From: an uncultured cyanobacterium
GTDB taxonomy: Bacteria; Cyanobacteriota; Cyanobacteriia; Cyanobacteriales; CAWCAG01
NCBI GenBank assembly: GCA_963793425.1
Contig: CAWCAG010000007.1
Span: 736,001 to 800,000, forward strand
Length of the DNA stretch: 64,000 bases
Reading direction: 5' to 3'
In this document: positions 1 through 64,000 of the stretch, piece after piece
How positions within the stretch are numbered: position 1 is the stretch's first letter
Layout of the letters: every line of letters begins with the position of its first letter
Notes under the pieces: generated by a model
The model's input: the letters and a program-made list of their open reading frames with translations, nothing else
What the model was told of the DNA's origin: nothing
Databases searched by the model: none
Translations under genes and position numbers: made by a program

Positions 1-31
1 GACCAGCACCCACAATAAGGCAATCAAGCAT
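1..31 (-). CDS. 5' end of FAD-dependent oxidoreductase (geranylgeranyl reductase-like), runs off the window
   Basis: Minus strand ATG at 31 reads MLDCLIVGAG, the start of a GxGxxG Rossmann motif; lies downstream of frr. Confidence 0.6.
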   Translation of the reverse strand, partial: MLDCLIVGAG

Positions 32-164
32 TTTATTTATTTTCGTTGTTGTTTTTTCCTTTGCAGGATTAAAGAAGGAATTGACCTTATAGGTTAGATA
101 AATGAGCGGGGATTAAGTTTTGTTTTCCTTGCTCCCCGCTCCCTACTCCCTAGTCCCTTCTTCT

Positions 165-713
165 TTAAACAGAAGTAATGTCTTTTTCTTTTTCGGCTAG
201 TGAGGCATCAATCTTACTAGTATATTTGTCAGTAACTTTCTGAACGTTATCTTGATAATCTCTAGACTCGTCTTCAGAAATTTCGCTATCTTTTTCCTGC
301 TTGCGAACAAAATCAATAGCATCCCGACGAATATTCCGCAAAGACACTTTCCCCTCCTCAGCTAATTTACTGGTTAACTTCACCAATTCTTTGCGCCGTT
401 CGCTGGTTAACGGGGGAATATTTAAGCGAATCAGGTCGCCGTCATTGTTGGGGGTTAAACCCAAATCTGACATAGAAATGGCTTTTTCAATTTGAGCTAA
501 ACTACCTTTGTCATAGGCTTGAATAGAGATAGTACTGGCATCAGGAGTGCTGATATTAGCCAGGGATTTTAATGGTGTCTCCGCACCATAGTACTCAACC
601 ATGATCCGGTCGAGTAAGCTGGTACTAGCACGGCCAGTACGGATAGTATTAAAAGACCTTTGAGTAGATTCAATGGTCTTTTGCATTTGTTGTTCAACTT
701 CACTTAACTTCAC
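165..713 (-). CDS. frr: ribosome recycling factor
   Basis: [37 protein letters not shown] motifs; likely GTG start at 713, overlapping the pyrH end. Confidence 0.97.
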
Positions 714-1422
714 AGAAACCTCCCACAATTGTTCCTATGGTTTCTCCTTGTACAGAACGGATAATATTACCCTGAACTGACAAGTCAAATATTACAATAG
801 GAATGTCGTTCTCTTTGCATAGGGCGATCGCTGTGCCATCCATTACCCGTAGGTCTTTAGCTAAAACATGACCGTAGGTAAGGCTAGAATAGCGTTTAGC
901 TTTGGGGTTTACTACAGGATCTGAATCGTAAACCCCATCTACTTTTGTACCTTTAAATATAACCTCTGCATCAATTTCTGCAGCTCTTAGAGCGGCTGTA
1001 GTATCAGTGGTGAAGAAAGGGTTCCCTGAACCTGCACCAAAAATCACTACTCGCCCTCTTTCCAAATGGCGAATTGCTCGCCGTCGGATATAGGGTTCAG
1101 CTATTTCTTGCATGGCGATGGCGGTTTGTACCCTTGTGGGTATGCCAATTTGCTCTAGGGCATCTTGCAAGGTCATGGCATTCATTACCGTAGCAATCAT
1201 ACCAACATAATCAGCCGTTGCTCGATCCATGCCAGCAGCAGAAGCTTTCACGCCACGAAAAATGTTGCCACCGCCAACGACGATTGCCATTTGAACGCCG
1301 CTTTTAACGACTTCTGAAATTTCTTGAGCGATGTCGGCTACAACTTTGGGATCAATGCCATAACCCAAGTCACCCATCAAGGCTTCGCCGCTTAGTTTTA
1401 ATAATACCCGGTGGTAAGTCAT
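700..1422 (-). CDS. pyrH: UMP kinase
   Basis: [28 protein letters not shown] motifs; pyrH-frr synteny. Confidence 0.98.
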
Positions 1423-1521
1423 CTAGGAAAAATGCGACTAATAATTGTTGTTTTTAGTTAGCCTCCACATTAAGATACCAGTTTTTCGCCATTCAATCTT
1501 TTTAAAGTGATTGTGATGACT

Positions 1522-2070
1522 TTAGCGCCACTTAAGAGGGCTACCGATAGCTTTTGTGGAGGTTGTTACCAGGTTTTCCCCACTTAATAAAGTGGTGATC
1601 GCTTGATATAAATATGACTTCTGCACCCTGTCTGGGGATTCCGGATTGTTCTTGATTCCCCCTGTGTATCTTAGTATGCCCTGTTTGTCAATCAGAAATG
1701 CTTCTGGTGTAGTTTGGGCTTGGAAACCACGAGCAACATCTTGGTTAGGATCTCGTAGATAAGGAAAGTTTAATTGATTTTGGTTGGCAAAATTTTTCAT
1801 TTCCTCAAAACTATCTTCAGGAACTTGTTGGCTATCGTTAGGGTTGATGCCAATGAGGGTAAAGTTTCGGGGTTGAAATTGGGCTTGAATTTCTTTTAAG
1901 TCAGGGAGGGCAAGGTCAACATATTGACATTGATTACTGAGAAAAATTACTCCTACCAAAGCAAATTGTTCTAAGTAACGGGCTAGGTGGTGGACTTGGC
2001 TGTCAACTCCTGGAAGTTCAAAGTCCGGGGCATACTGACCAATAGGGCTGATTTGCGGCTCGACGATCAT
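1522..2070 (-). CDS. thioredoxin-like/AhpC-TSA family protein
   Basis: APDFELPGVD, FPYLRD, TPEAFLID..G.LRY.G motifs. Confidence 0.85.
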   Translation of the reverse strand: MIVEPQISPIGQYAPDFELPGVDSQVHHLARYLEQFALVGVIFLSNQCQYVDLALPDLKEIQAQFQPRNFTLIGINPNDSQQVPEDSFEEMKNFANQNQLNFPYLRDPNQDVARGFQAQTTPEAFLIDKQGILRYTGGIKNNPESPDRVQKSYLYQAITTLLSGENLVTTSTKAIGSPLKWR

Positions 2071-2124
2071 AGGTTTTTCCTTTTATCCGTCATTCGTTAT
2101 TTATTGATTTAGAAGCTAAATTTA

Positions 2125-3033
2125 TTAGTTGTTTTGATAGAAAGCGTGATAACCAATTAGTTTATAAACTAGTTTAGCGGCACTAAATTGGGAAACAACG
2201 GAGTCACTAAGCGGGGCTAACTCCATTACGTCGCAACCAATGACTTCATGAGTTGCAAATATTTGCCTTAAAAGACTAGTTAAAGAGTACCAGTTTAGCC
2301 CCCCAGGTTCTGGGGTTCCCACCCCTGGTATTAAGCTGGGGTCTAAACCATCTAAATCAATAGTAATAAATACTTTGGGGGTAGAAATTTTGGCGATCGC
2401 CTCTTCTAACCAATTTTCTTGGGTCGCTATTTCCCTAGCCCAAACTACAGGAATTTGTTGTTCTTTAATTAATTGGGCTTCTTCGGCACAAATGCTACGA
2501 ATGCCAACACCAAGAGTCGGTAAACCCATGTCTTTTATACGTCGCATTACACAGGCATGGTTATAAATAGAACCTTCATATTCGTAGCGTAAATCTCCGT
2601 GGGCATCAATTTGGACTACGGTAAATGGTTCTGGAAGTATTTCTTGGTAGCCTTGGACAATGCCCGCCGTTATGCTATGTTCTCCTCCTAAAGCAATAAC
2701 GAACTTACCATCAGTCATAAAGGATGAAATAATCTCTTTGGTTACTCGTAACATCTCTTCTGGAGTAATTAAAGGACTACCACGACTATCAGCTATAGGG
2801 GGGTGGGTATAGATGCCCACATCCCAGCAAATCTCCCAGTCTAGTTCAATGTCATAATATTCCAGTTGGTCTGAGGCTTCGAGAATGGAGGCGGGGCCAT
2901 GTTTACAGCCTTTTCGATAGGTAGTAGTTGCTTCATAGGGGATAGGCAAAATAACTGCCTGGGCTTGGTTGTAGGGTTTATTTACCTCCGAACCAATAAA
3001 AGGAAGCACCGCTGAAGAAGATTGCAAAAGCAT
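2125..3033 (-). CDS. speB: agmatinase
   Basis: GGEHSIT, DAHGDLR, DLDGLDPS, GTPEPGG ureohydrolase motifs. Confidence 0.92.
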   Translation of the reverse strand: MLLQSSSAVLPFIGSEVNKPYNQAQAVILPIPYEATTTYRKGCKHGPASILEASDQLEYYDIELDWEICWDVGIYTHPPIADSRGSPLITPEEMLRVTKEIISSFMTDGKFVIALGGEHSITAGIVQGYQEILPEPFTVVQIDAHGDLRYEYEGSIYNHACVMRRIKDMGLPTLGVGIRSICAEEAQLIKEQQIPVVWAREIATQENWLEEAIAKISTPKVFITIDLDGLDPSLIPGVGTPEPGGLNWYSLTSLLRQIFATHEVIGCDVMELAPLSDSVVSQFSAAKLVYKLIGYHAFYQNN

Positions 3034-3168
3034 TACTAAGAAAGGTTCGCGCTAGATTAAATCAATCTTAGAGGATGTTTACGAAAATGCGGTTAAATCT
3101 TGGTAATGAGAGTTTGTTCAGTATGTTTAATATATATAAAGTAATGTAACATTAATCTCCAGCCCAAA

Positions 3169-4068
3169 ATGAATTTAACCATAAGTGACCTAAGTAAGGA
3201 AAAAAGTTGGACTTGGTGTAATTATTCCATCACTTACCAAAGTAGCGGCACAAAAGGCCCAGCAGTGGTTTTGCTCCATGGTTTCGGGGCTTCTTGGGGA
3301 CATTGGCGGAAAAACTTACCTGTGTTAGGACAAACTTGTCGCTGTTATGCCTTGGATTTAATTGGTTTCGGTGGTTCAGCAAAACCAACCCCAGGAACTG
3401 ATATCAACTATGATTTTGCTACTTGGGGAGAACAGGTTGCGGATTTTTGCCAAGAAGTAGTGGGGGAACCCGCTTTTTTAGTTGGTAATTCCGTTGGTTG
3501 TATTGTGGCGATGCAAGCAGCAGTAGACAATCCTAATTTAATTTTAGGGGTAGCTTTAATTAATTGTTCTTTGCGTCTCCTTCATGATAGTAAACGAAAA
3601 GAAATAGCTTGGTATCGTCGTTTGGGCGCTCCTTTATTACAAAAAATATTAAAGCAAAAGTTGGTTGGTGATTTCTTTTTCCAACAATTAGCAAAGCCGA
3701 AGGTTGTACGGAAAATCCTTTTAAAAGCTTATAAGCGTCCGGAGGCTGTGAGCGATGAATTAATTGATCTGCTGATGAAACCTGCGGCTGATCCGGGGGC
3801 TGCGGACGTTTTTATCGCCTTTACTAGTTATTCCCAAGGTCCCTTACCAGAAGAACTTTTACCTCAGCTTAAATGTCCTGCTATTATTCTCTGGGGGGAA
3901 GAAGATCCTTGGGAACCTATGGAGTTGGGTAGAGATTTTGCTAAGTTTCCTGCGGTAGAAAAGTTTATTCCTTTGCCAGGGTTGGGGCATTGTCCTCAAG
4001 ATGAAGCACCGGAAATAGTTAATCCGATTTTACAAGAGTGGCTGTTGGAGAAAAGTTCCTACAGTTAA
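3169..4068 (+). CDS. alpha/beta fold hydrolase
   Basis: LLHGFGAS, GNSVG nucleophile elbow, GHCPQDE. Confidence 0.9.
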   Translation: MNLTISDLSKEKSWTWCNYSITYQSSGTKGPAVVLLHGFGASWGHWRKNLPVLGQTCRCYALDLIGFGGSAKPTPGTDINYDFATWGEQVADFCQEVVGEPAFLVGNSVGCIVAMQAAVDNPNLILGVALINCSLRLLHDSKRKEIAWYRRLGAPLLQKILKQKLVGDFFFQQLAKPKVVRKILLKAYKRPEAVSDELIDLLMKPAADPGAADVFIAFTSYSQGPLPEELLPQLKCPAIILWGEEDPWEPMELGRDFAKFPAVEKFIPLPGLGHCPQDEAPEIVNPILQEWLLEKSSYS

Positions 4069-4145
4069 GGTTTCCGCTTTCTACCAAACCAACTCCACCA
4101 ACCCCCTATAAAATTAAGAAACAAACCCAAAGAGGAGATATTTCT

Positions 4146-4937
4146 ATGGTTTCCCCTTTTCCAGGGATGAACCCTTACCTAGAACATCCAGAAGTTTGGC
4201 CAGGAGTACATCTATTACTTATTGGCGAGATGACTAAGTTTCTATCTCCCCAACTTCGTCCTAAATACCGAGTTGCGGTTGAGGTGCGTATGTATGAAAC
4301 CATTGGAGAAAAATCTTTACTCGTTGGCATTCCTGATTTAGTTGTTAAAAGTTCACAGGGAACAACTAAAAAACCAGCAGCTAATGTTGCGGTAGCCCAA
4401 GCCCCCACTAAACCCCAAACAGTGGAAGTTCCTGTACCGGAAACAATTAAGCAAGGTTATTTGGAAGTACGGGAGGTAGCTACTAATGAAGTAGTAACAG
4501 CCATTGAAATACTTTCTCCGGTTAATAAACGTTCTGGAGAAGGGCGTAAACAATATGAAAGTAAACGCCGTAAAGTTTTGGGTAGTTCAACTAATTTAAT
4601 AGAAATTGATTTGCTGCGTAAGGAAAAACCAATGGTAGTTTATCGCAGCAATATTCAAACCCATTATCGAATTTTAGTCAGTAGAGGGGAGCAACGTCCT
4701 TTAGCTGATTTGTATGGATTCAATTTACCAGAGGTTATTCCTCCATTTCCCCTGCCTCTGAAACCGGGAGATACTGAGCTATTGATAGATTTACAGTTGT
4801 TGTTGAATAATGTCTATGACCAAGCTAGTTATGATTTATTGATAGATTACAATCAAGAGCCAGTACCACCATTGTCGGAAGAAGAGCAAGTTTGGCTTGA
4901 TATGTGGTTAAAGGAGCAAAAACTGCGATCGCTTTAG
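4146..4937 (+). CDS. DUF4058 family protein
   Basis: SPFPGMNPYLE N-terminus, IEILSPVNK, LIEIDLLR; ATG at 4146 preferred to the upstream overlapping start. Confidence 0.88.
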   Translation: MVSPFPGMNPYLEHPEVWPGVHLLLIGEMTKFLSPQLRPKYRVAVEVRMYETIGEKSLLVGIPDLVVKSSQGTTKKPAANVAVAQAPTKPQTVEVPVPETIKQGYLEVREVATNEVVTAIEILSPVNKRSGEGRKQYESKRRKVLGSSTNLIEIDLLRKEKPMVVYRSNIQTHYRILVSRGEQRPLADLYGFNLPEVIPPFPLPLKPGDTELLIDLQLLLNNVYDQASYDLLIDYNQEPVPPLSEEEQVWLDMWLKEQKLRSL

Positions 4938-4962
4938 TACTAAGTATCTGGACAGAATTAAT

Positions 4963-5092
4963 TTAAGTACTTAGACAAAATTAATTGCACATTTTGTTGG
5001 TGTCGGGAACAGGGTTCGCGTGGCGTTGCCGTAGGCTACAGATGTGTATAACCTAATAGTAAATATACAAACGATTTTGTGCGACTACTTAA
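4963..5092. repeat. MITE-like intergenic repeat with imperfect terminal inverted repeats
   Basis: TTAAGTACTTAGACAAAA...TTTTGTGCGACTACTTAA (14/18 inverted match); extra left-end-like copy at 4941-4962. Confidence 0.55.
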
Positions 5093-5120
5093 CATTCAAT
5101 TAGCCATTAGCAAATAGCAA

Positions 5121-5624
5121 CTAGCAATAAAGAACAGACCATTGCTCAGGATCAAGCTCTGATTTCTTAACTGTTTTCACACCACTATAGGTTTCAATCC
5201 ATAAACTCGCCCCACAATCTCTGGCATTATAGGGTTGATAAATAATGCGGCAATAGCCGAATATCTCTAACTCATGGCAACGAATCACCCGACGATGCCC
5301 ACTTTTATCAACACTGACTACTGTCTTTAAAGGAATCTCCGCACCACCGCTTTTCTTAATCTCTTTCACCTTTTTCTCGTTGGTTTTGATGCAGTTCTTA
5401 TCCACATAAATAATCTTTCTCCCTCCAGCACCGAGCTTACTCCAACGTGGTTGGGGGCCGCGATGACGACGAAAAACCTTGGGTTTACCACGATATAAAG
5501 GAATAACCCAACTTCTATCTTTTTTATAAGCACCTTTGATCCGTTTTTGATGAAGGAGATAAAGAACTCTTCTCTGTCCTACTCCCAACATTTGTGCCGC
5601 AACAGCAGTATCGATATATTCCAT
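5121..5624 (-). CDS. excisionase-like helix-turn-helix DNA-binding protein with C-terminal domain of unknown function
   Basis: TAVAAQMLGVGQRRVLYLL..KRIKGAYK...WVIP HTH; C-terminal CGASLWIET motif. Confidence 0.7.
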   Translation of the reverse strand: MEYIDTAVAAQMLGVGQRRVLYLLHQKRIKGAYKKDRSWVIPLYRGKPKVFRRHRGPQPRWSKLGAGGRKIIYVDKNCIKTNEKKVKEIKKSGGAEIPLKTVVSVDKSGHRRVIRCHELEIFGYCRIIYQPYNARDCGASLWIETYSGVKTVKKSELDPEQWSVLYC

Positions 5625-5842
5625 GGTAAATCAGGCTAATTAACTTATCCGAACAGTAGTTTATAACCAAAAGGGGCTTTGAAGCAATACTTTTTTGCTG
5701 AAAGAGAAATATTTCTTTAAAGCTGACGACTAGGCAATTTGCCCTTTTGCTTGAGTTGTTGCACGAGGCTGATACGAAGATTAACTGGCATTAATTTTGA
5801 TATCATTTGATCATTAATTTTTTGATGGAGCGGAGAGCAACT

Positions 5843-6325
5843 TTGTTAGACGAACAAGCTAAAAAAACTATCTTACGGAAAATTCCCCACGGTTTATATA
5901 TTTGTGGTGTTAAAGATGGTGAAGAACTTAATGGTTTTACTGCTAGTTGGGTAATGCAGTCTTCTTTTAAGCCGCCTTTGGTGGTTAACTGTGTTAACCA
6001 AAGTTCAGGTTCCCACGAGATGATTAAAAAGAGTGGTGTTTTTGCCCTTAGTTTTTTAGATAGTAACCAAAAAGATGTCGCAGCTAAGTTTTTTAAACCC
6101 CAAAGTCGCGTGGGAGATAAGTTAGCGGATGTGGAGTTTTATTTAGGAGAAGAAACTGGTTGTCCGATTATTTCCGATTCCCTGGGTTATATAGAATGCA
6201 AGGTTGTTGGTACAGTGGAAGAAGGAGATCATACCGTTTATGTTGGTGAGGTTATTGCGGCTGGGGTTCATCGCGAAGGGGAACCTCTTCTGTTAGAAAA
6301 GACAGGCTGGCAGTACGGGGGCTAA
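5843..6325 (+). CDS. flavin reductase family protein
   Basis: NGFTASWV.Q.SF.PPLV, GDHTVYVGEV; probable TTG start at 5843. Confidence 0.9.
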   Translation: MLDEQAKKTILRKIPHGLYICGVKDGEELNGFTASWVMQSSFKPPLVVNCVNQSSGSHEMIKKSGVFALSFLDSNQKDVAAKFFKPQSRVGDKLADVEFYLGEETGCPIISDSLGYIECKVVGTVEEGDHTVYVGEVIAAGVHREGEPLLLEKTGWQYGG

Positions 6326-6538
6326 ATGATGCAGCGATAATATGTTTCTGAGAATCTGACCCTAACTCAGTCAAGCTATATAATCTTTGGCTATCATTTT
6401 AAGCATCTGGTAGTAGTGCGAAGGTAATGATATTGCTACGATATGATAGGTTATTTGCTTAGGTTTATCGTCACCTCTTTAGGGCTACCAAACATTTGTT
6501 GAAATAGCTGTCTTTCTTACTGAATAGTCAAAGTTACT

Positions 6539-8173
6539 ATGTGTGATCGCGATTTAGGTGATTTGGGAGAATCAAACTTTAGGGGTTGGTGTAATGCTGC
6601 TGGCTTAACAGTAAACCCCTCTGAAAAAGATAGGACAGGATGGGACTTCATTATAGAATTCCCGTGGAAGAAGGAAAATTATCTTCCGAAAGATATGCTC
6701 CCAGCACCTATAGAGTGCAAGGTTCAAGTTAAATCAACTGATAAAAAAGACAAGAGAGAGTCTATAAAGATATCTAATTTAAGTAGGCTTGTGAAAGCAC
6801 CACTGCCTACATTTTACTGTTTTATCGAATTTGACGGCAAAGATGAAGCACAAGCAGTATATTTAGTTCATGTTGATAGAAAAATTATTGGAAAAACTCT
6901 CAGAAGGATTAGACAATTAGAGGCGAAAGGCGAAGGAGATAACCTAAATAAGCATACAATAGATGTTTGTTATACAAGTGAAGAGCGCTTGCCAAATATA
7001 ACAGGGAAAAGCTTAAAAAATACGATTGAAAAATACATTTCTAATGGCTTAGAAAAATATATTGCAGATAAGAACCAGCTACTAGATACGTTAGGTTTTG
7101 AAGAAGGTAAAGGAACGTTGATTCTGACCTTTCCTCGTAGTTGTTCTGGGAAGGATATAGTTGATTTATCATTAGGTCTTCATCAAGAAATTTGTATAGA
7201 TAAAAGTGTTTATCATGACAAGAGATTTGATGTTCTATCTTACAATCCGTCTTTAAGCGGAGAAGCAGCCTTAATAGACATTAAAGCAAAACCTAAGCCA
7301 GTAATTTTAAAGTTCAAGGAGCATAATTTCTCATCAGCAATATTGCTGAATGCAGAACTATATGTATCTTTCTTGAATGAATTATTAGCTGAGCAATATT
7401 TTAAATTTAGAGTCACCTCTGAATTGATTGATTTTGTTGTAGAACCATTCCAAAGAAAAGGAAAATTTTCACTTAGCTTGCGAGATGAGCAAAAGATTTC
7501 TTTAGATACTCTCAAAAATCACTTGAAGATTTTGAAGTTGCTGAAAAAAGCATCTCATCCTGTCATTTTAGAAATAAGCGATGAGGCTAAGAAACCTCTT
7601 TCGCTTGCTTTCGACATCAGAGTTAATGATGAAATAAATGACTTTTCTGATGTTTACAAGATAATAGAAATGGTTCTGTCGATATGTCAAAGATTTTCTA
7701 TCGTAGAAAATGATATTTTAGTAACTATAAACGAATTAAGAAAAGAGTCGCGAGCTATTGAAAGTCTTTATAATGTCCTACATATAGATATAAAACCTAG
7801 TCATATTGACTTGTGCAAGAGTTTAAATGCAGATCATGGAACTGTTTCTCTTAGTTTACCTACTGACTTTTTAAAAGACCAAAAGGATAAGAGATATGCC
7901 TGTAGTCTATTTATAAGGGCTGTTATTGGAAACCACGAGATTTGCTGTTTTTGGGCAATAGTTGGGTCTTTGTCTGTAGTCAGCGAAGATAAGTATAGAC
8001 TAAATCCAAACGAAACATTTGTTGGCAACGAACTAATTTCTGTTAACAATCAGATTATAGAACAAGATGTAGTAGATGAAAGATTTAATGAATTTGAACA
8101 AGAACTACAAAAGATGGGAATATTGGTGATTTCTCCACTTCTATCCCTCTGCGGAGACTTTTGCCATGCCTGA
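6539..8173 (+). CDS. DUF4365-like (restriction-endonuclease-fold) domain protein
   Basis: N-terminal G..GE / D.TGWDF / VQVKST motifs; long unassigned C-terminus; AT-rich. Confidence 0.65.
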   Translation: MCDRDLGDLGESNFRGWCNAAGLTVNPSEKDRTGWDFIIEFPWKKENYLPKDMLPAPIECKVQVKSTDKKDKRESIKISNLSRLVKAPLPTFYCFIEFDGKDEAQAVYLVHVDRKIIGKTLRRIRQLEAKGEGDNLNKHTIDVCYTSEERLPNITGKSLKNTIEKYISNGLEKYIADKNQLLDTLGFEEGKGTLILTFPRSCSGKDIVDLSLGLHQEICIDKSVYHDKRFDVLSYNPSLSGEAALIDIKAKPKPVILKFKEHNFSSAILLNAELYVSFLNELLAEQYFKFRVTSELIDFVVEPFQRKGKFSLSLRDEQKISLDTLKNHLKILKLLKKASHPVILEISDEAKKPLSLAFDIRVNDEINDFSDVYKIIEMVLSICQRFSIVENDILVTINELRKESRAIESLYNVLHIDIKPSHIDLCKSLNADHGTVSLSLPTDFLKDQKDKRYACSLFIRAVIGNHEICCFWAIVGSLSVVSEDKYRLNPNETFVGNELISVNNQIIEQDVVDERFNEFEQELQKMGILVISPLLSLCGDFCHA

Positions 8174-8262
8174 GTTCTAGAGTTTTTGCATATGAAGAAT
8201 CGCTTCATTTTTTTCCGATCAACAGATTATGATAAATACGTTTCTGTACTACGGCAAACTGA

Positions 8263-10590
8263 CTATAATTCAGTGACTATCGGCAACCAAACACTGAAAG
8301 TTGTACATCCTGGTTCACTTTCTACTTCAATTTTGCCTTGATGCTTATCAATAATCTTACTGACAATATCTAACCCTAAACCGCTTCCTTCTCCTGCACC
8401 TTTGGTTGTAAAAAAAGGTTGGAAGATTTTATCTTTATTTTCTGGAGCAATGCCACAACCGGAATCAGTTATGCTAACCACCACATAACTATCTTCAGCA
8501 GCTACGGTTATGTCCAACTTACCCTTATTGTCCATTGCTTGGGCTGCATTGTGAATTAGGTTTGTCCAAACTTGATTAAGTTGTTCAGGATAGCAAGGAA
8601 TTTCCGGTACTTCTTGGTAAATTTTACTAACTTCAATGCCTTGTCTAAGTTGGTTACGATAAATGGTTAAAACAAGTTCAATTCCTTCTGTCACTTGCGC
8701 TTGAACTTTCTCGCTATATTGATCTTGGCGGGCATAACTTTTGAGGGCAAAGACAATTTTGGCTGCCCTATCTACTGCTAGCTGAATGTTTTCGGTGTTG
8801 TTTTGCTGCATAGTGAGGTTATAAGCGGTTTCCAAAATCAAGCCGCTATAATCAGATTGCAACAAAGGTAAAAAGGCTTCTACTTCTTTGGTGAAGCCTA
8901 TTCTAACTAAATTAGCTGCGATTTCGTCAGCATCATCAATACCCAAGGCTGTTAATTGCTTTTTCAAGGCACGTTTAATTTTTCTTTCTTCCCGGAAAGA
9001 AAGGGTGGTAGATTCTTCAGTGCTAACTGCAACTAAGTTAAAGAAATCATTTTGCTGTTGAAAAGAAAGTTGCTTAAATAATTTGGGCAGTTGTTCTAAG
9101 GAGTTAGTTAAAGCAGCAGAAATATTACTTACTGAGGCTTTTATTGCCCCTAAAGGAGTATTGACTTCGTGGGCAATACCCGCGACAAGTTGTCCAAGGG
9201 CAGCCATTTTTTCTGATTGAATTAATTCCTGTTGAGTAGATTTTAAATTTTCTAAGGCTTCGGAAAGTTCTTGGGTTCTTGCTGCTACTTTAGTTTCTAA
9301 AGTACGAGAATAATCAGCTAATTGTTCGTTAGCGACGGCTAGCTCTTCATTGGCTGTTTTTAACTGCTTTTGATTATGATAATTAGCAATGAGAATTGCG
9401 GTTACTGTTAGGGCTAGGAAAGGAGAAAAGATGGGAATTACCCAACCAGAAATAAAGGCGACATAGCTGATACCTACGAGGATAGTAGTACCTAAAATAA
9501 TGTAGCTAATCGTTCCTATTAAAAAGAAATTTTTCTTAAAAAACTTAATTTCTAATAATAACCAACTGCCCCCTGCCCCCAGAAAAGACCAAAGTGAAAT
9601 CCATAGCCAGTTTGAGGTTTTGTGCCAAGTCCGGAACATAGTACGCCCTTCTAGGGCAGCACTCATCATTTGACTGGCTAAGTTAGCATGAATTACTACT
9701 CCTGGCATCATATTAGTATTACCAAATAAGTTGCTATTATAAGGAGTTAAGAAAATATCTTTAACGCTAGATGTATTTGTTCCTAAACCAATAAAAACCA
9801 AGCGATTCCGGAATAAATCTGTTGGTATTTTATCCTCAAGAACATCCGTCATAGAAACATTTCTGAAGCGATTTATTTCTCCCCGGTAGTTTATTAAAAT
9901 TTGGTATCCTCCCGTATCTCCCCTAACATAACCTCCTTCTTGACCCGTTAAAGGAACAAATCTTGCTTTTCCTAATTGATAGATTTGTTTTTCTTCATTA
10001 ACAATTTGCTGCTCAAGCCCTTTGTCTTCTAAGTAAGTTAAAGCTAATTTAGCCCCTAATCCTTCAATGAATTCCCCTTCTTCTGTACCAGTGATAATTA
10101 AGCCGCGACGCACTTTACCATCACTATCAACTATTAAATCCGAAGCCCCTACTTGCCCTTTTGCTGCTAAAATTGGTGGCGGAGCAACTGTTTGTGGTGT
10201 AACTTTTTCTACACCAATTAAATTAGGGGTAGACTCAAATACTTCTACTAATTCTGAATGTCCTGGTTCAGTGACTAAATCTCGATAAATATCTAAACCG
10301 ATACCCGTTGGTTTTTGTGCTTTAATTTTATTGAGTAATTTGGCCATAACTCGATCTGACATAGGCCATTGACCAAGTTTTGTAATATCTTCTTCTTCAA
10401 TTGCCACAATAACAATACGCGAATCAATTGTTTCTTGAGGGCGGAGGAGAAAAAACTGATCCAAAGTTGCCCATTCTAGCAATTGGAACAAACCTACTAA
10501 GTTACCAACAATAATCACTCCCGCTACACTAGGAGCGATCGCTAATACGCCACGCCATTGAGTGATTTTTTGTTTAAATTTTTGCCACAT
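8263..10590 (-). CDS. CHASE2-domain sensor histidine kinase
   Basis: [20 protein letters not shown] (CHASE2); 3 TM helices; [10 protein letters not shown]-box; [13 protein letters not shown]. Confidence 0.95.
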
Positions 10591-10690
10591 TGAGCATTTA
10601 TTATCAATAGCGTTTGGTAAATTCTCTCATTGCTTCCAAAGGAGAAGTAAATAAAAGACAGCGTTTTAACAATTCTAGATATATATTAAT

Positions 10691-11581
10691 CTACATCCTT
10701 CTCACATTAAAACAACACCAATCTTTGCGTTTCCAAAGTGCAGCTACAATCCAACCATGCTGTTCTAAAGTATCAGCAATTGGCTTAACTTGATCTAACA
10801 AAATACCGCTTAAAATTCCCCAACTTGTAGGTTTTGCCATCTCTGTCATAGAGGGAATTAACTCAATAATTACTTCTGCCAAAATATTGCAGAGAATACC
10901 ATCAACTGCTGCTTTTTTTTCTTCTTTTAATAGTTCAACGCTACCCTTAGCAACTTTGAGACGTTGGGGTGTGATGTTGTTCAAATCTCGGTTGCTGCGA
11001 GTTGCCCGTACCGCGAGAGGATCGACATCTACCGCATAAACCTGTGCCGCACCCAATAAAAGAGAACCAATAGAAAGGATACCCGAACCGCAACCAATAT
11101 CGGCCAAAACTAATCCTTCCGTACCTTCTCCTAAACGCATTTCCAAGGACTCTAAACATAACTGAGTGGTAGGATGAATTCCTGTACCAAAGGCAGCACC
11201 AGGATCAAGCCGGACAATTAATCTTTCTGTATCCGTAGGGGGAGTTAACCAAGCTGGGTAGATGAGAATGCGATCACCAATTTTTTGGGGTTGCCAATGT
11301 TCTTTCCAACTACTAGCCCAGTCTTCTTCATCAATTAAATCCCATTTCGTAACAGGGGGTTGCAATCCCATTACTAAAGCATCCTGGCGCAACCACAAGG
11401 ATAAGGCAGCTAAGTCTAATAAACCAACACTAATTTGCGGAATGTAGCCCTGTACTAACAAAGCAGCACCCTGAACCTGAGTTACTGTTCCCCGACAGCC
11501 AAATTTGTCCAACCGCCAAAAGATTATATCTTCTAAGGAAGGATCGCCTAAAGTTGTGATTTCCCACCAACTATTGACCAT
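10691..11581 (-). CDS. prmA: ribosomal protein L11 methyltransferase
   Basis: [29 protein letters not shown]. Confidence 0.96.
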
Positions 11582-11663
11582 GATTTTAGTTGCTAATTGC
11601 TAGTTGCTAGTTGCCAAAAAAGTCATCCCCCTAAATCCTACTCCTTGCTTCTGGAAATATAGA

Positions 11664-11685
11664 GACGCAGTACTACTACTGCGTC
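11664..11685. repeat. short perfect hairpin (REP-like) between serA and prmA
   Basis: GACGCAGTA-CTAC-TACTGCGTC. Confidence 0.5.
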
Positions 11686-11696
11686 ATCTCATTACA

Positions 11697-13277
11697 CTAA
11701 AGCGTTACCGTATAGGCATCCCGTATACCAGGAACTTTAGTGATTTCTGCTAAAATGCCCTCTGGTAAAGGATCATCCAAGCTCAAAGCCATCACAGCAT
11801 CCCCTCGGACAATTTTTCTGCCTACTTGCATACTGGCAATATTGACATTAAAACTGCCTAATAAAGAGCCGATCTTACCAATAATTCCTGGCATATCTCG
11901 GTGCAATGTGAACAACATATTGTCGCTAGGAGGAACATTGATGGGAAATTCATCAAGATTAGTAATTCGCATTTCTCCATCAGCTAATAATACCCCAGTA
12001 ACGGAATGTTCCCCTAAAGAGCCAAGGGCAGACAAATGGAGGGAACCAGAATAGTCTCGCACTTCAGCATCTCTGGTTTCAATAATTCTAATGCCTCGCT
12101 CTTTAGCTTCAATGCCCGCATTAACGTAGTTTACGCGCTCTCGCAAAGCTTGGGATAATAAACCTTTGAGAGACGCTATAACTAGAGGCTGACTTTGATT
12201 AGAAGCTAATTCTCCTTGCAAGTTCACCTTCAAAGATTCAATCCTGCCCCCGGCTAATTGTCCTACCAATTTACCGAGAGTTTCTGCTAATTGTAAGTAA
12301 GGACGTAACTTTTCCAGGACATCAGGGCTAAGTCCAGGAATATTCACCGCAGAACGGGCTGGAAGCCCCAAGAGGACATCGCGAATTTGCTCTGCAACAT
12401 CCATAGCTACGTTTACCTGTGCTTCTGTTGTTGAGGCTCCTAGATGGGGGGTGAGAATAACGTTAGAACTAAATTCCCTTAAAAGAGATTCTCCTAAAGG
12501 CTCTTCCTCAAAAACATCCAACGCTGCCCCAGCAATCGTTTCTGCCCTCAAAGCTTCCGCTAAAGCCACTTCATCAATAATACCGCCACGGGAACAGTTA
12601 ATGATCCGAGCATTAGGCTTCATTTTGCCTAAAGTTTCAGCGTTGATTAAATGAGTAGTTTCTTTGGTTTTAGGAACATGGAGAGTTATATAGTCCGCTT
12701 CAGAGAATAATAAATTCAAATCTACCAAACGGCAATTTAACTGTTCTGCTCTTTCAGCAGAAATAAAGGGATCGAAAGCCAGTAATTTCATGCCCATCGC
12801 CCGCGCAGCAGCAGCTACATGGGAACCAATTTTGCCTAAACCAACGATACCCAAAGTCTTTTTGTAGACTTCCGAACCAATAAAGCGTTTACGTTCCCAC
12901 TTACCACTTTTAACGGATTGGTTAGCGGAGGGAACCATCCGCGACAAAGACAGCATCATTGCTAAGGCGTGTTCAGCAGCAGCGATAGTGTTACCTTCTG
13001 GGGAATTAACTACCACAATACCTTGACGAGTTGCCGCAGGAATGTTGATATTATCAACCCCAACTCCGGCACGCCCAATAATTTTGAGGTTATTACTAGC
13101 TTCGATAACCTCTTGGGTTACCTTTGTGCCAGAACGAATCATTAAAGCATCATATTCTGGAATAGTTTTAACCAATTCTTCCGGAGATAAACCAAGTTTG
13201 ACATCAACTTGGGCAACTTGGGAGAGAATATCAATTCCAGCTTGATCGATTGAGTCAGAAACAAGAACCTTCGACAT
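11697..13277 (-). CDS. serA: D-3-phosphoglycerate dehydrogenase
   Basis: GRAGVGVDN, GLGKIG, TPHLGASTTEAQ, C-terminal ACT domain; ATG at 13277. Confidence 0.97.
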   Translation of the reverse strand: MSKVLVSDSIDQAGIDILSQVAQVDVKLGLSPEELVKTIPEYDALMIRSGTKVTQEVIEASNNLKIIGRAGVGVDNINIPAATRQGIVVVNSPEGNTIAAAEHALAMMLSLSRMVPSANQSVKSGKWERKRFIGSEVYKKTLGIVGLGKIGSHVAAAARAMGMKLLAFDPFISAERAEQLNCRLVDLNLLFSEADYITLHVPKTKETTHLINAETLGKMKPNARIINCSRGGIIDEVALAEALRAETIAGAALDVFEEEPLGESLLREFSSNVILTPHLGASTTEAQVNVAMDVAEQIRDVLLGLPARSAVNIPGLSPDVLEKLRPYLQLAETLGKLVGQLAGGRIESLKVNLQGELASNQSQPLVIASLKGLLSQALRERVNYVNAGIEAKERGIRIIETRDAEVRDYSGSLHLSALGSLGEHSVTGVLLADGEMRITNLDEFPINVPPSDNMLFTLHRDMPGIIGKIGSLLGSFNVNIASMQVGRKIVRGDAVMALSLDDPLPEGILAEITKVPGIRDAYTVTL

Positions 13278-13496
13278 ATTACCTAGACGGGTTGAGAGCA
13301 AGTTGTGTACAGTTTTTTTCAAGTTACTCTAATAACTTGAACAAGAGAAAGCCAAAATGTAAGTTGAAGATCAAAAAACCGCAGCAATAGCACATTTTCC
13401 CATCTCAATGCCCCCTTGAGATGAGATGATAGTCCTTGTTATGCTTCTAACACAATATTTTCTCGTCGTTGGGCTTCTCAAGGATTATTAAAAAGT

Positions 13497-14000
13497 ATGA
13501 ACTATCTCGTTGCTGTACTACCAGATCGCTTGGAGGCAGAAGAAGCCTACACTGTCTTAGAAAAAGCTGGTTTTTCTTCCCAGGCAGTTAGTATCTTGGG
13601 GAGAGGTTACAAAAGTGCTGATGAATTTGGCTTTCTTAACCCCAACACTCAAGCAAAAAAAAGAGCGCGGCTTATGGCAGTTTGGGTAGTGCCTTTTGGC
13701 TTTGCTGCTGGCTTTGCTTTTAACTCCATCACTAAAATTGATATCGTCAGCGGCATTGGAAATTTAGGCAATCATGTTATCGGTGGCATCTTCGGTGCGA
13801 TCGCCGGAGCAATGGGTAGCGTTTTCGTTGGCGGTGGAGTAGGTTTATCATTAGGAAGCGGCGACGCACTACCCTACCGCAATCGTCTTAATGAGGGCAA
13901 ATATCTCATTGTTGTCCAAGGTACAGAACAAAAAGTCGATGGCTCAGTATCTATTTTGCAGAAATTTAACCCAGAGGAGATGCAGGGATATAGTGATTAG
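13497..14000 (+). CDS. conserved cyanobacterial membrane protein
   Basis: Two glycine-rich hydrophobic segments; YRNRLNEGKYLIVV. Confidence 0.75.
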   Translation: MNYLVAVLPDRLEAEEAYTVLEKAGFSSQAVSILGRGYKSADEFGFLNPNTQAKKRARLMAVWVVPFGFAAGFAFNSITKIDIVSGIGNLGNHVIGGIFGAIAGAMGSVFVGGGVGLSLGSGDALPYRNRLNEGKYLIVVQGTEQKVDGSVSILQKFNPEEMQGYSD

Positions 14001-14005
14001 GAGAT

Positions 14006-14056
14006 GGGGATCTGGGGAGCTGGGGAGCTAGGGAGCTGGGGAGCTGGGGAGTTAGG
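14006..14056. repeat. short tandem repeat (GGGAGCT[G/A])n
   Basis: About 6 degenerate 8-nt units. Confidence 0.8.
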
Positions 14057-14120
14057 AAGAAAACTAACTACAATCATTGATAAATGTTAAATGTTAAATG
14101 AAAAGATGTTAAATGAAAAG

Positions 14121-14900
14121 ATGTTACCTAGAGAAGAACTATTAAAAGGAGTTGAAGATCGCGAGAGTATTGCTCGTGTTCTTGATTTAGCTGAACGTTC
14201 TGTTAAAAATTGGGAAATCTCCTTAACTAATTTTTTATCTCCTCCTGCTTTAGCAGAAGTAGAACGCATTTTTAATCGCTTAACAGAAGTACAAATGGTG
14301 GTTTGGGGTGGGTATCCTCAAGCAGAACGACAAAGAGTAGGTATAGCCCGTGAAGAAGTTCCCCCTGATATTAGTCAGGTTGAGCTACAAGTCCTCGATA
14401 TTGCCGGAAACTTCCTTTTTGACCCAGCTAACCACCGAGACTTTTTAGGAGCTATTTTGGGTACAGGAGTAGTTAGAGAAAAAGTAGGGGACATCATCGT
14501 TTTGGGAGAACGAGGGGCCCAAGTTGTTGTTGTACCAGAATTGGGAGAATTTTTGGAAACGGCTTTAATGCAAGTACGCTCTGTCCCTGTTAAAACGAAA
14601 CGGATTGAACTGAATGAACTTAAGATTAGACCCCCGAAAAAGAAAGAATTAACTACCGTAGAAGCTTCTTTGCGTTTAGATGCGATCGCCTCTGCGGGTT
14701 TGGGTCTGTCTCGTAGTAAGATGGCTGAAGCGATTAGTTCTGGAGATGTGCGGGTTAACTGGAAAGATATCAAACAACCCAGTCATAATGTCGAATCAGG
14801 AGACTTGATTTCTGTACGAGGTAAAGGGCGTTTGGAAGTGGGAGATGTGACGATAACGAAGAAAAAGCGCTATAGAGTTAATTTAGTGCGTTTCAAGTGA
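14121..14900 (+). CDS. photosystem II S4 domain protein (YlmH/Sll1252 family)
   Basis: MLPREELL start, HRDFLGAILGTG, SLRLDAIASAG, S4 domain; upstream 15-nt duplication ATGTTAAATGAAAAG extends the ORF artificially. Confidence 0.92.
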   Translation: MLPREELLKGVEDRESIARVLDLAERSVKNWEISLTNFLSPPALAEVERIFNRLTEVQMVVWGGYPQAERQRVGIAREEVPPDISQVELQVLDIAGNFLFDPANHRDFLGAILGTGVVREKVGDIIVLGERGAQVVVVPELGEFLETALMQVRSVPVKTKRIELNELKIRPPKKKELTTVEASLRLDAIASAGLGLSRSKMAEAISSGDVRVNWKDIKQPSHNVESGDLISVRGKGRLEVGDVTITKKKRYRVNLVRFK

Positions 14901-14923
14901 TAGATGCAACCAGCGGAACTTTG

Positions 14924-15520
14924 TTAAAAAACGTTTTCTTCCTGGAGAACTTTGTTACCCTGCATAACTGTTAAGGCTGCACCATTAACGATGTAAGTAT
15001 AATCTCCATTTTCAGCGACATAACCTGTTCCCTCTTCAGTGTAAGCAGGAAGATTGATGAAGCTACTATCCTTTTTGCTAACGCCGTGGTAATAAAGTCT
15101 ATCAATGTCACAAATATAAATGTAGAAGTTTTTCGTTTCATAGAAAGCAACTTGAGGCCCTCCTCCGGCTCGATCTGGGCAAAATTCCGAGCTTGCTGAG
15201 GCTGTTGTTTTTTGTGGGGTTACTTTTTGGGCTACTGGGGAGGGTATAGGGGCTGGTATAGAGGCTTTCTGAGGTGCGGGGGCAGATGCGGGTGCGGGCG
15301 CTGTTTGTGTGGCTGGTGTGGCTGGTGCGGGTACGGCTGCTTGATTAGTTGGGGAAGGAGATTCTTGGGCTTCTTGAACTTCTTGTGTTGCTTCTGTTGC
15401 TTCTGTTTGAATAGCAGCTTGTTGCGGAGCATCAGGTTTGCTCATTACAAAACCCATAATAACAGCAGCGCCGATTAATCCACCAGCGATGAGACTACCG
15501 AGAATGATATTTTTGTTCAT
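14924..15520 (-). CDS. exported protein with Pro/Ala-rich linker and one C-terminal beta-rich domain
   Basis: N-terminal hydrophobic anchor; paralogous to 15576-16355. Confidence 0.75.
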   Translation of the reverse strand: MNKNIILGSLIAGGLIGAAVIMGFVMSKPDAPQQAAIQTEATEATQEVQEAQESPSPTNQAAVPAPATPATQTAPAPASAPAPQKASIPAPIPSPVAQKVTPQKTTASASSEFCPDRAGGGPQVAFYETKNFYIYICDIDRLYYHGVSKKDSSFINLPAYTEEGTGYVAENGDYTYIVNGAALTVMQGNKVLQEENVF

Positions 15521-15575
15521 TTTTTTGATTTAATTGAGTTACTTGGTGATTATGACTTGGGTTTTCCCCAAAAGC

Positions 15576-16355
15576 TTATAAGACAGGTTGAGAAAGGATT
15601 TCTTTACCATTATCTAGCACAGTTAAGGAAGAGTCGTTGATGATGTAAGTTATCTTGCCGTTAGCTGCCACGTAACCTGCACCATTGCGATAGGTAGCAG
15701 GTAAAGTTATGGCATTACCATTCTTTTTATCAACACCGTGGTAGAAAATTTCTCCATCCCCGCCACAGAGATAAACATTAAATCCTTTAGTTTCATAGGA
15801 TTCAATTTGAGGTGTTCCCCCAGCAGCATCGGGGCAATAAGCTTGAGTATTTTCAGTTTCTGAATCTGAGGCAGAAATGACAGCTTGGTTAAGGATTTCC
15901 TTGCCGTTATCTAATACAGTTAGGGAAGATTCGTTGATGATGTAAGTCGTTTTGCCATTAACTGCTACATAACCTGCGCCGTTGCGATAAGTTGCAGGTA
16001 AAGTTATCGCATTACTACTCTTTTTATCAACGCCGTTGTAGTAAATATCGCCATCTCTGCCGCAAATAGAAACTTCAAAGCCTTTGGTTTCATAATAAGC
16101 AATAGTTGGTCTTGCGCCCACTGCGTTGGTACAAACTTCTGTTTCTGTTTGGCTAACGCTGTTACTAGCAACATTTTCCTGTGCAGATGTAGAAGCAGCA
16201 GGGGCAGGAGATTCTTGAGTTGTGGTAGTATTTGCTTCTTCTGTAGTTGCTGGTTCTACTACCTGTTCCGAGGTTGTATTACCGCAACAAGTAAGCAAGG
16301 AAATACAAATGAATCCTCCTGCTAAGAGACTACCGAAAATAATCTTTTTGTTCAT
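15576..16355 (-). CDS. putative lipoprotein with two tandem ~100-aa repeats
   Basis: LLTCC lipobox-like; YETK.F...C...YY.GVDKK..NAITLPATYRNGAGYVA occurs twice. Confidence 0.75.
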   Translation of the reverse strand: MNKKIIFGSLLAGGFICISLLTCCGNTTSEQVVEPATTEEANTTTTQESPAPAASTSAQENVASNSVSQTETEVCTNAVGARPTIAYYETKGFEVSICGRDGDIYYNGVDKKSSNAITLPATYRNGAGYVAVNGKTTYIINESSLTVLDNGKEILNQAVISASDSETENTQAYCPDAAGGTPQIESYETKGFNVYLCGGDGEIFYHGVDKKNGNAITLPATYRNGAGYVAANGKITYIINDSSLTVLDNGKEILSQPVL

Positions 16356-16468
16356 ATGGATGAGCTTCCAGATTGATGATTCTTACTTTCAAGCTTCTAC
16401 AAAAACTCATAAGAGTTTTCCGCAAGTACTCTCCGAAATTGGCTGTATTGTTTCAGGTATTTTCAATG

Positions 16469-16762
16469 TCAAAAGCTTACAACTTCGTAATGTTCCACTG
16501 TTGGGAATGGTTCATAAAAATGATGTAGCAAAGAACGCCATTGTTGATACTCCGGCGACTGTCGAAAGCCAATTGTATGATCTTCCAACTTTTGCCAGCA
16601 TACAAGCAGAATATATCGGTTGGCTGTTTCTATACAACGCTGAAGTTCGTGGGAAATGTATCCCGGCATCGAAGCAATGATATTTGAGGCAGTTTTAAAA
16701 GCAGTTTCAAATTCAGCACTCAAACTGGGTTTGATATTGAGAATAGCAACTTCTAAGATCAT
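16469..16762 (-). CDS. antibiotic biosynthesis monooxygenase (ABM) family protein
   Basis: MILEVAILNIK, GYISHEL, HTIGFRQS; ATGA overlap with upstream gene. Confidence 0.9.
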   Translation of the reverse strand: MILEVAILNIKPSLSAEFETAFKTASNIIASMPGYISHELQRCIETANRYILLVCWQKLEDHTIGFRQSPEYQQWRSLLHHFYEPFPTVEHYEVVSF

Positions 16763-17307
16763 GATTGAATATTCAATAAAAGTAACTGGCATAAAAACTC
16801 TGCGGCGGTGCAACGAGAGCGACATCCGGGGGCAGAAAGACACCATCCTTGAATCTTCTGGGGCGATCGCCAAAGTTCTAAATGTTCTACCCCTGGATCA
16901 GCATAAAAACTCTCTTCTCCTCCCCCCAACAAAGCAGAACTCCAGTGGGTAAAATAATCATGGCTAAGGCGATAAATTGGGAAATTTCCCCATAGGGGCA
17001 TCCCCCAGCCATCCAAGGCGATGAAAGCTTGTATTACCCCACCCTCATTTTGCCAGGTTTGAGCAGCCCCAAATGCTCCCACAACCCCGGCACTGAAGGA
17101 AATCAATACAATCGGTGAAGCGGTTTTAGGTAAACCGAAGTGAGTTTTTAAAAACTCCTCAATGTTTTTAGTTGAGTAAGCAGGATAGTTTTGGGTAGGA
17201 AAGACTACTGCATTTACCCATAAATCAGGTTTTGATTGCTCTAACCCTCGCAAAAAACTAGCTGTTAACTGAGGAGAGTGAATTCCTGGACAGATAGCTA
17301 TATTCAT
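16759..17307 (-). CDS. conserved cyanobacterial alpha/beta-hydrolase-like protein
   Basis: ICPGIH, SFSAGVVGA, DGWG.PL, SHDYFTHWSS; ATG at 17307. Confidence 0.75.
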   Translation of the reverse strand: MNIAICPGIHSPQLTASFLRGLEQSKPDLWVNAVVFPTQNYPAYSTKNIEEFLKTHFGLPKTASPIVLISFSAGVVGAFGAAQTWQNEGGVIQAFIALDGWGMPLWGNFPIYRLSHDYFTHWSSALLGGGEESFYADPGVEHLELWRSPQKIQGWCLSAPGCRSRCTAAEFLCQLLLLNIQS

Positions 17308-17343
17308 ACCAAATCGGTGTTGAGTCGCATAACTTAATTTATT

Positions 17344-17386
17344 AGGGTAGGGAGTAGGGAGTAGGGAGTAGGGAGCAGGGAGTAGG
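17344..17386. repeat. STRR heptamer tract (GGGAGTA)n
   Basis: About 6 heptamer units; the same family occurs at 129-158, 55254-55282 and near 60337. Confidence 0.85.
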
Positions 17387-17465
17387 CAGCAAGGGTTAAA
17401 AACTTTATTGATCAAATTCTCCAATAAGTAGTCCAATATTGGTAGGCTGTTAAACTGCAATTCCC

Positions 17466-19364
17466 TTACTTTCTCAAATCCCGAAACTGAGAATTTTTTA
17501 CTTTAGCAAGACTAAGATTAGTATCACAAAGATTTGTACCACTCAAATTAACTTCATCGAAGATTGTATCCTTAAGGTTTGCTTCAGCTAGGTTTGCACC
17601 AATCAGACTAGCTTTTTTGAACTTTGCTCCTGTTAAGTTCGCCCCCTTAAGATTGGCATAGTGTAGTTTAGTTTTGTACAATAGGGCATTTTCTAAGTTA
17701 GCCCCTTCAATGTTAGCGTTGCTTAAGTTAGCATTACTCAAATCTGCATTACTCAAATCTGCATTGCTTAAATTCGCCTTGCTTAAATCCGCAGCATCTA
17801 AGCTGGCATGATGCAAACTACTATGGTTTAAATTAGTGCCTAAGAGAGTGGCACGGCGCAGCTTGGCATTGTTTAATTGAGCATAACTCAAATTAGCCTG
17901 ATTTAGTTCCGCACGACGTAAGTCTGCACCGTTGAGTTTAGCAGAACTTAAATCAGTTTTGTGCATACGAGCAATGGTTAACTGAGCGCCTTCAAGCACA
18001 GCAAAGCTTAAGTTAGCTTCGCTTAATTTGCCCAGCCTCAAGTCAGCATTACGAAAGTCCTTTTCTCTTAAATCAGCTTTGCGATAGTCTCTACCTTTTA
18101 GTTGGGGAAAGATACGATAACTATTTTTTTCTGGATTAGTTTTTACTAAGTTATACTCAATATTTTCAGCATAAATAGCAAAGACAAGCTCAAAGGTTTC
18201 TAGGAAACGAATAAAGCTTTGACATTCTTCTTCAGGAAGGTATTCGTGGTACTTAATTAAACGAGCGATGTTAAGCTCAATTTTACTTTGTACTTGCTGG
18301 CAAATTAGAACTATTTTCAGCAGGGTAATGGTTATTGCCATACTGCCATTTTGAATGAGCAGCAAAGTAAAAAGATAGGAAGGTGTTTCTCCATCTTCTG
18401 TCATCAATAGAGCAACTAATTTTTCACAGGTACGCAACAATAACTGAGAATTCAAAGAGTCGTGATCGCGCCTTTCATAAAGCTTGTCTAAATAACTAGC
18501 AATTTTCTCTTCTAAGGTTTTTCCTGATTCTCCTTTTTTCAAAGAAAAATTGAGATATCTTTTCAGAGCTTGCTTAAAATTGTAATAGGTTAAATTTTGG
18601 GTTTGCTTTAAGAAGATACGAGCATAATTTTCATAGCTAAATTTAGCTTTGGTTTTAAAGAGTTTCTTTAATAGCCTATTTTTCCTCGCATCTTTTTTAC
18701 TTACATCAGTCTGAGTCTTTTTATGAAAACGGCTGGCGTAGCGAGAAAGTTCTAAATTGAATTTATTTTTTAAAGTAATTGCTAAATTCTTCGCCGCTTC
18801 CCTTTGTTCCTGAGATTTATTAAGATCGAGATATTGGGGAGCTAACAAATGAGCAGTATAATGGCTTAGCCAATGAGAACTATGCTCAGAAGTGAATATT
18901 TTTAGTTCTTGATAACTTTCGCTTTTGACAAACTCACCCAACCAAACCCTTAATAAATTCTGACTAGAAGAACGCGGGGCCGGTAAAGATTTTAAGTTTT
19001 CAAAAAGCTGCATCAACTGTTGTAAGCATTGATGTTTGTGATTAATGTTCCAGTTATTGACAATAATATAACAAACGCGCTTCAGAGTATTAATAAACTC
19101 TTCTTTGTGATAAGCATTAAAGATAATTTCCCGTAAAGAGGCTATTAAAGTTAAATCAGTAGTTTTTTCTCGATCTCCCCAAAAGAATAAATCCTCAAAA
19201 TACTGTAGGGTAGTTTCGGGAAGATCGTGGTTAACCGAATCGCGAAAAAACTGATAAATATATTTTTGAGCTTTGTCTAAATTTGCTGGAGTTGCTTTAT
19301 TTTGATTAAAAGTAGAATTATCCTCAACAGTAGCAGCATCAAACGGAAGATTATCTGGACTCAT
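17466..19364 (-). CDS. pentapeptide-repeat protein with large N-terminal helical domain
   Basis: C-terminal ~200 aa of A(N/D)LS.-type pentapeptide repeats. Confidence 0.85.
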   Translation of the reverse strand: MSPDNLPFDAATVEDNSTFNQNKATPANLDKAQKYIYQFFRDSVNHDLPETTLQYFEDLFFWGDREKTTDLTLIASLREIIFNAYHKEEFINTLKRVCYIIVNNWNINHKHQCLQQLMQLFENLKSLPAPRSSSQNLLRVWLGEFVKSESYQELKIFTSEHSSHWLSHYTAHLLAPQYLDLNKSQEQREAAKNLAITLKNKFNLELSRYASRFHKKTQTDVSKKDARKNRLLKKLFKTKAKFSYENYARIFLKQTQNLTYYNFKQALKRYLNFSLKKGESGKTLEEKIASYLDKLYERRDHDSLNSQLLLRTCEKLVALLMTEDGETPSYLFTLLLIQNGSMAITITLLKIVLICQQVQSKIELNIARLIKYHEYLPEEECQSFIRFLETFELVFAIYAENIEYNLVKTNPEKNSYRIFPQLKGRDYRKADLREKDFRNADLRLGKLSEANLSFAVLEGAQLTIARMHKTDLSSAKLNGADLRRAELNQANLSYAQLNNAKLRRATLLGTNLNHSSLHHASLDAADLSKANLSNADLSNADLSNANLSNANIEGANLENALLYKTKLHYANLKGANLTGAKFKKASLIGANLAEANLKDTIFDEVNLSGTNLCDTNLSLAKVKNSQFRDLRK

Positions 19365-19530
19365 TTCTCTATCTCAAGGTATAAATGCACCTTTTTCTTG
19401 TTAAGAAGCTAGCCTTTTTAGTCTAACTAAATTAGCAAATAATTAAATTGTGGTCAAATTTTGCTTGTTGTATAAAAACTTGTTTGTCTTGACTATAAGG
19501 CGATTCCCTTCTTCCTCAAATGCCACAAAA

Positions 19531-19806
19531 CTATTGATATGTTCTCCCGTTATGCTTAATCCATCCTCCCACATGACTCTGAGTCGGATCGTGATGAGTC
19601 CAGTGTATGATGCCGCCTTGAGCATTCCACTCATATTCACCAAAGAAGATAACAGAATCACCAACTTGAAGTGAGTTGATTCTAGAAGCTATGTCAATAT
19701 TATGGGCAATTAATAAGGTTTGTCCAGAACTAAGCTTAATAATAAATCGCTGGTGTTTACTACCATTAAGATCATCTGCAAGAAGTTTAGTAACAATTCC
19801 TAACCT
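19531..19806 (-). pseudogene. 5'-truncated DUF3465 family gene (not in ORF track)
   Basis: Manual translation GIVTKLLADDLNGSKHQRFIIKLSSGQTLLIAHNIDIASRINSLQVGDSVIFFGEYEWNAQGGIIHWTHHDPTQSHVGGWIKHNGRTYQ*; in-frame TAA at 19807-19809, no start codon. Confidence 0.8.
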
Positions 19807-19832
19807 TTATTGTTCCCAGCGAAAAGCAATTT

Positions 19833-19988
19833 TTAATTAAGTTCTGCTTTAGAGAAAGCTTCTTCTGGTGAGTCGGCACGAACGAGAGTAATGTTAACAT
19901 GAATAACATTGCGTGAATCTCCCTCAATTTTGCACTCCATTATTAGTTCGGCAAGATACCATTTAGCATCTTGGGGAATGTAGGTCAT
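19833..19988 (-). pseudogene. 3'-truncated DUF4288 family gene (not in ORF track)
   Basis: MTYIPQDAKWYLAELIMECKIEGDSRNVIHVNITLVRADSPEEAFSKAELN*; stops after 51 aa. Confidence 0.65.
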
Positions 19989-20062
19989 TTTGGTTGTTGT
20001 CAGTGTTCAAGTTTATGAGAATTGATTTTGGTTGTTATTTTAGGAGGTGTCTATACTAACAG

Positions 20063-22183
20063 CTAAATAGTAAATACTACTCCCGCACTTTCTTGAGAAA
20101 CTCTATTAACAGCACAAACAGCATAAGTACCAGAATTTAACTTGATTTCAGTAATTTGTAATGGTAAAGTTTGCTCTAATTTCCAATTGCCAGAAACTTG
20201 TTGATAAAGAGTCCAACCTTTTAAGTTTTGTGTGCCTCGATTCCAACTAACTCTACCATCTTCTACCTTAACTCCTGTAGGAATTTCGGGGGGAGTTAAC
20301 TTAGTATCTGGTAAAACAGGAACTAAGGTAGGTTGAGCATAAATAGCTGTTTGAAAACGGTCATTGACTCCTTGCAAATTCCTGGCAAAGGGTTTCATGT
20401 TGTAGTAAATATTCCCTGTAGCTTTTTGCAGAAAAAAGTCACGAGTAAGCTTGATTTGCTGTTCAATTTCTGTTACTGACCAAGCATTACCTTCTAACTT
20501 CGCCAGGTTATTACCCACATAAATATCTTTACCTCTGGGGTTATTTTCCGTCCACCATTTTAATAATACCGGATAGCTTTGTTGTCTTTGGGCAATTGAC
20601 CAATAGAGTTGCGGGGCAATATAATCTACCCAGCCTTCTGCAAGCCATTTTTTCGGGTCTGCATAAAGATCACCAAACTGATCTAGCCCGCTAATACCGG
20701 GAGGTTGTCCGGGACGATAGATGCCAAAAGGACTAATACCAAACCGGATATGAGGTTTGGCAGCGTGGATGCCCTCTCCAAGGCGTTTAACCATTTGGTT
20801 GACATTATCCCTACGCCAATCATCCCTAGATAAATTTCCCCCCTTGCCTTTGTAGGTGTTGTAGCTGTTATCGTCGGGGAAAGGTTTGCCGGAAATGGGA
20901 TAGGGATAAAAATAATCGTCTAAATGAATGCCATCCACATCATAACGTTGCACCACATCGATAATCACATTGTAGGTACGATCTTGCACTACCTTCAAAC
21001 CTGGGTCCATCCAACGTTGAGTTCCGTACTGATAAACTGCGCTAGGATAAACTGCATCGAGGTGTGGTTTAACATTAGGGGAAGTTTGAGAAGAAGTTTT
21101 AGCCCGGTAGGGGTTAAACCAAGCATGAATTTCAATACCCCGTTTGTGACCTTCTGCTACAGCGAATTCTAAGGGGTCATAATAGGGATTAGGGGCTTTA
21201 CCTTGAGTCCCCGTTAACCAAGCACTCCAGGGTTCTAATTGGGAGGCATAGAAGGCATCTCCCTCCGGACGTATTTGGAGAATGAGGGCGTTGAGATTGA
21301 GGCTATCGAGGCGATCTAGGATCGTAATTAATTCTTGCTTTTGTTCATTACTAGAAAGTCCTCGTTGAGAAGGCCAGTTGATATTCCAAATACCTGCAAC
21401 CCAAACCCCACGAAACTCCCGGCGATGTTGCAATTTAACGGTTTGGGGTAGGGGCTTTTTTGGGGGATAGGTAACAATCAAATCTGAGTTAATTGTGGGT
21501 ACGCCCCCCGCCAGGGTTAAAGCTTGGTAAATAAAAGCAACAACTTCGGCCCTCGTTGCTGGGGAATTAGGTTTGAGATTTTGTTGCCCTTGCCCATCTA
21601 CCACTAAACCTTTTAATGTGGCGATCGCAACTTGCTTTTTGGCGTAGTCAGGAATTTCTGTCCAATCTTGATAAACTTGCCATAACTGCACATCTTCTGC
21701 CCCAGCAGCTTGAATTCCTAAACCATTAACTAAAGAGAGAATTATTTGTACTGCCGTAACGGGTTCATTGGGACGAAATTCTTCTCCAGGGAAACCAGAA
21801 ATAAAACCCATCTCATAAGCTTTTTCGATGCCAGGTACAGCCCAATAACCGACAGGTACATCCTTGAAAGTAATCTTCTCTCGCTTACGGGGTAAACTAA
21901 AAGCAGTTCCCACCACCGCCGCAAATTGCGCCCGACTCATGGTTGCATCAGGGCGAAATGTACCATCAGGAAAGCCGTTAACAATTCTTTTTTTGGCCAA
22001 CCCTTCTATAAAAGGTTTTCCCCAATGATTCGCCAGATCCGAAAAAGTTCTTGGGGGAATATCTTCAATAATAATGGTAACTTTATGTTCCCCTGGGGGC
22101 AAACCCGGAGGCCATTGTACTGTTACCTTACCATCGGCACTAACAATAGCTTTTGTTTCAATAGTTCTCATTTCATTTAACAT
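20063..22183 (-). CDS. SLH-domain glycoside hydrolase (GHL10/DUF187, YddW/DigH-like)
   Basis: Three SLH repeats (GFPDGTFRPD..); REFRGVWV, HAWFNPYRA, YDVDGIHLDDYFYPY. Confidence 0.92.
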   Translation of the reverse strand: MLNEMRTIETKAIVSADGKVTVQWPPGLPPGEHKVTIIIEDIPPRTFSDLANHWGKPFIEGLAKKRIVNGFPDGTFRPDATMSRAQFAAVVGTAFSLPRKREKITFKDVPVGYWAVPGIEKAYEMGFISGFPGEEFRPNEPVTAVQIILSLVNGLGIQAAGAEDVQLWQVYQDWTEIPDYAKKQVAIATLKGLVVDGQGQQNLKPNSPATRAEVVAFIYQALTLAGGVPTINSDLIVTYPPKKPLPQTVKLQHRREFRGVWVAGIWNINWPSQRGLSSNEQKQELITILDRLDSLNLNALILQIRPEGDAFYASQLEPWSAWLTGTQGKAPNPYYDPLEFAVAEGHKRGIEIHAWFNPYRAKTSSQTSPNVKPHLDAVYPSAVYQYGTQRWMDPGLKVVQDRTYNVIIDVVQRYDVDGIHLDDYFYPYPISGKPFPDDNSYNTYKGKGGNLSRDDWRRDNVNQMVKRLGEGIHAAKPHIRFGISPFGIYRPGQPPGISGLDQFGDLYADPKKWLAEGWVDYIAPQLYWSIAQRQQSYPVLLKWWTENNPRGKDIYVGNNLAKLEGNAWSVTEIEQQIKLTRDFFLQKATGNIYYNMKPFARNLQGVNDRFQTAIYAQPTLVPVLPDTKLTPPEIPTGVKVEDGRVSWNRGTQNLKGWTLYQQVSGNWKLEQTLPLQITEIKLNSGTYAVCAVNRVSQESAGVVFTI

Positions 22184-22257
22184 TTAACGTTTAACATTTA
22201 TCAACGTAGGGGCAACCTGTTTTTCCCGTATCATCAACAAACTCATTTCCTTAATTA

Positions 22258-23583
22258 ATGAATAACAACAAAAAACAAATCTTCGGTTGGGTAATGTACG
22301 ATTGGGCTAACTCTGCCTATGTTACTACGGTATTAGTTGCTGTACTACCTGCTTATTTCGCCTCTGTAGTAGTTCCCGAAGGTGGAGTAACTATTGGCAA
22401 TACTGTCTATAGTGCTACTAGTCTTTGGGCTTTAGCGATTAGTTTTTCTGCTTTTTTGGTTTTACTTATTGCTCCAATTATGGGGGCGATCGCAGATTTT
22501 TCTGCGGTGAAAAAGAAGTTTTTACTAGCTTTTTGTTATCTTGGCAGTTTAGCTGCTTGTTTACTTTTTTTCTCCGGTGCAGGAGATGTTTGGCAAACTT
22601 TAGGCTTATTTATTATTGCCCAAATTGGCTTTGTTGCGGCCAACATTTTTTATGATGCTTTTTTACCAGAAATTGTTGCTGAAGATAAAATAGACTGGGT
22701 TTCTGGCCAAGGTTTTGCTTGTGGTTACATAGGAGGAGGTTTACAGTTTGCCCTTTCATTAGCATTAATTTCTCTCCATGAACAAATTGGTATTTCTGCT
22801 GCTTTAGCAGCTAAGTTAGCTATTTTGATGGCAGGTTTATGGTGGGGAGGTTTTGCTGTCATAACTTTTCTTTATTTAAAAGAATCTCCTACCGGCCAAA
22901 GTTTACCCCAAGAATATCGCAACTCTCCTAAATGGCAAGCTTATACCAAAGTTGGTTTATTACGAACTTTGGTAACTTTAAAAAAGGTCAAATTATTCAA
23001 ACATCTACTCTTATTTCTCATCGCCTATCTTATTTATAACAATGGTATCCAAACTGTTATCACTATGGCAACTATTTATGGTACAGAAGAATTAGGCTTT
23101 ACTACCAATGTCTTGATGGTAACGCTTCTAGTAATTCAGTTCGTTAGTATTATTGGAGCATTAGCTTTTAGTAAGCTAGCAGAATTTATTTCAGCAAAAA
23201 ATGCTTTAATGGTAACTTTGGTTGGTTGGTCATTTGTTGTTATCTATGCCTATTTCTTACAAACTCCCACCGAGTACTTTATTTTAGGAGGAATAGTTGG
23301 TTTAGTGCAGGGTGGTTCCCAATCCTTAAGTCGTTCTTTTTATGGTTCCTTGATTCCTCCTCAAGCTTCGGCAGAGTTTTATGGTTTTTATTCTGTATTT
23401 AATAAAGGTTCAGCTATTTTTGGCCCTTTATTGTTCGCTATTATTCGTCAGGTTACAGGTAGATCAAGAACTGCAATTATTTCTTTAATTGTTTTCTTTA
23501 TCCTAGGTTTGCTTCTTCTCGGTTTAGTTGATGTCAAAAAAGCTAGAGAAGCGAAGGACTCACCTTTATTTAGGAAGGCTTAA
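22258..23583 (+). CDS. MFS transporter (UMF1/Atg22-like)
   Basis: W.MYDWANSAY, about 12 TM helices, QSLSRSFY. Confidence 0.92.
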   Translation: MNNNKKQIFGWVMYDWANSAYVTTVLVAVLPAYFASVVVPEGGVTIGNTVYSATSLWALAISFSAFLVLLIAPIMGAIADFSAVKKKFLLAFCYLGSLAACLLFFSGAGDVWQTLGLFIIAQIGFVAANIFYDAFLPEIVAEDKIDWVSGQGFACGYIGGGLQFALSLALISLHEQIGISAALAAKLAILMAGLWWGGFAVITFLYLKESPTGQSLPQEYRNSPKWQAYTKVGLLRTLVTLKKVKLFKHLLLFLIAYLIYNNGIQTVITMATIYGTEELGFTTNVLMVTLLVIQFVSIIGALAFSKLAEFISAKNALMVTLVGWSFVVIYAYFLQTPTEYFILGGIVGLVQGGSQSLSRSFYGSLIPPQASAEFYGFYSVFNKGSAIFGPLLFAIIRQVTGRSRTAIISLIVFFILGLLLLGLVDVKKAREAKDSPLFRKA

Positions 23584-23709
23584 AATTTCTTATGCTTCAA
23601 AGATTAATAGATATTCCTAATACTTTAGCAAGTAGAGTAGATCATGTTCGCTTGAGTTCATGTTACCTAATATATTTTCCCTGACTTTGCGATCGCTCAA
23701 TAATAATCT

Positions 23710-24252
23710 TCAATTATGAGGGGAGTTTGAATAGCTAACTTGATAATGTAGCAAAACCACACCATTTTCATAAATTTTACTCTCAGTCAACTCTAAAGTA
23801 GTTTGCTTAACAACCCCAGAAAAAAGAGGAATACCTGAACCCATAATAAAAGGATTGATTTTCAAAACTATCTGATCAACTAATCCTTCTGTAAATAAAC
23901 TTGTTGCTAACTTTGCACCACCGCAAAGATAAATATCCTTGCCAGCTTTTTGCTTTAAACTTCTTACCATATTGGCAAATTTTTCCGAGACAATCTCCAC
24001 TTTAGGGTCAGGACTTGACCTCATTGTACGAGAAAAAACATAACTCTTCATGGTAGGGTAAGGATTAGTTTTACCTTCTTTCAAACCCATCTCATAAGTT
24101 TTTCGCCCCATCAAAACAGTATCAAACTGCTTTAGAGATTCGATGTAATCAGTAACAGGTTTCCCTTCAAAGAGAAAACCATCCCAGGAACCATCTTCAT
24201 GGGCTATAAAGCCATCAACACTACAGGCAACGTAATATTTTAATTTGCACAT
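23710..24252 (-). CDS. dihydrofolate reductase/RibD C-terminal family protein
   Basis: ACSVDGFIA, MGRKTYE, IYLCGGAKLA, GSGIPLF. Confidence 0.9.
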   Translation of the reverse strand: MCKLKYYVACSVDGFIAHEDGSWDGFLFEGKPVTDYIESLKQFDTVLMGRKTYEMGLKEGKTNPYPTMKSYVFSRTMRSSPDPKVEIVSEKFANMVRSLKQKAGKDIYLCGGAKLATSLFTEGLVDQIVLKINPFIMGSGIPLFSGVVKQTTLELTESKIYENGVVLLHYQVSYSNSPHN

Positions 24253-24325
24253 TTTCTTGATTTCGTTATATTTTTTAATTATCTCCAAAATTTAAAACAC
24301 ATTACACCCTTCGCAAAGATAATTA

Positions 24326-24946
24326 ATGACTACCGTCAATCCTTGGATATACTCCCTGATCTTACCTATTCATCGCGTTTTTATTGCTCTTTACTTCGGT
24401 CAAATTCGTATTATTGGTGAAGAGAATTTACCTGTTAATGGCCCTGTCGTACTTGCCCCGAAACATTACAGTCGTTACGACCCTTTAATCGTATCTTGTT
24501 TAAGTACAGAACCTCTTTATTATATGACCCATCACCACGAATTTGAAGAGTCCTATAGTTGGCTTTTAGAAAGATTAGGTGCATTTCCCGTCAACAGGGA
24601 AAAACCTTCTATTTCTAGTTTACGTTTACCCATAGAACTATTACAAGCAAAGAAAAAGTTGGTAGTTTTTCCTGAAGGCGGTATTGTCCGCGACCAACCT
24701 GTGAGAAAATTAAAATCAGGTTTAGCTCGCTTGGTTATGCAAGCAGAAACTTTAGCTCAAGATGATTTAACTATCCCTATTGTTCCTATCGGTTTAAGCT
24801 ACAAACCAGAAGCAGAAAAAGGAGCTAAGGTAATCATTAAAATTGCCCCTTCTTTGTTGATTGAAGAGTATCGTCAAGGGAAAGATAAAGAAACTGCTTC
24901 GGCGTTGACTCAGGCTTTAGAGGCAGCTTTGTTGGCTAATTGTTAA
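24326..24946 (+). CDS. lysophospholipid acyltransferase (Sll1752-like)
   Basis: HxxxxD (HYSRYD), GAFPVNR, VFPEGG. Confidence 0.88.
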   Translation: MTTVNPWIYSLILPIHRVFIALYFGQIRIIGEENLPVNGPVVLAPKHYSRYDPLIVSCLSTEPLYYMTHHHEFEESYSWLLERLGAFPVNREKPSISSLRLPIELLQAKKKLVVFPEGGIVRDQPVRKLKSGLARLVMQAETLAQDDLTIPIVPIGLSYKPEAEKGAKVIIKIAPSLLIEEYRQGKDKETASALTQALEAALLANC

Positions 24947-25208
24947 TTAATGTTTTTGAAAGATAATGAAGGGTCTAGTGGTCTGTCAATCTCGATAATA
25001 TGGGTTACTCGCTTTTTTATACCTTGTCCTAAAAGAGTTTTAGAGATTGTTAACGCACAAAAGCAAAAATGACAGACCACTAGAAGATAGGATAAAAGCA
25101 GGCTATAAAACGGAAAACCCTTGTTCCACACAAGTTATCGCTAATTTTGCCTATAATGAAGTTCCAAGTTAGGTTAAAATAGAATTAGGTTAAAGGATGC
25201 GATCGCTG

Positions 25209-26012
25209 ATGAAACTGCCTGACTATGAGCGAGTAATTTATAAGCGTAACCCATTGATAGAGGTTGTGTGTCAAGTTCGCTTTCCTACTATTTTGAAAAT
25301 TAGTAATCAAGATCCTGTTGAATTTCAAGATAGAGTACGTTTTGAATATCCTCTGTATGAAGTCCACAAATCTGTTAGTATTCCAGGAAATCAAAATGAG
25401 ATACTTCAGTTAGTTCAAAAAATAGGTTTACCTTTAAACTTTCAAGACACTACTTACAATTTCAGATCGGAAGATTCAAAGTGGCAAGTGTCATTAAATA
25501 AAGACTTTATTGCTCTAGCAACGACTAAATATGAAAGGTACGAAATATTCAAAGAAAAACTTCAAGAGGTAATAACAGTTTTTGATGACACATACAAGCC
25601 ATCTTTCTATTCAAGAGTTGATTTAAAGTACCAAGATTTAATTATTCGCTCTAACCTTAAACTCGACCAAAAGACAGACTGGAAATATTTAATTCCAGAG
25701 CATATTGCTCCTGAGTTTTATACACCAGAAATAGCGGACTCAGTAAAGGCATTTATGAAAAATGTGGAAATCGATGTTGAGTATGGTAGATTGCAATTTA
25801 AGCATGGCTTGGTGATGACACAAGATCCTGAAAAGGGAAAAAGCGAACCTGGATATTTGCTTGATGCTGATTTTTTTGTAGACCAAAAAACAAGGAGAGA
25901 AGATGTTTGGAATGTCCTCGATAAATTCAAGGAATCAGCAGGAAGATTGTTTAAATGGAGTATTACCGACAAACTCCATAATGCAATGGAACCCGAATCA
26001 ATCCACTCCTAA
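25209..26012 (+). CDS. TIGR04255 family protein
   Basis: N-terminal Y..NPLIEVVCQVRF, YERYE.F, R..L.Y.D, YLLD.D, F.WSITD motifs. Confidence 0.8.
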   Translation: MKLPDYERVIYKRNPLIEVVCQVRFPTILKISNQDPVEFQDRVRFEYPLYEVHKSVSIPGNQNEILQLVQKIGLPLNFQDTTYNFRSEDSKWQVSLNKDFIALATTKYERYEIFKEKLQEVITVFDDTYKPSFYSRVDLKYQDLIIRSNLKLDQKTDWKYLIPEHIAPEFYTPEIADSVKAFMKNVEIDVEYGRLQFKHGLVMTQDPEKGKSEPGYLLDADFFVDQKTRREDVWNVLDKFKESAGRLFKWSITDKLHNAMEPESIHS

Positions 26013-26355
26013 ACTAGACAGACTGAAACTAAGCCAAGGCGATATCTCTATTGTAGTCAGGCATTCATACAGTGAGCCTGAGCAACAAGCAATATCACCT
26101 ACGTTAGAAGTGAAGTTTTCCTACGAGAATTCAACAGAGTGTTTTGACTTTCTGAAATGTTTTCTTTTGCTTATTAAAATCACTCAACTTCCTTCGGAAG
26201 CAATTCAGGAATCTATAGAAACTTTAGAACAAATTGCAGATTTTTATAGCTATGATTCTTCTGAAGATTTATCATCAATAGTTACTTCAGAAATAGTATC
26301 AGGTGAAATTGTTACTACGGAAACTAAATCTCCCTTAGTTTTAAGTTGGGATTAA
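25981..26355 (+). CDS. small acidic hypothetical protein, overlapping the TIGR04255 gene
   Basis: ATG at 25981 overlaps the previous gene by 32 nt; ends 7 nt before the next gene. Confidence 0.65.
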   Translation: MQWNPNQSTPKLDRLKLSQGDISIVVRHSYSEPEQQAISPTLEVKFSYENSTECFDFLKCFLLLIKITQLPSEAIQESIETLEQIADFYSYDSSEDLSSIVTSEIVSGEIVTTETKSPLVLSWD

Positions 26356-26362
26356 TTTATTC

Positions 26363-26971
26363 ATGTCAGCAGATTTAATTTATAGGGTTTCTACTAAGGA
26401 ATCAGCACTAAGACAGGGAGAAATCTTAACAGGAGTAGTTCAATACAAACCTAAAATCGACCAGATAAATACTTCTGGATCAAGTAACATACCTTTTCAA
26501 AAGATAGTCCATCCTTATGCAATTATCGTCAGCCAAGACTGCGATTTAGATTGGGATTACGATGCTAGGCGCAATACCAAAGAAGATAAGTCTAAAGAAC
26601 ATAAACGACTTAACTCAATACTCCTATGTGAAGTTGATACAGCCAAAGCCATTAAAGACAACAAAAACAACAATATAAATAGTAAAGACTGGAACTATAT
26701 TAAGACAAATCGTCATCAGAGATATCATTTTTTTCAAGCAGTTACTTCAGAAATTGACTTAGACAAAAAAGGGTTACCAGAACTAACTTCGGATTCTAAG
26801 CAAGTCTTTGGAATAGACGCGGAGAACCTTTACTCTCAAATTAGAAACGGTCTGTCTAAACGACGGAGTATCCTTATAAGTCCTTATTTGGAACATTTCT
26901 CTGTCCGCTATCATTTCTTTCATCAAAGAGTAGCTTTGCCATCACCGATTACAAGTATTAAAGAAGGTTGA
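26363..26971 (+). CDS. hypothetical protein with LRQGEIL / IIVSQDCDL / SPYLEH motifs
   Basis: 202-aa ORF, third gene of a compact cassette. Confidence 0.75.
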   Translation: MSADLIYRVSTKESALRQGEILTGVVQYKPKIDQINTSGSSNIPFQKIVHPYAIIVSQDCDLDWDYDARRNTKEDKSKEHKRLNSILLCEVDTAKAIKDNKNNNINSKDWNYIKTNRHQRYHFFQAVTSEIDLDKKGLPELTSDSKQVFGIDAENLYSQIRNGLSKRRSILISPYLEHFSVRYHFFHQRVALPSPITSIKEG

Positions 26972-27059
26972 CATAGTTACCCGGAGTAATACTCCATTGT
27001 CAGAATAGTAAAGGGTCATTATTGTTGAATAAGTATCAAATTTCTATATTGTAAAAAAT

Positions 27060-28406
27060 ATGTCCCTATTAAGTAGATTGCGTTTAGGTTTAGCCGTTGG
27101 TATTGCTAAAACTGTCACTTCCTTAGTAAGGTTATTAAACTTAGGTGCAGCGAGTGTCTTACCGGGTGAAATTGCCCTGCGTATTCAACCCAAACTACTT
27201 TCTAAACTTTGTGATCAAGTCAAAGAAGGAGTTATCCTCGTTGTTGGCACTAACGGCAAAACTACTACTTCCCTGCTGTTACGCACTCTCATTGAAAGTC
27301 AAGGTTACAAGGTAGTTCACAATGAAACTGGCGCTAACTTAATTAATGGTTTGGCTACTGCTTTGTTAGGAAATAGTAACTTAATGGGGAATTTGCAAGC
27401 AGATTACGCCATTTTAGAAGTGGATGAGAATATTTTACCGATTATTTTGCGTTCCTGTGAACCTAAATATATTCTGGCCTTAAATTTGTTTCGAGATCAA
27501 TTAGATCGTTACGGGGAAGTAGACAGTATTAGCCATCGCTGGCAAAAAGCGATTACACCTTTATCTTCTAATACTACCGTAGTTCTTAATGGCGATGACC
27601 CCACTCTTTCCTATTTAGGGCAAAATTTAGCACAAAAAGTCCTCTTTTTTGGCTTAAGTGAACCAAAATTTTATCTTGATGAAATTCCCCATGCGGTAGA
27701 TTCAATTTATTGTCCCAGTTGTGGTGCTTCTTTAGAATATGAAGGAGTTTATCTTTCTCATTTAGGAGAATATAAATGTCCTAGTTGCGACTTTGCTAAA
27801 AGTAAACCTGCTATTAATAGTCAAGATTGGCCACAAATTCTCATCGGTGTTTACAACAAATACAATACCTTAGCCGCCGGATTATTGGCCCAAGAAATTG
27901 GTATTGAAACCAAAGAAATTTACAAGGTTGTTAAAGATTTCCGTGCCGCTTTTGGACGTGCCGAAGAATTAACAGTTAAAGGCAAAAAGGTGAGAATTCT
28001 ACTCTCTAAAAACCCTGTCGGTATGAATGAAACCATCCGGGCGGTTAATGATGTTAAAGCAGCAGGAAAATCCTCCACAACTTTGATGGTACTTAATGAT
28101 CGCATCCCCGATGGTACTGATGTTTCTTGGATTTGGGATGTAGATACAGAAAAGTTAGTTTCTTTGGGGGGAAATATTGTCGTTAGCGGCGATCGCATCT
28201 ACGATATGGCTTTAAGAATTAAGTATAGTCAAGAAAAGTTAGACCCAGAAGGGAAAGATTTACAACTTATTATGGAAGAAAACTTAGCCACAGCCATTGA
28301 TAAATCCTTGAATCTAACTTCCCCTGAAGAAACTCTACATATTGTACCCACTTACTCAGCAATGCTGGAAGTGAGAAAGTTATTAACAGGAAGAGAAATA
28401 CTTTAA
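27060..28406 (+). CDS. murT: MurT-like Mur ligase (lipid II amidation subunit, DUF1727)
   Basis: GTNGKTTT, NLFRDQLDRYGE, CPSC..CPSC zinc ribbon, DGTDVSWIWDVD. Confidence 0.88.
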   Translation: MSLLSRLRLGLAVGIAKTVTSLVRLLNLGAASVLPGEIALRIQPKLLSKLCDQVKEGVILVVGTNGKTTTSLLLRTLIESQGYKVVHNETGANLINGLATALLGNSNLMGNLQADYAILEVDENILPIILRSCEPKYILALNLFRDQLDRYGEVDSISHRWQKAITPLSSNTTVVLNGDDPTLSYLGQNLAQKVLFFGLSEPKFYLDEIPHAVDSIYCPSCGASLEYEGVYLSHLGEYKCPSCDFAKSKPAINSQDWPQILIGVYNKYNTLAAGLLAQEIGIETKEIYKVVKDFRAAFGRAEELTVKGKKVRILLSKNPVGMNETIRAVNDVKAAGKSSTTLMVLNDRIPDGTDVSWIWDVDTEKLVSLGGNIVVSGDRIYDMALRIKYSQEKLDPEGKDLQLIMEENLATAIDKSLNLTSPEETLHIVPTYSAMLEVRKLLTGREIL

Positions 28407-28407
28407 A

Positions 28408-29313
28408 TCAATGATCAGCTATCGATTTTCTAGCTAAATTGATTAAGAAAGCTGTAATAGTCACAGCAGCTACTAATAATATAAATGTCACCACTACTAA
28501 TGCCGCACCATAACCAAAATCAAGGTAGCGCATAATTGTTGAATAAATATAAATAGAAACAGTTTCTGTTGCCCCGGCTGGCCCTCCTCCTGTCATCACT
28601 TGTACTAGGTCAAAAATACCAAATGATTGGGCAAATCTAAACAGTAAAGCAATGAGAATTTGTGGCATAATTAAAGGTACAGTAATTTGCCAAAAACTCT
28701 GCCAAGGAGTTGCCCCATCAATAGAATGAGCCTCGTATAAATCTCCAGAAATTGATTGTAATCCGGCTAAAAGCAAAATACTAATAAAAGGTGTTGTTTT
28801 CCAAACATCAGCAATAACTAAAGCTAACATCGCTAAAGTAGGATTGCCTAACCAACTAATTCCTTCCTCAATTAATCCTAAGCGAAAAAGAAGATCATTA
28901 ACAATACCAAATTGGTCATTGAAAATCCAAGCCCAAGCTAAACCCATAACCGCAGTGGGTAAAGCCCAAGGAATAATTGAAATGGTACGAACAATTCCCC
29001 TACCCTTAAAAGATTGATTTAAAACTAAGGCAACTCCCATTCCCAAAATCAATTCAATGGTTACACTAGCTAAGGTAAAGATGCTAGTATTCCACATACT
29101 TTGCCAAAAACGCCCATCCCCAACCATACGAAAATAGTTAGTTAAACCCGCAAAAACTGGCTGTAATTGCGTACCAAGATTTTCAGTAAATAAGCTTAAC
29201 CAAAAAGCGCGACCAATGGGATAAGCAAATACTAAAAAAAGCAAAATTAAGGCAGGAATAACTAACATCCAACCTATTCTTTGTTCCCTTTCACGAATAA
29301 TATCTCGTGCCAT
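28408..29313 (-). CDS. carbohydrate ABC transporter permease
   Basis: PWALPT, DVWKTTPF, EAA-like loop LYEAHSIDGATPWQ. Confidence 0.93.
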   Translation of the reverse strand: MARDIIREREQRIGWMLVIPALILLFLVFAYPIGRAFWLSLFTENLGTQLQPVFAGLTNYFRMVGDGRFWQSMWNTSIFTLASVTIELILGMGVALVLNQSFKGRGIVRTISIIPWALPTAVMGLAWAWIFNDQFGIVNDLLFRLGLIEEGISWLGNPTLAMLALVIADVWKTTPFISILLLAGLQSISGDLYEAHSIDGATPWQSFWQITVPLIMPQILIALLFRFAQSFGIFDLVQVMTGGGPAGATETVSIYIYSTIMRYLDFGYGAALVVVTFILLVAAVTITAFLINLARKSIADH

Positions 29314-29333
29314 TTCTCACCTGTTATCTACTA

Positions 29334-30638
29334 TCATCTTTTTAACAAACTCCGAGTCTCTCTAGCCGCAGCTTTCATCGCTTTTTCAGAACTCATTTTA
29401 TCTGTCAAAGCAGCACTAAGATAGCGTTGCAAAATATCAGATGCTTGGGCATATTGAGCAATAGGAGGGCGGAGTGCCGGATTTTCTAATACTTCTAATA
29501 ATTGAGGATAGTGGTCGTATTTCGCCACAATTGTCGAGTCATTGAAAAGGGATTTAATACTAGGTACATAACCCGTTTCCAGGACAAACTTACGTAAAAC
29601 ATCTTTACTACTGAAGTATTTCATTACTTCCCAAGCAGCATCGGGATGTTGACTACTCCTAGCAATGCCTAAACCCCAACCACCTTGACAAGCACCACTT
29701 TGGGCTTCAGGTTTACTAACCATAGGTTTGATGGCGAATTTGCCTTGAATGGGGGAATCTTCCGCAGAAGCCAAGCTGAAAACATAAGGCCAATTGCGAA
29801 GGAAAACCGCGTTACCATTTTGGAAAAGGCGGCGAGTTTCTTCTTCTGTATAAGTAGTAACACCAGGAGGAGAAACTCCTATATCGATGCTACGGTGAAG
29901 AAACTTTATTGCTTGAATAGCTTCTGGTTGATCTAGTCCTACTTCTAAACTTTCTGGGTTAACCCAAAAGCCTCCACTACCTTCAAGAATTTCCACAAAC
30001 ATAGCAGCAAGTCCTTCATATTGTTTGCCTTGCCAAACATAACCCCATTCGGCTTTACCCTCTTCTTGTAATACCTGGGAAATTCCTAAAAGCTCATCGA
30101 AGGTTTCCGGAGGTTGATAACCTGCCTCTGTTAAAAGATCCTGTCGGTAATAAAGCATTCCGGCATCGGAACGGAAGGGGAGGCGGTAAAGTTTTTCTTG
30201 GTAACGCCCACCTTCAATATCCCCATCAAGATATTTATTTAAGTCTAAGTTGTCTTGGTCAATGTAGTCGTCAAGTTCTTTTAACCAACCCGCAGCAGCA
30301 AATTTAGGAACCCAGACGATATCCATATAAACTAAATCATAGGGAGAGTTGCCTAATAAAAATGAAGAAGTATAAAGGTCTTCTACCTGGTTGGTGGGGT
30401 TGGGGCCTTCAATGATTTTTAAATTTATTTCCGAGTTGCTTTGATTAAATTCCTCAACCAACCCCCCCCAGCTAGAGGCTTCCAAAGCTTGCATCAATAC
30501 GGTAACGGTGATTGGTTGTTGGGTGAAAGCTGGCAAAATCAGCAATTGGATAGTTGCCAAAATCGCAACAATACCAAGAAAAAAGCGGAGTAGCTTAAGT
30601 TTTTTAGTTAATTTAGGAAGTTTTAGATTAAAGCCCAT
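29334..30638 (-). CDS. sugar ABC transporter substrate-binding protein
   Basis: MDIVWVPKFAAAGWL, QGKQYEGL, FLRNWPY. Confidence 0.93.
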   Translation of the reverse strand: MGFNLKLPKLTKKLKLLRFFLGIVAILATIQLLILPAFTQQPITVTVLMQALEASSWGGLVEEFNQSNSEINLKIIEGPNPTNQVEDLYTSSFLLGNSPYDLVYMDIVWVPKFAAAGWLKELDDYIDQDNLDLNKYLDGDIEGGRYQEKLYRLPFRSDAGMLYYRQDLLTEAGYQPPETFDELLGISQVLQEEGKAEWGYVWQGKQYEGLAAMFVEILEGSGGFWVNPESLEVGLDQPEAIQAIKFLHRSIDIGVSPPGVTTYTEEETRRLFQNGNAVFLRNWPYVFSLASAEDSPIQGKFAIKPMVSKPEAQSGACQGGWGLGIARSSQHPDAAWEVMKYFSSKDVLRKFVLETGYVPSIKSLFNDSTIVAKYDHYPQLLEVLENPALRPPIAQYAQASDILQRYLSAALTDKMSSEKAMKAAARETRSLLKR

Positions 30639-30743
30639 TGAAAAATGACAATTTTTTTAAGCAGAGGTTTGTTATCTCCTAACTATAGCGAGAGATTAAA
30701 CGTAGCTATGTCAACAAATGCAACAAACCTACTGGATTAGTTT

Positions 30744-30804
30744 GTTAGGGCAGGTTTAGTTAGTTTGAAGTTAACCCATGATTTTGCTTGAAACCCGCCC
30801 TTAC
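30744..30804. repeat. REP-like inverted repeat
   Basis: GTTAGGGCAGGTTT...AAACCCGCCCTTAC. Confidence 0.55.
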
Positions 30805-31100
30805 CTTTCTTGGCTAACTTCTTGAACCAAAACAAAAGGCTGGACAATAATAGTGCTAAATTGCTTATGGGGTTCTTGATTCCAAATTGCGAGTTGTTCA
30901 GAAGAAGGTTTAGCAATAAGTTGCTCAGCGATCCAATTTTCTACCGATGCTGCATCATTGGCTGCAACTTTAACTCCCACCTCAACTAAATCCAAGTGAC
31001 TTGTCACCACGATCAAAGCATCTCGCTTGGCATGGGGGGTAAGGTTTTGCCAATCTACCTCAGCTAAATTTTCTGCTAAGGTTGCTCTAACATCTTCCAC
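30801..31100 (-). CDS. DUF2288 family protein
   Basis: W..L.PHAKRDALIVV...LDL.EVG, IVQPFVLVQE. Confidence 0.88.
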   Translation of the reverse strand: MEDVRATLAENLAEVDWQNLTPHAKRDALIVVTSHLDLVEVGVKVAANDAASVENWIAEQLIAKPSSEQLAIWNQEPHKQFSTIIVQPFVLVQEVSQER

Positions 31101-31160
31101 AATCTTTTTTTCTCCAAATTTATTTATCCAAGTATTAACTTTAACTATTTCAGCTAACCA

Positions 31161-32015
31161 TTACTCACCTTCAACACGCAAATCTCGAACAGTTTCCAGA
31201 CTCAACCCGGTTATCTCAGCAATGGCTTCATCGTCAAGTCGAGCAAGTAATTTTTCTGCGATCGCCCGTTGTTCTTCCTTTTTTCCCTCTTCTCGTCCTT
31301 CTTCCCTACCAAGATTAACAGCCCCTTGTTGATCATAAATAAACATTTCTCGGCGTTCAAAATCATCAAGTTCATCGGGGCTTAAGTTGGCTTGATTAGC
31401 AATTTCAAAGGCTTGGTGGAGTTCTGGTGTATCATCCATATTTTCCGGTATACCAGTTAGGGAGCGTGCATATTTAATGAAGTAAATCCATTTATCAGTT
31501 ATAGTTTCGAGTTGTGCTTGTTCTTTGGTGAATTTTGGTAATTCCACAAACAACAGTTCGATATCGTTTTCACGATAAAAAGAACCATCAGACACTTCTC
31601 GATAAACAAAGCGAGAGGTAAAATGATCACGTTGAGGAAACATTTCAAAATCTGTTAGGGTTAAGGCAATAACTGGTTTTAGCATTCGATAACCTTCTCC
31701 CCTTTGTAGCTGAAAGGCGTAGGTTTTAGCCGCATTAAACAAGACTCTTTCACCAAAAGATTGCACATTCAAAACCTGCATTTCAATAATAATTATTGTG
31801 CCATCATTGAGTTTCGCTTTGACATCAAGGTAAGTATCTTTTAATCCCTCCACTCTTGGAGGCAAGTTAGGATTAATAATTTCTAAGTCTTCAATGGTAG
31901 AATTGCCTTCATAAATTAAGGCATTAAGAAAACTAATGAGAATGTTTTTGCTTTGTTCAGAACCAAAGATTTTCTTGAAAGCGTAGTCGGTTTTAGGATT
32001 AATAAATCTCATCAT
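31161..32015 (-). CDS. Rpn family PD-(D/E)XK nuclease (TIGR01784)
   Basis: FINPKTDYAFKKIFG, LDVKA, IEMQV, C-terminal GREEG..IAEITGLS. Confidence 0.92.
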   Translation of the reverse strand: MMRFINPKTDYAFKKIFGSEQSKNILISFLNALIYEGNSTIEDLEIINPNLPPRVEGLKDTYLDVKAKLNDGTIIIIEMQVLNVQSFGERVLFNAAKTYAFQLQRGEGYRMLKPVIALTLTDFEMFPQRDHFTSRFVYREVSDGSFYRENDIELLFVELPKFTKEQAQLETITDKWIYFIKYARSLTGIPENMDDTPELHQAFEIANQANLSPDELDDFERREMFIYDQQGAVNLGREEGREEGKKEEQRAIAEKLLARLDDEAIAEITGLSLETVRDLRVEGE

Positions 32016-32051
32016 TTTAGATCAATTAAAAATCAAAGCAACTGGTTTATT

Positions 32052-32717
32052 TTATCGTCCCAAGGAGTGCATTTCGTTGATAGTTTCCGTACACTTTTGC
32101 GTTAAAGTTTGCAATGCTTCTTTTTTGAGAACATTTGGGGGCGGAATAACTTCGCCGATGCGTACCGTAATAGGAACAGGTTTAGGAAAGGATGAACCTG
32201 ATTTTAAAATGTTTTGTGTTCCCCACAAACTGACAGGAAGTATAGGTGCGTTAGCTTTGGTGGCAATGGTAGCAGCCCCTAATTTGGGTTTGGTGATGCG
32301 TCCGTCTGGGGTACGACTGCCTTGAAGAAAAATACCTGCTGCCCAGCCTTCATTTAAAGCAGCAACCGCAGCTCGAATTGCGCTACGATCAGCAGCAGAG
32401 CGTTTGACAGGGTATGCGCCATACAACTTGATACCTTGCTTGAGGAGAGGAACTTCAAATAACTCTTCTTTAGCCATAAAAGCAACGGGACGACCCATAA
32501 CGCAAGATAAGAGGGGAGGGTCAAAATAGCTGGCATGGTTACTAACTATGACTAAAGGCCCTTGTTTCGGAACATTTTCTCTACCATAAACTCGACCACG
32601 AAAATAGAAATTGAGGAAGGGGCTAACGAGAGAATATTTGAATAAATAGTAGAGTAAAAGATTGACAGCAGGTTCTCGCTCTCGATTATTGGTTAAGGCT
32701 GAATCTTCTACACTCAT
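32052..32717 (-). CDS. plsC: 1-acyl-sn-glycerol-3-phosphate acyltransferase (Sll1848-like)
   Basis: SNHASYFDPP, FMAKEELF, GAYPVKR. Confidence 0.88.
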   Translation of the reverse strand: MSVEDSALTNNREREPAVNLLLYYLFKYSLVSPFLNFYFRGRVYGRENVPKQGPLVIVSNHASYFDPPLLSCVMGRPVAFMAKEELFEVPLLKQGIKLYGAYPVKRSAADRSAIRAAVAALNEGWAAGIFLQGSRTPDGRITKPKLGAATIATKANAPILPVSLWGTQNILKSGSSFPKPVPITVRIGEVIPPPNVLKKEALQTLTQKCTETINEMHSLGR

Positions 32718-32722
32718 GTTTT

Positions 32723-33658
32723 TTATTTAATAATTGGCTCTACTTTATAGATAGAAAAAACTGATCCTACTGGGTCATTTTTTTCGACATAAACCTGATT
32801 ATCAAAATATAAACCGACAGCCGTACCTCCAGCAAATAACATTCCTTCTTCAATTTCCCCTAAACAGTGATTAACCGCAATTCCTTTTAAGACTTCATCA
32901 AACATCCCCGGCATCAATTCTTGCCCAAGCTCAGCATCATTAACCAATAAGATAACATGGCCTTTAGCGGTAATAGCTGCCATAGAACGACTTAGTTCTT
33001 TTTGACAAGCAAATTCTCCTAAGTCTTCGCAGATATCTTTAAATTCTCCTTCCTGATAAAACCTGCCGTTGCCGCCGACAATGTTATAGTTATGATTATT
33101 TTCTTCTCTTTTACCAACTTGAATAGTTGCTTGACGTTCTTCCGGTTTTGCTTCAGAGATGGCAAAAGAAGACCTTTTCTTTTTCGCATCACCAGAATAT
33201 TCTGTACCTCGCGAAATATTCAAACCTTCTGGTTGCCCATTGTCACCAATGAAATCCCCATTTATAGCTGCAATAGGCAGTCTTTGTTTTAGTTTTATTT
33301 TGTCATCATTCATAAACTCAGAAAAGGTCTTTTTCACATATTCTTTGCGTAAATTTCCGTTAGTATCTTTGGCATATAGCTCATGATCGAGGGGGAGATG
33401 AACTTGAAAGTCTAAGTTGCGCGATCGCGGATTAAAAATCACGACTTTATTTACGCCTTGCTCGTTTTCTAATCCTTGATTATTCGTTTTAATAAAAGTA
33501 ATATCAAAATTCTCATCTTCTCCGATGCAGAGAGATTCATTGCTGGCGATCGCCTCTGCGTTATTTTGCTTGTGGAGTAAATATAAAATTACTATAGTTA
33601 AATTAAATACAACCAAGAAAACTATTAGCAAGAAAAGAAATTTATTTTTTTTAGACAT
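32723..33658 (-). CDS. membrane-anchored phosphodiester glycosidase (NAGPA-like) family protein
   Basis: N-terminal TM; AAINGDF, RSMAAIT..G. Confidence 0.6.
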   Translation of the reverse strand: MSKKNKFLFLLIVFLVVFNLTIVILYLLHKQNNAEAIASNESLCIGEDENFDITFIKTNNQGLENEQGVNKVVIFNPRSRNLDFQVHLPLDHELYAKDTNGNLRKEYVKKTFSEFMNDDKIKLKQRLPIAAINGDFIGDNGQPEGLNISRGTEYSGDAKKKRSSFAISEAKPEERQATIQVGKREENNHNYNIVGGNGRFYQEGEFKDICEDLGEFACQKELSRSMAAITAKGHVILLVNDAELGQELMPGMFDEVLKGIAVNHCLGEIEEGMLFAGGTAVGLYFDNQVYVEKNDPVGSVFSIYKVEPIIK

Positions 33659-33681
33659 CTTAGATCATTCATCATTTGTCA

Positions 33682-34557
33682 TTAAGAATGTACGTTGCCA
33701 TCAGGTAAAATTGCTCCGGTTAAGTCCACTCCTGTTAACTTAACCATAATACGATTTCCTGAGCCAATTTTGGCTCCTTTTAAATTTGCCCCTCGAAGAT
33801 CCGAACCACTTAAGTCTGCACCAACTAAATTTGCTTCTTGTAAGTTGGCGTTTCTTAAATTAGCTTGAAACAAGTTAGCCCGGAAAAGGTTAGCCCCTTG
33901 GAGGTTAGCTTCTTCTAAGTTGACGTTATGTAAAAAGCTATCTTTCAAGTTCGCATTACTAAGATTGGCCCTTTGAAGATTTCTCCTCGAAAGGTCTTTT
34001 TCTACTAAATCAGCCCCCTGTAAGTTGGCCCCACTTAAATCTTCACCACGGGTTGGAGGACGTTCATAAGTACGTTTCTCTGGGGGCGGAGTTTGCGGTT
34101 GATAATAAGATGTTTTTGGGTAAGAAGGAGTTTTTGTTTGTGATTGAGTATTATTCGGTGGAGATTGAGTTTTGGGTTGATAGTAATAACTTCTCGGTGG
34201 AGGTTGATAATAAGAAGTTTTTGGTGGTGACTGGGTTGTAGCTTGGTGAGGAGGAGTTTTGGGGGTCGATGAAGCTTTGGGTTGATAGTAATAACTTCTC
34301 GGCGGAGGTTGATAATATGAAGTTCTTGGTTGCTGCTTCTCTTTAACGGGCTTGATGGCACGCAACTGTTCCCTGGCTTCGTTGAGGGCTTTTAATTTCG
34401 CTATAGCTTTCTCTTGAAGGCGAGTATTATCTTTGGGAATACGATCTGGATGCCAAATAAAAGCCAAGTCTTTATAGGCTTGGTTTACTTCTTCCGGAGA
34501 CGCTCCTGATTCTATCTCTAGTATTCGGTAATATTTGTCCAGGGGATTCATACTCAT
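33682..34557 (-). CDS. J-domain plus pentapeptide-repeat protein
   Basis: YY.ILE...WHPDR J domain; Pro/Tyr/Gln-rich linker; C-terminal pentapeptide repeats. Confidence 0.92.
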   Translation of the reverse strand: MSMNPLDKYYRILEIESGASPEEVNQAYKDLAFIWHPDRIPKDNTRLQEKAIAKLKALNEAREQLRAIKPVKEKQQPRTSYYQPPPRSYYYQPKASSTPKTPPHQATTQSPPKTSYYQPPPRSYYYQPKTQSPPNNTQSQTKTPSYPKTSYYQPQTPPPEKRTYERPPTRGEDLSGANLQGADLVEKDLSRRNLQRANLSNANLKDSFLHNVNLEEANLQGANLFRANLFQANLRNANLQEANLVGADLSGSDLRGANLKGAKIGSGNRIMVKLTGVDLTGAILPDGNVHS

Positions 34558-34675
34558 TACCTTATTTTACCGTTATCAGTCCCAGGTCTATTTAGTAGCT
34601 TAACGGTGAAATGCTGATGCGATCGCAAGGAAAATGTTAAGAAATTAATTATCCCTTACTTTATACCAGATTTTC

Positions 34676-35392
34676 TTAAAACTGCTGCCACTGTAAAGTA
34701 TAAATAGGAACGTTAAACCAAGGATTATTTGGTTCAGGAATCTTAACTTTGATTACTTGTTGATAATTAGGATCTGCTTCAATCCAAGTTTGATTTCCTA
34801 TGTAAGCTAAAATATGTACTCCATCTGCGGTTACAGCTAAGTCTCCTGGCTTGATGCGATTGTGGTTTAATTCGTTGATACTGGGGCTAAGAAACAGTTG
34901 TTTTGTATAGTTTTTATATTCGTCTCTTAATGCTACTGCTGAGGTATCGTGCCACCAAAGAGAAAGACCTTTCCTGATTAAATTAGGATTGAATGAAAGT
35001 AATCCTTGTTGCCAATTAGCTTTGATTAAACCTTGGCGTACTAAACCAGAACAATCAATACCAATTTTATTTTCACCACCCCACACATAGGGACTTCCTT
35101 GATATTTACTTAACTGTTGAACATAGCTTTGTCGTAAGGCAGATGTGTCGATTATTTCTCTACCTGGCAAAAGTGTCAAACTTGCTACAATCACTAATAA
35201 AATTAAGCAAGTAATTCGGACTATTTTCTGTGGCCAAAAAATGAACAAACCACCGCAAAAAGCTGATACTAGCAAAATAACAATAGTTAAGCGCAATATG
35301 CCGTAACTAATTGGATAAAGCAAAAATACGGGCAAGAGAATCAAGTTTAAATACCATAATCTTTTGATTGCGCTGCGGTTGATTTTGACCAT
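34676..35392 (-). CDS. membrane-anchored NlpC/P60 family cysteine peptidase
   Basis: Three TM helices, then PYVWGGE..GIDCSGLV and H. Confidence 0.85.
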   Translation of the reverse strand: MVKINRSAIKRLWYLNLILLPVFLLYPISYGILRLTIVILLVSAFCGGLFIFWPQKIVRITCLILLVIVASLTLLPGREIIDTSALRQSYVQQLSKYQGSPYVWGGENKIGIDCSGLVRQGLIKANWQQGLLSFNPNLIRKGLSLWWHDTSAVALRDEYKNYTKQLFLSPSINELNHNRIKPGDLAVTADGVHILAYIGNQTWIEADPNYQQVIKVKIPEPNNPWFNVPIYTLQWQQF

Positions 35393-35550
35393 TTGTTTGG
35401 GAATTAGGTGATTGAGAATTGTAGGGCTTGCCGTTGTCGTAGACTAAATTGGGTAATGGAGAGTGGTTAAATGTTTAATGTTTAATGTCTAAATGCACAT
35501 TAGCTTATATCTCGATTATAATTTAGAAAAAAAGAGTATTAGGATCTTTT

Positions 35551-35847
35551 TTGTTCTATCAAGAGAAGTTAATTATGGAATCTGAAAAATCTTCAACTCC
35601 GCTAATAACCCCAGAGGAAGCAAAAGATAGTAAGGTTGTTACCCCAATCAAAAAGTTTGCTTTTGGTATGGGCTGGGGACTATTTCTAGTAGCTATTTAT
35701 TGGAGTTATAGCCTTTTTTATCATAGTTCAGTACCTTTAGCTACAGGAATAATTGCTTCGTTGGTATTTGCTATAACTTGTGGCTTAATAACTATGAAGG
35801 TAGGCTATGAAGCCTTGGATAATATTATAAACAGCCTGCCTTTCTAA
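35551..35847 (+). CDS. small membrane protein
   Basis: Two hydrophobic helices; alternative ATG at 35575. Confidence 0.6.
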   Translation: MFYQEKLIMESEKSSTPLITPEEAKDSKVVTPIKKFAFGMGWGLFLVAIYWSYSLFYHSSVPLATGIIASLVFAITCGLITMKVGYEALDNIINSLPF

Positions 35848-35892
35848 GCAAAGGAAGTTTAAGCAACAAATCCTAATGAAACTTATTACTTA

Positions 35893-36846
35893 TTACTTAT
35901 TACTTATTACTTGCTCAAACCCAGCTATTTCCGATAAAACATATAGAGGACGACCCTTAACTTCTTCATAGATTCGGCCAATATATTCTCCTAAAATACC
36001 GATACTAACTAACTGCACTGCACCGAGAAAGAAAATAGCGATCGCAATAGTAGCAAAACCAGTTAAAGGGGAATTTGGTGAAACAATGCGCCAGTAAAGA
36101 ACCATTCCTGCCATGATTATTGCCACTCCTGCTGCTAATAACCCCATGTAAGTAGAGAGTCGTAAAGGCACTACAGAAAAAGAAACCAAACCATTCATGG
36201 CAAAGGCAAAAGATTTCGCGAAAGTATATTTAACTTCCCCGGAAAAACGCGGATCTCTCTCAAAACGAATTGCTTTTTGTCGGAAACCTACCCAAGAACG
36301 CAAACCCCGAATATAACGGTTACGTTCGGGCATTTTGTTTAATAAGTCAACTACCCGACGATCCATTAAACAAAAATCCCCTGTATCTGTGGGAATATCT
36401 ACATCTGTAAGGCGTTTGAGGAGGCGGTAAAAAATATAAGCAGGTAAACGCTTGCCCCAACTTTCTTGCTTACGCTTACTACGTTGGGCGTAAATAACTT
36501 GATATCCTTCTTGCCAAAGATGCAACATCTGGGGGATTAATTCCGGGGGATCTTGTAAGTCTCCATCCATGACGACAACTGCTTGCCCCCGGACAAAATT
36601 TAAACCGGCGGTGACAGCAATTTGATGACCAAAGTTGCGGGCAAAACTAAGGTAGCAAATACGACTATCCTGTTGTTGTAATTCTTGCAACAAAGCTAAA
36701 GAGCGATCGCGGCTACCATCATTAACAAAAACAAATTCTACTTCCCCAGCCCAAGATTTACTTGCCGAATTTAAGCGCCGATATAATTCTGGGAGATTAC
36801 TTTCTTCGTTATAAATAGGGATAACCAAAGAATACTGAGGCTGCAT
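35893..36846 (-). CDS. GT2 family glycosyltransferase (GtrB/ArnC-like)
   Basis: [21 protein letters not shown], two C-terminal TM helices. Confidence 0.93.
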
Positions 36847-37325
36847 AAGTTGTGAAGTAATAAGTAATAAGTAATAAGTAAAGAATATACTATTGTTGAT
36901 ACAAAGATTATTATAGTAATCGTTATTATAGCTGTGGGGGGAGTAAAAGTTGGTTATCCTTATATGGCGGATTCAGGAGTGTTGAATGTGAGAGGTTTTG
37001 CAGTTGAAAATAGACACAATGAGCCTATAGTCAAGCAAATAGCTCATAGAAATACCATCTTTTTAAACCAGTGAACATAATAATATTTTTAGAGATAAAC
37101 GTTTTTAAACAGCAAGGCTTTTGTAACACTTTTCTACTAAACTATTTAGAAGCTGTTAAAGTTTTCTCAAAAAGTTAATAACTGCGATCGCATCTTGTTT
37201 ATATCACAGAGTAAGTTACAAATAATGGGTTATAAAATAGACTCTAAAATCTCAGGTATTAGTTATCTAAATTTGGCTCTATCAATTACTTCATCCATGA
37301 CACTATTTTAGGCTTGACACGCCAA

Positions 37326-37434
37326 TAGTGGCGTGACACGCCTAAAATGATGCTTTAGAAAAAGAGTCATACTGTTTTTATTCATGTTTCTAAGTGATAA
37401 TCTATTGCACTACTTTAGCTGTGTCACGCCAGTA
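37326..37434. mobile_element. MITE with ~21-bp terminal inverted repeats bounded by TA
   Basis: TAGTGGCGTGACACGCCTAAA...TTTAGCTGTGTCACGCCAGTA (18/21 inverted match); no ORF. Confidence 0.7.
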
Positions 37435-37500
37435 GGGTGGGTTAGGCGGGCTATCATAAATGTGCTTAAATCAAAAAGCCCTTGTCCGCCGTAACGCACC
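37432..37500. repeat. GTAG-type REP-like inverted repeat
   Basis: GTAGGGTGGGTTAGGCGG...CCGCCGTAACGCACC. Confidence 0.6.
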
Positions 37501-37559
37501 GACTCCCATCTGAATTACTATGCGATCGCAGTTAATAATCGCAACCAAAGATAAGAGTT

Positions 37560-37591
37560 AGGGAGTGGGGAGTTTCTACTCCCCACTCCCT
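37560..37591 (-). terminator. stem-loop downstream of the DUF928 gene
   Basis: AGGGAGTGGGGAGT-TTCT-ACTCCCCACTCCCT, perfect 14-bp stem made of STRR units. Confidence 0.55.
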
Positions 37592-37607
37592 ACCCTTGAT
37601 AGCAACT

Positions 37608-38621
37608 TTACAACTGTTCTGTCAATGGTTGAGTTGCAACTGCTTCTAAATCTACTTGCTGCAACAAGTCTTGCCATTCGTTTTGCAAACTACTATTATT
37701 CGGCTGCTCTAACTTGGCACTAGCAATTAAGCTTAAGGTATCATACCAAATTCCTGCATTGGCATATAAAGCAGCCCGTTGAACAGAAGTTAATTCTGCA
37801 TTAGCAATGGCTTCTGTTGGTGGTGCAACCCGTTTCACCCAACCAGTAACCCCGTAATTATCTGGCCGTAAAATGCCTTTTGGTTCAATGGTAGCAAAGA
37901 ACCATTGATAATCTTCACCTAACTCTAACTCTGGGGCATCTTCTGGTAAAGTGAAGCTGAGAATTCCTCCTTGACCAGAAACCTCTAAGGTGGTTTGGTA
38001 GAGACTTTGCTTATTTTTATCTTGGATGCTGAAAAATATCTGTTTAACGGAACTTTCCGGTAGATAAACATGAAAAGTCGGACGGGAAGTGGCGGTATAT
38101 CCGTATTTGTTGCTGGGAAGTAAGGGAATAACCTTTGCTAATTCTTCATCACTGCGACTCCCTCCTCCTACTGTCCTTCCGGGGGCTGGTTTACCTACGG
38201 GGCGAAATGCCAAATCACCACGACTGCCGCCTCCTATACTGCTGCTTGGTGCAGGCTCTCCTACAGGACGAAATTCAAGCTCACCGCGACTTCCTCCTCC
38301 CACACCACTTCGGGGGGCTGGTTCACCCACAGGACGAAATTCGACATCGCCACGACTTGCACCCCCTGTACCACTCTCTGGGGCTGGTTTTCCTGGAACC
38401 TTAAACTGAATATCGCCGCGACTTGCTCCCCCTGTGCCACTTTGGGGGGCTGGCTCTCCTGGGGGTTGAAATTTGATATCTGGAACTAGATTATCATCAC
38501 TTGGTGTAGCTTGGGCAAAAGCGGACTGAGATAAACTACTACCGACGGCAATTAAGCCTGTGAAAATGAAGAAAAATAGCTGACGAGAAAGAGAACTTTG
38601 TAATTTAAACATGGATAGCAA
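37608..38621 (-). CDS. DUF928 domain protein with five N-terminal 22-aa repeats
   Basis: Signal peptide (SAFA-Q); PTF.VY.P, GWV.RV, YA..GIWYD, W..LL..V.L DUF928 motifs. Confidence 0.9.
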   Translation of the reverse strand: MLSMFKLQSSLSRQLFFFIFTGLIAVGSSLSQSAFAQATPSDDNLVPDIKFQPPGEPAPQSGTGGASRGDIQFKVPGKPAPESGTGGASRGDVEFRPVGEPAPRSGVGGGSRGELEFRPVGEPAPSSSIGGGSRGDLAFRPVGKPAPGRTVGGGSRSDEELAKVIPLLPSNKYGYTATSRPTFHVYLPESSVKQIFFSIQDKNKQSLYQTTLEVSGQGGILSFTLPEDAPELELGEDYQWFFATIEPKGILRPDNYGVTGWVKRVAPPTEAIANAELTSVQRAALYANAGIWYDTLSLIASAKLEQPNNSSLQNEWQDLLQQVDLEAVATQPLTEQL

Positions 38622-38652
38622 TCCTAAGTGATGATGAACAAAAAGTGACTCC

Positions 38653-41238
38653 TTACAACCAGTTGCCCACTAAGACAAAAGGGGCCCAATAATAGGGATG
38701 GTTATAAAGGGGGTTTTTCAATAACTTAAGTTGAGCTTGACGCAGGGATTCTGCTTTGGTTAAACTGACATCAACTTTAGTTAGTTGTTGATAAAACTCG
38801 CTCATAAGTTCAGCAGTAGACTGGTCGTTAACAGACCAGAGAGTTGCTACAGTGCTGAGCGCTCCTGATCGTAAGGCAAATCCCGCTAATCCTAGGGCTG
38901 CTCGTCGATCTCCTGCTGCTGTTTGACAAGCACTAAGAACAAGTAACTCTACAGGTTTGGTTCCTTGACCCTTTTCTTGGAACAAACGAGCAAAATCCTT
39001 AACTTTAATCCGATCGTCCCAAGTGAGTAAAAAAGTCTGTTCTGGATCAGAACTAAACTGCCCGTGGGTGGCTAGGTGAACGATGCCAAAGTCCTTGGCT
39101 TGAATTTGGCTTTGGAAAGCAAGACGGGTAAAGTTCTCATCTAGCATCACTTTAGGGTCATTCAAATCAGCAGAGATTTGTTCTACTTCTACGGCGACTC
39201 CGGGTAAGGGCGGAAACCCAGCGCGAGCTTCGGTCAACCCGGCGGTTAAGGCTTGGAGCTTGGCTCTCGAACGTGCTTGTGGTAGTAGTTGCAACCCAGG
39301 ACTCAGAGCGATGCTATACTTTTCGATTAAGTATTGCTTACCATCATAAAGGGCATTCATGGGCAAGCTTCTTAAGAAGCCGTCAAGGACAAACACGAGG
39401 GTTTGAATATTATTGCTTGCTAAGTCTTCCTCCGCAGATTGGATTAGCCAGCCATAAACCTGTTGGGCAAGTTGCAGTCGCTCTTCATTAGAATACCCCA
39501 AATAGAAGGAAGAGTATAGTTTTTGTAGTATATTGTTGACTTTCTGGGAGTCCAATTGAGTGGCATAATGCTTTAAGGGTTGATCTGGTAAAGAAAGAAT
39601 TACTTCTAAGCGATCGCTTAAAATGATCGGGTAAATAACCGCTGCTTTAGCATCAAGGCTTTCAAGTTCCACCGGACGAGCTTCTAAACAAGCTTCTTGG
39701 AAGAAGTCTTCTATTTCTGCTAGCTGCAAGGCTTCGATTACTTGACGGGCTTGTTGCAGATTGTCTTGATTATCCTCTGCTTGCAATAATAAACTGACTA
39801 ATTCTCGGTAAACCGGTTCAACGCTTTCTTGAAAATCAAATTGAATATCAGAATTTACGGAGACAAGATCACTGCGTAACTTTTGTAGAGTTTCCCAAGC
39901 TTGTTGATAAGAGGTGATCGCCTTTTGGGTTTTATTTTCTTGCTTAAATACTTTACCCAATTGCCAGGAAGTACGGGCGATTAAATCATCAGCGTTAATG
40001 GTTTGGGCGATGTAAAGTGCTTGTTGGGTAACTTCAGTAGCTTCTGCCCATTGTTGCTTTTGGCTATAAAGTTTACCTAATTGGTTAAGTATTGCGGCTT
40101 CGGCACGGGGATCTTGTAGTTGCTTGGCTTCTTTTACTCCCTCTGCTAATAACTGAGCAATTTCTGAGTCATAATTAGCCCTGGAGGAAAACTTCATCAA
40201 ACTTTCGGCAAAATTAACCCTGGCATAAACCAAAGCCCTGTTGGGAGGTAAGTTTTTGATTTGGGCCTTGATTGAGGGTATAAGCTGAGTTGCGTCATTC
40301 AGCCTTTCCTGAGCAACCAAGAGGCTTAATTGATTTAATTGAGCTTGGAGAACAATGATCGGATTTTGGGCCGTCTTCGCCGCTTCTTGATAGTAATCTA
40401 GGGCAACTTGTTCTTGTCCTAAGTTCCTAGCAACGTTAGCCAAACTAAAAATTGTGGCACTCACATCATCTGTTGAATTGAGGCGATCGCTAATATGCCA
40501 ACTCTCCTCTAAAATAACCTTAGCTTGGCGCAGATCTCCAACGGTTTGTAAAGCCCGCCCCAAACTTCTCAAACCATCAGCTTTGAGTAAAGAATCTGGT
40601 TGAGATTGCAATTGTTGCTCAATTTTTTCTAAGAGGGATTTTGCTTGACGATACTGTCCTAAAACTTGCAGGGCTTGGGCTTGGTTGATTTGAGAGCCTA
40701 ACCTCCCTTGGTCATTCCCTGCCTCTTGGTATTTTTGTGCTGCTTGTTTCCAAGTCTCCAGGGCAGCTTCAGTTTGTCCCCTAGCCAGTTGCCAACTCCC
40801 TTGATTGTTTAAGGTTTGCCCCCACAAAGCAATACCCATAGAGGTTAATTCTGACTGACTTTGCAATAATGTTAAGCTAGCGGCGATCGCCTCTTTAGCT
40901 TCTGACCATTTTCCTAAGTCTTGATAAACTAAGGTGAGGTAATTCAAGGTCTGAACTTGCTTAAGAGTAGCGTCTTGTTGTTGATAGTTATCCAGTACTT
41001 GTTGCCAGGTTGTAGCAGCTTCAGCTAATCTTCCTCCTTCATAAAGCTGTTTGCCTTGTTGCAAAAGGTTGACTTGTACTATTTGATTATGTTGAAGGGG
41101 AGGACTTTGGGCTACAGCAGGAATAAAAGATGTCACCACAAATAAAGTGGCGATCGCCCAAGCAACAAACTTAACCTTACTGAAGCCTGTCCTTGCAAAC
41201 AAGTACTTAACAGTACGTTTAATTTCCCAGAGAAACAT
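38653..41238 (-). CDS. secreted TPR + CHAT (caspase-like) domain protein
   Basis: Signal peptide, TPRs, VHLATHGQF (His) and LVLSACQTA (Cys), HPYYWAPFVLVGNWL. Confidence 0.95.
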   Translation of the reverse strand: MFLWEIKRTVKYLFARTGFSKVKFVAWAIATLFVVTSFIPAVAQSPPLQHNQIVQVNLLQQGKQLYEGGRLAEAATTWQQVLDNYQQQDATLKQVQTLNYLTLVYQDLGKWSEAKEAIAASLTLLQSQSELTSMGIALWGQTLNNQGSWQLARGQTEAALETWKQAAQKYQEAGNDQGRLGSQINQAQALQVLGQYRQAKSLLEKIEQQLQSQPDSLLKADGLRSLGRALQTVGDLRQAKVILEESWHISDRLNSTDDVSATIFSLANVARNLGQEQVALDYYQEAAKTAQNPIIVLQAQLNQLSLLVAQERLNDATQLIPSIKAQIKNLPPNRALVYARVNFAESLMKFSSRANYDSEIAQLLAEGVKEAKQLQDPRAEAAILNQLGKLYSQKQQWAEATEVTQQALYIAQTINADDLIARTSWQLGKVFKQENKTQKAITSYQQAWETLQKLRSDLVSVNSDIQFDFQESVEPVYRELVSLLLQAEDNQDNLQQARQVIEALQLAEIEDFFQEACLEARPVELESLDAKAAVIYPIILSDRLEVILSLPDQPLKHYATQLDSQKVNNILQKLYSSFYLGYSNEERLQLAQQVYGWLIQSAEEDLASNNIQTLVFVLDGFLRSLPMNALYDGKQYLIEKYSIALSPGLQLLPQARSRAKLQALTAGLTEARAGFPPLPGVAVEVEQISADLNDPKVMLDENFTRLAFQSQIQAKDFGIVHLATHGQFSSDPEQTFLLTWDDRIKVKDFARLFQEKGQGTKPVELLVLSACQTAAGDRRAALGLAGFALRSGALSTVATLWSVNDQSTAELMSEFYQQLTKVDVSLTKAESLRQAQLKLLKNPLYNHPYYWAPFVLVGNWL

Positions 41239-41339
41239 GACATTAATACCAATTTGCTTAAAGTTTTCTATGCAGAAGGGAGCAAGAAGCTGGGAACAGC
41301 GTAGATTTACTCATTACCCATTACCCATTACCTATTTAC

Positions 41340-44078
41340 TTAACTTCCCACCCCACACTCCGGTACATCAGCCCATGATCCCTGAATACCGGCTTCTGAT
41401 AGATGCGCCACTAATTCTAGATTTCCTGATTCATTAACTACCCAGCCTGTTGCTTGAACAGGTAAAGGTTCGGTAGTTGAAGAAGAATTATTTGCCTGGG
41501 GAAGCTGCACAGTGTTGCTAAGTTGTTCTTCCCCAGAAAAATCTTGTAAATCTTGCCATATAGTTTCCCCTCGAATAGTTCCTGCTGCATCTTCTGGCAA
41601 ACCCCCTCTACCTGTGATGATAAAGCGACTTTCAGCAGAGGTAGCACAACCAACAGCAATTTGTTCGGTGGGATCAACAACTTCATCTGGTAACTCCACA
41701 AGTCCCGAACTAGGGTCAACTCCCAAGGTGGTAATATCTACCACACCGCTAAATTGCGGCCCGAGGTCAGAGGTTGCAGTAATGTCACTTTGGGGAGTTA
41801 AGAAAGCACGAAACTCTGTTCCAAAAATACCTTCAGCCGTAATAATCACCCTACCACCTCTACCTTGTTGAGCATTGGCAGTAATATCACTATTTTCTAG
41901 GGCTGCAAGTACGCCGGTTTCCATGATGATGTTGCCTCCATCTGCATTACCAGCATCCGTTGCAATACGACTGTTACGCCGCAGAATAATCCCTATAGCA
42001 TTTAAACGAATGTTACCCCCTGCCCCCGTAACTGTTGCTGCGGAGATAGTTCCTTGGTTATCAAGAAGAATGCGCCTTGCTTGAACATTAAGGTTGCCAG
42101 CCCCACCGGTACTAGTAGCTCTTACTCCAACTTCTGCCCCATTTTCTACTCTAAAATCTTTTGTATGAATATCAATGTTTCCGGCTGCCCCTGCACCACT
42201 GGTATTAGAATCAATGGCACTAGGGACAATGCCATCACCCAAGATACCAAAAGAAACTGCTTCGACAAAAGGATTTACTCCTGTGGCAAACCCTGACACT
42301 TCAACTGATTCTGAAGCCTTAATGGAGATGCTCCCTGCTGGGTTGCTTCCCCCTGTTGCCACAGAAATTTGCGCCCCATCCCTCACACTAACTCGTTTAC
42401 TATTAATAGTAAGATTCCCTGCGGCGGCATTACCCGATTGTCCTCCCACAGTGAGTAGAGAGGAAGAAGCGAACAAACCACTCAAAAATATGCCATCTGG
42501 TGAAATACCCCTTAGATCAACCACATCCGCAATAACATCAAGATTGCCACCTAAAGCTGCCCCGGATGTGGCAGAGGAAAGTTGCCCTCCTTCAGCTACT
42601 ACAAGCTGTCCTGTTGTAATTTTTAAGTTGCCTGCGGCTCCTCCGCCAAGGGTGGTGGTAAACAAGCCTACAGGAGCAGTTGCATTGGCAGGCGTTCCCC
42701 TAATTTCGACGCTTCCTGCATTAATAGTCATATCCCCACCCTTGCCGGAACTAATTTGGTTAGGGGTGGTACTAAAAACTGAGCCGTTAAGCAAGCGCAA
42801 CTGCCCTGCTGTGAACTCAAAGCTCCCCGAAGCACCTACCCCAGCCGTGCCAGCCAGGAAAATAGAACCTTCATCAATTTCTGCTAATCCAGTAACGTTG
42901 AAATCCATATCCCCCCCGGCACCGTTAGCAAAAGCAGTTGTGAGGATAGCTGCACCACCCTTAGATAGTAATTGGTTTGCGGTAATCTTAACCTTGCCCG
43001 CAGCACCGCCTCCCAGACTAAGGCTATACAAGCCATCTCGCAGTGCCAAAGGATTAAAAGTACCAAATCTAATTTCATCTTTAATCGTATTAGGTGCAGC
43101 CCCGTTGAGTTCTACTATTGAGGAATTGATGTTGATATCCCCTGCCTTGGCAGTACCTAAAAATGTAGAAGAAGAGAGGTAAGAAAGACTTTCTAGCTTA
43201 AATTCTGTACCTTGAATATCAATACCTGCACCGGGTAAGTTACCGAAGGTATCGGAGACTAAGCTAGAGCCTTGAGTCAGGTTAATAGCCCCGCCTTGAA
43301 GAATAATCCCCCCCCCTGCCAAACCACTAGTGTTAACCATTGCACCGGAAGTTAAGCTGATTTTTCCAGGGTTAGGAACAGCCTCTGTAGAGTTGAGGTT
43401 GAAAGTGCTGTTGCTGGTACTTACTAATTGCACTTTTCCCCCCAATGTAGTTAAGTTAGCCCCCTCAAAACCAATCTCACCGCCAACAAAGGTAACATTT
43501 TGACCTGGATTAACAGCTAACCCAGTTGTAGAACGATTAATAATACTCCCAGGATTAGCAAATATCTGCAAACCAACTGGGGCAGTTACCGTTAATAAAG
43601 CAGAATTGCTTGTGTCTGTAGCGCTGAAAAAACTATTATCAGTAAATGTTATTCTGTCTGCGGTACTAGCAAAAAAGGAACCGCTAATATTTAGTTGAGC
43701 ATTGCTGCCAAAGGCAATACCGTTAGGGTTGAGCAAAAATAAATTGCTGGTGTTGCTGGCATTAATTATGCCATCAAGATTAGAAACTTGCCCTCCCGTA
43801 ATCCGGACAAATGTATTAGTTACAGCACCGTTATTAAATTGGACTGTATTACCCCCAGTAAGAGAAAAGTTGCTGAAGCTATGGAAGAGGTTTGTACCTT
43901 GGAGATTTCCCCCAGTAATGGTGCAGAGAGCAGCTACACAGGCATTACTGTTGCTACCATTAACAAAAGTGCCAACTGTAGAGTCTGGGGTTATTTGGGC
44001 TTGAACACTGAGGTTAAAATCTAAACAACTCAGCGCTAGACTACCAATCAGGGAGAATCTGGGGAAGATTTTATTCAT
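41340..44078 (-). CDS. filamentous haemagglutinin/TPS-domain exoprotein
   Basis: QAQITPD, NLFHSFSNF, NPNGI.FG TPS motifs; beta-helix Gly-rich repeats; C-terminal F.ITGRGGLP and ATGW motifs. Confidence 0.93.
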   Translation of the reverse strand: MNKIFPRFSLIGSLALSCLDFNLSVQAQITPDSTVGTFVNGSNSNACVAALCTITGGNLQGTNLFHSFSNFSLTGGNTVQFNNGAVTNTFVRITGGQVSNLDGIINASNTSNLFLLNPNGIAFGSNAQLNISGSFFASTADRITFTDNSFFSATDTSNSALLTVTAPVGLQIFANPGSIINRSTTGLAVNPGQNVTFVGGEIGFEGANLTTLGGKVQLVSTSNSTFNLNSTEAVPNPGKISLTSGAMVNTSGLAGGGIILQGGAINLTQGSSLVSDTFGNLPGAGIDIQGTEFKLESLSYLSSSTFLGTAKAGDININSSIVELNGAAPNTIKDEIRFGTFNPLALRDGLYSLSLGGGAAGKVKITANQLLSKGGAAILTTAFANGAGGDMDFNVTGLAEIDEGSIFLAGTAGVGASGSFEFTAGQLRLLNGSVFSTTPNQISSGKGGDMTINAGSVEIRGTPANATAPVGLFTTTLGGGAAGNLKITTGQLVVAEGGQLSSATSGAALGGNLDVIADVVDLRGISPDGIFLSGLFASSSLLTVGGQSGNAAAGNLTINSKRVSVRDGAQISVATGGSNPAGSISIKASESVEVSGFATGVNPFVEAVSFGILGDGIVPSAIDSNTSGAGAAGNIDIHTKDFRVENGAEVGVRATSTGGAGNLNVQARRILLDNQGTISAATVTGAGGNIRLNAIGIILRRNSRIATDAGNADGGNIIMETGVLAALENSDITANAQQGRGGRVIITAEGIFGTEFRAFLTPQSDITATSDLGPQFSGVVDITTLGVDPSSGLVELPDEVVDPTEQIAVGCATSAESRFIITGRGGLPEDAAGTIRGETIWQDLQDFSGEEQLSNTVQLPQANNSSSTTEPLPVQATGWVVNESGNLELVAHLSEAGIQGSWADVPECGVGS

Positions 44079-44568
44079 TAAGGCTACAGTGACATGAAAA
44101 GTGCGATCGCGCTTAGAATAAATTTGAGATGCCCATAAAAATTAGAATCATTTTCAGATCAAGTATAAATGACTAATAGCCAAAACCAAAGTTTTGCTAG
44201 ATAACAATTAACAGAACTAGCTAAGTTGGGCTAGCAAGATTTTTAGTTAACTAATATTGATACGGTATTCCTAGTTTTTGCTTTAGATCAGGAATTGAAT
44301 TTGCAAGGCTGGCTTCATCATGAAGATATCAAGAATATTCTTAGGACTGACTTAAGTAATATTAACTAATTTCAGAATAAAACTTAGCTACCACCGAAAT
44401 TAATAACAAGCTTAACCTAGAATAAGTACTTGCTCAATCAAAGTGTATAATCTCTGGGTGAATATCAGTACCGTGATATAACTTAAATTGTCTTCTTCAA
44501 AACTTCATCTTAACCTGTTGACATTACTAGGGAAAATCAAATAGCTTAGGAATCACTCTTAACTAAAT

Positions 44569-45081
44569 ATGAATGAGGTAGATTTTATGAACTTAAGCTT
44601 TAAGGCTGTTGCTACAGTAGCAGTCTCAGCCGTAGCCACATCCTTAGCGGCTGCCACTTTTCCGACAACAGCTTCGGCTTTTACTCTCGGTGATTACAAC
44701 CTGGTAGTATTTGAGGATTTAACTAGCAACTCTGAGGTGGAAGGTAGTACTTTTGTCGGTGGCAACCTGTTAGGGAATTCTTCCAATTACTGCATTAAAT
44801 GCTCTCCAGGTGGCAGCTTCAATCCTTTTGATGGTGTCGGTTTGAAGGTTGTTGGCAACATAAGCGGTAACCCGAAGCAAGTCAATAACGGTGCAGACTT
44901 AGAGTACGGTGGTAATTTAAACGCAATCGTCAATATGAATGGCGGTGGTAGTAAAACTCAGAATAGTGACCTCGCTAATGAGTTTAACGATCTGAAAAAT
45001 TTCCTCACCGGTACTTCTACAAAACTTGCAGGTTTAACAGCAAATAGTAGCGTAGTTATTCCTGGGACTCAACCTGGTTAA
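44569..45081 (+). pseudogene. truncated choice-of-anchor A family exoprotein
   Basis: Signal peptide (ASA-F), YNLVVFEDL...EVEG..FVGGNL motif; ends at 170 aa without a C-terminal half or sorting signal. Confidence 0.55.
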
Positions 45082-45133
45082 AGATGATGTTTTAATCAGG
45101 GTTAGAGGTTTGGAAGTACTTCTAACTTTAAGA

Positions 45134-45658
45134 TCATTTCTGTTCATAATGTTGAGCTAAATCATAGGTATTCCAACTTTTACAGTCTTTAGGTTCGTAT
45201 CCCAATAGTTTTGCTACTTCGTGCATTCGCCTTATATTTGGTGCTTCAACTTCTATGAATACAGGAATATGTTCTAAAGCATCTTGATAATCATCGATAA
45301 CAATTTTTGTATCTTCTAAAGTATATTCTGTACGAAACTTACGAGTTTCTTTAATTACCTTTAGCCCCAATGTTTCTAAAATAGTTTTCATATTACCTAA
45401 ATCAGAGACTAAAGTTTCACACTCTTCCATCACTTTAGCTTCCCCCTGGGCAATGTGCTTTTTATAAGCTAAAACCGTCTCTTCCCCTTCCTTACGCAAC
45501 CTTAAAACATCTCCTTGCTGACGAATACTGCTGTCAGAAAAGTCATAGAAAATAGCATAAAGTTCTCCAGCAAAGGATTTACTAGCACCAAGTTCTTGCA
45601 ACTTGTCTTCAATTATTTCTTGGTCAATTTCGAGGATTTTAACTTCTATTTCTTGCAT
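45134..45658 (-). CDS. CYTH domain protein (class IV adenylate cyclase/CyaB-like)
   Basis: EIEVK, LRLRK, K.R.EY, FIEVE motifs. Confidence 0.88.
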   Translation of the reverse strand: MQEIEVKILEIDQEIIEDKLQELGASKSFAGELYAIFYDFSDSSIRQQGDVLRLRKEGEETVLAYKKHIAQGEAKVMEECETLVSDLGNMKTILETLGLKVIKETRKFRTEYTLEDTKIVIDDYQDALEHIPVFIEVEAPNIRRMHEVAKLLGYEPKDCKSWNTYDLAQHYEQK

Positions 45659-45682
45659 ATCTTTTATTCTTTATCTATTAAA

Positions 45683-46564
45683 CTAAGTAGCAACTTTACC
45701 AAGAACATTAAGAAAGCCATATTCTTCTAAAAACTGCTTTTGTTGATGGTTACGAACAAAAAAAGAACCGACAAAACCTAAAGAATTAATAGAAATAGAC
45801 TGAAAACTTTCTTGGGATCGCGGTACAATCAATAACCATTTTCTAGTTGCCAAAAGATTATAGGCGTGAGGTTGCTGATGATTATTCAAACCCAAAGTTT
45901 GCAAAAGCTGGTGATATTGTTGCCAAATTACTTCTCCAGAGGTGGGAAAATCCAGCTTTGCAATAGCGTGGGGAAAATTTAAAGACGGTATTTTGCCCAC
46001 AGAACCTTGCCACTGTGTAGAAGCAATGGTAACTTCTAAAGGAAAATTCATTGCTTCTATTTCTGCAACCAAAGGAAAAGGCACTAGTTGCAAATGTTTG
46101 TGGCGCTGGCTTGCACCAGCCTTTTTGCCACTGTTATAAAAAGCTAAACCTTCTATTTCTCTTAAACAAGTTTCCATAGCCTCAAAATCTTCCCAACTCA
46201 AGAGATTTTCCTGGGCTTCAAACTCCCGCGTTACTATCAGGATATGATCATCAACCACATTAAACTTATTAAGCAAGCATAAATGAGTATCAGAAATATC
46301 AGCTACAAATAAACCCTCTTCGTAAGGAAGAAAAGGATTATAATCTTGACCCGAAGGAGATTTTTCTTCCTGTTGCTGTTTAGCTCGCTCTTTATGGGCA
46401 ATATTAGCCAGAATACGGACTAGAAAAGGGATTCCATCTTGCTCAATCAACTCATATTCTGTAGGTAAAGAATGAAGTGCGCCACCTTCAAGGGCATAGT
46501 GAGTTTGTTGTTTAACTTTAGCCCATAAAGTTCCTGAATCTAAAGTAGTATTTGTTTCAGACAT
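45683..46564 (-). CDS. ATP adenylyltransferase (Ap4A phosphorylase, Apa2-like)
   Basis: NPFLPYE, LLNKFNV, FYNSG..AGASQ.HKHLQ; ATG at 46564. Confidence 0.92.
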   Translation of the reverse strand: MSETNTTLDSGTLWAKVKQQTHYALEGGALHSLPTEYELIEQDGIPFLVRILANIAHKERAKQQQEEKSPSGQDYNPFLPYEEGLFVADISDTHLCLLNKFNVVDDHILIVTREFEAQENLLSWEDFEAMETCLREIEGLAFYNSGKKAGASQRHKHLQLVPFPLVAEIEAMNFPLEVTIASTQWQGSVGKIPSLNFPHAIAKLDFPTSGEVIWQQYHQLLQTLGLNNHQQPHAYNLLATRKWLLIVPRSQESFQSISINSLGFVGSFFVRNHQQKQFLEEYGFLNVLGKVAT

Positions 46565-46651
46565 TTTTCCGATTATAGGAGCATTGTTTATTGACCCAGA
46601 GCTATTTATGATGATTTGTAGGAAATTTGTCAAGAATATTTTTGAGTAGCC

Positions 46652-47185
46652 ATGCCAAAATTCACTTTATTTACTGCCCTGTTGTTTCCCTTTGCCTTAG
46701 CTTTTTCCACTCCTGCTTTAGCAGAAGAAATGTTTATCAAACTCAATTTTACTGATGCTGAGGGTATTGGTGAACAAGTTGGTACAGTTAAGCTAGAAGA
46801 TACAGAATATGGTTTGTTAATCACCCCTCAATTAAAAGGACTTCCTCAAGGTGTACATGGGTTTCATATTCATGAGAACCCTGATTGTGGCCCCGGACTC
46901 AAAGATGGTAAAGTCGTTCCTGGCTTAAACGCTGGAGGGCATTTTGACCCCTTTAACACAGGGAAACATGAAGGCCCCTATGGGGATGGACATTTAGGGG
47001 ATCTACCGCCTTTATGGGTCAATGAAGAAGGAATAGCGATGATTCCAGGATTAGCCCCTCGCCTTAAGTTAGCTTATTTATCAGGTCGTTCTCTGATGAT
47101 TCATCAAGGAGGAGATAACTTTTCTGATGATCCCGAAGCTTTAGGGGGAGGCGGTGCAAGGTTGGCTTGCGGAGTTATTGAGTAA
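46652..47185 (+). CDS. sodC: periplasmic Cu/Zn superoxide dismutase
   Basis: Signal peptide; HGFHIH, AGGHFDP, HEGP..GHLGDLP, IHQGGDN, GGGGARLACG. Confidence 0.96.
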   Translation: MPKFTLFTALLFPFALAFSTPALAEEMFIKLNFTDAEGIGEQVGTVKLEDTEYGLLITPQLKGLPQGVHGFHIHENPDCGPGLKDGKVVPGLNAGGHFDPFNTGKHEGPYGDGHLGDLPPLWVNEEGIAMIPGLAPRLKLAYLSGRSLMIHQGGDNFSDDPEALGGGGARLACGVIE

Positions 47186-47237
47186 GCTGTCAGGCTTATA
47201 TTGCTTGTTGAGGCAAAAAAGCAAAAGCGGGGGAATA

Positions 47238-47696
47238 TTAAGAAGTTTGCAGATAAATTGTTTCAGCCACTCTTTTTAAGCGCCTTAATTGTGCTTTCAT
47301 ATCCTTCTTGGTCCAACTAGCTGCAAAAGTATTGAAACCCCAGCTAATTACCGGATTAGCAACCTTAAACTTAAAACGATTCAGCAACTTAGTACCTTCA
47401 GAATCAGGCTGACATTCCCAGCGATCGCTGCCTTGGAAAAAACCTTCAAAACCCCAAACAATTAAACCAGGTTCTCGTTCAATTACGACACTTTTTAAAG
47501 TAGGTTGCAAGACAGGGACTTTGATGATGAAACGGCTGCGGCTACCAACTTCTGTACTCCATTTTCCTATAGGTTCACAATGCAAGGCAGGATTAAGCCA
47601 ACGGTGCATTAATTCACGATCTGTTAAACACTTTTCAACGATAGTGGCGCTAGCCTTGATATGAATGGATTGTTCAAAAATTTGAGCAGATGGCAT
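47238..47696 (-). CDS. SRPBCC/polyketide cyclase family protein
   Basis: LMHRWLNP, WGFEGFF.G.DRWEC. Confidence 0.85.
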   Translation of the reverse strand: MPSAQIFEQSIHIKASATIVEKCLTDRELMHRWLNPALHCEPIGKWSTEVGSRSRFIIKVPVLQPTLKSVVIEREPGLIVWGFEGFFQGSDRWECQPDSEGTKLLNRFKFKVANPVISWGFNTFAASWTKKDMKAQLRRLKRVAETIYLQTS

Positions 47697-48236
47697 ATTT
47701 ATTAAAGTAAACAAAGCAAGTTTGAATCAGATTTTACACTCTAGATATTATTAACTTTTATAAAGTATAACTGATGACAAAAACTACAGGCAATCTTAGA
47801 AAGGATTATTTTTCTAAGCTCAGTTAGGTGTAAATAACAGGTAATAAATAAGAGATTTAGTTTTCTTTTTTCGCCAATCTTTATCTATGTTAAGCTTTAC
47901 TAACTTTTAGAAACCTTAGTCGAAAATATTCTTACTGGTTGCCTTGCTGGTTAAATGAAATAAATCCCTCTAGAGGAGTAGCAACAAATTAACTTTGCAC
48001 TGATAAGTATGCCAACTGGGGGAAAACTTAAAGCAAATCCCCCTTGGCTTTGGTTATTTATGTAAAAAAAGATTACTGTTTTTAGGGAAAAGCGTAGTAT
48101 AGACAGCATAGAATATCAACTTTTATATGGGATAATTCCAGTGCGAATGCCCTATCAAGAGTGGGGCAAGCCGCCGGAGTTTTTACTTAGAGAATCCTAA
48201 TGGATTTATGAAGATAATGAATGGAACAGAACAAGA

Positions 48237-49958
48237 ATGATACATATAGCCAGTAAACTTATGCTGGTGTTGCCGCCAATTTTGGCCCAAGAGACACCAG
48301 AAACACTCAAAACAATTACAGGAATTGCTTTTCTAGACTCGATTCTCGCCCCTATTGGTGGGAGTTTAGGCAGTTCGATACTCAACTTCCTCTTCGCCAT
48401 CATCGTCTTAGTCGTTGGTTGGATCGTCGCAGGAATTGTTAAATCAATAGTTAAGGGCCTGTTGGGTCGCACCAACATCGACAACAAAGTTGCTGGTTGG
48501 ATCTCAGGAAGAGAAGGCGGCGAATCTATACCCATTGAAAAATGGATCTCAGAAGTAGTTTATTGGGTAATTATTCTCTTTGTTGTAGTTGCCTTCCTAC
48601 AAACTCTGCAATTAGAAGCGGTTTCCGAACCCTTAAACGCTCTTTTAGAACAGATTACTAGCTTCTTACCGAAAATAGGTGGGGCCTTAATTCTGCTGGC
48701 TTTAGCTTGGCTGCTAGCAACCTTGGTTAAAATGATTGTTGGCAGGGCTTTGCGGGCATTTCGCGTTGATGAACGCTTAGGGCAACAAGTTGGGGAAACA
48801 ACAACCACCACAAGCACTACCCCTTCTACCACTACAACAGGAACTGACCCTTCTGCCACAACGACAACCACAAATCAGTTTTCCCTCAGCGAAACCATCG
48901 CTAATACCCTTTACTGGTTCATTTTCCTCCTCTTCCTACCCTCTATCCTTAGTACCTTAGAGTTGGAAGGAACATTATCACCAGTCCAAGGATTAGTTGA
49001 TAAAATCCTTTCCATACTGCCTAACATTCTCGCTGCGGTATTAATTGGCTTCGTCGGTTGGACAATTGCCCAAATTGTTCGCAAAGTAGTAACTAATCTC
49101 CTGGCAGCCACAGGAACCGATCGGGTTGGGGCCAGATTTGGTCTTTCCACCGCAACCGGAGGCAAATCTCTTTCTTGGATTATTGGGACAGTAGTTTATG
49201 TCTTAATCTTGATTCCTGTTGCCATTGCTGCGTTGCAGGCATTAAAAATCGAGGCTATTTCCGAACCTGCGATCGCGATGTTAAATGACATCCTCACAGT
49301 TCTGCCCCAAATTTTCACTGCCGCCGTTATTCTCATCTTTGCTTATGTAGCCGCTAAATATCTTGCTGATTTAGTAACTAGCATCCTTACCGGTATTGGT
49401 TTTAATAATGTTTCTCGGTGGTTGGGTTTATCCTTTGTCACAACCCCTCGCACCCGTACCACTACACCACCTCCAGGGATGGGGGAAACAACAGCAATTC
49501 AAACAACCATTCCCAGCAAAACCCCATCGGAGTTAGTCGGAATTGTTGTTCTGGTAGGTATCATGTTGGTAGCTACCTTAACTGCTGTTGATATTCTCAA
49601 TATTCCTGCTTTAACTAATTTAGTCGGGGCAATAGTTTTAATTGCAGGGCAAGTTCTCACTGGTATAATTATCTTTGCCATTGGTTTATTCCTCGCTAAC
49701 TTAGCCTTCAATCTCATCACCAGCTCTGGCAGTCGCCAATCTCGCATCCTGGCACAAACTGCCCGGATTGCCATTATTGCTTTAGTCTCCGCTATGGCAT
49801 TACAGCAAATGGGTATTGCTAGTAGCATAGTTAACTTAGCTTTTGGCTTACTCTTAGGTGCGATCGCCATAGCCATAGCCTTAGCTTTTGGTTTGGGCAG
49901 CCGCGATATTGCTGCTGAACAAGTCAGGGAGTGGCTAGATTCTTTTAAGCGAGATTAA
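48237..49958 (+). CDS. CmpX-like multi 'TM helix' repeat (mechanosensitive-channel-associated) membrane protein
   Basis: Repeated LP.I..A..I...GW units; C-terminal LAFGLG.RD.A. Confidence 0.85.
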   Translation: MIHIASKLMLVLPPILAQETPETLKTITGIAFLDSILAPIGGSLGSSILNFLFAIIVLVVGWIVAGIVKSIVKGLLGRTNIDNKVAGWISGREGGESIPIEKWISEVVYWVIILFVVVAFLQTLQLEAVSEPLNALLEQITSFLPKIGGALILLALAWLLATLVKMIVGRALRAFRVDERLGQQVGETTTTTSTTPSTTTTGTDPSATTTTTNQFSLSETIANTLYWFIFLLFLPSILSTLELEGTLSPVQGLVDKILSILPNILAAVLIGFVGWTIAQIVRKVVTNLLAATGTDRVGARFGLSTATGGKSLSWIIGTVVYVLILIPVAIAALQALKIEAISEPAIAMLNDILTVLPQIFTAAVILIFAYVAAKYLADLVTSILTGIGFNNVSRWLGLSFVTTPRTRTTTPPPGMGETTAIQTTIPSKTPSELVGIVVLVGIMLVATLTAVDILNIPALTNLVGAIVLIAGQVLTGIIIFAIGLFLANLAFNLITSSGSRQSRILAQTARIAIIALVSAMALQQMGIASSIVNLAFGLLLGAIAIAIALAFGLGSRDIAAEQVREWLDSFKRD

Positions 49959-49989
49959 CACCTCAATTTAAACTCAAGGCAATCAAGAG

Positions 49990-50026
49990 AAAATCCCCAT
50001 CTTTACTTCTTTAGATGGGGATTTTT
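49990..50026. terminator. bidirectional rho-independent terminator
   Basis: AAAATCCCCATCT...AGATGGGGATTTTT between convergent genes. Confidence 0.8.
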
Positions 50027-50054
50027 TCAATGCTCTCAACAATAATACCAACTC

Positions 50055-50864
50055 CTAATGTTTCGTTTCAATATCTAACTCTTCGCGACGCAAATTTTCC
50101 TCAACTTTAACTAACTCTTGGGTCACTTCTTTTGTAACAGAAACTTCTTCCGTTACAAAAGCTTCTTTATGAATATTAGCCGCTTCTTTGTGAACTTCAA
50201 ACCGAGCAAGTTCCTGATTTTGGAAATTAGTTTTGCTAGGGTGAACTGGTATTTCTGGATTAATAGGTTCAGAACGTTCAATAACAACTCTTTCTCTTTC
50301 TACAGGTACTCTAGCTTTTGCTCTTGAACTTGTCACCTGCTTACCTACTGCCACTTCACCAGTTTTGTAGCGATTTTTATTAACCATAAGTCGTTCTTCA
50401 TGTAATCTAAGTTTATGATTATCTGGCATTTGATATAAGTCTGGCTCGCTTTCGTAATAGTTGTTACGACTCAAAGCCGGAGGGGTATTCATTGGGGTTT
50501 TTCTCGGCCGATAAACATTACGTACTCTTTGTTCGTATTCATAATCTACCGTCATGCTATCGTCATATTCCGGTAATTGTTCTGCTTGTTGTTTATTTTC
50601 TAAACCTGTAGCATAAATGCGTTGTCTGCCGTCATCAATGCGACAGCGCCCCATAGGAAGTAAAACTTTTTTACCAACAAACCAAAACCCTGTATCAACT
50701 ACGAAATAGCGAAATTTACCAGTTTCATCCACTAAAACATCATGAATTGTACCAACTTTTTCTTCTGTTAGCCCAGCATAAACAGTAAGTCCTTTCACTT
50801 CCTCACCATCAAATAAATCTTGAGTGTAGGTAGGATAGAAATCCTCAATTTTGTATAAAGTCAT
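50055..50864 (-). CDS. PRC-barrel + DUF2382 (YsnF/AvaK-like) protein
   Basis: G..RY.VVD.GFW..GKKVLLP.GR; L.EERL.V.K; RREELD. Confidence 0.9.
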   Translation of the reverse strand: MTLYKIEDFYPTYTQDLFDGEEVKGLTVYAGLTEEKVGTIHDVLVDETGKFRYFVVDTGFWFVGKKVLLPMGRCRIDDGRQRIYATGLENKQQAEQLPEYDDSMTVDYEYEQRVRNVYRPRKTPMNTPPALSRNNYYESEPDLYQMPDNHKLRLHEERLMVNKNRYKTGEVAVGKQVTSSRAKARVPVERERVVIERSEPINPEIPVHPSKTNFQNQELARFEVHKEAANIHKEAFVTEEVSVTKEVTQELVKVEENLRREELDIETKH

Positions 50865-51294
50865 AGGTTGAATTTAGTAAGATTTTTTGTTTACTTAAAT
50901 ATATGTCTCAAATAATAATTTCTCAGATTGTTTAAGACTTCCTGCCCACGACGTAAACAGCAGCATCATAAGGAATAGCTCTTGGCTATAATTAGAGAAT
51001 TTTCAACAAAAAAAGCTACTTCTCAAGGAATAGGTAAGGAAGGAAGGACAATAACTCAGTCCAAGTTTTTTAGTGATAGCAATTCACAATTGTTGCCATG
51101 ATCAAGTTTATCGTCAGCTACTTATGTACATAGTTCTCATCATCGACTTTTAGAGTATAAAAAAAGCCTCATATCTATCTATTCACTGAGAAAGAAAACA
51201 TTTCTTATTTCTCAAGTGAGATGTGTTTAAGAAGCTAATTTAGCTACGCTAAAAAGCAATAAATTAACTTTGCTTAAAATAAGGTCTTGAATAT

Positions 51295-52946
51295 ATGGCC
51301 AACTTGATTGAGTTTAAGCTTCTAGCTCCTTATAACAAAGAAGCTGCCTTAATTGGGTCTTTTTCTGACTGGGAAGATATTCCGATGGAAAAAGATGAGA
51401 AAGGTTACTTTCGCACCAAAGTTGAGTTAGAAGATGGTGATCACCAATATAAATTTAGGATACGCTCTAAAAGTTGGTTCTTAGAACCGGATCAGTGGAT
51501 AGAAGTGGTAGACCCCTATGCTATAGATATTGATAATCCTACTCAAAATGGCATAGTCCGTATTAAAAGTGGTGAAAGAATTGTTGATACCTATGTTTGG
51601 CAACATGACGACAAGCCTTTACCAGCAGACCAAGAATTAGTTATTTATGAACTGCACATTAGCGACTTTTCCGGTGGGGAAGATGACCCCAACCCTAGAG
51701 GAAATTATAAGCACGTTATCGAAAAACTAGACTACCTAACAGAACTTGGTATCAATGCCATAGAATTGATGCCGATTAAGGAATACCCTGGAGATTATAG
51801 TTGGGGTTATAATCCCCGTTACTTCTTTGCCTCTGAATCTAGCTATGGTTCTACCAGTGGATTAAAGAAATTAATTGATGAGTGTCATGGTAAAGGGATT
51901 CGCGTCATTATGGACGGTATCTATAACCATTCAGAAGCTTCTAGCCCCTTAACTCAAATTGACCACGATTACTGGTATCACCACGAACCCCGTGATCCTG
52001 ATAACAATTGGGGACCGGAGTTTAACTACGAATTTTACGATGAAAAGTTAGATATCAAACCAGCTTGGCAGTTCGTTGGTGATGTGGTTAGATTCTGGAT
52101 TGGCGAATACCACATTGATGGTGTCCGTTACGACGCAGCCAGACAAATTGCCAACTATGACTTCATGCACTGGATAGTTGCAGAAAGCAAAAAAACAGCG
52201 GGGGAAAAACCTTTTTATAACATCGCTGAACATATTCCTGAAACAACTAGTATTACCAATGTTGATGGGCCGATGGATGGTTGCTGGCATGATAGCTTCT
52301 ACCATACCGTTAAAGCCCATATTTTCGGCGAGAGATTTGAATTAGAAGAACTTAAAGATGTCATTGATTGTAAGCGACAAGGTTTCTTAGGTGCAACTAA
52401 TGTAGTTAACTACCTGACAAACCATGACCATGAAAGGATTATGGTAGAGTTAGCTAACCGAGAAATTTTTGAGGAAGCCGCTTTCAAACGCTTTAAGTTG
52501 GGTGTAGTTCTTTTGATGACAGCAGTTGGAGTTCCTTTAGTTTGGATGGGAGAAGAATTCGGAGATTATCATCCCCTTGATCCGGAACCGACTAAAATTG
52601 ATTGGAGTTTACTAAAAAACGACCTCAATAAGGGCTTATTTGAATACTACAAAGGTTTGGTTAACCTACGCAAAAATAATCACGCTTTGTACACAGAAAA
52701 AATTGATTTCTTCCACGACAATGTAGAATCAAAAGTGCTTGCCTATACTCGCTGGAATGATGAAGGTTCTCGTGTTGTGGTGGTGGCTAATTTTTCAGAC
52801 AACTATCTAGCTGGCTACGAAGTTCCTAACTTCCCTGAAAATGGTACTTGGCACGAATGGACTGGTGATTATGACCTTGAAGTTGGGGAAAATAGTATTA
52901 CAGTTGATTAGGCGAGTACGAAGCTAAAGTCTTTGTTTGGCAATAG
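51295..52946 (+). CDS. GH13 alpha-amylase family protein with CBM48; 1-nt frameshift near the C-terminus
   Basis: IYELH, WGYNP, DGVRYDA, AEH, NHD; ORF stops at 52911 but the shifted frame continues GEYEAKVFVWQ* to 52946. Confidence 0.88.
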
Positions 52947-52980
52947 AAGAAAATTAGAGTAATTAAAAAGGAATTGTTTT

Positions 52981-53139
52981 ATGGATATAGTTAGGCTTCT
53001 TTGTGCAATCTTTTTGCCACCTTTAGGAGTGTTTTTGCAAGTAGGTATTGGACCTCAGTTTTGGATTAATATTCTTTTAACCTTCTTAGGTTATATTCCA
53101 GGAATCATTCATGCCGTTTGGATCATTTTGAGAAGATAG
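52981..53139 (+). CDS. YqaE/Pmp3 family membrane proteolipid (not in ORF track)
   Basis: MDIVRLLCAIFLPPLGVFLQVGIGPQFWINILLTFLGYIPGIIHAVWIILRR*. Confidence 0.93.
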   Translation: MDIVRLLCAIFLPPLGVFLQVGIGPQFWINILLTFLGYIPGIIHAVWIILRR

Positions 53140-53220
53140 TAGCCGTAATTAAAAATAAAAATTAGCCCTGGCAATGACTAAGAGTGTAGAATTGTCAGGA
53201 GCTTTATTTTTATATAACTT

Positions 53221-54123
53221 ATGGAGTTAATTGAGACAGTCAAGAACAGTTTGCAAGAATTAGTAGGTAGCAGTGTTAAAATTCTGCCTGCTTTGCTTGC
53301 AGCACTGATTGTTATTTTAATAACTCGCTTTATAGCAGAGTTTGTGCAAGGAATAGCCACCAAAGTAGGGAGAAAAACTATTCGTAGCCAATCTCTGCAA
53401 CTATTACTCTCAAAAACAGCCTATGTAACCACTTGGCTAATCGGAATTTTAATTGCTAGTGTTATTGCCTTTCCTAGCTTAAGATTAGGAGATGTTGTTG
53501 CTACATTAGGGCTTGGTTCTGTAGCCGTTGGTTTTGCTTTTCAAGATATCTTTAAGAACTTTTTAGCCGGAATCTTATTATTAGTACAAGAACCTTTCCG
53601 CATCAACGATCAGATTATTGTGGGTGACTATGAAGGAACAGTAGAACGTATCGATATTCGTACCACCAGCATTCGCACCTATCAAGGAGAAAAAGTACTG
53701 CTTCCTAACTCTACTGTTTTTACCAGTGCAGTACAAGTAAGGACAGCTTTCGACTCTCGACGTACGGATTTAGGAGTAGGAGTTGATTATAATACCCCTT
53801 TGCCCAAAGCAGCAGATATTTTAATGACAACGGTTAAAGGTGTTGAAGGGGTACAAGAAAATCCTAGCCCAGAAATAGATGTAGTCAATTTTGGTGATAG
53901 TTCCATTGACTTTGTGGTTCGCTACTGGACAATTCCTCAACAAAAAGGAGTAAGAACGACTCAAACTAAAGTAATGATTGCCATTAAACAAGCTTTGGAT
54001 CAAGCTAATATTAGTATTCCCTACCCAATCCGCAACCTTTACCTATATGATCAACAAAATTTTGACGATTATCTAGAAGTAAAGGATTCTCCTACAGAAA
54101 CACCTAGTGAAGGGCAAAACTAA
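53221..54123 (+). CDS. small-conductance mechanosensitive channel (MscS family)
   Basis: GFAFQDIFKNFLAG, PFRINDQI, GTVE.I.IR.T, FGDSSIDF. Confidence 0.93.
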   Translation: MELIETVKNSLQELVGSSVKILPALLAALIVILITRFIAEFVQGIATKVGRKTIRSQSLQLLLSKTAYVTTWLIGILIASVIAFPSLRLGDVVATLGLGSVAVGFAFQDIFKNFLAGILLLVQEPFRINDQIIVGDYEGTVERIDIRTTSIRTYQGEKVLLPNSTVFTSAVQVRTAFDSRRTDLGVGVDYNTPLPKAADILMTTVKGVEGVQENPSPEIDVVNFGDSSIDFVVRYWTIPQQKGVRTTQTKVMIAIKQALDQANISIPYPIRNLYLYDQQNFDDYLEVKDSPTETPSEGQN

Positions 54124-54125
54124 CA

Positions 54126-54377
54126 CTAGGCCATTTCTAACTCTTGACGATAAATTTCGCCCCATTTTTGAAAGTATTTTTTGCTAGCAACTTCAACTTT
54201 CTGCCTTAATTCTGGTAGTAGATTACAGCATTTGCTATTGGGGTTAGTCCGACAATTAATTTCCGCTACAAGCAGTTCCTGTTCTAGTATATCTAATTCT
54301 ACTTCTAAAGTTTCTCTAACTTGGGTCAAAGAAGTACTACTATTTTGGAAACATAATTCTAAATTTTGGTAGTTCAT
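54126..54377 (-). CDS. hypothetical protein
   Basis: 83-aa ORF filling the gap; no motif recognised. Confidence 0.45.
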   Translation of the reverse strand: MNYQNLELCFQNSSTSLTQVRETLEVELDILEQELLVAEINCRTNPNSKCCNLLPELRQKVEVASKKYFQKWGEIYRQELEMA

Positions 54378-54523
54378 GGTTGCTGCCCTTGGTTAGAGAA
54401 TACAACTCTAATGTAAAGGAAAGTAACTCTAGAGGCCAACAGCCATTTAGCTGAGGGAAATTCTCAAAGCAAGCTAAATGGCTTATGCTAGTTTGCTGCA
54501 CATCGCAACTCATCTATAGCAAG

Positions 54524-54915
54524 TTGACACTCCCCGATCCTTTAGGCACGGGGATTCTTGGTTCAACGAAACCACTTAAACTAGATTCCTTGCGTCGTCT
54601 AGCTCAGAGGTGGGATTCTCAATAGAGCGTTGATTCGGGTATGCCCTACCCTATTCACATCGCTGCGAGTCCTGTTTAGTTGGAAACGAACTTGTTTCAC
54701 AATGCTGATTGTCTAGTCCCTATAAATCTTTTACCCACTGCTAGGAGGATACTAGAAAAATGCATCTCTATCCCTATAAATTTAATTTTTCAAGGTTCAG
54801 CGCTACGTCTTCCGACGGCTAGGTTTTTAGAGTGGTTGATTCCCTTTTCCACTATTATGCGAGTATACCAGAAAAGCTGTCCTATAAGAACGGGGCTTTA
54901 GACCCAATTATTTCG
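54524..54915 (-). mobile_element. non-autonomous IS200/IS605 (IS608-type) element (PATE-like) with TnpB omega-RNA-like right end
   Basis: Minus strand: TTAC| left end, AAAG-led hairpin (54872-54899), right end GAATCCCCG..CGGGGAGTGTCAA (54524-54557); no tnpA/tnpB ORF. Confidence 0.82.
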
Positions 54916-54958
54916 GTAATAATATTTATATTGACTTTTATCTTCTCTTGTTGAAAAG

Positions 54959-55032
54959 GGCGAACGACGGGACTTGAACCCGCGAATGGTGGAATCACAA
55001 CCCACTGCCTTAACCACTTGGCTACGCTCGCC
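54959..55032 (-). tRNA. trnH: tRNA-His(GUG) with G-1; CCA not encoded
   Basis: GGCGAGCGTAGCCAAGTGGTTAAGGCAGTGGGTTGTGATTCCACCATTCGCGGGTTCAAGTCCCGTCGTTCGCC folds as a cloverleaf. Confidence 0.95.
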
Positions 55033-55106
55033 GTAATATTTATAGAATATAACATTTTGGTGACAATTGATCTAGGTTTAAAATGGATAATTAAAAATTT
55101 CTTTAA

Positions 55107-55205
55107 CTGTGTTTGGCTGAAATGGCAACAGCAGTACAAATGAGTTCCCATCATTTTGCTAGTTTGTTTAAGGAATCTGTGGGCAGACCTCCTCATCAAT
55201 ATTTC
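55107..55205 (+). pseudogene. AraC-type HTH fragment
   Basis: LAEMATAVQMSSHHFASLFKESVGRPPHQY resembles the first AraC HTH; flanks do not continue the homology. Confidence 0.65.
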
Positions 55206-55328
55206 TCCCGATGTCTTTACTACTCCGGTGTAGCCTACGGCAAGGAAGTGCAACCCTACTCCCTGCTCCCTGCTCCCTGCTCCGGTGTCCCCTACCCTAG
55301 CCATACAATCTAAATACCTGACAGCTTA

Positions 55329-56567
55329 TTACCTTCTTGCTAAGATTATATAGTCATCAACAGCATAATAGGGGTTTACCACCTCTTGTAAATATTGATT
55401 TTTAAGAGGATTAAGATATTGTTTTTCCACTAAACCATCTCGAGTAGAACTAATCTGCTTATACCACTCTAAATTCAAACCTAATTCTGTAAGTAAATTA
55501 ATTATTAAACTATCTTCTGTCTCTGGAACTTCCTCTTGAAAATCATCTTGATTACTTCCCAAACTTTCCCTATCTATTATCAGCAAAATATAACCGTTCT
55601 CAGCTAAACTTGCTTGCCAGATTTGTTGATAGATGTGATGAGCTTTTTGTTGCTGTTCTAATTCCAGGAAAGAGTAGTGGGAAATAACAATAAAATCAAA
55701 GAAATTATTGGGTATAGGGCTGGATTTCGGCTCGTAGGTGAGAATATCCGTAGTATCGAGGCGGAAATAAGTGTTAGTTACAGCTTGATGAGATTCTAGA
55801 TAATTACGCCAAAATTGCAATCCTCTTAACTGAAGTAAAGATTGTTTTTCTAAAGAGTAATAGGAAATATGTAAACGCGGCATCCTCAAGAAATATTTAG
55901 TGCTTTCGAGAAGTAAAGCTAAGCCATAAATTACTGTTCCCACTCCCGCACCGATATCCAATAAACGGATATTCTGGGGCATCAAGCCTGCTTCATAAAC
56001 CAAAAACCAAGCTAAATAATTGCTATAAACATTATCCAAAAAATCGCTCATTAAGTAAGTATGAGGGCTAAGCTTGAAGTTATATTCTTTTTCGCTTTGT
56101 AAATCATTAATAGCTAGGCTCAATTCTTCTTTAAGCCTGCTTTCTGGAACTTTAGCAAATTCTTTTTGCAGAAACTCAGCTAAGGCTGATTCAAAATCTT
56201 TAAAAGTACGTTTTTCTATGCCTGTACAAGACAATTTATGTTCACTTTGCTGAACAATTTTGTAGCTTGTGTGAATAAAATGAACAAATTCTGAGTTTGG
56301 AGGAACTAAATCTTCCTGACTTTGTTGAGGCACTTCTTCAGGAAAATCCTGATGCTGTCGCCCTGATGCTGTCGCTAATTCCCGCTTATAAAAATCTAAA
56401 GATTGCTCTGTTTTTAACTGTTTACGATAAACCTGTTGCAATAAAGAAAGTTTCGCCCCTGCCTCTTCTGTTTCCTGCAAGATTTGTCTCGCTTTTCTTT
56501 CGTTGCTTTCTTTCAAAGCACCGCGAAACTTAAGAGAACGTAACCAATTACTAAAAGGATTACTCAT
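55329..56567 (-). CDS. conserved cyanobacterial protein with SAM-methyltransferase-like domain
   Basis: LLDIGAGVG motif I, FDFIVIS; ATG at 56567. Confidence 0.65.
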   Translation of the reverse strand: MSNPFSNWLRSLKFRGALKESNERKARQILQETEEAGAKLSLLQQVYRKQLKTEQSLDFYKRELATASGRQHQDFPEEVPQQSQEDLVPPNSEFVHFIHTSYKIVQQSEHKLSCTGIEKRTFKDFESALAEFLQKEFAKVPESRLKEELSLAINDLQSEKEYNFKLSPHTYLMSDFLDNVYSNYLAWFLVYEAGLMPQNIRLLDIGAGVGTVIYGLALLLESTKYFLRMPRLHISYYSLEKQSLLQLRGLQFWRNYLESHQAVTNTYFRLDTTDILTYEPKSSPIPNNFFDFIVISHYSFLELEQQQKAHHIYQQIWQASLAENGYILLIIDRESLGSNQDDFQEEVPETEDSLIINLLTELGLNLEWYKQISSTRDGLVEKQYLNPLKNQYLQEVVNPYYAVDDYIILARR

Positions 56568-56646
56568 AACAAAAATCTTCTTGGTATAGAAAGAGCGATC
56601 GCAGCCCATATCGATACTAGGAGTTAAGATGAGAATTATTCTTCTG

Positions 56647-57276
56647 TCAAGGGGTTAGTTCTACTTGCGGAGATTTTTTCAGTTCCCCTGTCCGCATTAG
56701 GGAAATGAGAGAACGCTCTTTACGCAGATCCATTTCTTCGGCTAAACCTTGTTTTTTATCATCCAAAAGATTGGCTTGATGGGGAGGAACTATTGTCACC
56801 TGCGGTTCTGGGTTGGGTTGTTGAGTATAACTAGCAGGAAGTTGGGGCAGGTTAAAATTTGCTTGAGGGCGCTTTTTGCGAGCAACCCGCCGCTTTTTTT
56901 TCGGTTTAGGCAGATCGAATTTTAAGTTTTTGAGAGGTTTGATTAACAAAGCTTTATGTTTCCAGCCCTGCCTTACTAAAATAAGACCTACCAACCCACT
57001 AGTTACCATCGCCCCAATTAACCACAGAGGAGGTAAATTGTATTCTGGTTCAGGCTCCTCAAAAACTGTTGGGGAAGGTAAAGATTGGGAAGCAGGAGGT
57101 TGCATTTCCCCAGGATCTAATAGTGCTGTCATGGCACTAATTCCCACAATAGTGACGGAAATGCCGATGGTACTGAAAAAAGCCACTGGATAGTGATTAA
57201 CCAGCTTTCTAACGATGTTAGGACTATTTTGCTTTGGTAGAGAATTATTTGTTGAACTGAGCATTGATGCTCTCAC
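56647..57276 (-). CDS. hypothetical membrane protein
   Basis: Two TM segments, basic stretch, LAEEMDLRK..SL C-terminal motif. Confidence 0.65.
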   Translation of the reverse strand: MRASMLSSTNNSLPKQNSPNIVRKLVNHYPVAFFSTIGISVTIVGISAMTALLDPGEMQPPASQSLPSPTVFEEPEPEYNLPPLWLIGAMVTSGLVGLILVRQGWKHKALLIKPLKNLKFDLPKPKKKRRVARKKRPQANFNLPQLPASYTQQPNPEPQVTIVPPHQANLLDDKKQGLAEEMDLRKERSLISLMRTGELKKSPQVELTP

Positions 57277-57348
57277 CCTTTACCTACTAAGTGTTTGATC
57301 ATGTGACCATATAAGTTTATTCCTTGTCAATAAAATGATCAACCTAAC

Positions 57349-58080
57349 TCAAACTCCATATCCTACTTTTGCTTGGGCAGACTTACTTGTGCCGCCAATT
57401 ATGTCTGGATTAAAGCGATAACCAATATTGCGTACTGTTTGAACTAAGTTAGGTTGGCGAGGATCACTTTCTATTTTTTTGCGTAAAGATAAAACATGGG
57501 TATCTATGGTACGAGGATTATCAATAGCATCAGGCCAAGCCCGCTTCAGCAGTTCCGAACGACTTAAAGCCATTCCTTGGGCTTGGGCGAGAATATACAG
57601 CAAACTAAACTCCTGGGGAGTTAATTCAATTAAATTCCCTTGGAAGTGAACCCGACGCTGTACTAAGTCGATTTTGAGGTCGCCATAATTGAGATAGAGA
57701 GGAACAGATGTTAAGCGCATCCGCCTCATTAAAGTCTCAACTCTGGTCATAAACTCCTGCATTCCAAAAGGTTTGCTGAGGTAATCATCGGCCCCAGCCT
57801 TTAAACCGATGACAATATCCTTTTCACTACTACGGGCAGACAGCATTAAGATTAGAGATTGCCGCTGTTGATAGAGCCAACGGCATAGTTCTACTCCGCA
57901 TCCGTCTGGTAAGTCAGAGTCAAGGATAACTAAGTTTGGCTGGTAACTAGGGAATATGTTCCTAGCCTGGTGAATGCTGGCCGATTGTTGAACCCAATAG
58001 CTTGCTTGTTGCAAGTGCCATGCTAACAGCGATCGCAGGTGAGGATTGCCCTCAACAATTAAAATTTGAACCGAACCCAC
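57349..58080 (-). CDS. nrrA: nitrogen-regulated OmpR-family response regulator NrrA (All4312/Sll1330 ortholog)
   Basis: MGSV.I.IVEGNPHLRSLL.WHLQQ N-terminus, winged-helix C-terminus, upstream NtcA promoter. Confidence 0.88.
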   Translation of the reverse strand: MGSVQILIVEGNPHLRSLLAWHLQQASYWVQQSASIHQARNIFPSYQPNLVILDSDLPDGCGVELCRWLYQQRQSLILMLSARSSEKDIVIGLKAGADDYLSKPFGMQEFMTRVETLMRRMRLTSVPLYLNYGDLKIDLVQRRVHFQGNLIELTPQEFSLLYILAQAQGMALSRSELLKRAWPDAIDNPRTIDTHVLSLRKKIESDPRQPNLVQTVRNIGYRFNPDIIGGTSKSAQAKVGYGV

Positions 58081-58113
58081 GTTGGTTTTCTTCCGTTGAA
58101 TCTGGTGAGATTA

Positions 58114-58155
58114 AAGTTAACAGAGCTAATGTCAAGATGTTGTAACAGAGGCTAC
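58114..58155 (-). promoter_or_regulatory. canonical NtcA-activated promoter of nrrA
   Basis: GTA-N8-TAC at 58142-58155, a 22-nt spacer, then TAACTT (TAN3T) -10 at 58119-58114 on the minus strand. Confidence 0.85.
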
Positions 58156-58368
58156 GTATAACTTCATAGGACAGATTTTACATTCAATTTTTTTCTAACT
58201 AAAGATAGAGGAAATCGTATTTTCAACAGGAATTAAGTAGTAATTAGTTAAAATAAATTTAAGGAGTTCATGAAGGTTCTCAAACTCCTGTTAAAAATTA
58301 CTGGTAATATTTACTTAAATCCTAACTTTTCAAGCCAAATTCTCACAACCTACCAAAACTTTAAGATA

Positions 58369-58623
58369 ATGCTTCAAGATACCAGAGCCATTCGCTATTA
58401 TCAAAGATTGACCGATTCTATGGTGGATCTTTGGCAGCGAGGTTATCGCTTTAATGATTTGCGAATGTATATGGATGGTTACTTATCCTGTCTCAGACAG
58501 TCTAATGACCTGGAACCCCACCTTATCCACCGTTTAGAAGAAGACGCTTTTCGCTTCTTAAGAGATCCTTCTAATTTCGAGTTAGCCATGCCCCAAACCC
58601 AAGCTGAGGCAGACTACTACTAA
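58369..58623 (+). CDS. conserved cyanobacterial small protein (DUF6761-like)
   Basis: MLQD...IRYYQRLTD..V..W.RGYR..DLR.Y.DGYL; ATG at 58369. Confidence 0.8.
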   Translation: MLQDTRAIRYYQRLTDSMVDLWQRGYRFNDLRMYMDGYLSCLRQSNDLEPHLIHRLEEDAFRFLRDPSNFELAMPQTQAEADYY

Positions 58624-58664
58624 ATAACCATTAGAAAATACCTCTGAGTCCTCTAGTTTCTTTA

Positions 58665-58738
<74 letters not shown>

Positions 58739-58885
58739 AAATTAACTGCCAGTAAAGAACTATAACACAGAGTTTCCCAGCAGAGCAAATTTACTTTTAA
58801 ATAAAGAAAACTATCTTGAATTAACGATCCGAGACTCCTGAGTTTTGATAAAATTACTGGGGTCATTAAATTTGAGTAACAATTT

Positions 58886-59389
58886 TTGAGCCAATCTACA
58901 GACGTACAACAAATCGACACATTGGCACAAGAACTGGCAAGCATACAGCAAACTAGTTCTAAAAGGATCGCTTTGCTTGGCTCTCGCCATGTTCCGATCA
59001 CTCATCAGTATCTGATTGAAATGATGAGCTATGCCTTAACCCTTGGCGGAAATCGCTTGATCACTTCTGGAGCCACAGGAACTAATTCTGCGGCTATTAA
59101 AGGAGCGATGCGGGCTGATGCTAATCTTTTGACAGTGATCTTGCCGCAAAGTTTAGAGCGCCAGCCTTTAGAGTCGAAAAAACAGTTGGAAAAAGTTATC
59201 CATTTGGTTGATAAACCAGAAAACAACCATCTTTCTTTGGCTGAGGCTAGTGCTTTGTGCAACCAAGAAATAATTTCTCGCTGTCAGCAATTAATCTGTT
59301 TTGCTTTCCACGATAGTAAAACTCTATTGCAAACCTGCGAAGATGCCGAAGAACAACATAAAGTAGTAACTTTGTTCTATTTTGATTAA
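58886..59389 (+). CDS. DprA/Smf-like (SLOG superfamily) protein
   Basis: IALLGSRH, TSGATGTN.A.I.GA. Confidence 0.8.
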   Translation: MSQSTDVQQIDTLAQELASIQQTSSKRIALLGSRHVPITHQYLIEMMSYALTLGGNRLITSGATGTNSAAIKGAMRADANLLTVILPQSLERQPLESKKQLEKVIHLVDKPENNHLSLAEASALCNQEIISRCQQLICFAFHDSKTLLQTCEDAEEQHKVVTLFYFD

Positions 59390-59398
59390 CTAAAACCT

Positions 59399-59809
59399 AT
59401 GGCTATTTCCACTAGTGCTATTCTGCTCTACTCTATTGTGGGTGCAGTAATTTTGATTTACCTTCCCTTTCTGGTAGTGGGTTATGCTCGTACCCAAGTA
59501 GGATATGATATGCAAGCTCCTAGAGCTATGCTAGAGAAGTTGCCAGACTATGCTAAAAGAGCAAATTGGGCCCATCAAAACTCTTTTGAGACTTTTATGG
59601 TGTTCGCTGCTGCTGCTTTTATGGCTTATGTGACAGGGGTTGATTCTCCTTTGGCCATAGGAGCAGCGAGTGCTTTTTTAGGAGCAAGACTGTTATATTC
59701 GCTTTTTTATATTTTTAATATACCTTTGGCGCGATCGCTAATGTTTGGCATCGGTTCTTTTTGTACAACAACTCTTTTTGTACTTAGTTTGTTGGCAATT
59801 AATTCCTAA
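59399..59809 (+). CDS. MAPEG family membrane protein
   Basis: RA.WAHQNSFE motif. Confidence 0.9.
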   Translation: MAISTSAILLYSIVGAVILIYLPFLVVGYARTQVGYDMQAPRAMLEKLPDYAKRANWAHQNSFETFMVFAAAAFMAYVTGVDSPLAIGAASAFLGARLLYSLFYIFNIPLARSLMFGIGSFCTTTLFVLSLLAINS

Positions 59810-59833
59810 TTTTTAATTTTTTAGTTAATCACT

Positions 59834-60325
59834 ATGGCTTCTAATTCTTCTTTTGATATTGTCAGCGATTTTGATCCCCAAGAAATGGTTAATACCGTAG
59901 ATCAAACTAATCGGGAAATCAATAATCGCTATGACCTTAAGGATACGAAAACAACTGTGGAGTTAGAAGAAGAGCTAATTAAAATCAATACCGAAAGTGA
60001 CTTTAGTTTAGAGGCTGTTCAAGTAATTTTGCGTACTAAGGCCGCTAAGCGCCAATTGTCTCAAAAAATCTTTGATTTCGGTAATGTTGAGTCTGCTAGT
60101 GGTGGACGTGTTAGACAAGAAATTAAGCTACAAAAAGGCTTAACTCAAGAACTGGCTAAAAAGATTAGTAAGCTAATCCGTGACAATTATAAAAAGGTAC
60201 AAGCTTCGATTCAAGGAGATAGTGTCAGGGTTTCTAGTAAGTCAAAAGATAGTTTACAAGAAGTAATGCAGTTATTGAAAGAGGAAGACTTTCCTGTAGA
60301 TTTACAGTTTACTAATTATCGTTAA
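59834..60325 (+). CDS. yajQ: YajQ family nucleotide-binding protein
   Basis: SFDIVS, RYDLK, IQGD.VRV..K.KD.LQ, LQF.NYR. Confidence 0.93.
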
Positions 60326-60368
60326 TTTTAAATCCTCACTCCCTACTCCCCAGCCTCCCAAATAACCT

Positions 60369-61493
60369 GTGCTGTTAAATAATGAGCAAATTAAAATTTA
60401 TACTCAACACTCCATAGCCCAGGAATGGTTGGGGCGTTATCAGGGAAAGTTGCCTATATTTGCTTGTGTTTTGGGCTTTACTGCCACAGGATTGATACCA
60501 GGAATCTCAGCGGCTGGGGCAACTCCTGAAGATAGAAAATATACTGCGATCGCCGATGCAGAATTTTTGGTTAATGGGGTCAGAAAGTCCCCTAGTTACC
60601 CTTTGCCACCTTTAACTGTGGGGGTATCTCCTGTTTTTATTACCCGCTCTGTTATAGAAGCTTGTCATTTTCCTGTCTATATTTTCGATGCTGGTTTACC
60701 CCAGCCCCCAACTATTCCTACTATTAATTTAGGAGGTGTACCTGCTGCTTGTCTTACTTCTGCCCAAGCCCTACCCAAAGAAAAAGTGCAACAATTATTG
60801 GCTGCCGGTTTAAATTGGGGGGGAAAGTTAGCTCAACAAATCCCAGAAAGTTATTTAATTATTAGCGAATGTGTAGTAGGAGGAACTAGCACTGCCCTCG
60901 CTTTACTTACTGGGTTAGGTATTGCTGCCACAGGCAAAGTTAATAGTTCTCATCCCCATTGTAACCATCAACAAAAGTGGGAAGTTGTGGTTAAGGGTTT
61001 GAAAAAAGCGGGTTTTTTTCCTCCCTTTAGTGGTAGCGATCCTTTAGATTTAGTTGCTGCGGTAGGCGATCCTATGCAAATCTTTACAGCAGGGATGGCT
61101 ATTGCTGCTAGTCGTAGTAGAGGGGTTTTATTAGCGGGGGGTACGCAAATGCTAGCTGTTCATGGGTTAATTCAGGCAATCGTTACTTACCACAAACTGG
61201 CGGTTGACTTAAAGCAGATTGTTGTCGGCACGACTCGTTGGGTAGCAGAAGACTTAACTGGAGACACAGTTGGGCTAGCCAAGGAAGTAGGAAAAGTGCC
61301 TTTGTTGGCAACTCAACTTAATTTTGCTCATTCTCAATTTCCTCAACTACAATCATACGAAAATAGCTATGTCAAAGAGGGTGTAGGAGCAGGGGGCAGC
61401 GCTATTGCCGCTTGGTTGTATGCTCGTTTGACACAAACTCAGCTCCTTGAGGCGATAGAAGCTTTGGTAGAGAGTTACTCAGCAAATTGCTAA
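60369..61493 (+). CDS. cobT: CobT-like nicotinate-nucleotide phosphoribosyltransferase (TIGR00303 type)
   Basis: GISAAGATP, ECVVGGTSTAL, LAGGTQM, VKEGVGAGG. Confidence 0.85.
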   Translation: MLLNNEQIKIYTQHSIAQEWLGRYQGKLPIFACVLGFTATGLIPGISAAGATPEDRKYTAIADAEFLVNGVRKSPSYPLPPLTVGVSPVFITRSVIEACHFPVYIFDAGLPQPPTIPTINLGGVPAACLTSAQALPKEKVQQLLAAGLNWGGKLAQQIPESYLIISECVVGGTSTALALLTGLGIAATGKVNSSHPHCNHQQKWEVVVKGLKKAGFFPPFSGSDPLDLVAAVGDPMQIFTAGMAIAASRSRGVLLAGGTQMLAVHGLIQAIVTYHKLAVDLKQIVVGTTRWVAEDLTGDTVGLAKEVGKVPLLATQLNFAHSQFPQLQSYENSYVKEGVGAGGSAIAAWLYARLTQTQLLEAIEALVESYSANC

Positions 61494-61503
61494 GACAACT
61501 CTT

Positions 61504-61890
61504 TTAAGAACGGATTCTGCTTCTGCCTGCTAGCAGTTGTTCTTCCAAAGCCGCTATGCGATTATAAGCTGCGGTTAACTGTGCGGTTACACGCTGTAGT
61601 TGAATATCACAAGATAGTTGCTTGTTACCGCTGTTTTCGCTGTTATTGCCCCAATTTCTGCTATCCACCAACACATCTTTATGTTCCATAACAGAATCAA
61701 GATTACTAGAAGCTGTTTTGGCGTATTCTCGTGTCTGAGAAATATCAGCTAGTTGCTGTTTTACTGATTCATTATCCTGTTGCTGTTCCAACAAAACAGC
61801 GGTTATATGGGTTCCTAAGCGCTCTACTGTTTGGTAAAGCTTCTCGACTTTTCGGTCCATATCAACGATTTGCTCTTGAAGTTTATCCAT
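61504..61890 (-). CDS. conserved coiled-coil hypothetical protein
   Basis: EHKDVL, Q.QR.TAQLTAAYNRIAALEEQLL. Confidence 0.75.
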   Translation of the reverse strand: MDKLQEQIVDMDRKVEKLYQTVERLGTHITAVLLEQQQDNESVKQQLADISQTREYAKTASSNLDSVMEHKDVLVDSRNWGNNSENSGNKQLSCDIQLQRVTAQLTAAYNRIAALEEQLLAGRSRIRS

Positions 61891-62146
61891 AAATGATTCC
61901 GTCTCTATAAATTTTATTTACTGAGTTCATGCTATATCTCCTTGATAGGAAACCCTAACTAAATACTGATTCATTTAACTTTTACCTGCTTAATCTTGCT
62001 TTAGCTAATACTTGAGAAAAACAATTGTGCCTCATGAATTTGAGAACCGCTATACATGAAATTCAGACAAGTTTGATAGACAGCACCATAGCTATTTATT
62101 AAGCTATTGAGTATCGATATCACTAAGAGCTATTACTGAAAACTTT

Positions 62147-63490
62147 ATGCCCGTCGTCACCTTAACTCCTAATCAGCAACATCAAGATTTAATTATTACC
62201 AAACCCCCTTCTGGACTAAGCTTAAAAGGGAAGATTGATATTCCTGGAGATAAATCCATCTCCCATCGCGCCTTAATGCTGGGGGCTTTAGCAGAAGGAG
62301 AAACCTGCATTCAAGGGTTACTGTTAGGAGAAGATCCCCGTAGTACAGCTAACTGTTTCCGAGCGATGGGGGCAGAAATTTCTCCTTTAAATAGCACCGA
62401 AGTTATGGTGAAAGGAGTAGGATTAGGTAACTTAAAAGAACCAGAAGATGTTTTAGATGCTGGTAATTCTGGGACAACTTTGCGTTTAATATTAGGTATC
62501 CTCGCTGCGGCTTCAGAAAGATTTTTTACTGTCACTGGGGACAATTCCTTGCGATCGCGGCCTATGTCTCGTGTGGTTAAACCTTTGCAACAAATGGGGG
62601 CTGATATTTGGGGAAGGAAGGGTAATGCTCTCGCCCCTTTAGGAGTGAGGGGCAAGCAGCTTAAGCCAATTCATTACCATTCTCCTATAGCTTCAGCCCA
62701 GGTGAAATCCTGTGTACTACTAGCAGGATTGCTTACAGAAGGTAAAACTATTGTCACTGAACCTGCCCTCTCCCGTGATCATAGCGAGAGGATGTTAAGG
62801 GCTTTTGGGGCTAAGGTAGAAGTTGATCCGGTAACAAATAGTGCGGCAATTATTGGCCCTAGCCAACTGCAAGGACAAAAAGTTATTGTACCTGGGGATA
62901 TTAGTTCGGCAGCCTTTTGGTTAGTAGCGGGGGCCATTGTTCCCGGTTCAGAATTATTAGTCAAAAATGTTGGGGTTAACCCCACCCGTACTGGAGTTTT
63001 GCAAGTATTGCAAGAAATGGAAGCTAATCTTGAACTCCAAAATCAACGGGAGGTAGCAGGGGAACCCGTTGCTGATATTTTGGTGCGTCATAGCAACTTG
63101 AAAGGATGTACCATCGCCGGGGAGATTATACCCCGCCTTATTGATGAGATTCCTATATTAGCGGTAGCCGCAGTTTTTGCCCAAGGAACAACAGTTATTA
63201 AAGATGCCGCAGAATTAAGGGTGAAAGAAAGCGATCGCTTAGCTGTGATGGCTACGGAGTTAAATCGTTTAGGGGCGAAGATTACCGAATTAAAAGACGG
63301 TTTAGAAATTATTGGTGGCACTCCTTTAACCGGGGCAGAAGTAAGCAGTCATCAGGATCATCGCATTACTATGAGTTTAGCGATCGCTGCTCTTAATGCC
63401 CAAGGAAAAACCACTATTCATGGTGCAGAAGCTGCTGGGATTTCTTATCCTGATTTTGTTGATACACTACAACATCTCGCTTCAAATTAA
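62147..63490 (+). CDS. aroA: 3-phosphoshikimate 1-carboxyvinyltransferase
   Basis: [37 protein letters not shown]. Confidence 0.98.
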
Positions 63491-64000
63491 AATTGTAAAT
63501 AATACATCAACTGAGAAATAAATTCGCTATCTAAATTAAGACGACTTTGTAAGTCAGCGAGGTTGCGATAAGAACCTTCAGCAAGGCGGCTTTGAATAAT
63601 TTTTTGAGCCAAAGATGTTTCTAGTAAAGGAATTTGGCTTAATTGCTCAAATGAAGCTTTATTAGGGTTAACTTTTTGAGGATTGAGGACATTTTCTGGT
63701 TCGTAATAACCAAAGTAGAGAAGCGGTTCCCAAGGTTGGATACGCTGTAAGGGAAGGCTAATAGCTGAAGCTATATCTTCTAAACACAAAAGTTGCACAC
63801 CCATATTGGTTAACTCAACCAGGGATCGCCCTTGATGAATAGAAATACCGGGCAACCTTAACCAATCATCTACACTAGCTTGATTAACATCAATTTTAAT
63901 GCCCAGACTTGCAGCTACTTCAATTTCTGCTACCGATTCCAAGCGGTAATAAGGATCTTGAAGCATTTTAGCTCTGATCCTTGCTTGACGAGGATTAAGT
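63487..64000 (-). CDS. ComEA-like helix-hairpin-helix DNA-binding protein (5' end may lie beyond the window)
   Basis: [26 protein letters not shown]; frame is open from ATG 63966 to the window edge. Confidence 0.85.

Follow-up and report, generated by a model that had tools for sequence, protein, structure and literature searches.

Our results suggest that the three genes listed in Table 1 make up a toxin-antitoxin-like module of three parts, whose effector is new and has the MazF/CcdB fold, a reading to which we give a probability of roughly 55%. On this reading gene 3 would be toxic, gene 2 would bind it, and gene 1 would act on gene 2. In broader terms, the cassette probably represents a module, of toxin-antitoxin type or for phage defence, that has not been described before, and its pay-off could lie either in addiction or in protection from phages. 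The interpretation is built on the arrangement of the genes, on a conserved triad whose distribution is sporadic and shows transfer, on the modularity of gene 2 and on the predicted fold of gene 3.

Structure, conservation and spread of the cassette

The original prediction described three same-strand genes with very tight spacing, and both the open reading frames and the sequence bear this out. Read from the ATG at 25981, gene 2 (124 aa) overlaps gene 1 by 32 nt, and gene 3 starts 7 nt past the gene-2 stop; the motifs that had been quoted for genes 2 and 3 were found in their translations. Alternative starts exist for the first two genes. The start adopted for gene 1, at 25209, is the second ATG, and a longer form would run from 25197. 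The frame enclosing gene 2 is open from 25903 to 26355, and initiation at the ATG at 25903, which is preceded by AAGGAG at 25892-25897, would yield a protein of 150 aa.

Table 1. Features of the cassette and its surroundings (positions in the window).
Feature	Position	Strand	Basis or remark
Gene 1, TIGR04255 family protein, 267 aa	25209..26012	+	ORF; alternative ATG at 25197
Gene 2, small acidic protein, putative antitoxin/adaptor, 124 aa	25981..26355	+	ORF
Gene 3, MazF/Kid/CcdB-fold protein, putative toxin/effector, 202 aa	26363..26971	+	ORF; predicted model
C-terminal tail of gene 2, last 20 residues	26293..26352	+	Best-conserved part of the gene-2 family
Codons of Q58-D59-C60-D61-L62, signature motif of gene 3	26534..26548	+	Directly after strand 45-55 of the model
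TATAAT hexamer, candidate -10 box	25152..25157	+	46-57 nt 5' of the two possible gene-1 starts
Stretch without counterpart in same-genus genome G301	24950..26979	.	Upstream intergenic region and entire cassette

Two signals had been pointed out around the start of the cassette. The HIP1 site is there (GCGATCGC at 25199-25206), but it is nothing special, since the window (the whole 64-kb stretch of DNA that was analysed) holds 35 copies. The TATAAT hexamer is likewise present in the sequence; it is missing from the promoter-scan list because no -35 hexamer accompanies it. An operator search upstream of gene 1 returned a single imperfect 12-nt inverted repeat (24987-24998 / 25038-25049, 83% complementary). 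With regard to base composition, the impression that the cassette is AT-richer than its flanks was correct for overall content, at 34.7% GC vs 38.8% for LPAAT, 38.2% for murT and 39.7% for the window, in which only 2.9% of same-size windows are this low. It did not extend to GC3, which is the same as in the neighbours (0.26-0.29 vs 0.25-0.33). As had been claimed, no integrase was found among the open reading frames of the 22-30 kb region, and the scan of that region gave no transposase either.

Co-occurrence of the three genes in other genomes is seen across phyla. We collected 79 public loci through gene 3, spread over six phyla, and in 73 of them the gene-3 homologue is directly preceded, on the same strand, by a homologue of gene 1. 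In all but one of these 73 loci (72), 299-480 nt separate the end of gene 1 from gene 3; the exception is L079, where gene 3 is split by an IS. Among the six loci lacking gene 1, three are cut by contig ends and three (L006, L012 and L080) consist of the gene-2/gene-3 pair alone. A middle ORF is found in all 74 loci that have both outer genes, as well as in the three pairs. Genes 2 and 3 show the arrangement that characterizes type II toxin-antitoxin modules, in which a toxin gene stands beside a co-oriented small antitoxin-like gene across genomes. Furthermore, identities of genes 1 and 3 to the window proteins co-vary (Spearman 0.75 over 69 loci, which are not independent samples).

The cassette is accessory rather than part of a vertically conserved core, in agreement with the original prediction. 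Of 301 genomes of the phylum, 36 carry TIGR04255 and 18 carry gene 3. In G301, which belongs to the same genus, the LPAAT match (86% identity) stops at window position 24949 and the murT match (89% identity) begins at 26980, on another contig, where murT is preceded by other genes; homology thus breaks 9 nt after the gene-3 stop. A gene-3 profile search of G301 and G302 gave no match. Elsewhere, transfer across wide taxonomic distances shows in copies from Methyloglobulus, which are nested within a cyanobacterial clade (support 98/82).

The company that the cassette keeps bears on the alternative that survives best, namely that the same three proteins constitute an abortive-infection anti-phage system, in which TIGR04255 would sense a phage cue and free the gene-3 effector via gene 2, and which would narrow the best explanation to defence. 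We hold this to be possible, if tentative. In the nearest relative (L004), V-K CAST-type tnsB/tnsC/tniQ transposition genes come immediately before the cassette, two viral, prophage-like contigs carry the cassette just past lysis genes, and other copies adjoin restriction enzymes, SoFic and PIN pairs, all in keeping with such a role; the first two placements speak for mobility as well. The interchangeability of the genes that follow TIGR04255, a typical trait of conflict systems, would also suit defence. Precedents are furnished by TAC systems, which can defend against phages (10.1101/2024.02.24.581848, PMC11618068), and by type II Gabija, whose effector is a split MazF-like domain (PMC13069673). 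On the other hand, the three proteins match no PADLOC model. In PADLOC-DB 2.0.0, genes 1 and 2 were without a match, and the sole match of gene 3 (12 bits, E 0.021, 30 residues) was to an unrelated ‘4TM effector’ model. Moreover, 14 of the 26 sampled loci have housekeeping neighbours only, as does the window locus. Flanking MGE, toxin-antitoxin or defence genes of any kind were counted at the other 12, a raw count with no background rate behind it. The defence role originally suggested is tentative: co-location with specific defence genes holds for only 5 of the 26 sampled loci, again with no background rate for comparison.

Fold and conserved core of gene 3

The likeness of gene 3 to the SH3 barrel of MazF and PemK, proposed originally from the spacing of short motifs, has been borne out by a high-confidence model and three fold searches. 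The model was derived from A2, an alignment of 139 gene-3 sequences at 31-60% identity, and has a pLDDT of 95.6; A2 was used instead of A1, whose 32 close relatives gave a pLDDT of 39.9. The top 11 matches in the fold search were all toxins of toxin-antitoxin systems and the next three were type III toxins, with CptN at 6.7 and ToxN/AbiQ at about 4, below the former group, and with unrelated rows at 4.0 or less. Foldseek searches against PDB and BFVD agreed with a MazF/CcdB fold, with all E-values above 1e-3. As in CcdB and MazF, the model contains an SH3-like barrel and a C-terminal helix that superpose on solved members along the greater part of their length. It also contains helical insertions, and these must be large, since gene 3 has 202 aa vs about 110 aa.

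At the level of sequence, this relationship leaves no trace in the resources searched. Gene 3 had no Pfam match at E<=0.1 and no family in NCBIfam, PHROG or PADLOC; none of the 139 relatives matched PemK (PF02452) at E<=0.01, and hhalign of A2 against 26 PemK proteins returned a probability of 0.3% (E 0.22). The gene-3 profile found only noise among PDB sequences (best E 0.078, NANOG), the ESM Atlas gave only ‘hypothetical’ clusters, and 12 longer relatives had low-complexity or spurious extensions, with no match to gene 1 or gene 2. The family comprises 1316 clusters at 50% identity. Our results add to the MazF/CcdB fold a large family that every sequence profile had missed.

MazF-type RNases have a catalytic Arg and a Thr/Ser. 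The conserved set of gene 3 is composed of a Cys in Q-x-C-D-L, several Arg and several acidic residues; C60 is the sole invariant column in the 139 sequences, conservation reaches 90% or more at Q58, D61, L62 and D65, and there is no conserved His. To our knowledge, Q-x-C-D-L is not a family signature of MazF, Kid or CcdB. At the start of the strand preceding the motif, comparison by eye places H-P of the window protein where PemK has R-P, at a position that is less than 90% conserved in A2. With a conserved core of its own and no matching sequence profile, the family may have a toxin chemistry that is new. The MazF/CcdB fold houses unrelated activities, so that the target cannot be read off the fold by itself. 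Two other assignments were considered and dropped: a PD-(D/E)xK nuclease, suggested by the D...D-x-K spacing, once the fold proved to be that of MazF/CcdB, and a papain-like Cys-His protease, as no His reaches 90% conservation.

The same residues invite the alternative that gene 3 is no toxin at all. It could be a cysteine-dependent enzyme, or a nucleic-acid- or protein-binding factor, that reuses the MazF/CcdB barrel, in which case the triad would form a complex that regulates or modifies without being toxic, with gene 2 as substrate, carrier or regulator. That Cys60 is the one invariant residue, that PemK is not a sequence homologue and that the insertions are large would all suit this alternative. 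We consider it unlikely, however, given that toxins occupy the head of the fold-search results, that a Cys-His dyad would want a conserved His, and that the cassette has the layout of a toxin-antitoxin module, with a small, fast-evolving upstream partner, tight coupling, a sporadic and transferred distribution, and one copy (L079) interrupted by an IS.

Modularity of gene 2 and the TIGR04255 protein

Gene 2 is small and acidic, as originally described; the window protein has a pI of 4.28 and a net charge of -12, and its neighbour gene 3 is basic (pI 9.08). This contrast is not general, the family medians being pI 5.4 and 5.9, respectively. No family in Pfam, NCBIfam, PHROG or PADLOC accommodates gene 2, and no DNA-binding domain like those of MazE, PemI or CcdA can be recognised in it. 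Its evolution greatly outpaces that of its neighbours, with 10-66% identity to the window protein (alignment A4) vs 26-79% for gene 1 and the range given above for gene 3 in A2.

Two observations establish that gene 2 is modular, its tail tracking gene 3 and its N-terminal part tracking the TIGR04255 subfamily. First, the tail (G in 53, R in 60, P in 62 and P in 46 of the 71 sequences of A4, followed by three hydrophobic residues and one acidic residue) is retained in cassettes with a divergent gene 3 (L090, L093 and L096) and replaced in L085 and L104, where the third gene differs. Secondly, L085 combines the two parts: the first ~118 residues of its middle protein correspond to gene 2 of the window (32% identity, E 8e-12) and its gene 1 is of the same subfamily, while the C-terminal domain of the middle protein and the third gene are those of L104 (46% identity, E 3e-30). 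Judged from sequence, a role for gene 2 as antitoxin is consistent with its place upstream, its tight coupling, its fast evolution and a conserved tail that co-varies with gene 3. Prediction of a complex between genes 2 and 3, each entered as an alignment, scored 0.02 vs a mark of 0.32, which is ‘no answer’ either way.

The assignment of gene 1 to TIGR04255 was confirmed by NCBIfam (160.3 bits vs a cut-off of 30, model positions 2-252 of 252), and was also recovered by a whole-genome search. Gene 1 and 40 relatives gave neither SecB nor any other consistent Pfam family at E<=0.1, PHROGs offered just a 17.5-bit match to an unannotated family, and the ESM Atlas contained TIGR04255 clusters only. 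The original suggestion that TIGR04255 could act as chaperone or sensor is accordingly tentative. Matches to longer proteins, as expected from domain fusion, were not found, which is weak evidence, and hhalign of the two halves gave no internal duplication. The sole PDB profile match, to the Sp100 bromodomain (60 residues, E 0.003), was treated as chance. TIGR04255 heads cassettes with different downstream genes elsewhere; in four of them (L086, L087, L091 and L094) it is followed only by a protein of ~225 aa with a weak HTH_3 match. The cassette provides a first functional context for this widespread, ‘sporadically distributed’ family, which is mentioned in none of the ~8.4 million full texts searched (main texts).

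It is very unlikely that TIGR04255 is itself the effector or toxin, regulated by the downstream genes and with the MazF/CcdB-fold protein as a sensor or binding module: its constancy beside varying partners, a conservation as good as that of gene 3 and the resemblance of the four two-gene loci to toxin-first pairs would accord with it, but Pfam reveals no recognisable catalytic domain in TIGR04255, and gene-2/gene-3 pairs do without it in L006, L012 and L080, which fits a self-contained toxin-antitoxin core.

Speculatively, TIGR04255 might mark a large, unrecognised class of polymorphic three-gene conflict systems, with a constant TIGR04255 controller or sensor, a two-module adaptor (an N-terminal part for TIGR04255 and a C-terminal part for the effector) and interchangeable effectors, one of which would be a new toxin family that depends on a cysteine, is built on the MazF/CcdB barrel and has an activity unlike those of MazF and CcdB. 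The swaps of gene 2 and downstream genes between cassettes amount to a natural experiment on the wiring of three-component toxin systems.

Proposed mechanism and relation to known systems

We propose that the tripartite toxin-antitoxin-like module is horizontally mobile and works through its three components as follows. Gene 3 would be the effector, from a new family in which helical insertions enlarge the MazF/Kid/CcdB SH3-like barrel. By analogy with its structural relatives it most likely arrests growth. The means could be RNA cleavage, known from MazF, Kid and ToxN, or the poisoning of an essential enzyme, known from CcdB; the chemistry is probably unlike that of MazF. Gene 2, translated just upstream, would be the cognate neutraliser; its conserved C-terminal tail may bind and block gene 3, and its N-terminal part may connect to gene 1. 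Gene 1 would be the constant controller, serving as stabiliser, sensor or regulator of gene 2. Should the cassette defend against phages, it would be a new compact system of cyanobacteria and several soil and freshwater phyla.

Among known systems, the cassette resembles MazEF, PemIK, Kis-Kid and CcdAB in having a small, fast-evolving gene immediately upstream of gene 3, and in being sporadic and horizontally transferred. It differs from them in opening with a third conserved gene, TIGR04255. By eye, gene 3 recalls PemK in its N-terminal R-x-G-E-I strand and in a later hydrophobic strand ending in Q/S-D. However, it is without sequence-level homology to MazF, PemK or CcdB, is nearly twice their size owing to its helical insertions, and departs from MazF in its invariant Cys60 and the absence of a conserved His; gene 2, unlike MazE, PemI and CcdA, has no recognisable DNA-binding domain. 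In the type III systems of ToxN, AbiQ and CptN, whose similarity to gene 3 is weaker, the antitoxins are RNA repeats, whereas the gap in the cassette holds a conserved protein-coding ORF.

TAC systems (HigBA-SecB of M. tuberculosis and CmdTAC), which can act in defence against phages (PMC5105189, PMC6377645, 10.1101/2024.02.24.581848, PMC11618068), share with the cassette three co-oriented genes and a small antitoxin-like protein of two functional parts; the third protein is proposed to read one of them. The cassette departs from them in that gene 1 is not SecB-like by sequence in Pfam and comes first in the operon rather than last, and in that the toxin family is different. Furthermore, the chaperone-addiction element of TAC is a C-terminal extension, whereas in gene 2 the C-terminal tail goes with the putative toxin and the N-terminal part with gene 1. 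Another system, type II Gabija (Liu-DS1), has GajC, which we liken to gene 3 by its published description; GajC works with the GajB helicase, and the cassette has no helicase. Finally, PanA of Panacea is itself the antitoxin of two-gene pairs, whereas beside TIGR04255 there is a small middle protein in its own right, and some gene-2/gene-3 pairs lack TIGR04255 altogether. The two are nonetheless alike in that one conserved domain goes with many unrelated toxin families in Panacea, just as TIGR04255 heads varied cassettes.

The cassette and its conservation

The cassette is most economically read as a mobile three-component module of the toxin-antitoxin type (probability roughly 0.55), in which gene 3 would be the toxin, gene 2 would serve as both antitoxin and adaptor, and the TIGR04255 protein would be a controller acting via gene 2. 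The benefit could be addiction or abortive infection, either being possible.

As first noted, the three same-strand genes are tightly spaced: gene 2, if started at 25981, shares 32 nt with gene 1, and 7 nt separate its stop from the start of gene 3. Gene 1 is a TIGR04255 protein (160.3 bits against a cut-off of 30), and the cassette is flanked by an acyltransferase gene and a MurT gene. The HIP1 site GCGATCGC at 25199 and the TATAAT at 25152 are both present; the 64-kb window holds 35 HIP1 copies, and a promoter scan found no -35 partner for this TATAAT. An AAGGAG within gene 1 (25892-25905 region) lies 5 nt 5' of the ATG at 25903, from which gene 2 would have 150 aa and overlap gene 1 by 110 nt, and the ATG at 25981 has no AAGGAG-type site. 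The gene-2 frame runs open about 100 nt into gene 1 in most related loci, and begins only past the gene-1 end in some Nostocales loci (L008, L014, L026 and L029). The suggested AT-richness was upheld in overall composition (34.7% GC against 39.7% for the window, a value as low being found in only 2.9% of same-size windows) but not in GC3, which at 0.26-0.29 equals that of the neighbours; the difference thus reflects amino-acid make-up rather than foreign codon usage.

Features of the cassette, related loci and TIGR04255 partners
Feature	Location	Strand	Basis or remark
Gene 1 (TIGR04255)	25197/25209-26012 (two possible starts)	+	ORF in window sequence
Gene 2	25981-26355; frame open from ATG at 25903	+	ORF in window sequence
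Gene 3	26363-26971	+	ORF in window sequence
Imperfect 12-nt inverted repeat	24987-25049		Intergenic, upstream of cassette; 83% complementary, arms 39 nt apart; in stretch absent from sister species
Split gene 3, Bryobacteraceae genome	L079:3744-5486		Genes 1 and 2 intact; opposite-strand 359-aa transposase-like ORF
tnsB, tnsC, tniQ, Oscillatoria sp. PMC 1068.18 contig	L004:263-3284		PADLOC type V-K CAST models, E 1e-233, 7e-98, 7e-76
Calcineurin-like phosphoesterase (Metallophos) gene, Chloroflexota	L047:2380-3642; L065:2417-3655; L069:2298-3587	Same as gene 1	Directly 5' of gene 1
Cassette among nucleotide-metabolism genes, uncultured cyanobacterium	L019:806-7743		Neighbours: dCMP deaminase, thymidylate-synthase-like, dUTPase, dCTP-deaminase-like, adenylate kinase
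PemK/MazF match, window's genome	G000 C7:14083-14340		Broken by two TAG stops
TIGR04255 partner: ~225-aa protein	L086, L087, L091, L094		Weak HTH_3 match
TIGR04255 partners: ~178-aa and ~172-aa proteins	L095, L097
TIGR04255 partners: middle protein with tryptophan-rich C-terminal domain and 135-152-aa third protein	L085, L103, L104

Gene-3 relatives numbered 437 at E<=1e-3 among 480 candidates (90%-clustered database), and a profile search gave 1316 clusters at 50% identity (830 at E<=1e-10), nearly all stand-alone proteins of about 185-230 aa. A one-genome-per-species scan yielded 170 stretches encoding a relative, of which the best 80 were kept; they represent 79 distinct loci, assigned by record title to Cyanobacteriota, Chloroflexota, Acidobacteriota, Planctomycetota, Pseudomonadota and Methylomirabilota. 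The three genes do co-occur in other genomes. Tblastn with the window proteins placed a gene-1 homologue on the strand of gene 3 in 73 of these 79 loci, its end lying 299-480 nt upstream of the gene-3 start in 72 of the 73; the spacing of 1609 nt in L079 arises because a transposase gene interrupts gene 3. Three of the six loci without a gene-1 homologue (L045, L067, L078) are truncated by contig ends, and the remaining three (L006, L012, L080) carry only the middle gene and gene 3 despite ample upstream DNA. Window gene 2 as query detected a counterpart in only 16/79 loci; an ORF fills the gap in all 74 loci with both flanking genes, and these ORFs align. Identities of genes 1 and 3 to the window proteins co-vary (Spearman 0.75, 69 non-independent loci), which is consistent with inheritance in one piece.

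Distribution and mobility

The cassette is accessory and mobile, in keeping with the expectation that it is not core genome. In a phylum survey of 301 genomes from 134 genera, 36 genomes (27 genera) carried TIGR04255 and 18 genomes (13 genera) a member of the gene-3 family, 13 of these 18 genomes having both. A gene-3 profile search found no family member in a genome of the same genus or in one of the same family. In the former, similarity on the murT side (89% identity) sets in at window 26980, 9 nt past the gene-3 stop, with different genes 5' of murT; the acyltransferase match (86%) stops at window 24949 and is on a different contig. The maximum-likelihood gene-3 tree (77 proteins) cuts across cyanobacterial families and places two Methyloglobulus (Gammaproteobacteria) copies inside an otherwise cyanobacterial clade (support 98/82). 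Surroundings are not syntenic across loci. Among the best 80 of 170 stretches, the cassette nearest to that of the window (L004, 73-79% identity) begins about 115 nt past tnsB-tnsC-tniQ; these genes match type V-K CAST models, and the triad may travel there as transposon cargo. Two IMG/VR contigs carry genes 1 and 3 directly 3' of endolysin and holin genes, one of them (L081) with the middle gene too.

Several loci deserve separate mention. A HerA-like ATPase gene lies 3' of the L004 cassette. A contig from a Lyngbya isolate and one from a Limnospira MAG carry near-identical cassettes with identical locus coordinates (tree distances 0 and 0.0045), which suggests that transfer was very recent, that a record is mislabelled or that binning went wrong. 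The Chloroflexota Metallophos gene may be a fourth gene specific to that lineage, or its position may simply be synteny.

A specific defence role, which would be a subset of the toxin-antitoxin-type reading, is possible but doubtful. In a sample of 26 loci with 131 flanking ORFs, genes for transposition, integrase, restriction, PIN, Fic, STAND or similar functions lay within three ORFs at 12 loci, specific defence or CAST models matched at five (L004, L013, L017, L048 and L076; PADLOC, E<=1e-10), and 14 had housekeeping neighbours only, all these counts being descriptive and without a background rate. Generic PADLOC matches (kinase, TPR, IscS-like, sigma-54-activator) were discounted as defence.

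Gene 3 and the middle protein

Gene 3 had been proposed to resemble MazF/PemK-type barrels, and the structural comparisons agree. A model from 32 close relatives reached a pLDDT of only 39.9, whereas one from a deep alignment of 139 sequences (31-60% identity) reached 95.6 (pTM 0.89), with a strand-rich core and helices at 59-81, 94-114, 153-161 and 175-187. All Foldseek E-values exceeded 1e-3, but every PDB match listed was a MazF-type toxin (best E 2.6e-3; TM by target 0.49-0.63), and eight of the ten best BFVD matches were of PemK/MazF type (seven so named, one 'Endoribonuclease'; two without such a name). By eye, the N-terminal strands compare reasonably with PemK sequences. Sequence methods found nothing: no family match in Pfam, NCBIfam, PADLOC or PHROGs, no PemK match among the 139 relatives, no relative in a PDB sequence search, and an hhalign probability of 0.3% when compared with the 26 PemK proteins taken from related genomes. 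Since fold searches match MazF-type toxins while sequence does not place gene 3 in PemK, the model indicates that it belongs to the superfamily by structure and is a new family that adopts an established toxin fold. It has a conserved set of its own: Cys60 is the sole invariant column of the 139-sequence alignment, and conservation reaches at least 90% at Q18, E20, Q58, D61, L62, D65, R120, D132, G137, D144, F145, Y157, R167, R168, P174, R182, R189, L192 and P193. The modelled fold would be compatible with RNA cleavage, enzyme poisoning or another activity, and alone does not decide among them. That gene 3 is instead a non-toxic, cysteine-dependent enzyme or binder, as the invariant cysteine might suggest, seems unlikely beside its toxin-type fold. 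Elsewhere on contigs C7 and C5 of the window's genome there are three canonical PemK/MazF family matches.

Of the three genes, gene 2 evolves fastest: its relatives share 10-66% identity with the window protein, those of gene 1 26-79%. No family match was found in any of 71 members, and the window protein had none in Pfam, NCBIfam, PADLOC or PHROGs. Two parts are conserved, a helical segment (L-L-K-C-L...L-P-E...A-L) and a C-terminal tail of G (53/71), R (60/71), P (62/71) and P (46/71), followed by three hydrophobic positions and then an acidic terminus. The acidity first noted holds strongly for the window protein (pI 4.28, with gene 3 basic at 9.08) but, as family medians are 5.4 for gene 2 and 5.9 for gene 3, the contrast is local to the window. 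Being upstream of a toxin-fold gene, tightly coupled, fast-diverging and tailed, gene 2 is what one expects of a candidate type II antitoxin.

TIGR04255 partners and known systems

A gene-3 relative follows TIGR04255 in 11 of the 29 phylum loci inspected (L085-L113). Four of these relatives belong to the window's subfamily, six to a divergent form of 174-179 aa that bears a T-Q-S-C-D-L motif, and the last is a weak match. In the three divergent-form loci examined further (L090, L093, L096), the middle gene is of 97-106 aa and has a similar tail, P-x-P/T-Y-x-x-D-E-E. The other 18 loci have other tightly coupled partners, for which no Pfam family was found beyond weak HTH/HEAT matches. At L085, gene 1 belongs to the window's subfamily (E 3e-97 against the gene-1 profile) and the middle protein resembles window gene 2 over its first ~118 residues (32% identity, E 8e-12), a similarity that may be partly inflated because part of it lies in the stretch overlapping the gene-1 coding frame. 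Its C-terminal domain and third gene are of the type at L104 (46% identity, E 3e-30), where gene 1 is of a different TIGR04255 subfamily. In this handful of loci, we infer, the middle protein's N-terminal part tracks TIGR04255 and its C-terminal part the third gene, which is why we call gene 2 an adaptor.

That TIGR04255 itself is the effector is the least probable alternative. We found no consistent Pfam match in 41 TIGR04255 members, no PDB relative by profile search, and neither longer fused forms nor an internal repeat. The full texts searched do not mention 'TIGR04255'; supplementary tables, the usual place of such accessions, lay outside that search, and a large-scale screen may have listed it before.

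By fold and layout, the nearest known systems are MazEF/PemIK/Kis-Kid and CcdAB. Gene 3 differs from MazF in being about 90 residues longer, in its conserved set and in its invariant Cys60. A secondary structural likeness is to type III toxins, which rank next below the top VIA-align group against 48,161 representative chains (CptN 6.7, ToxN 4.3 and 3.6, AbiQ 4.2; unrelated chains <=4.0). Toxin-antitoxin-chaperone systems are nearest in three-part logic; the sequence of gene 1 does not resemble SecB; the many partners of TIGR04255 recall the one-to-many partnering of the Panacea domain; and GajC of type II Gabija, described as a split MazF-like effector carrying a helical insertion (PMC13069673), offers a precedent for such an architecture.
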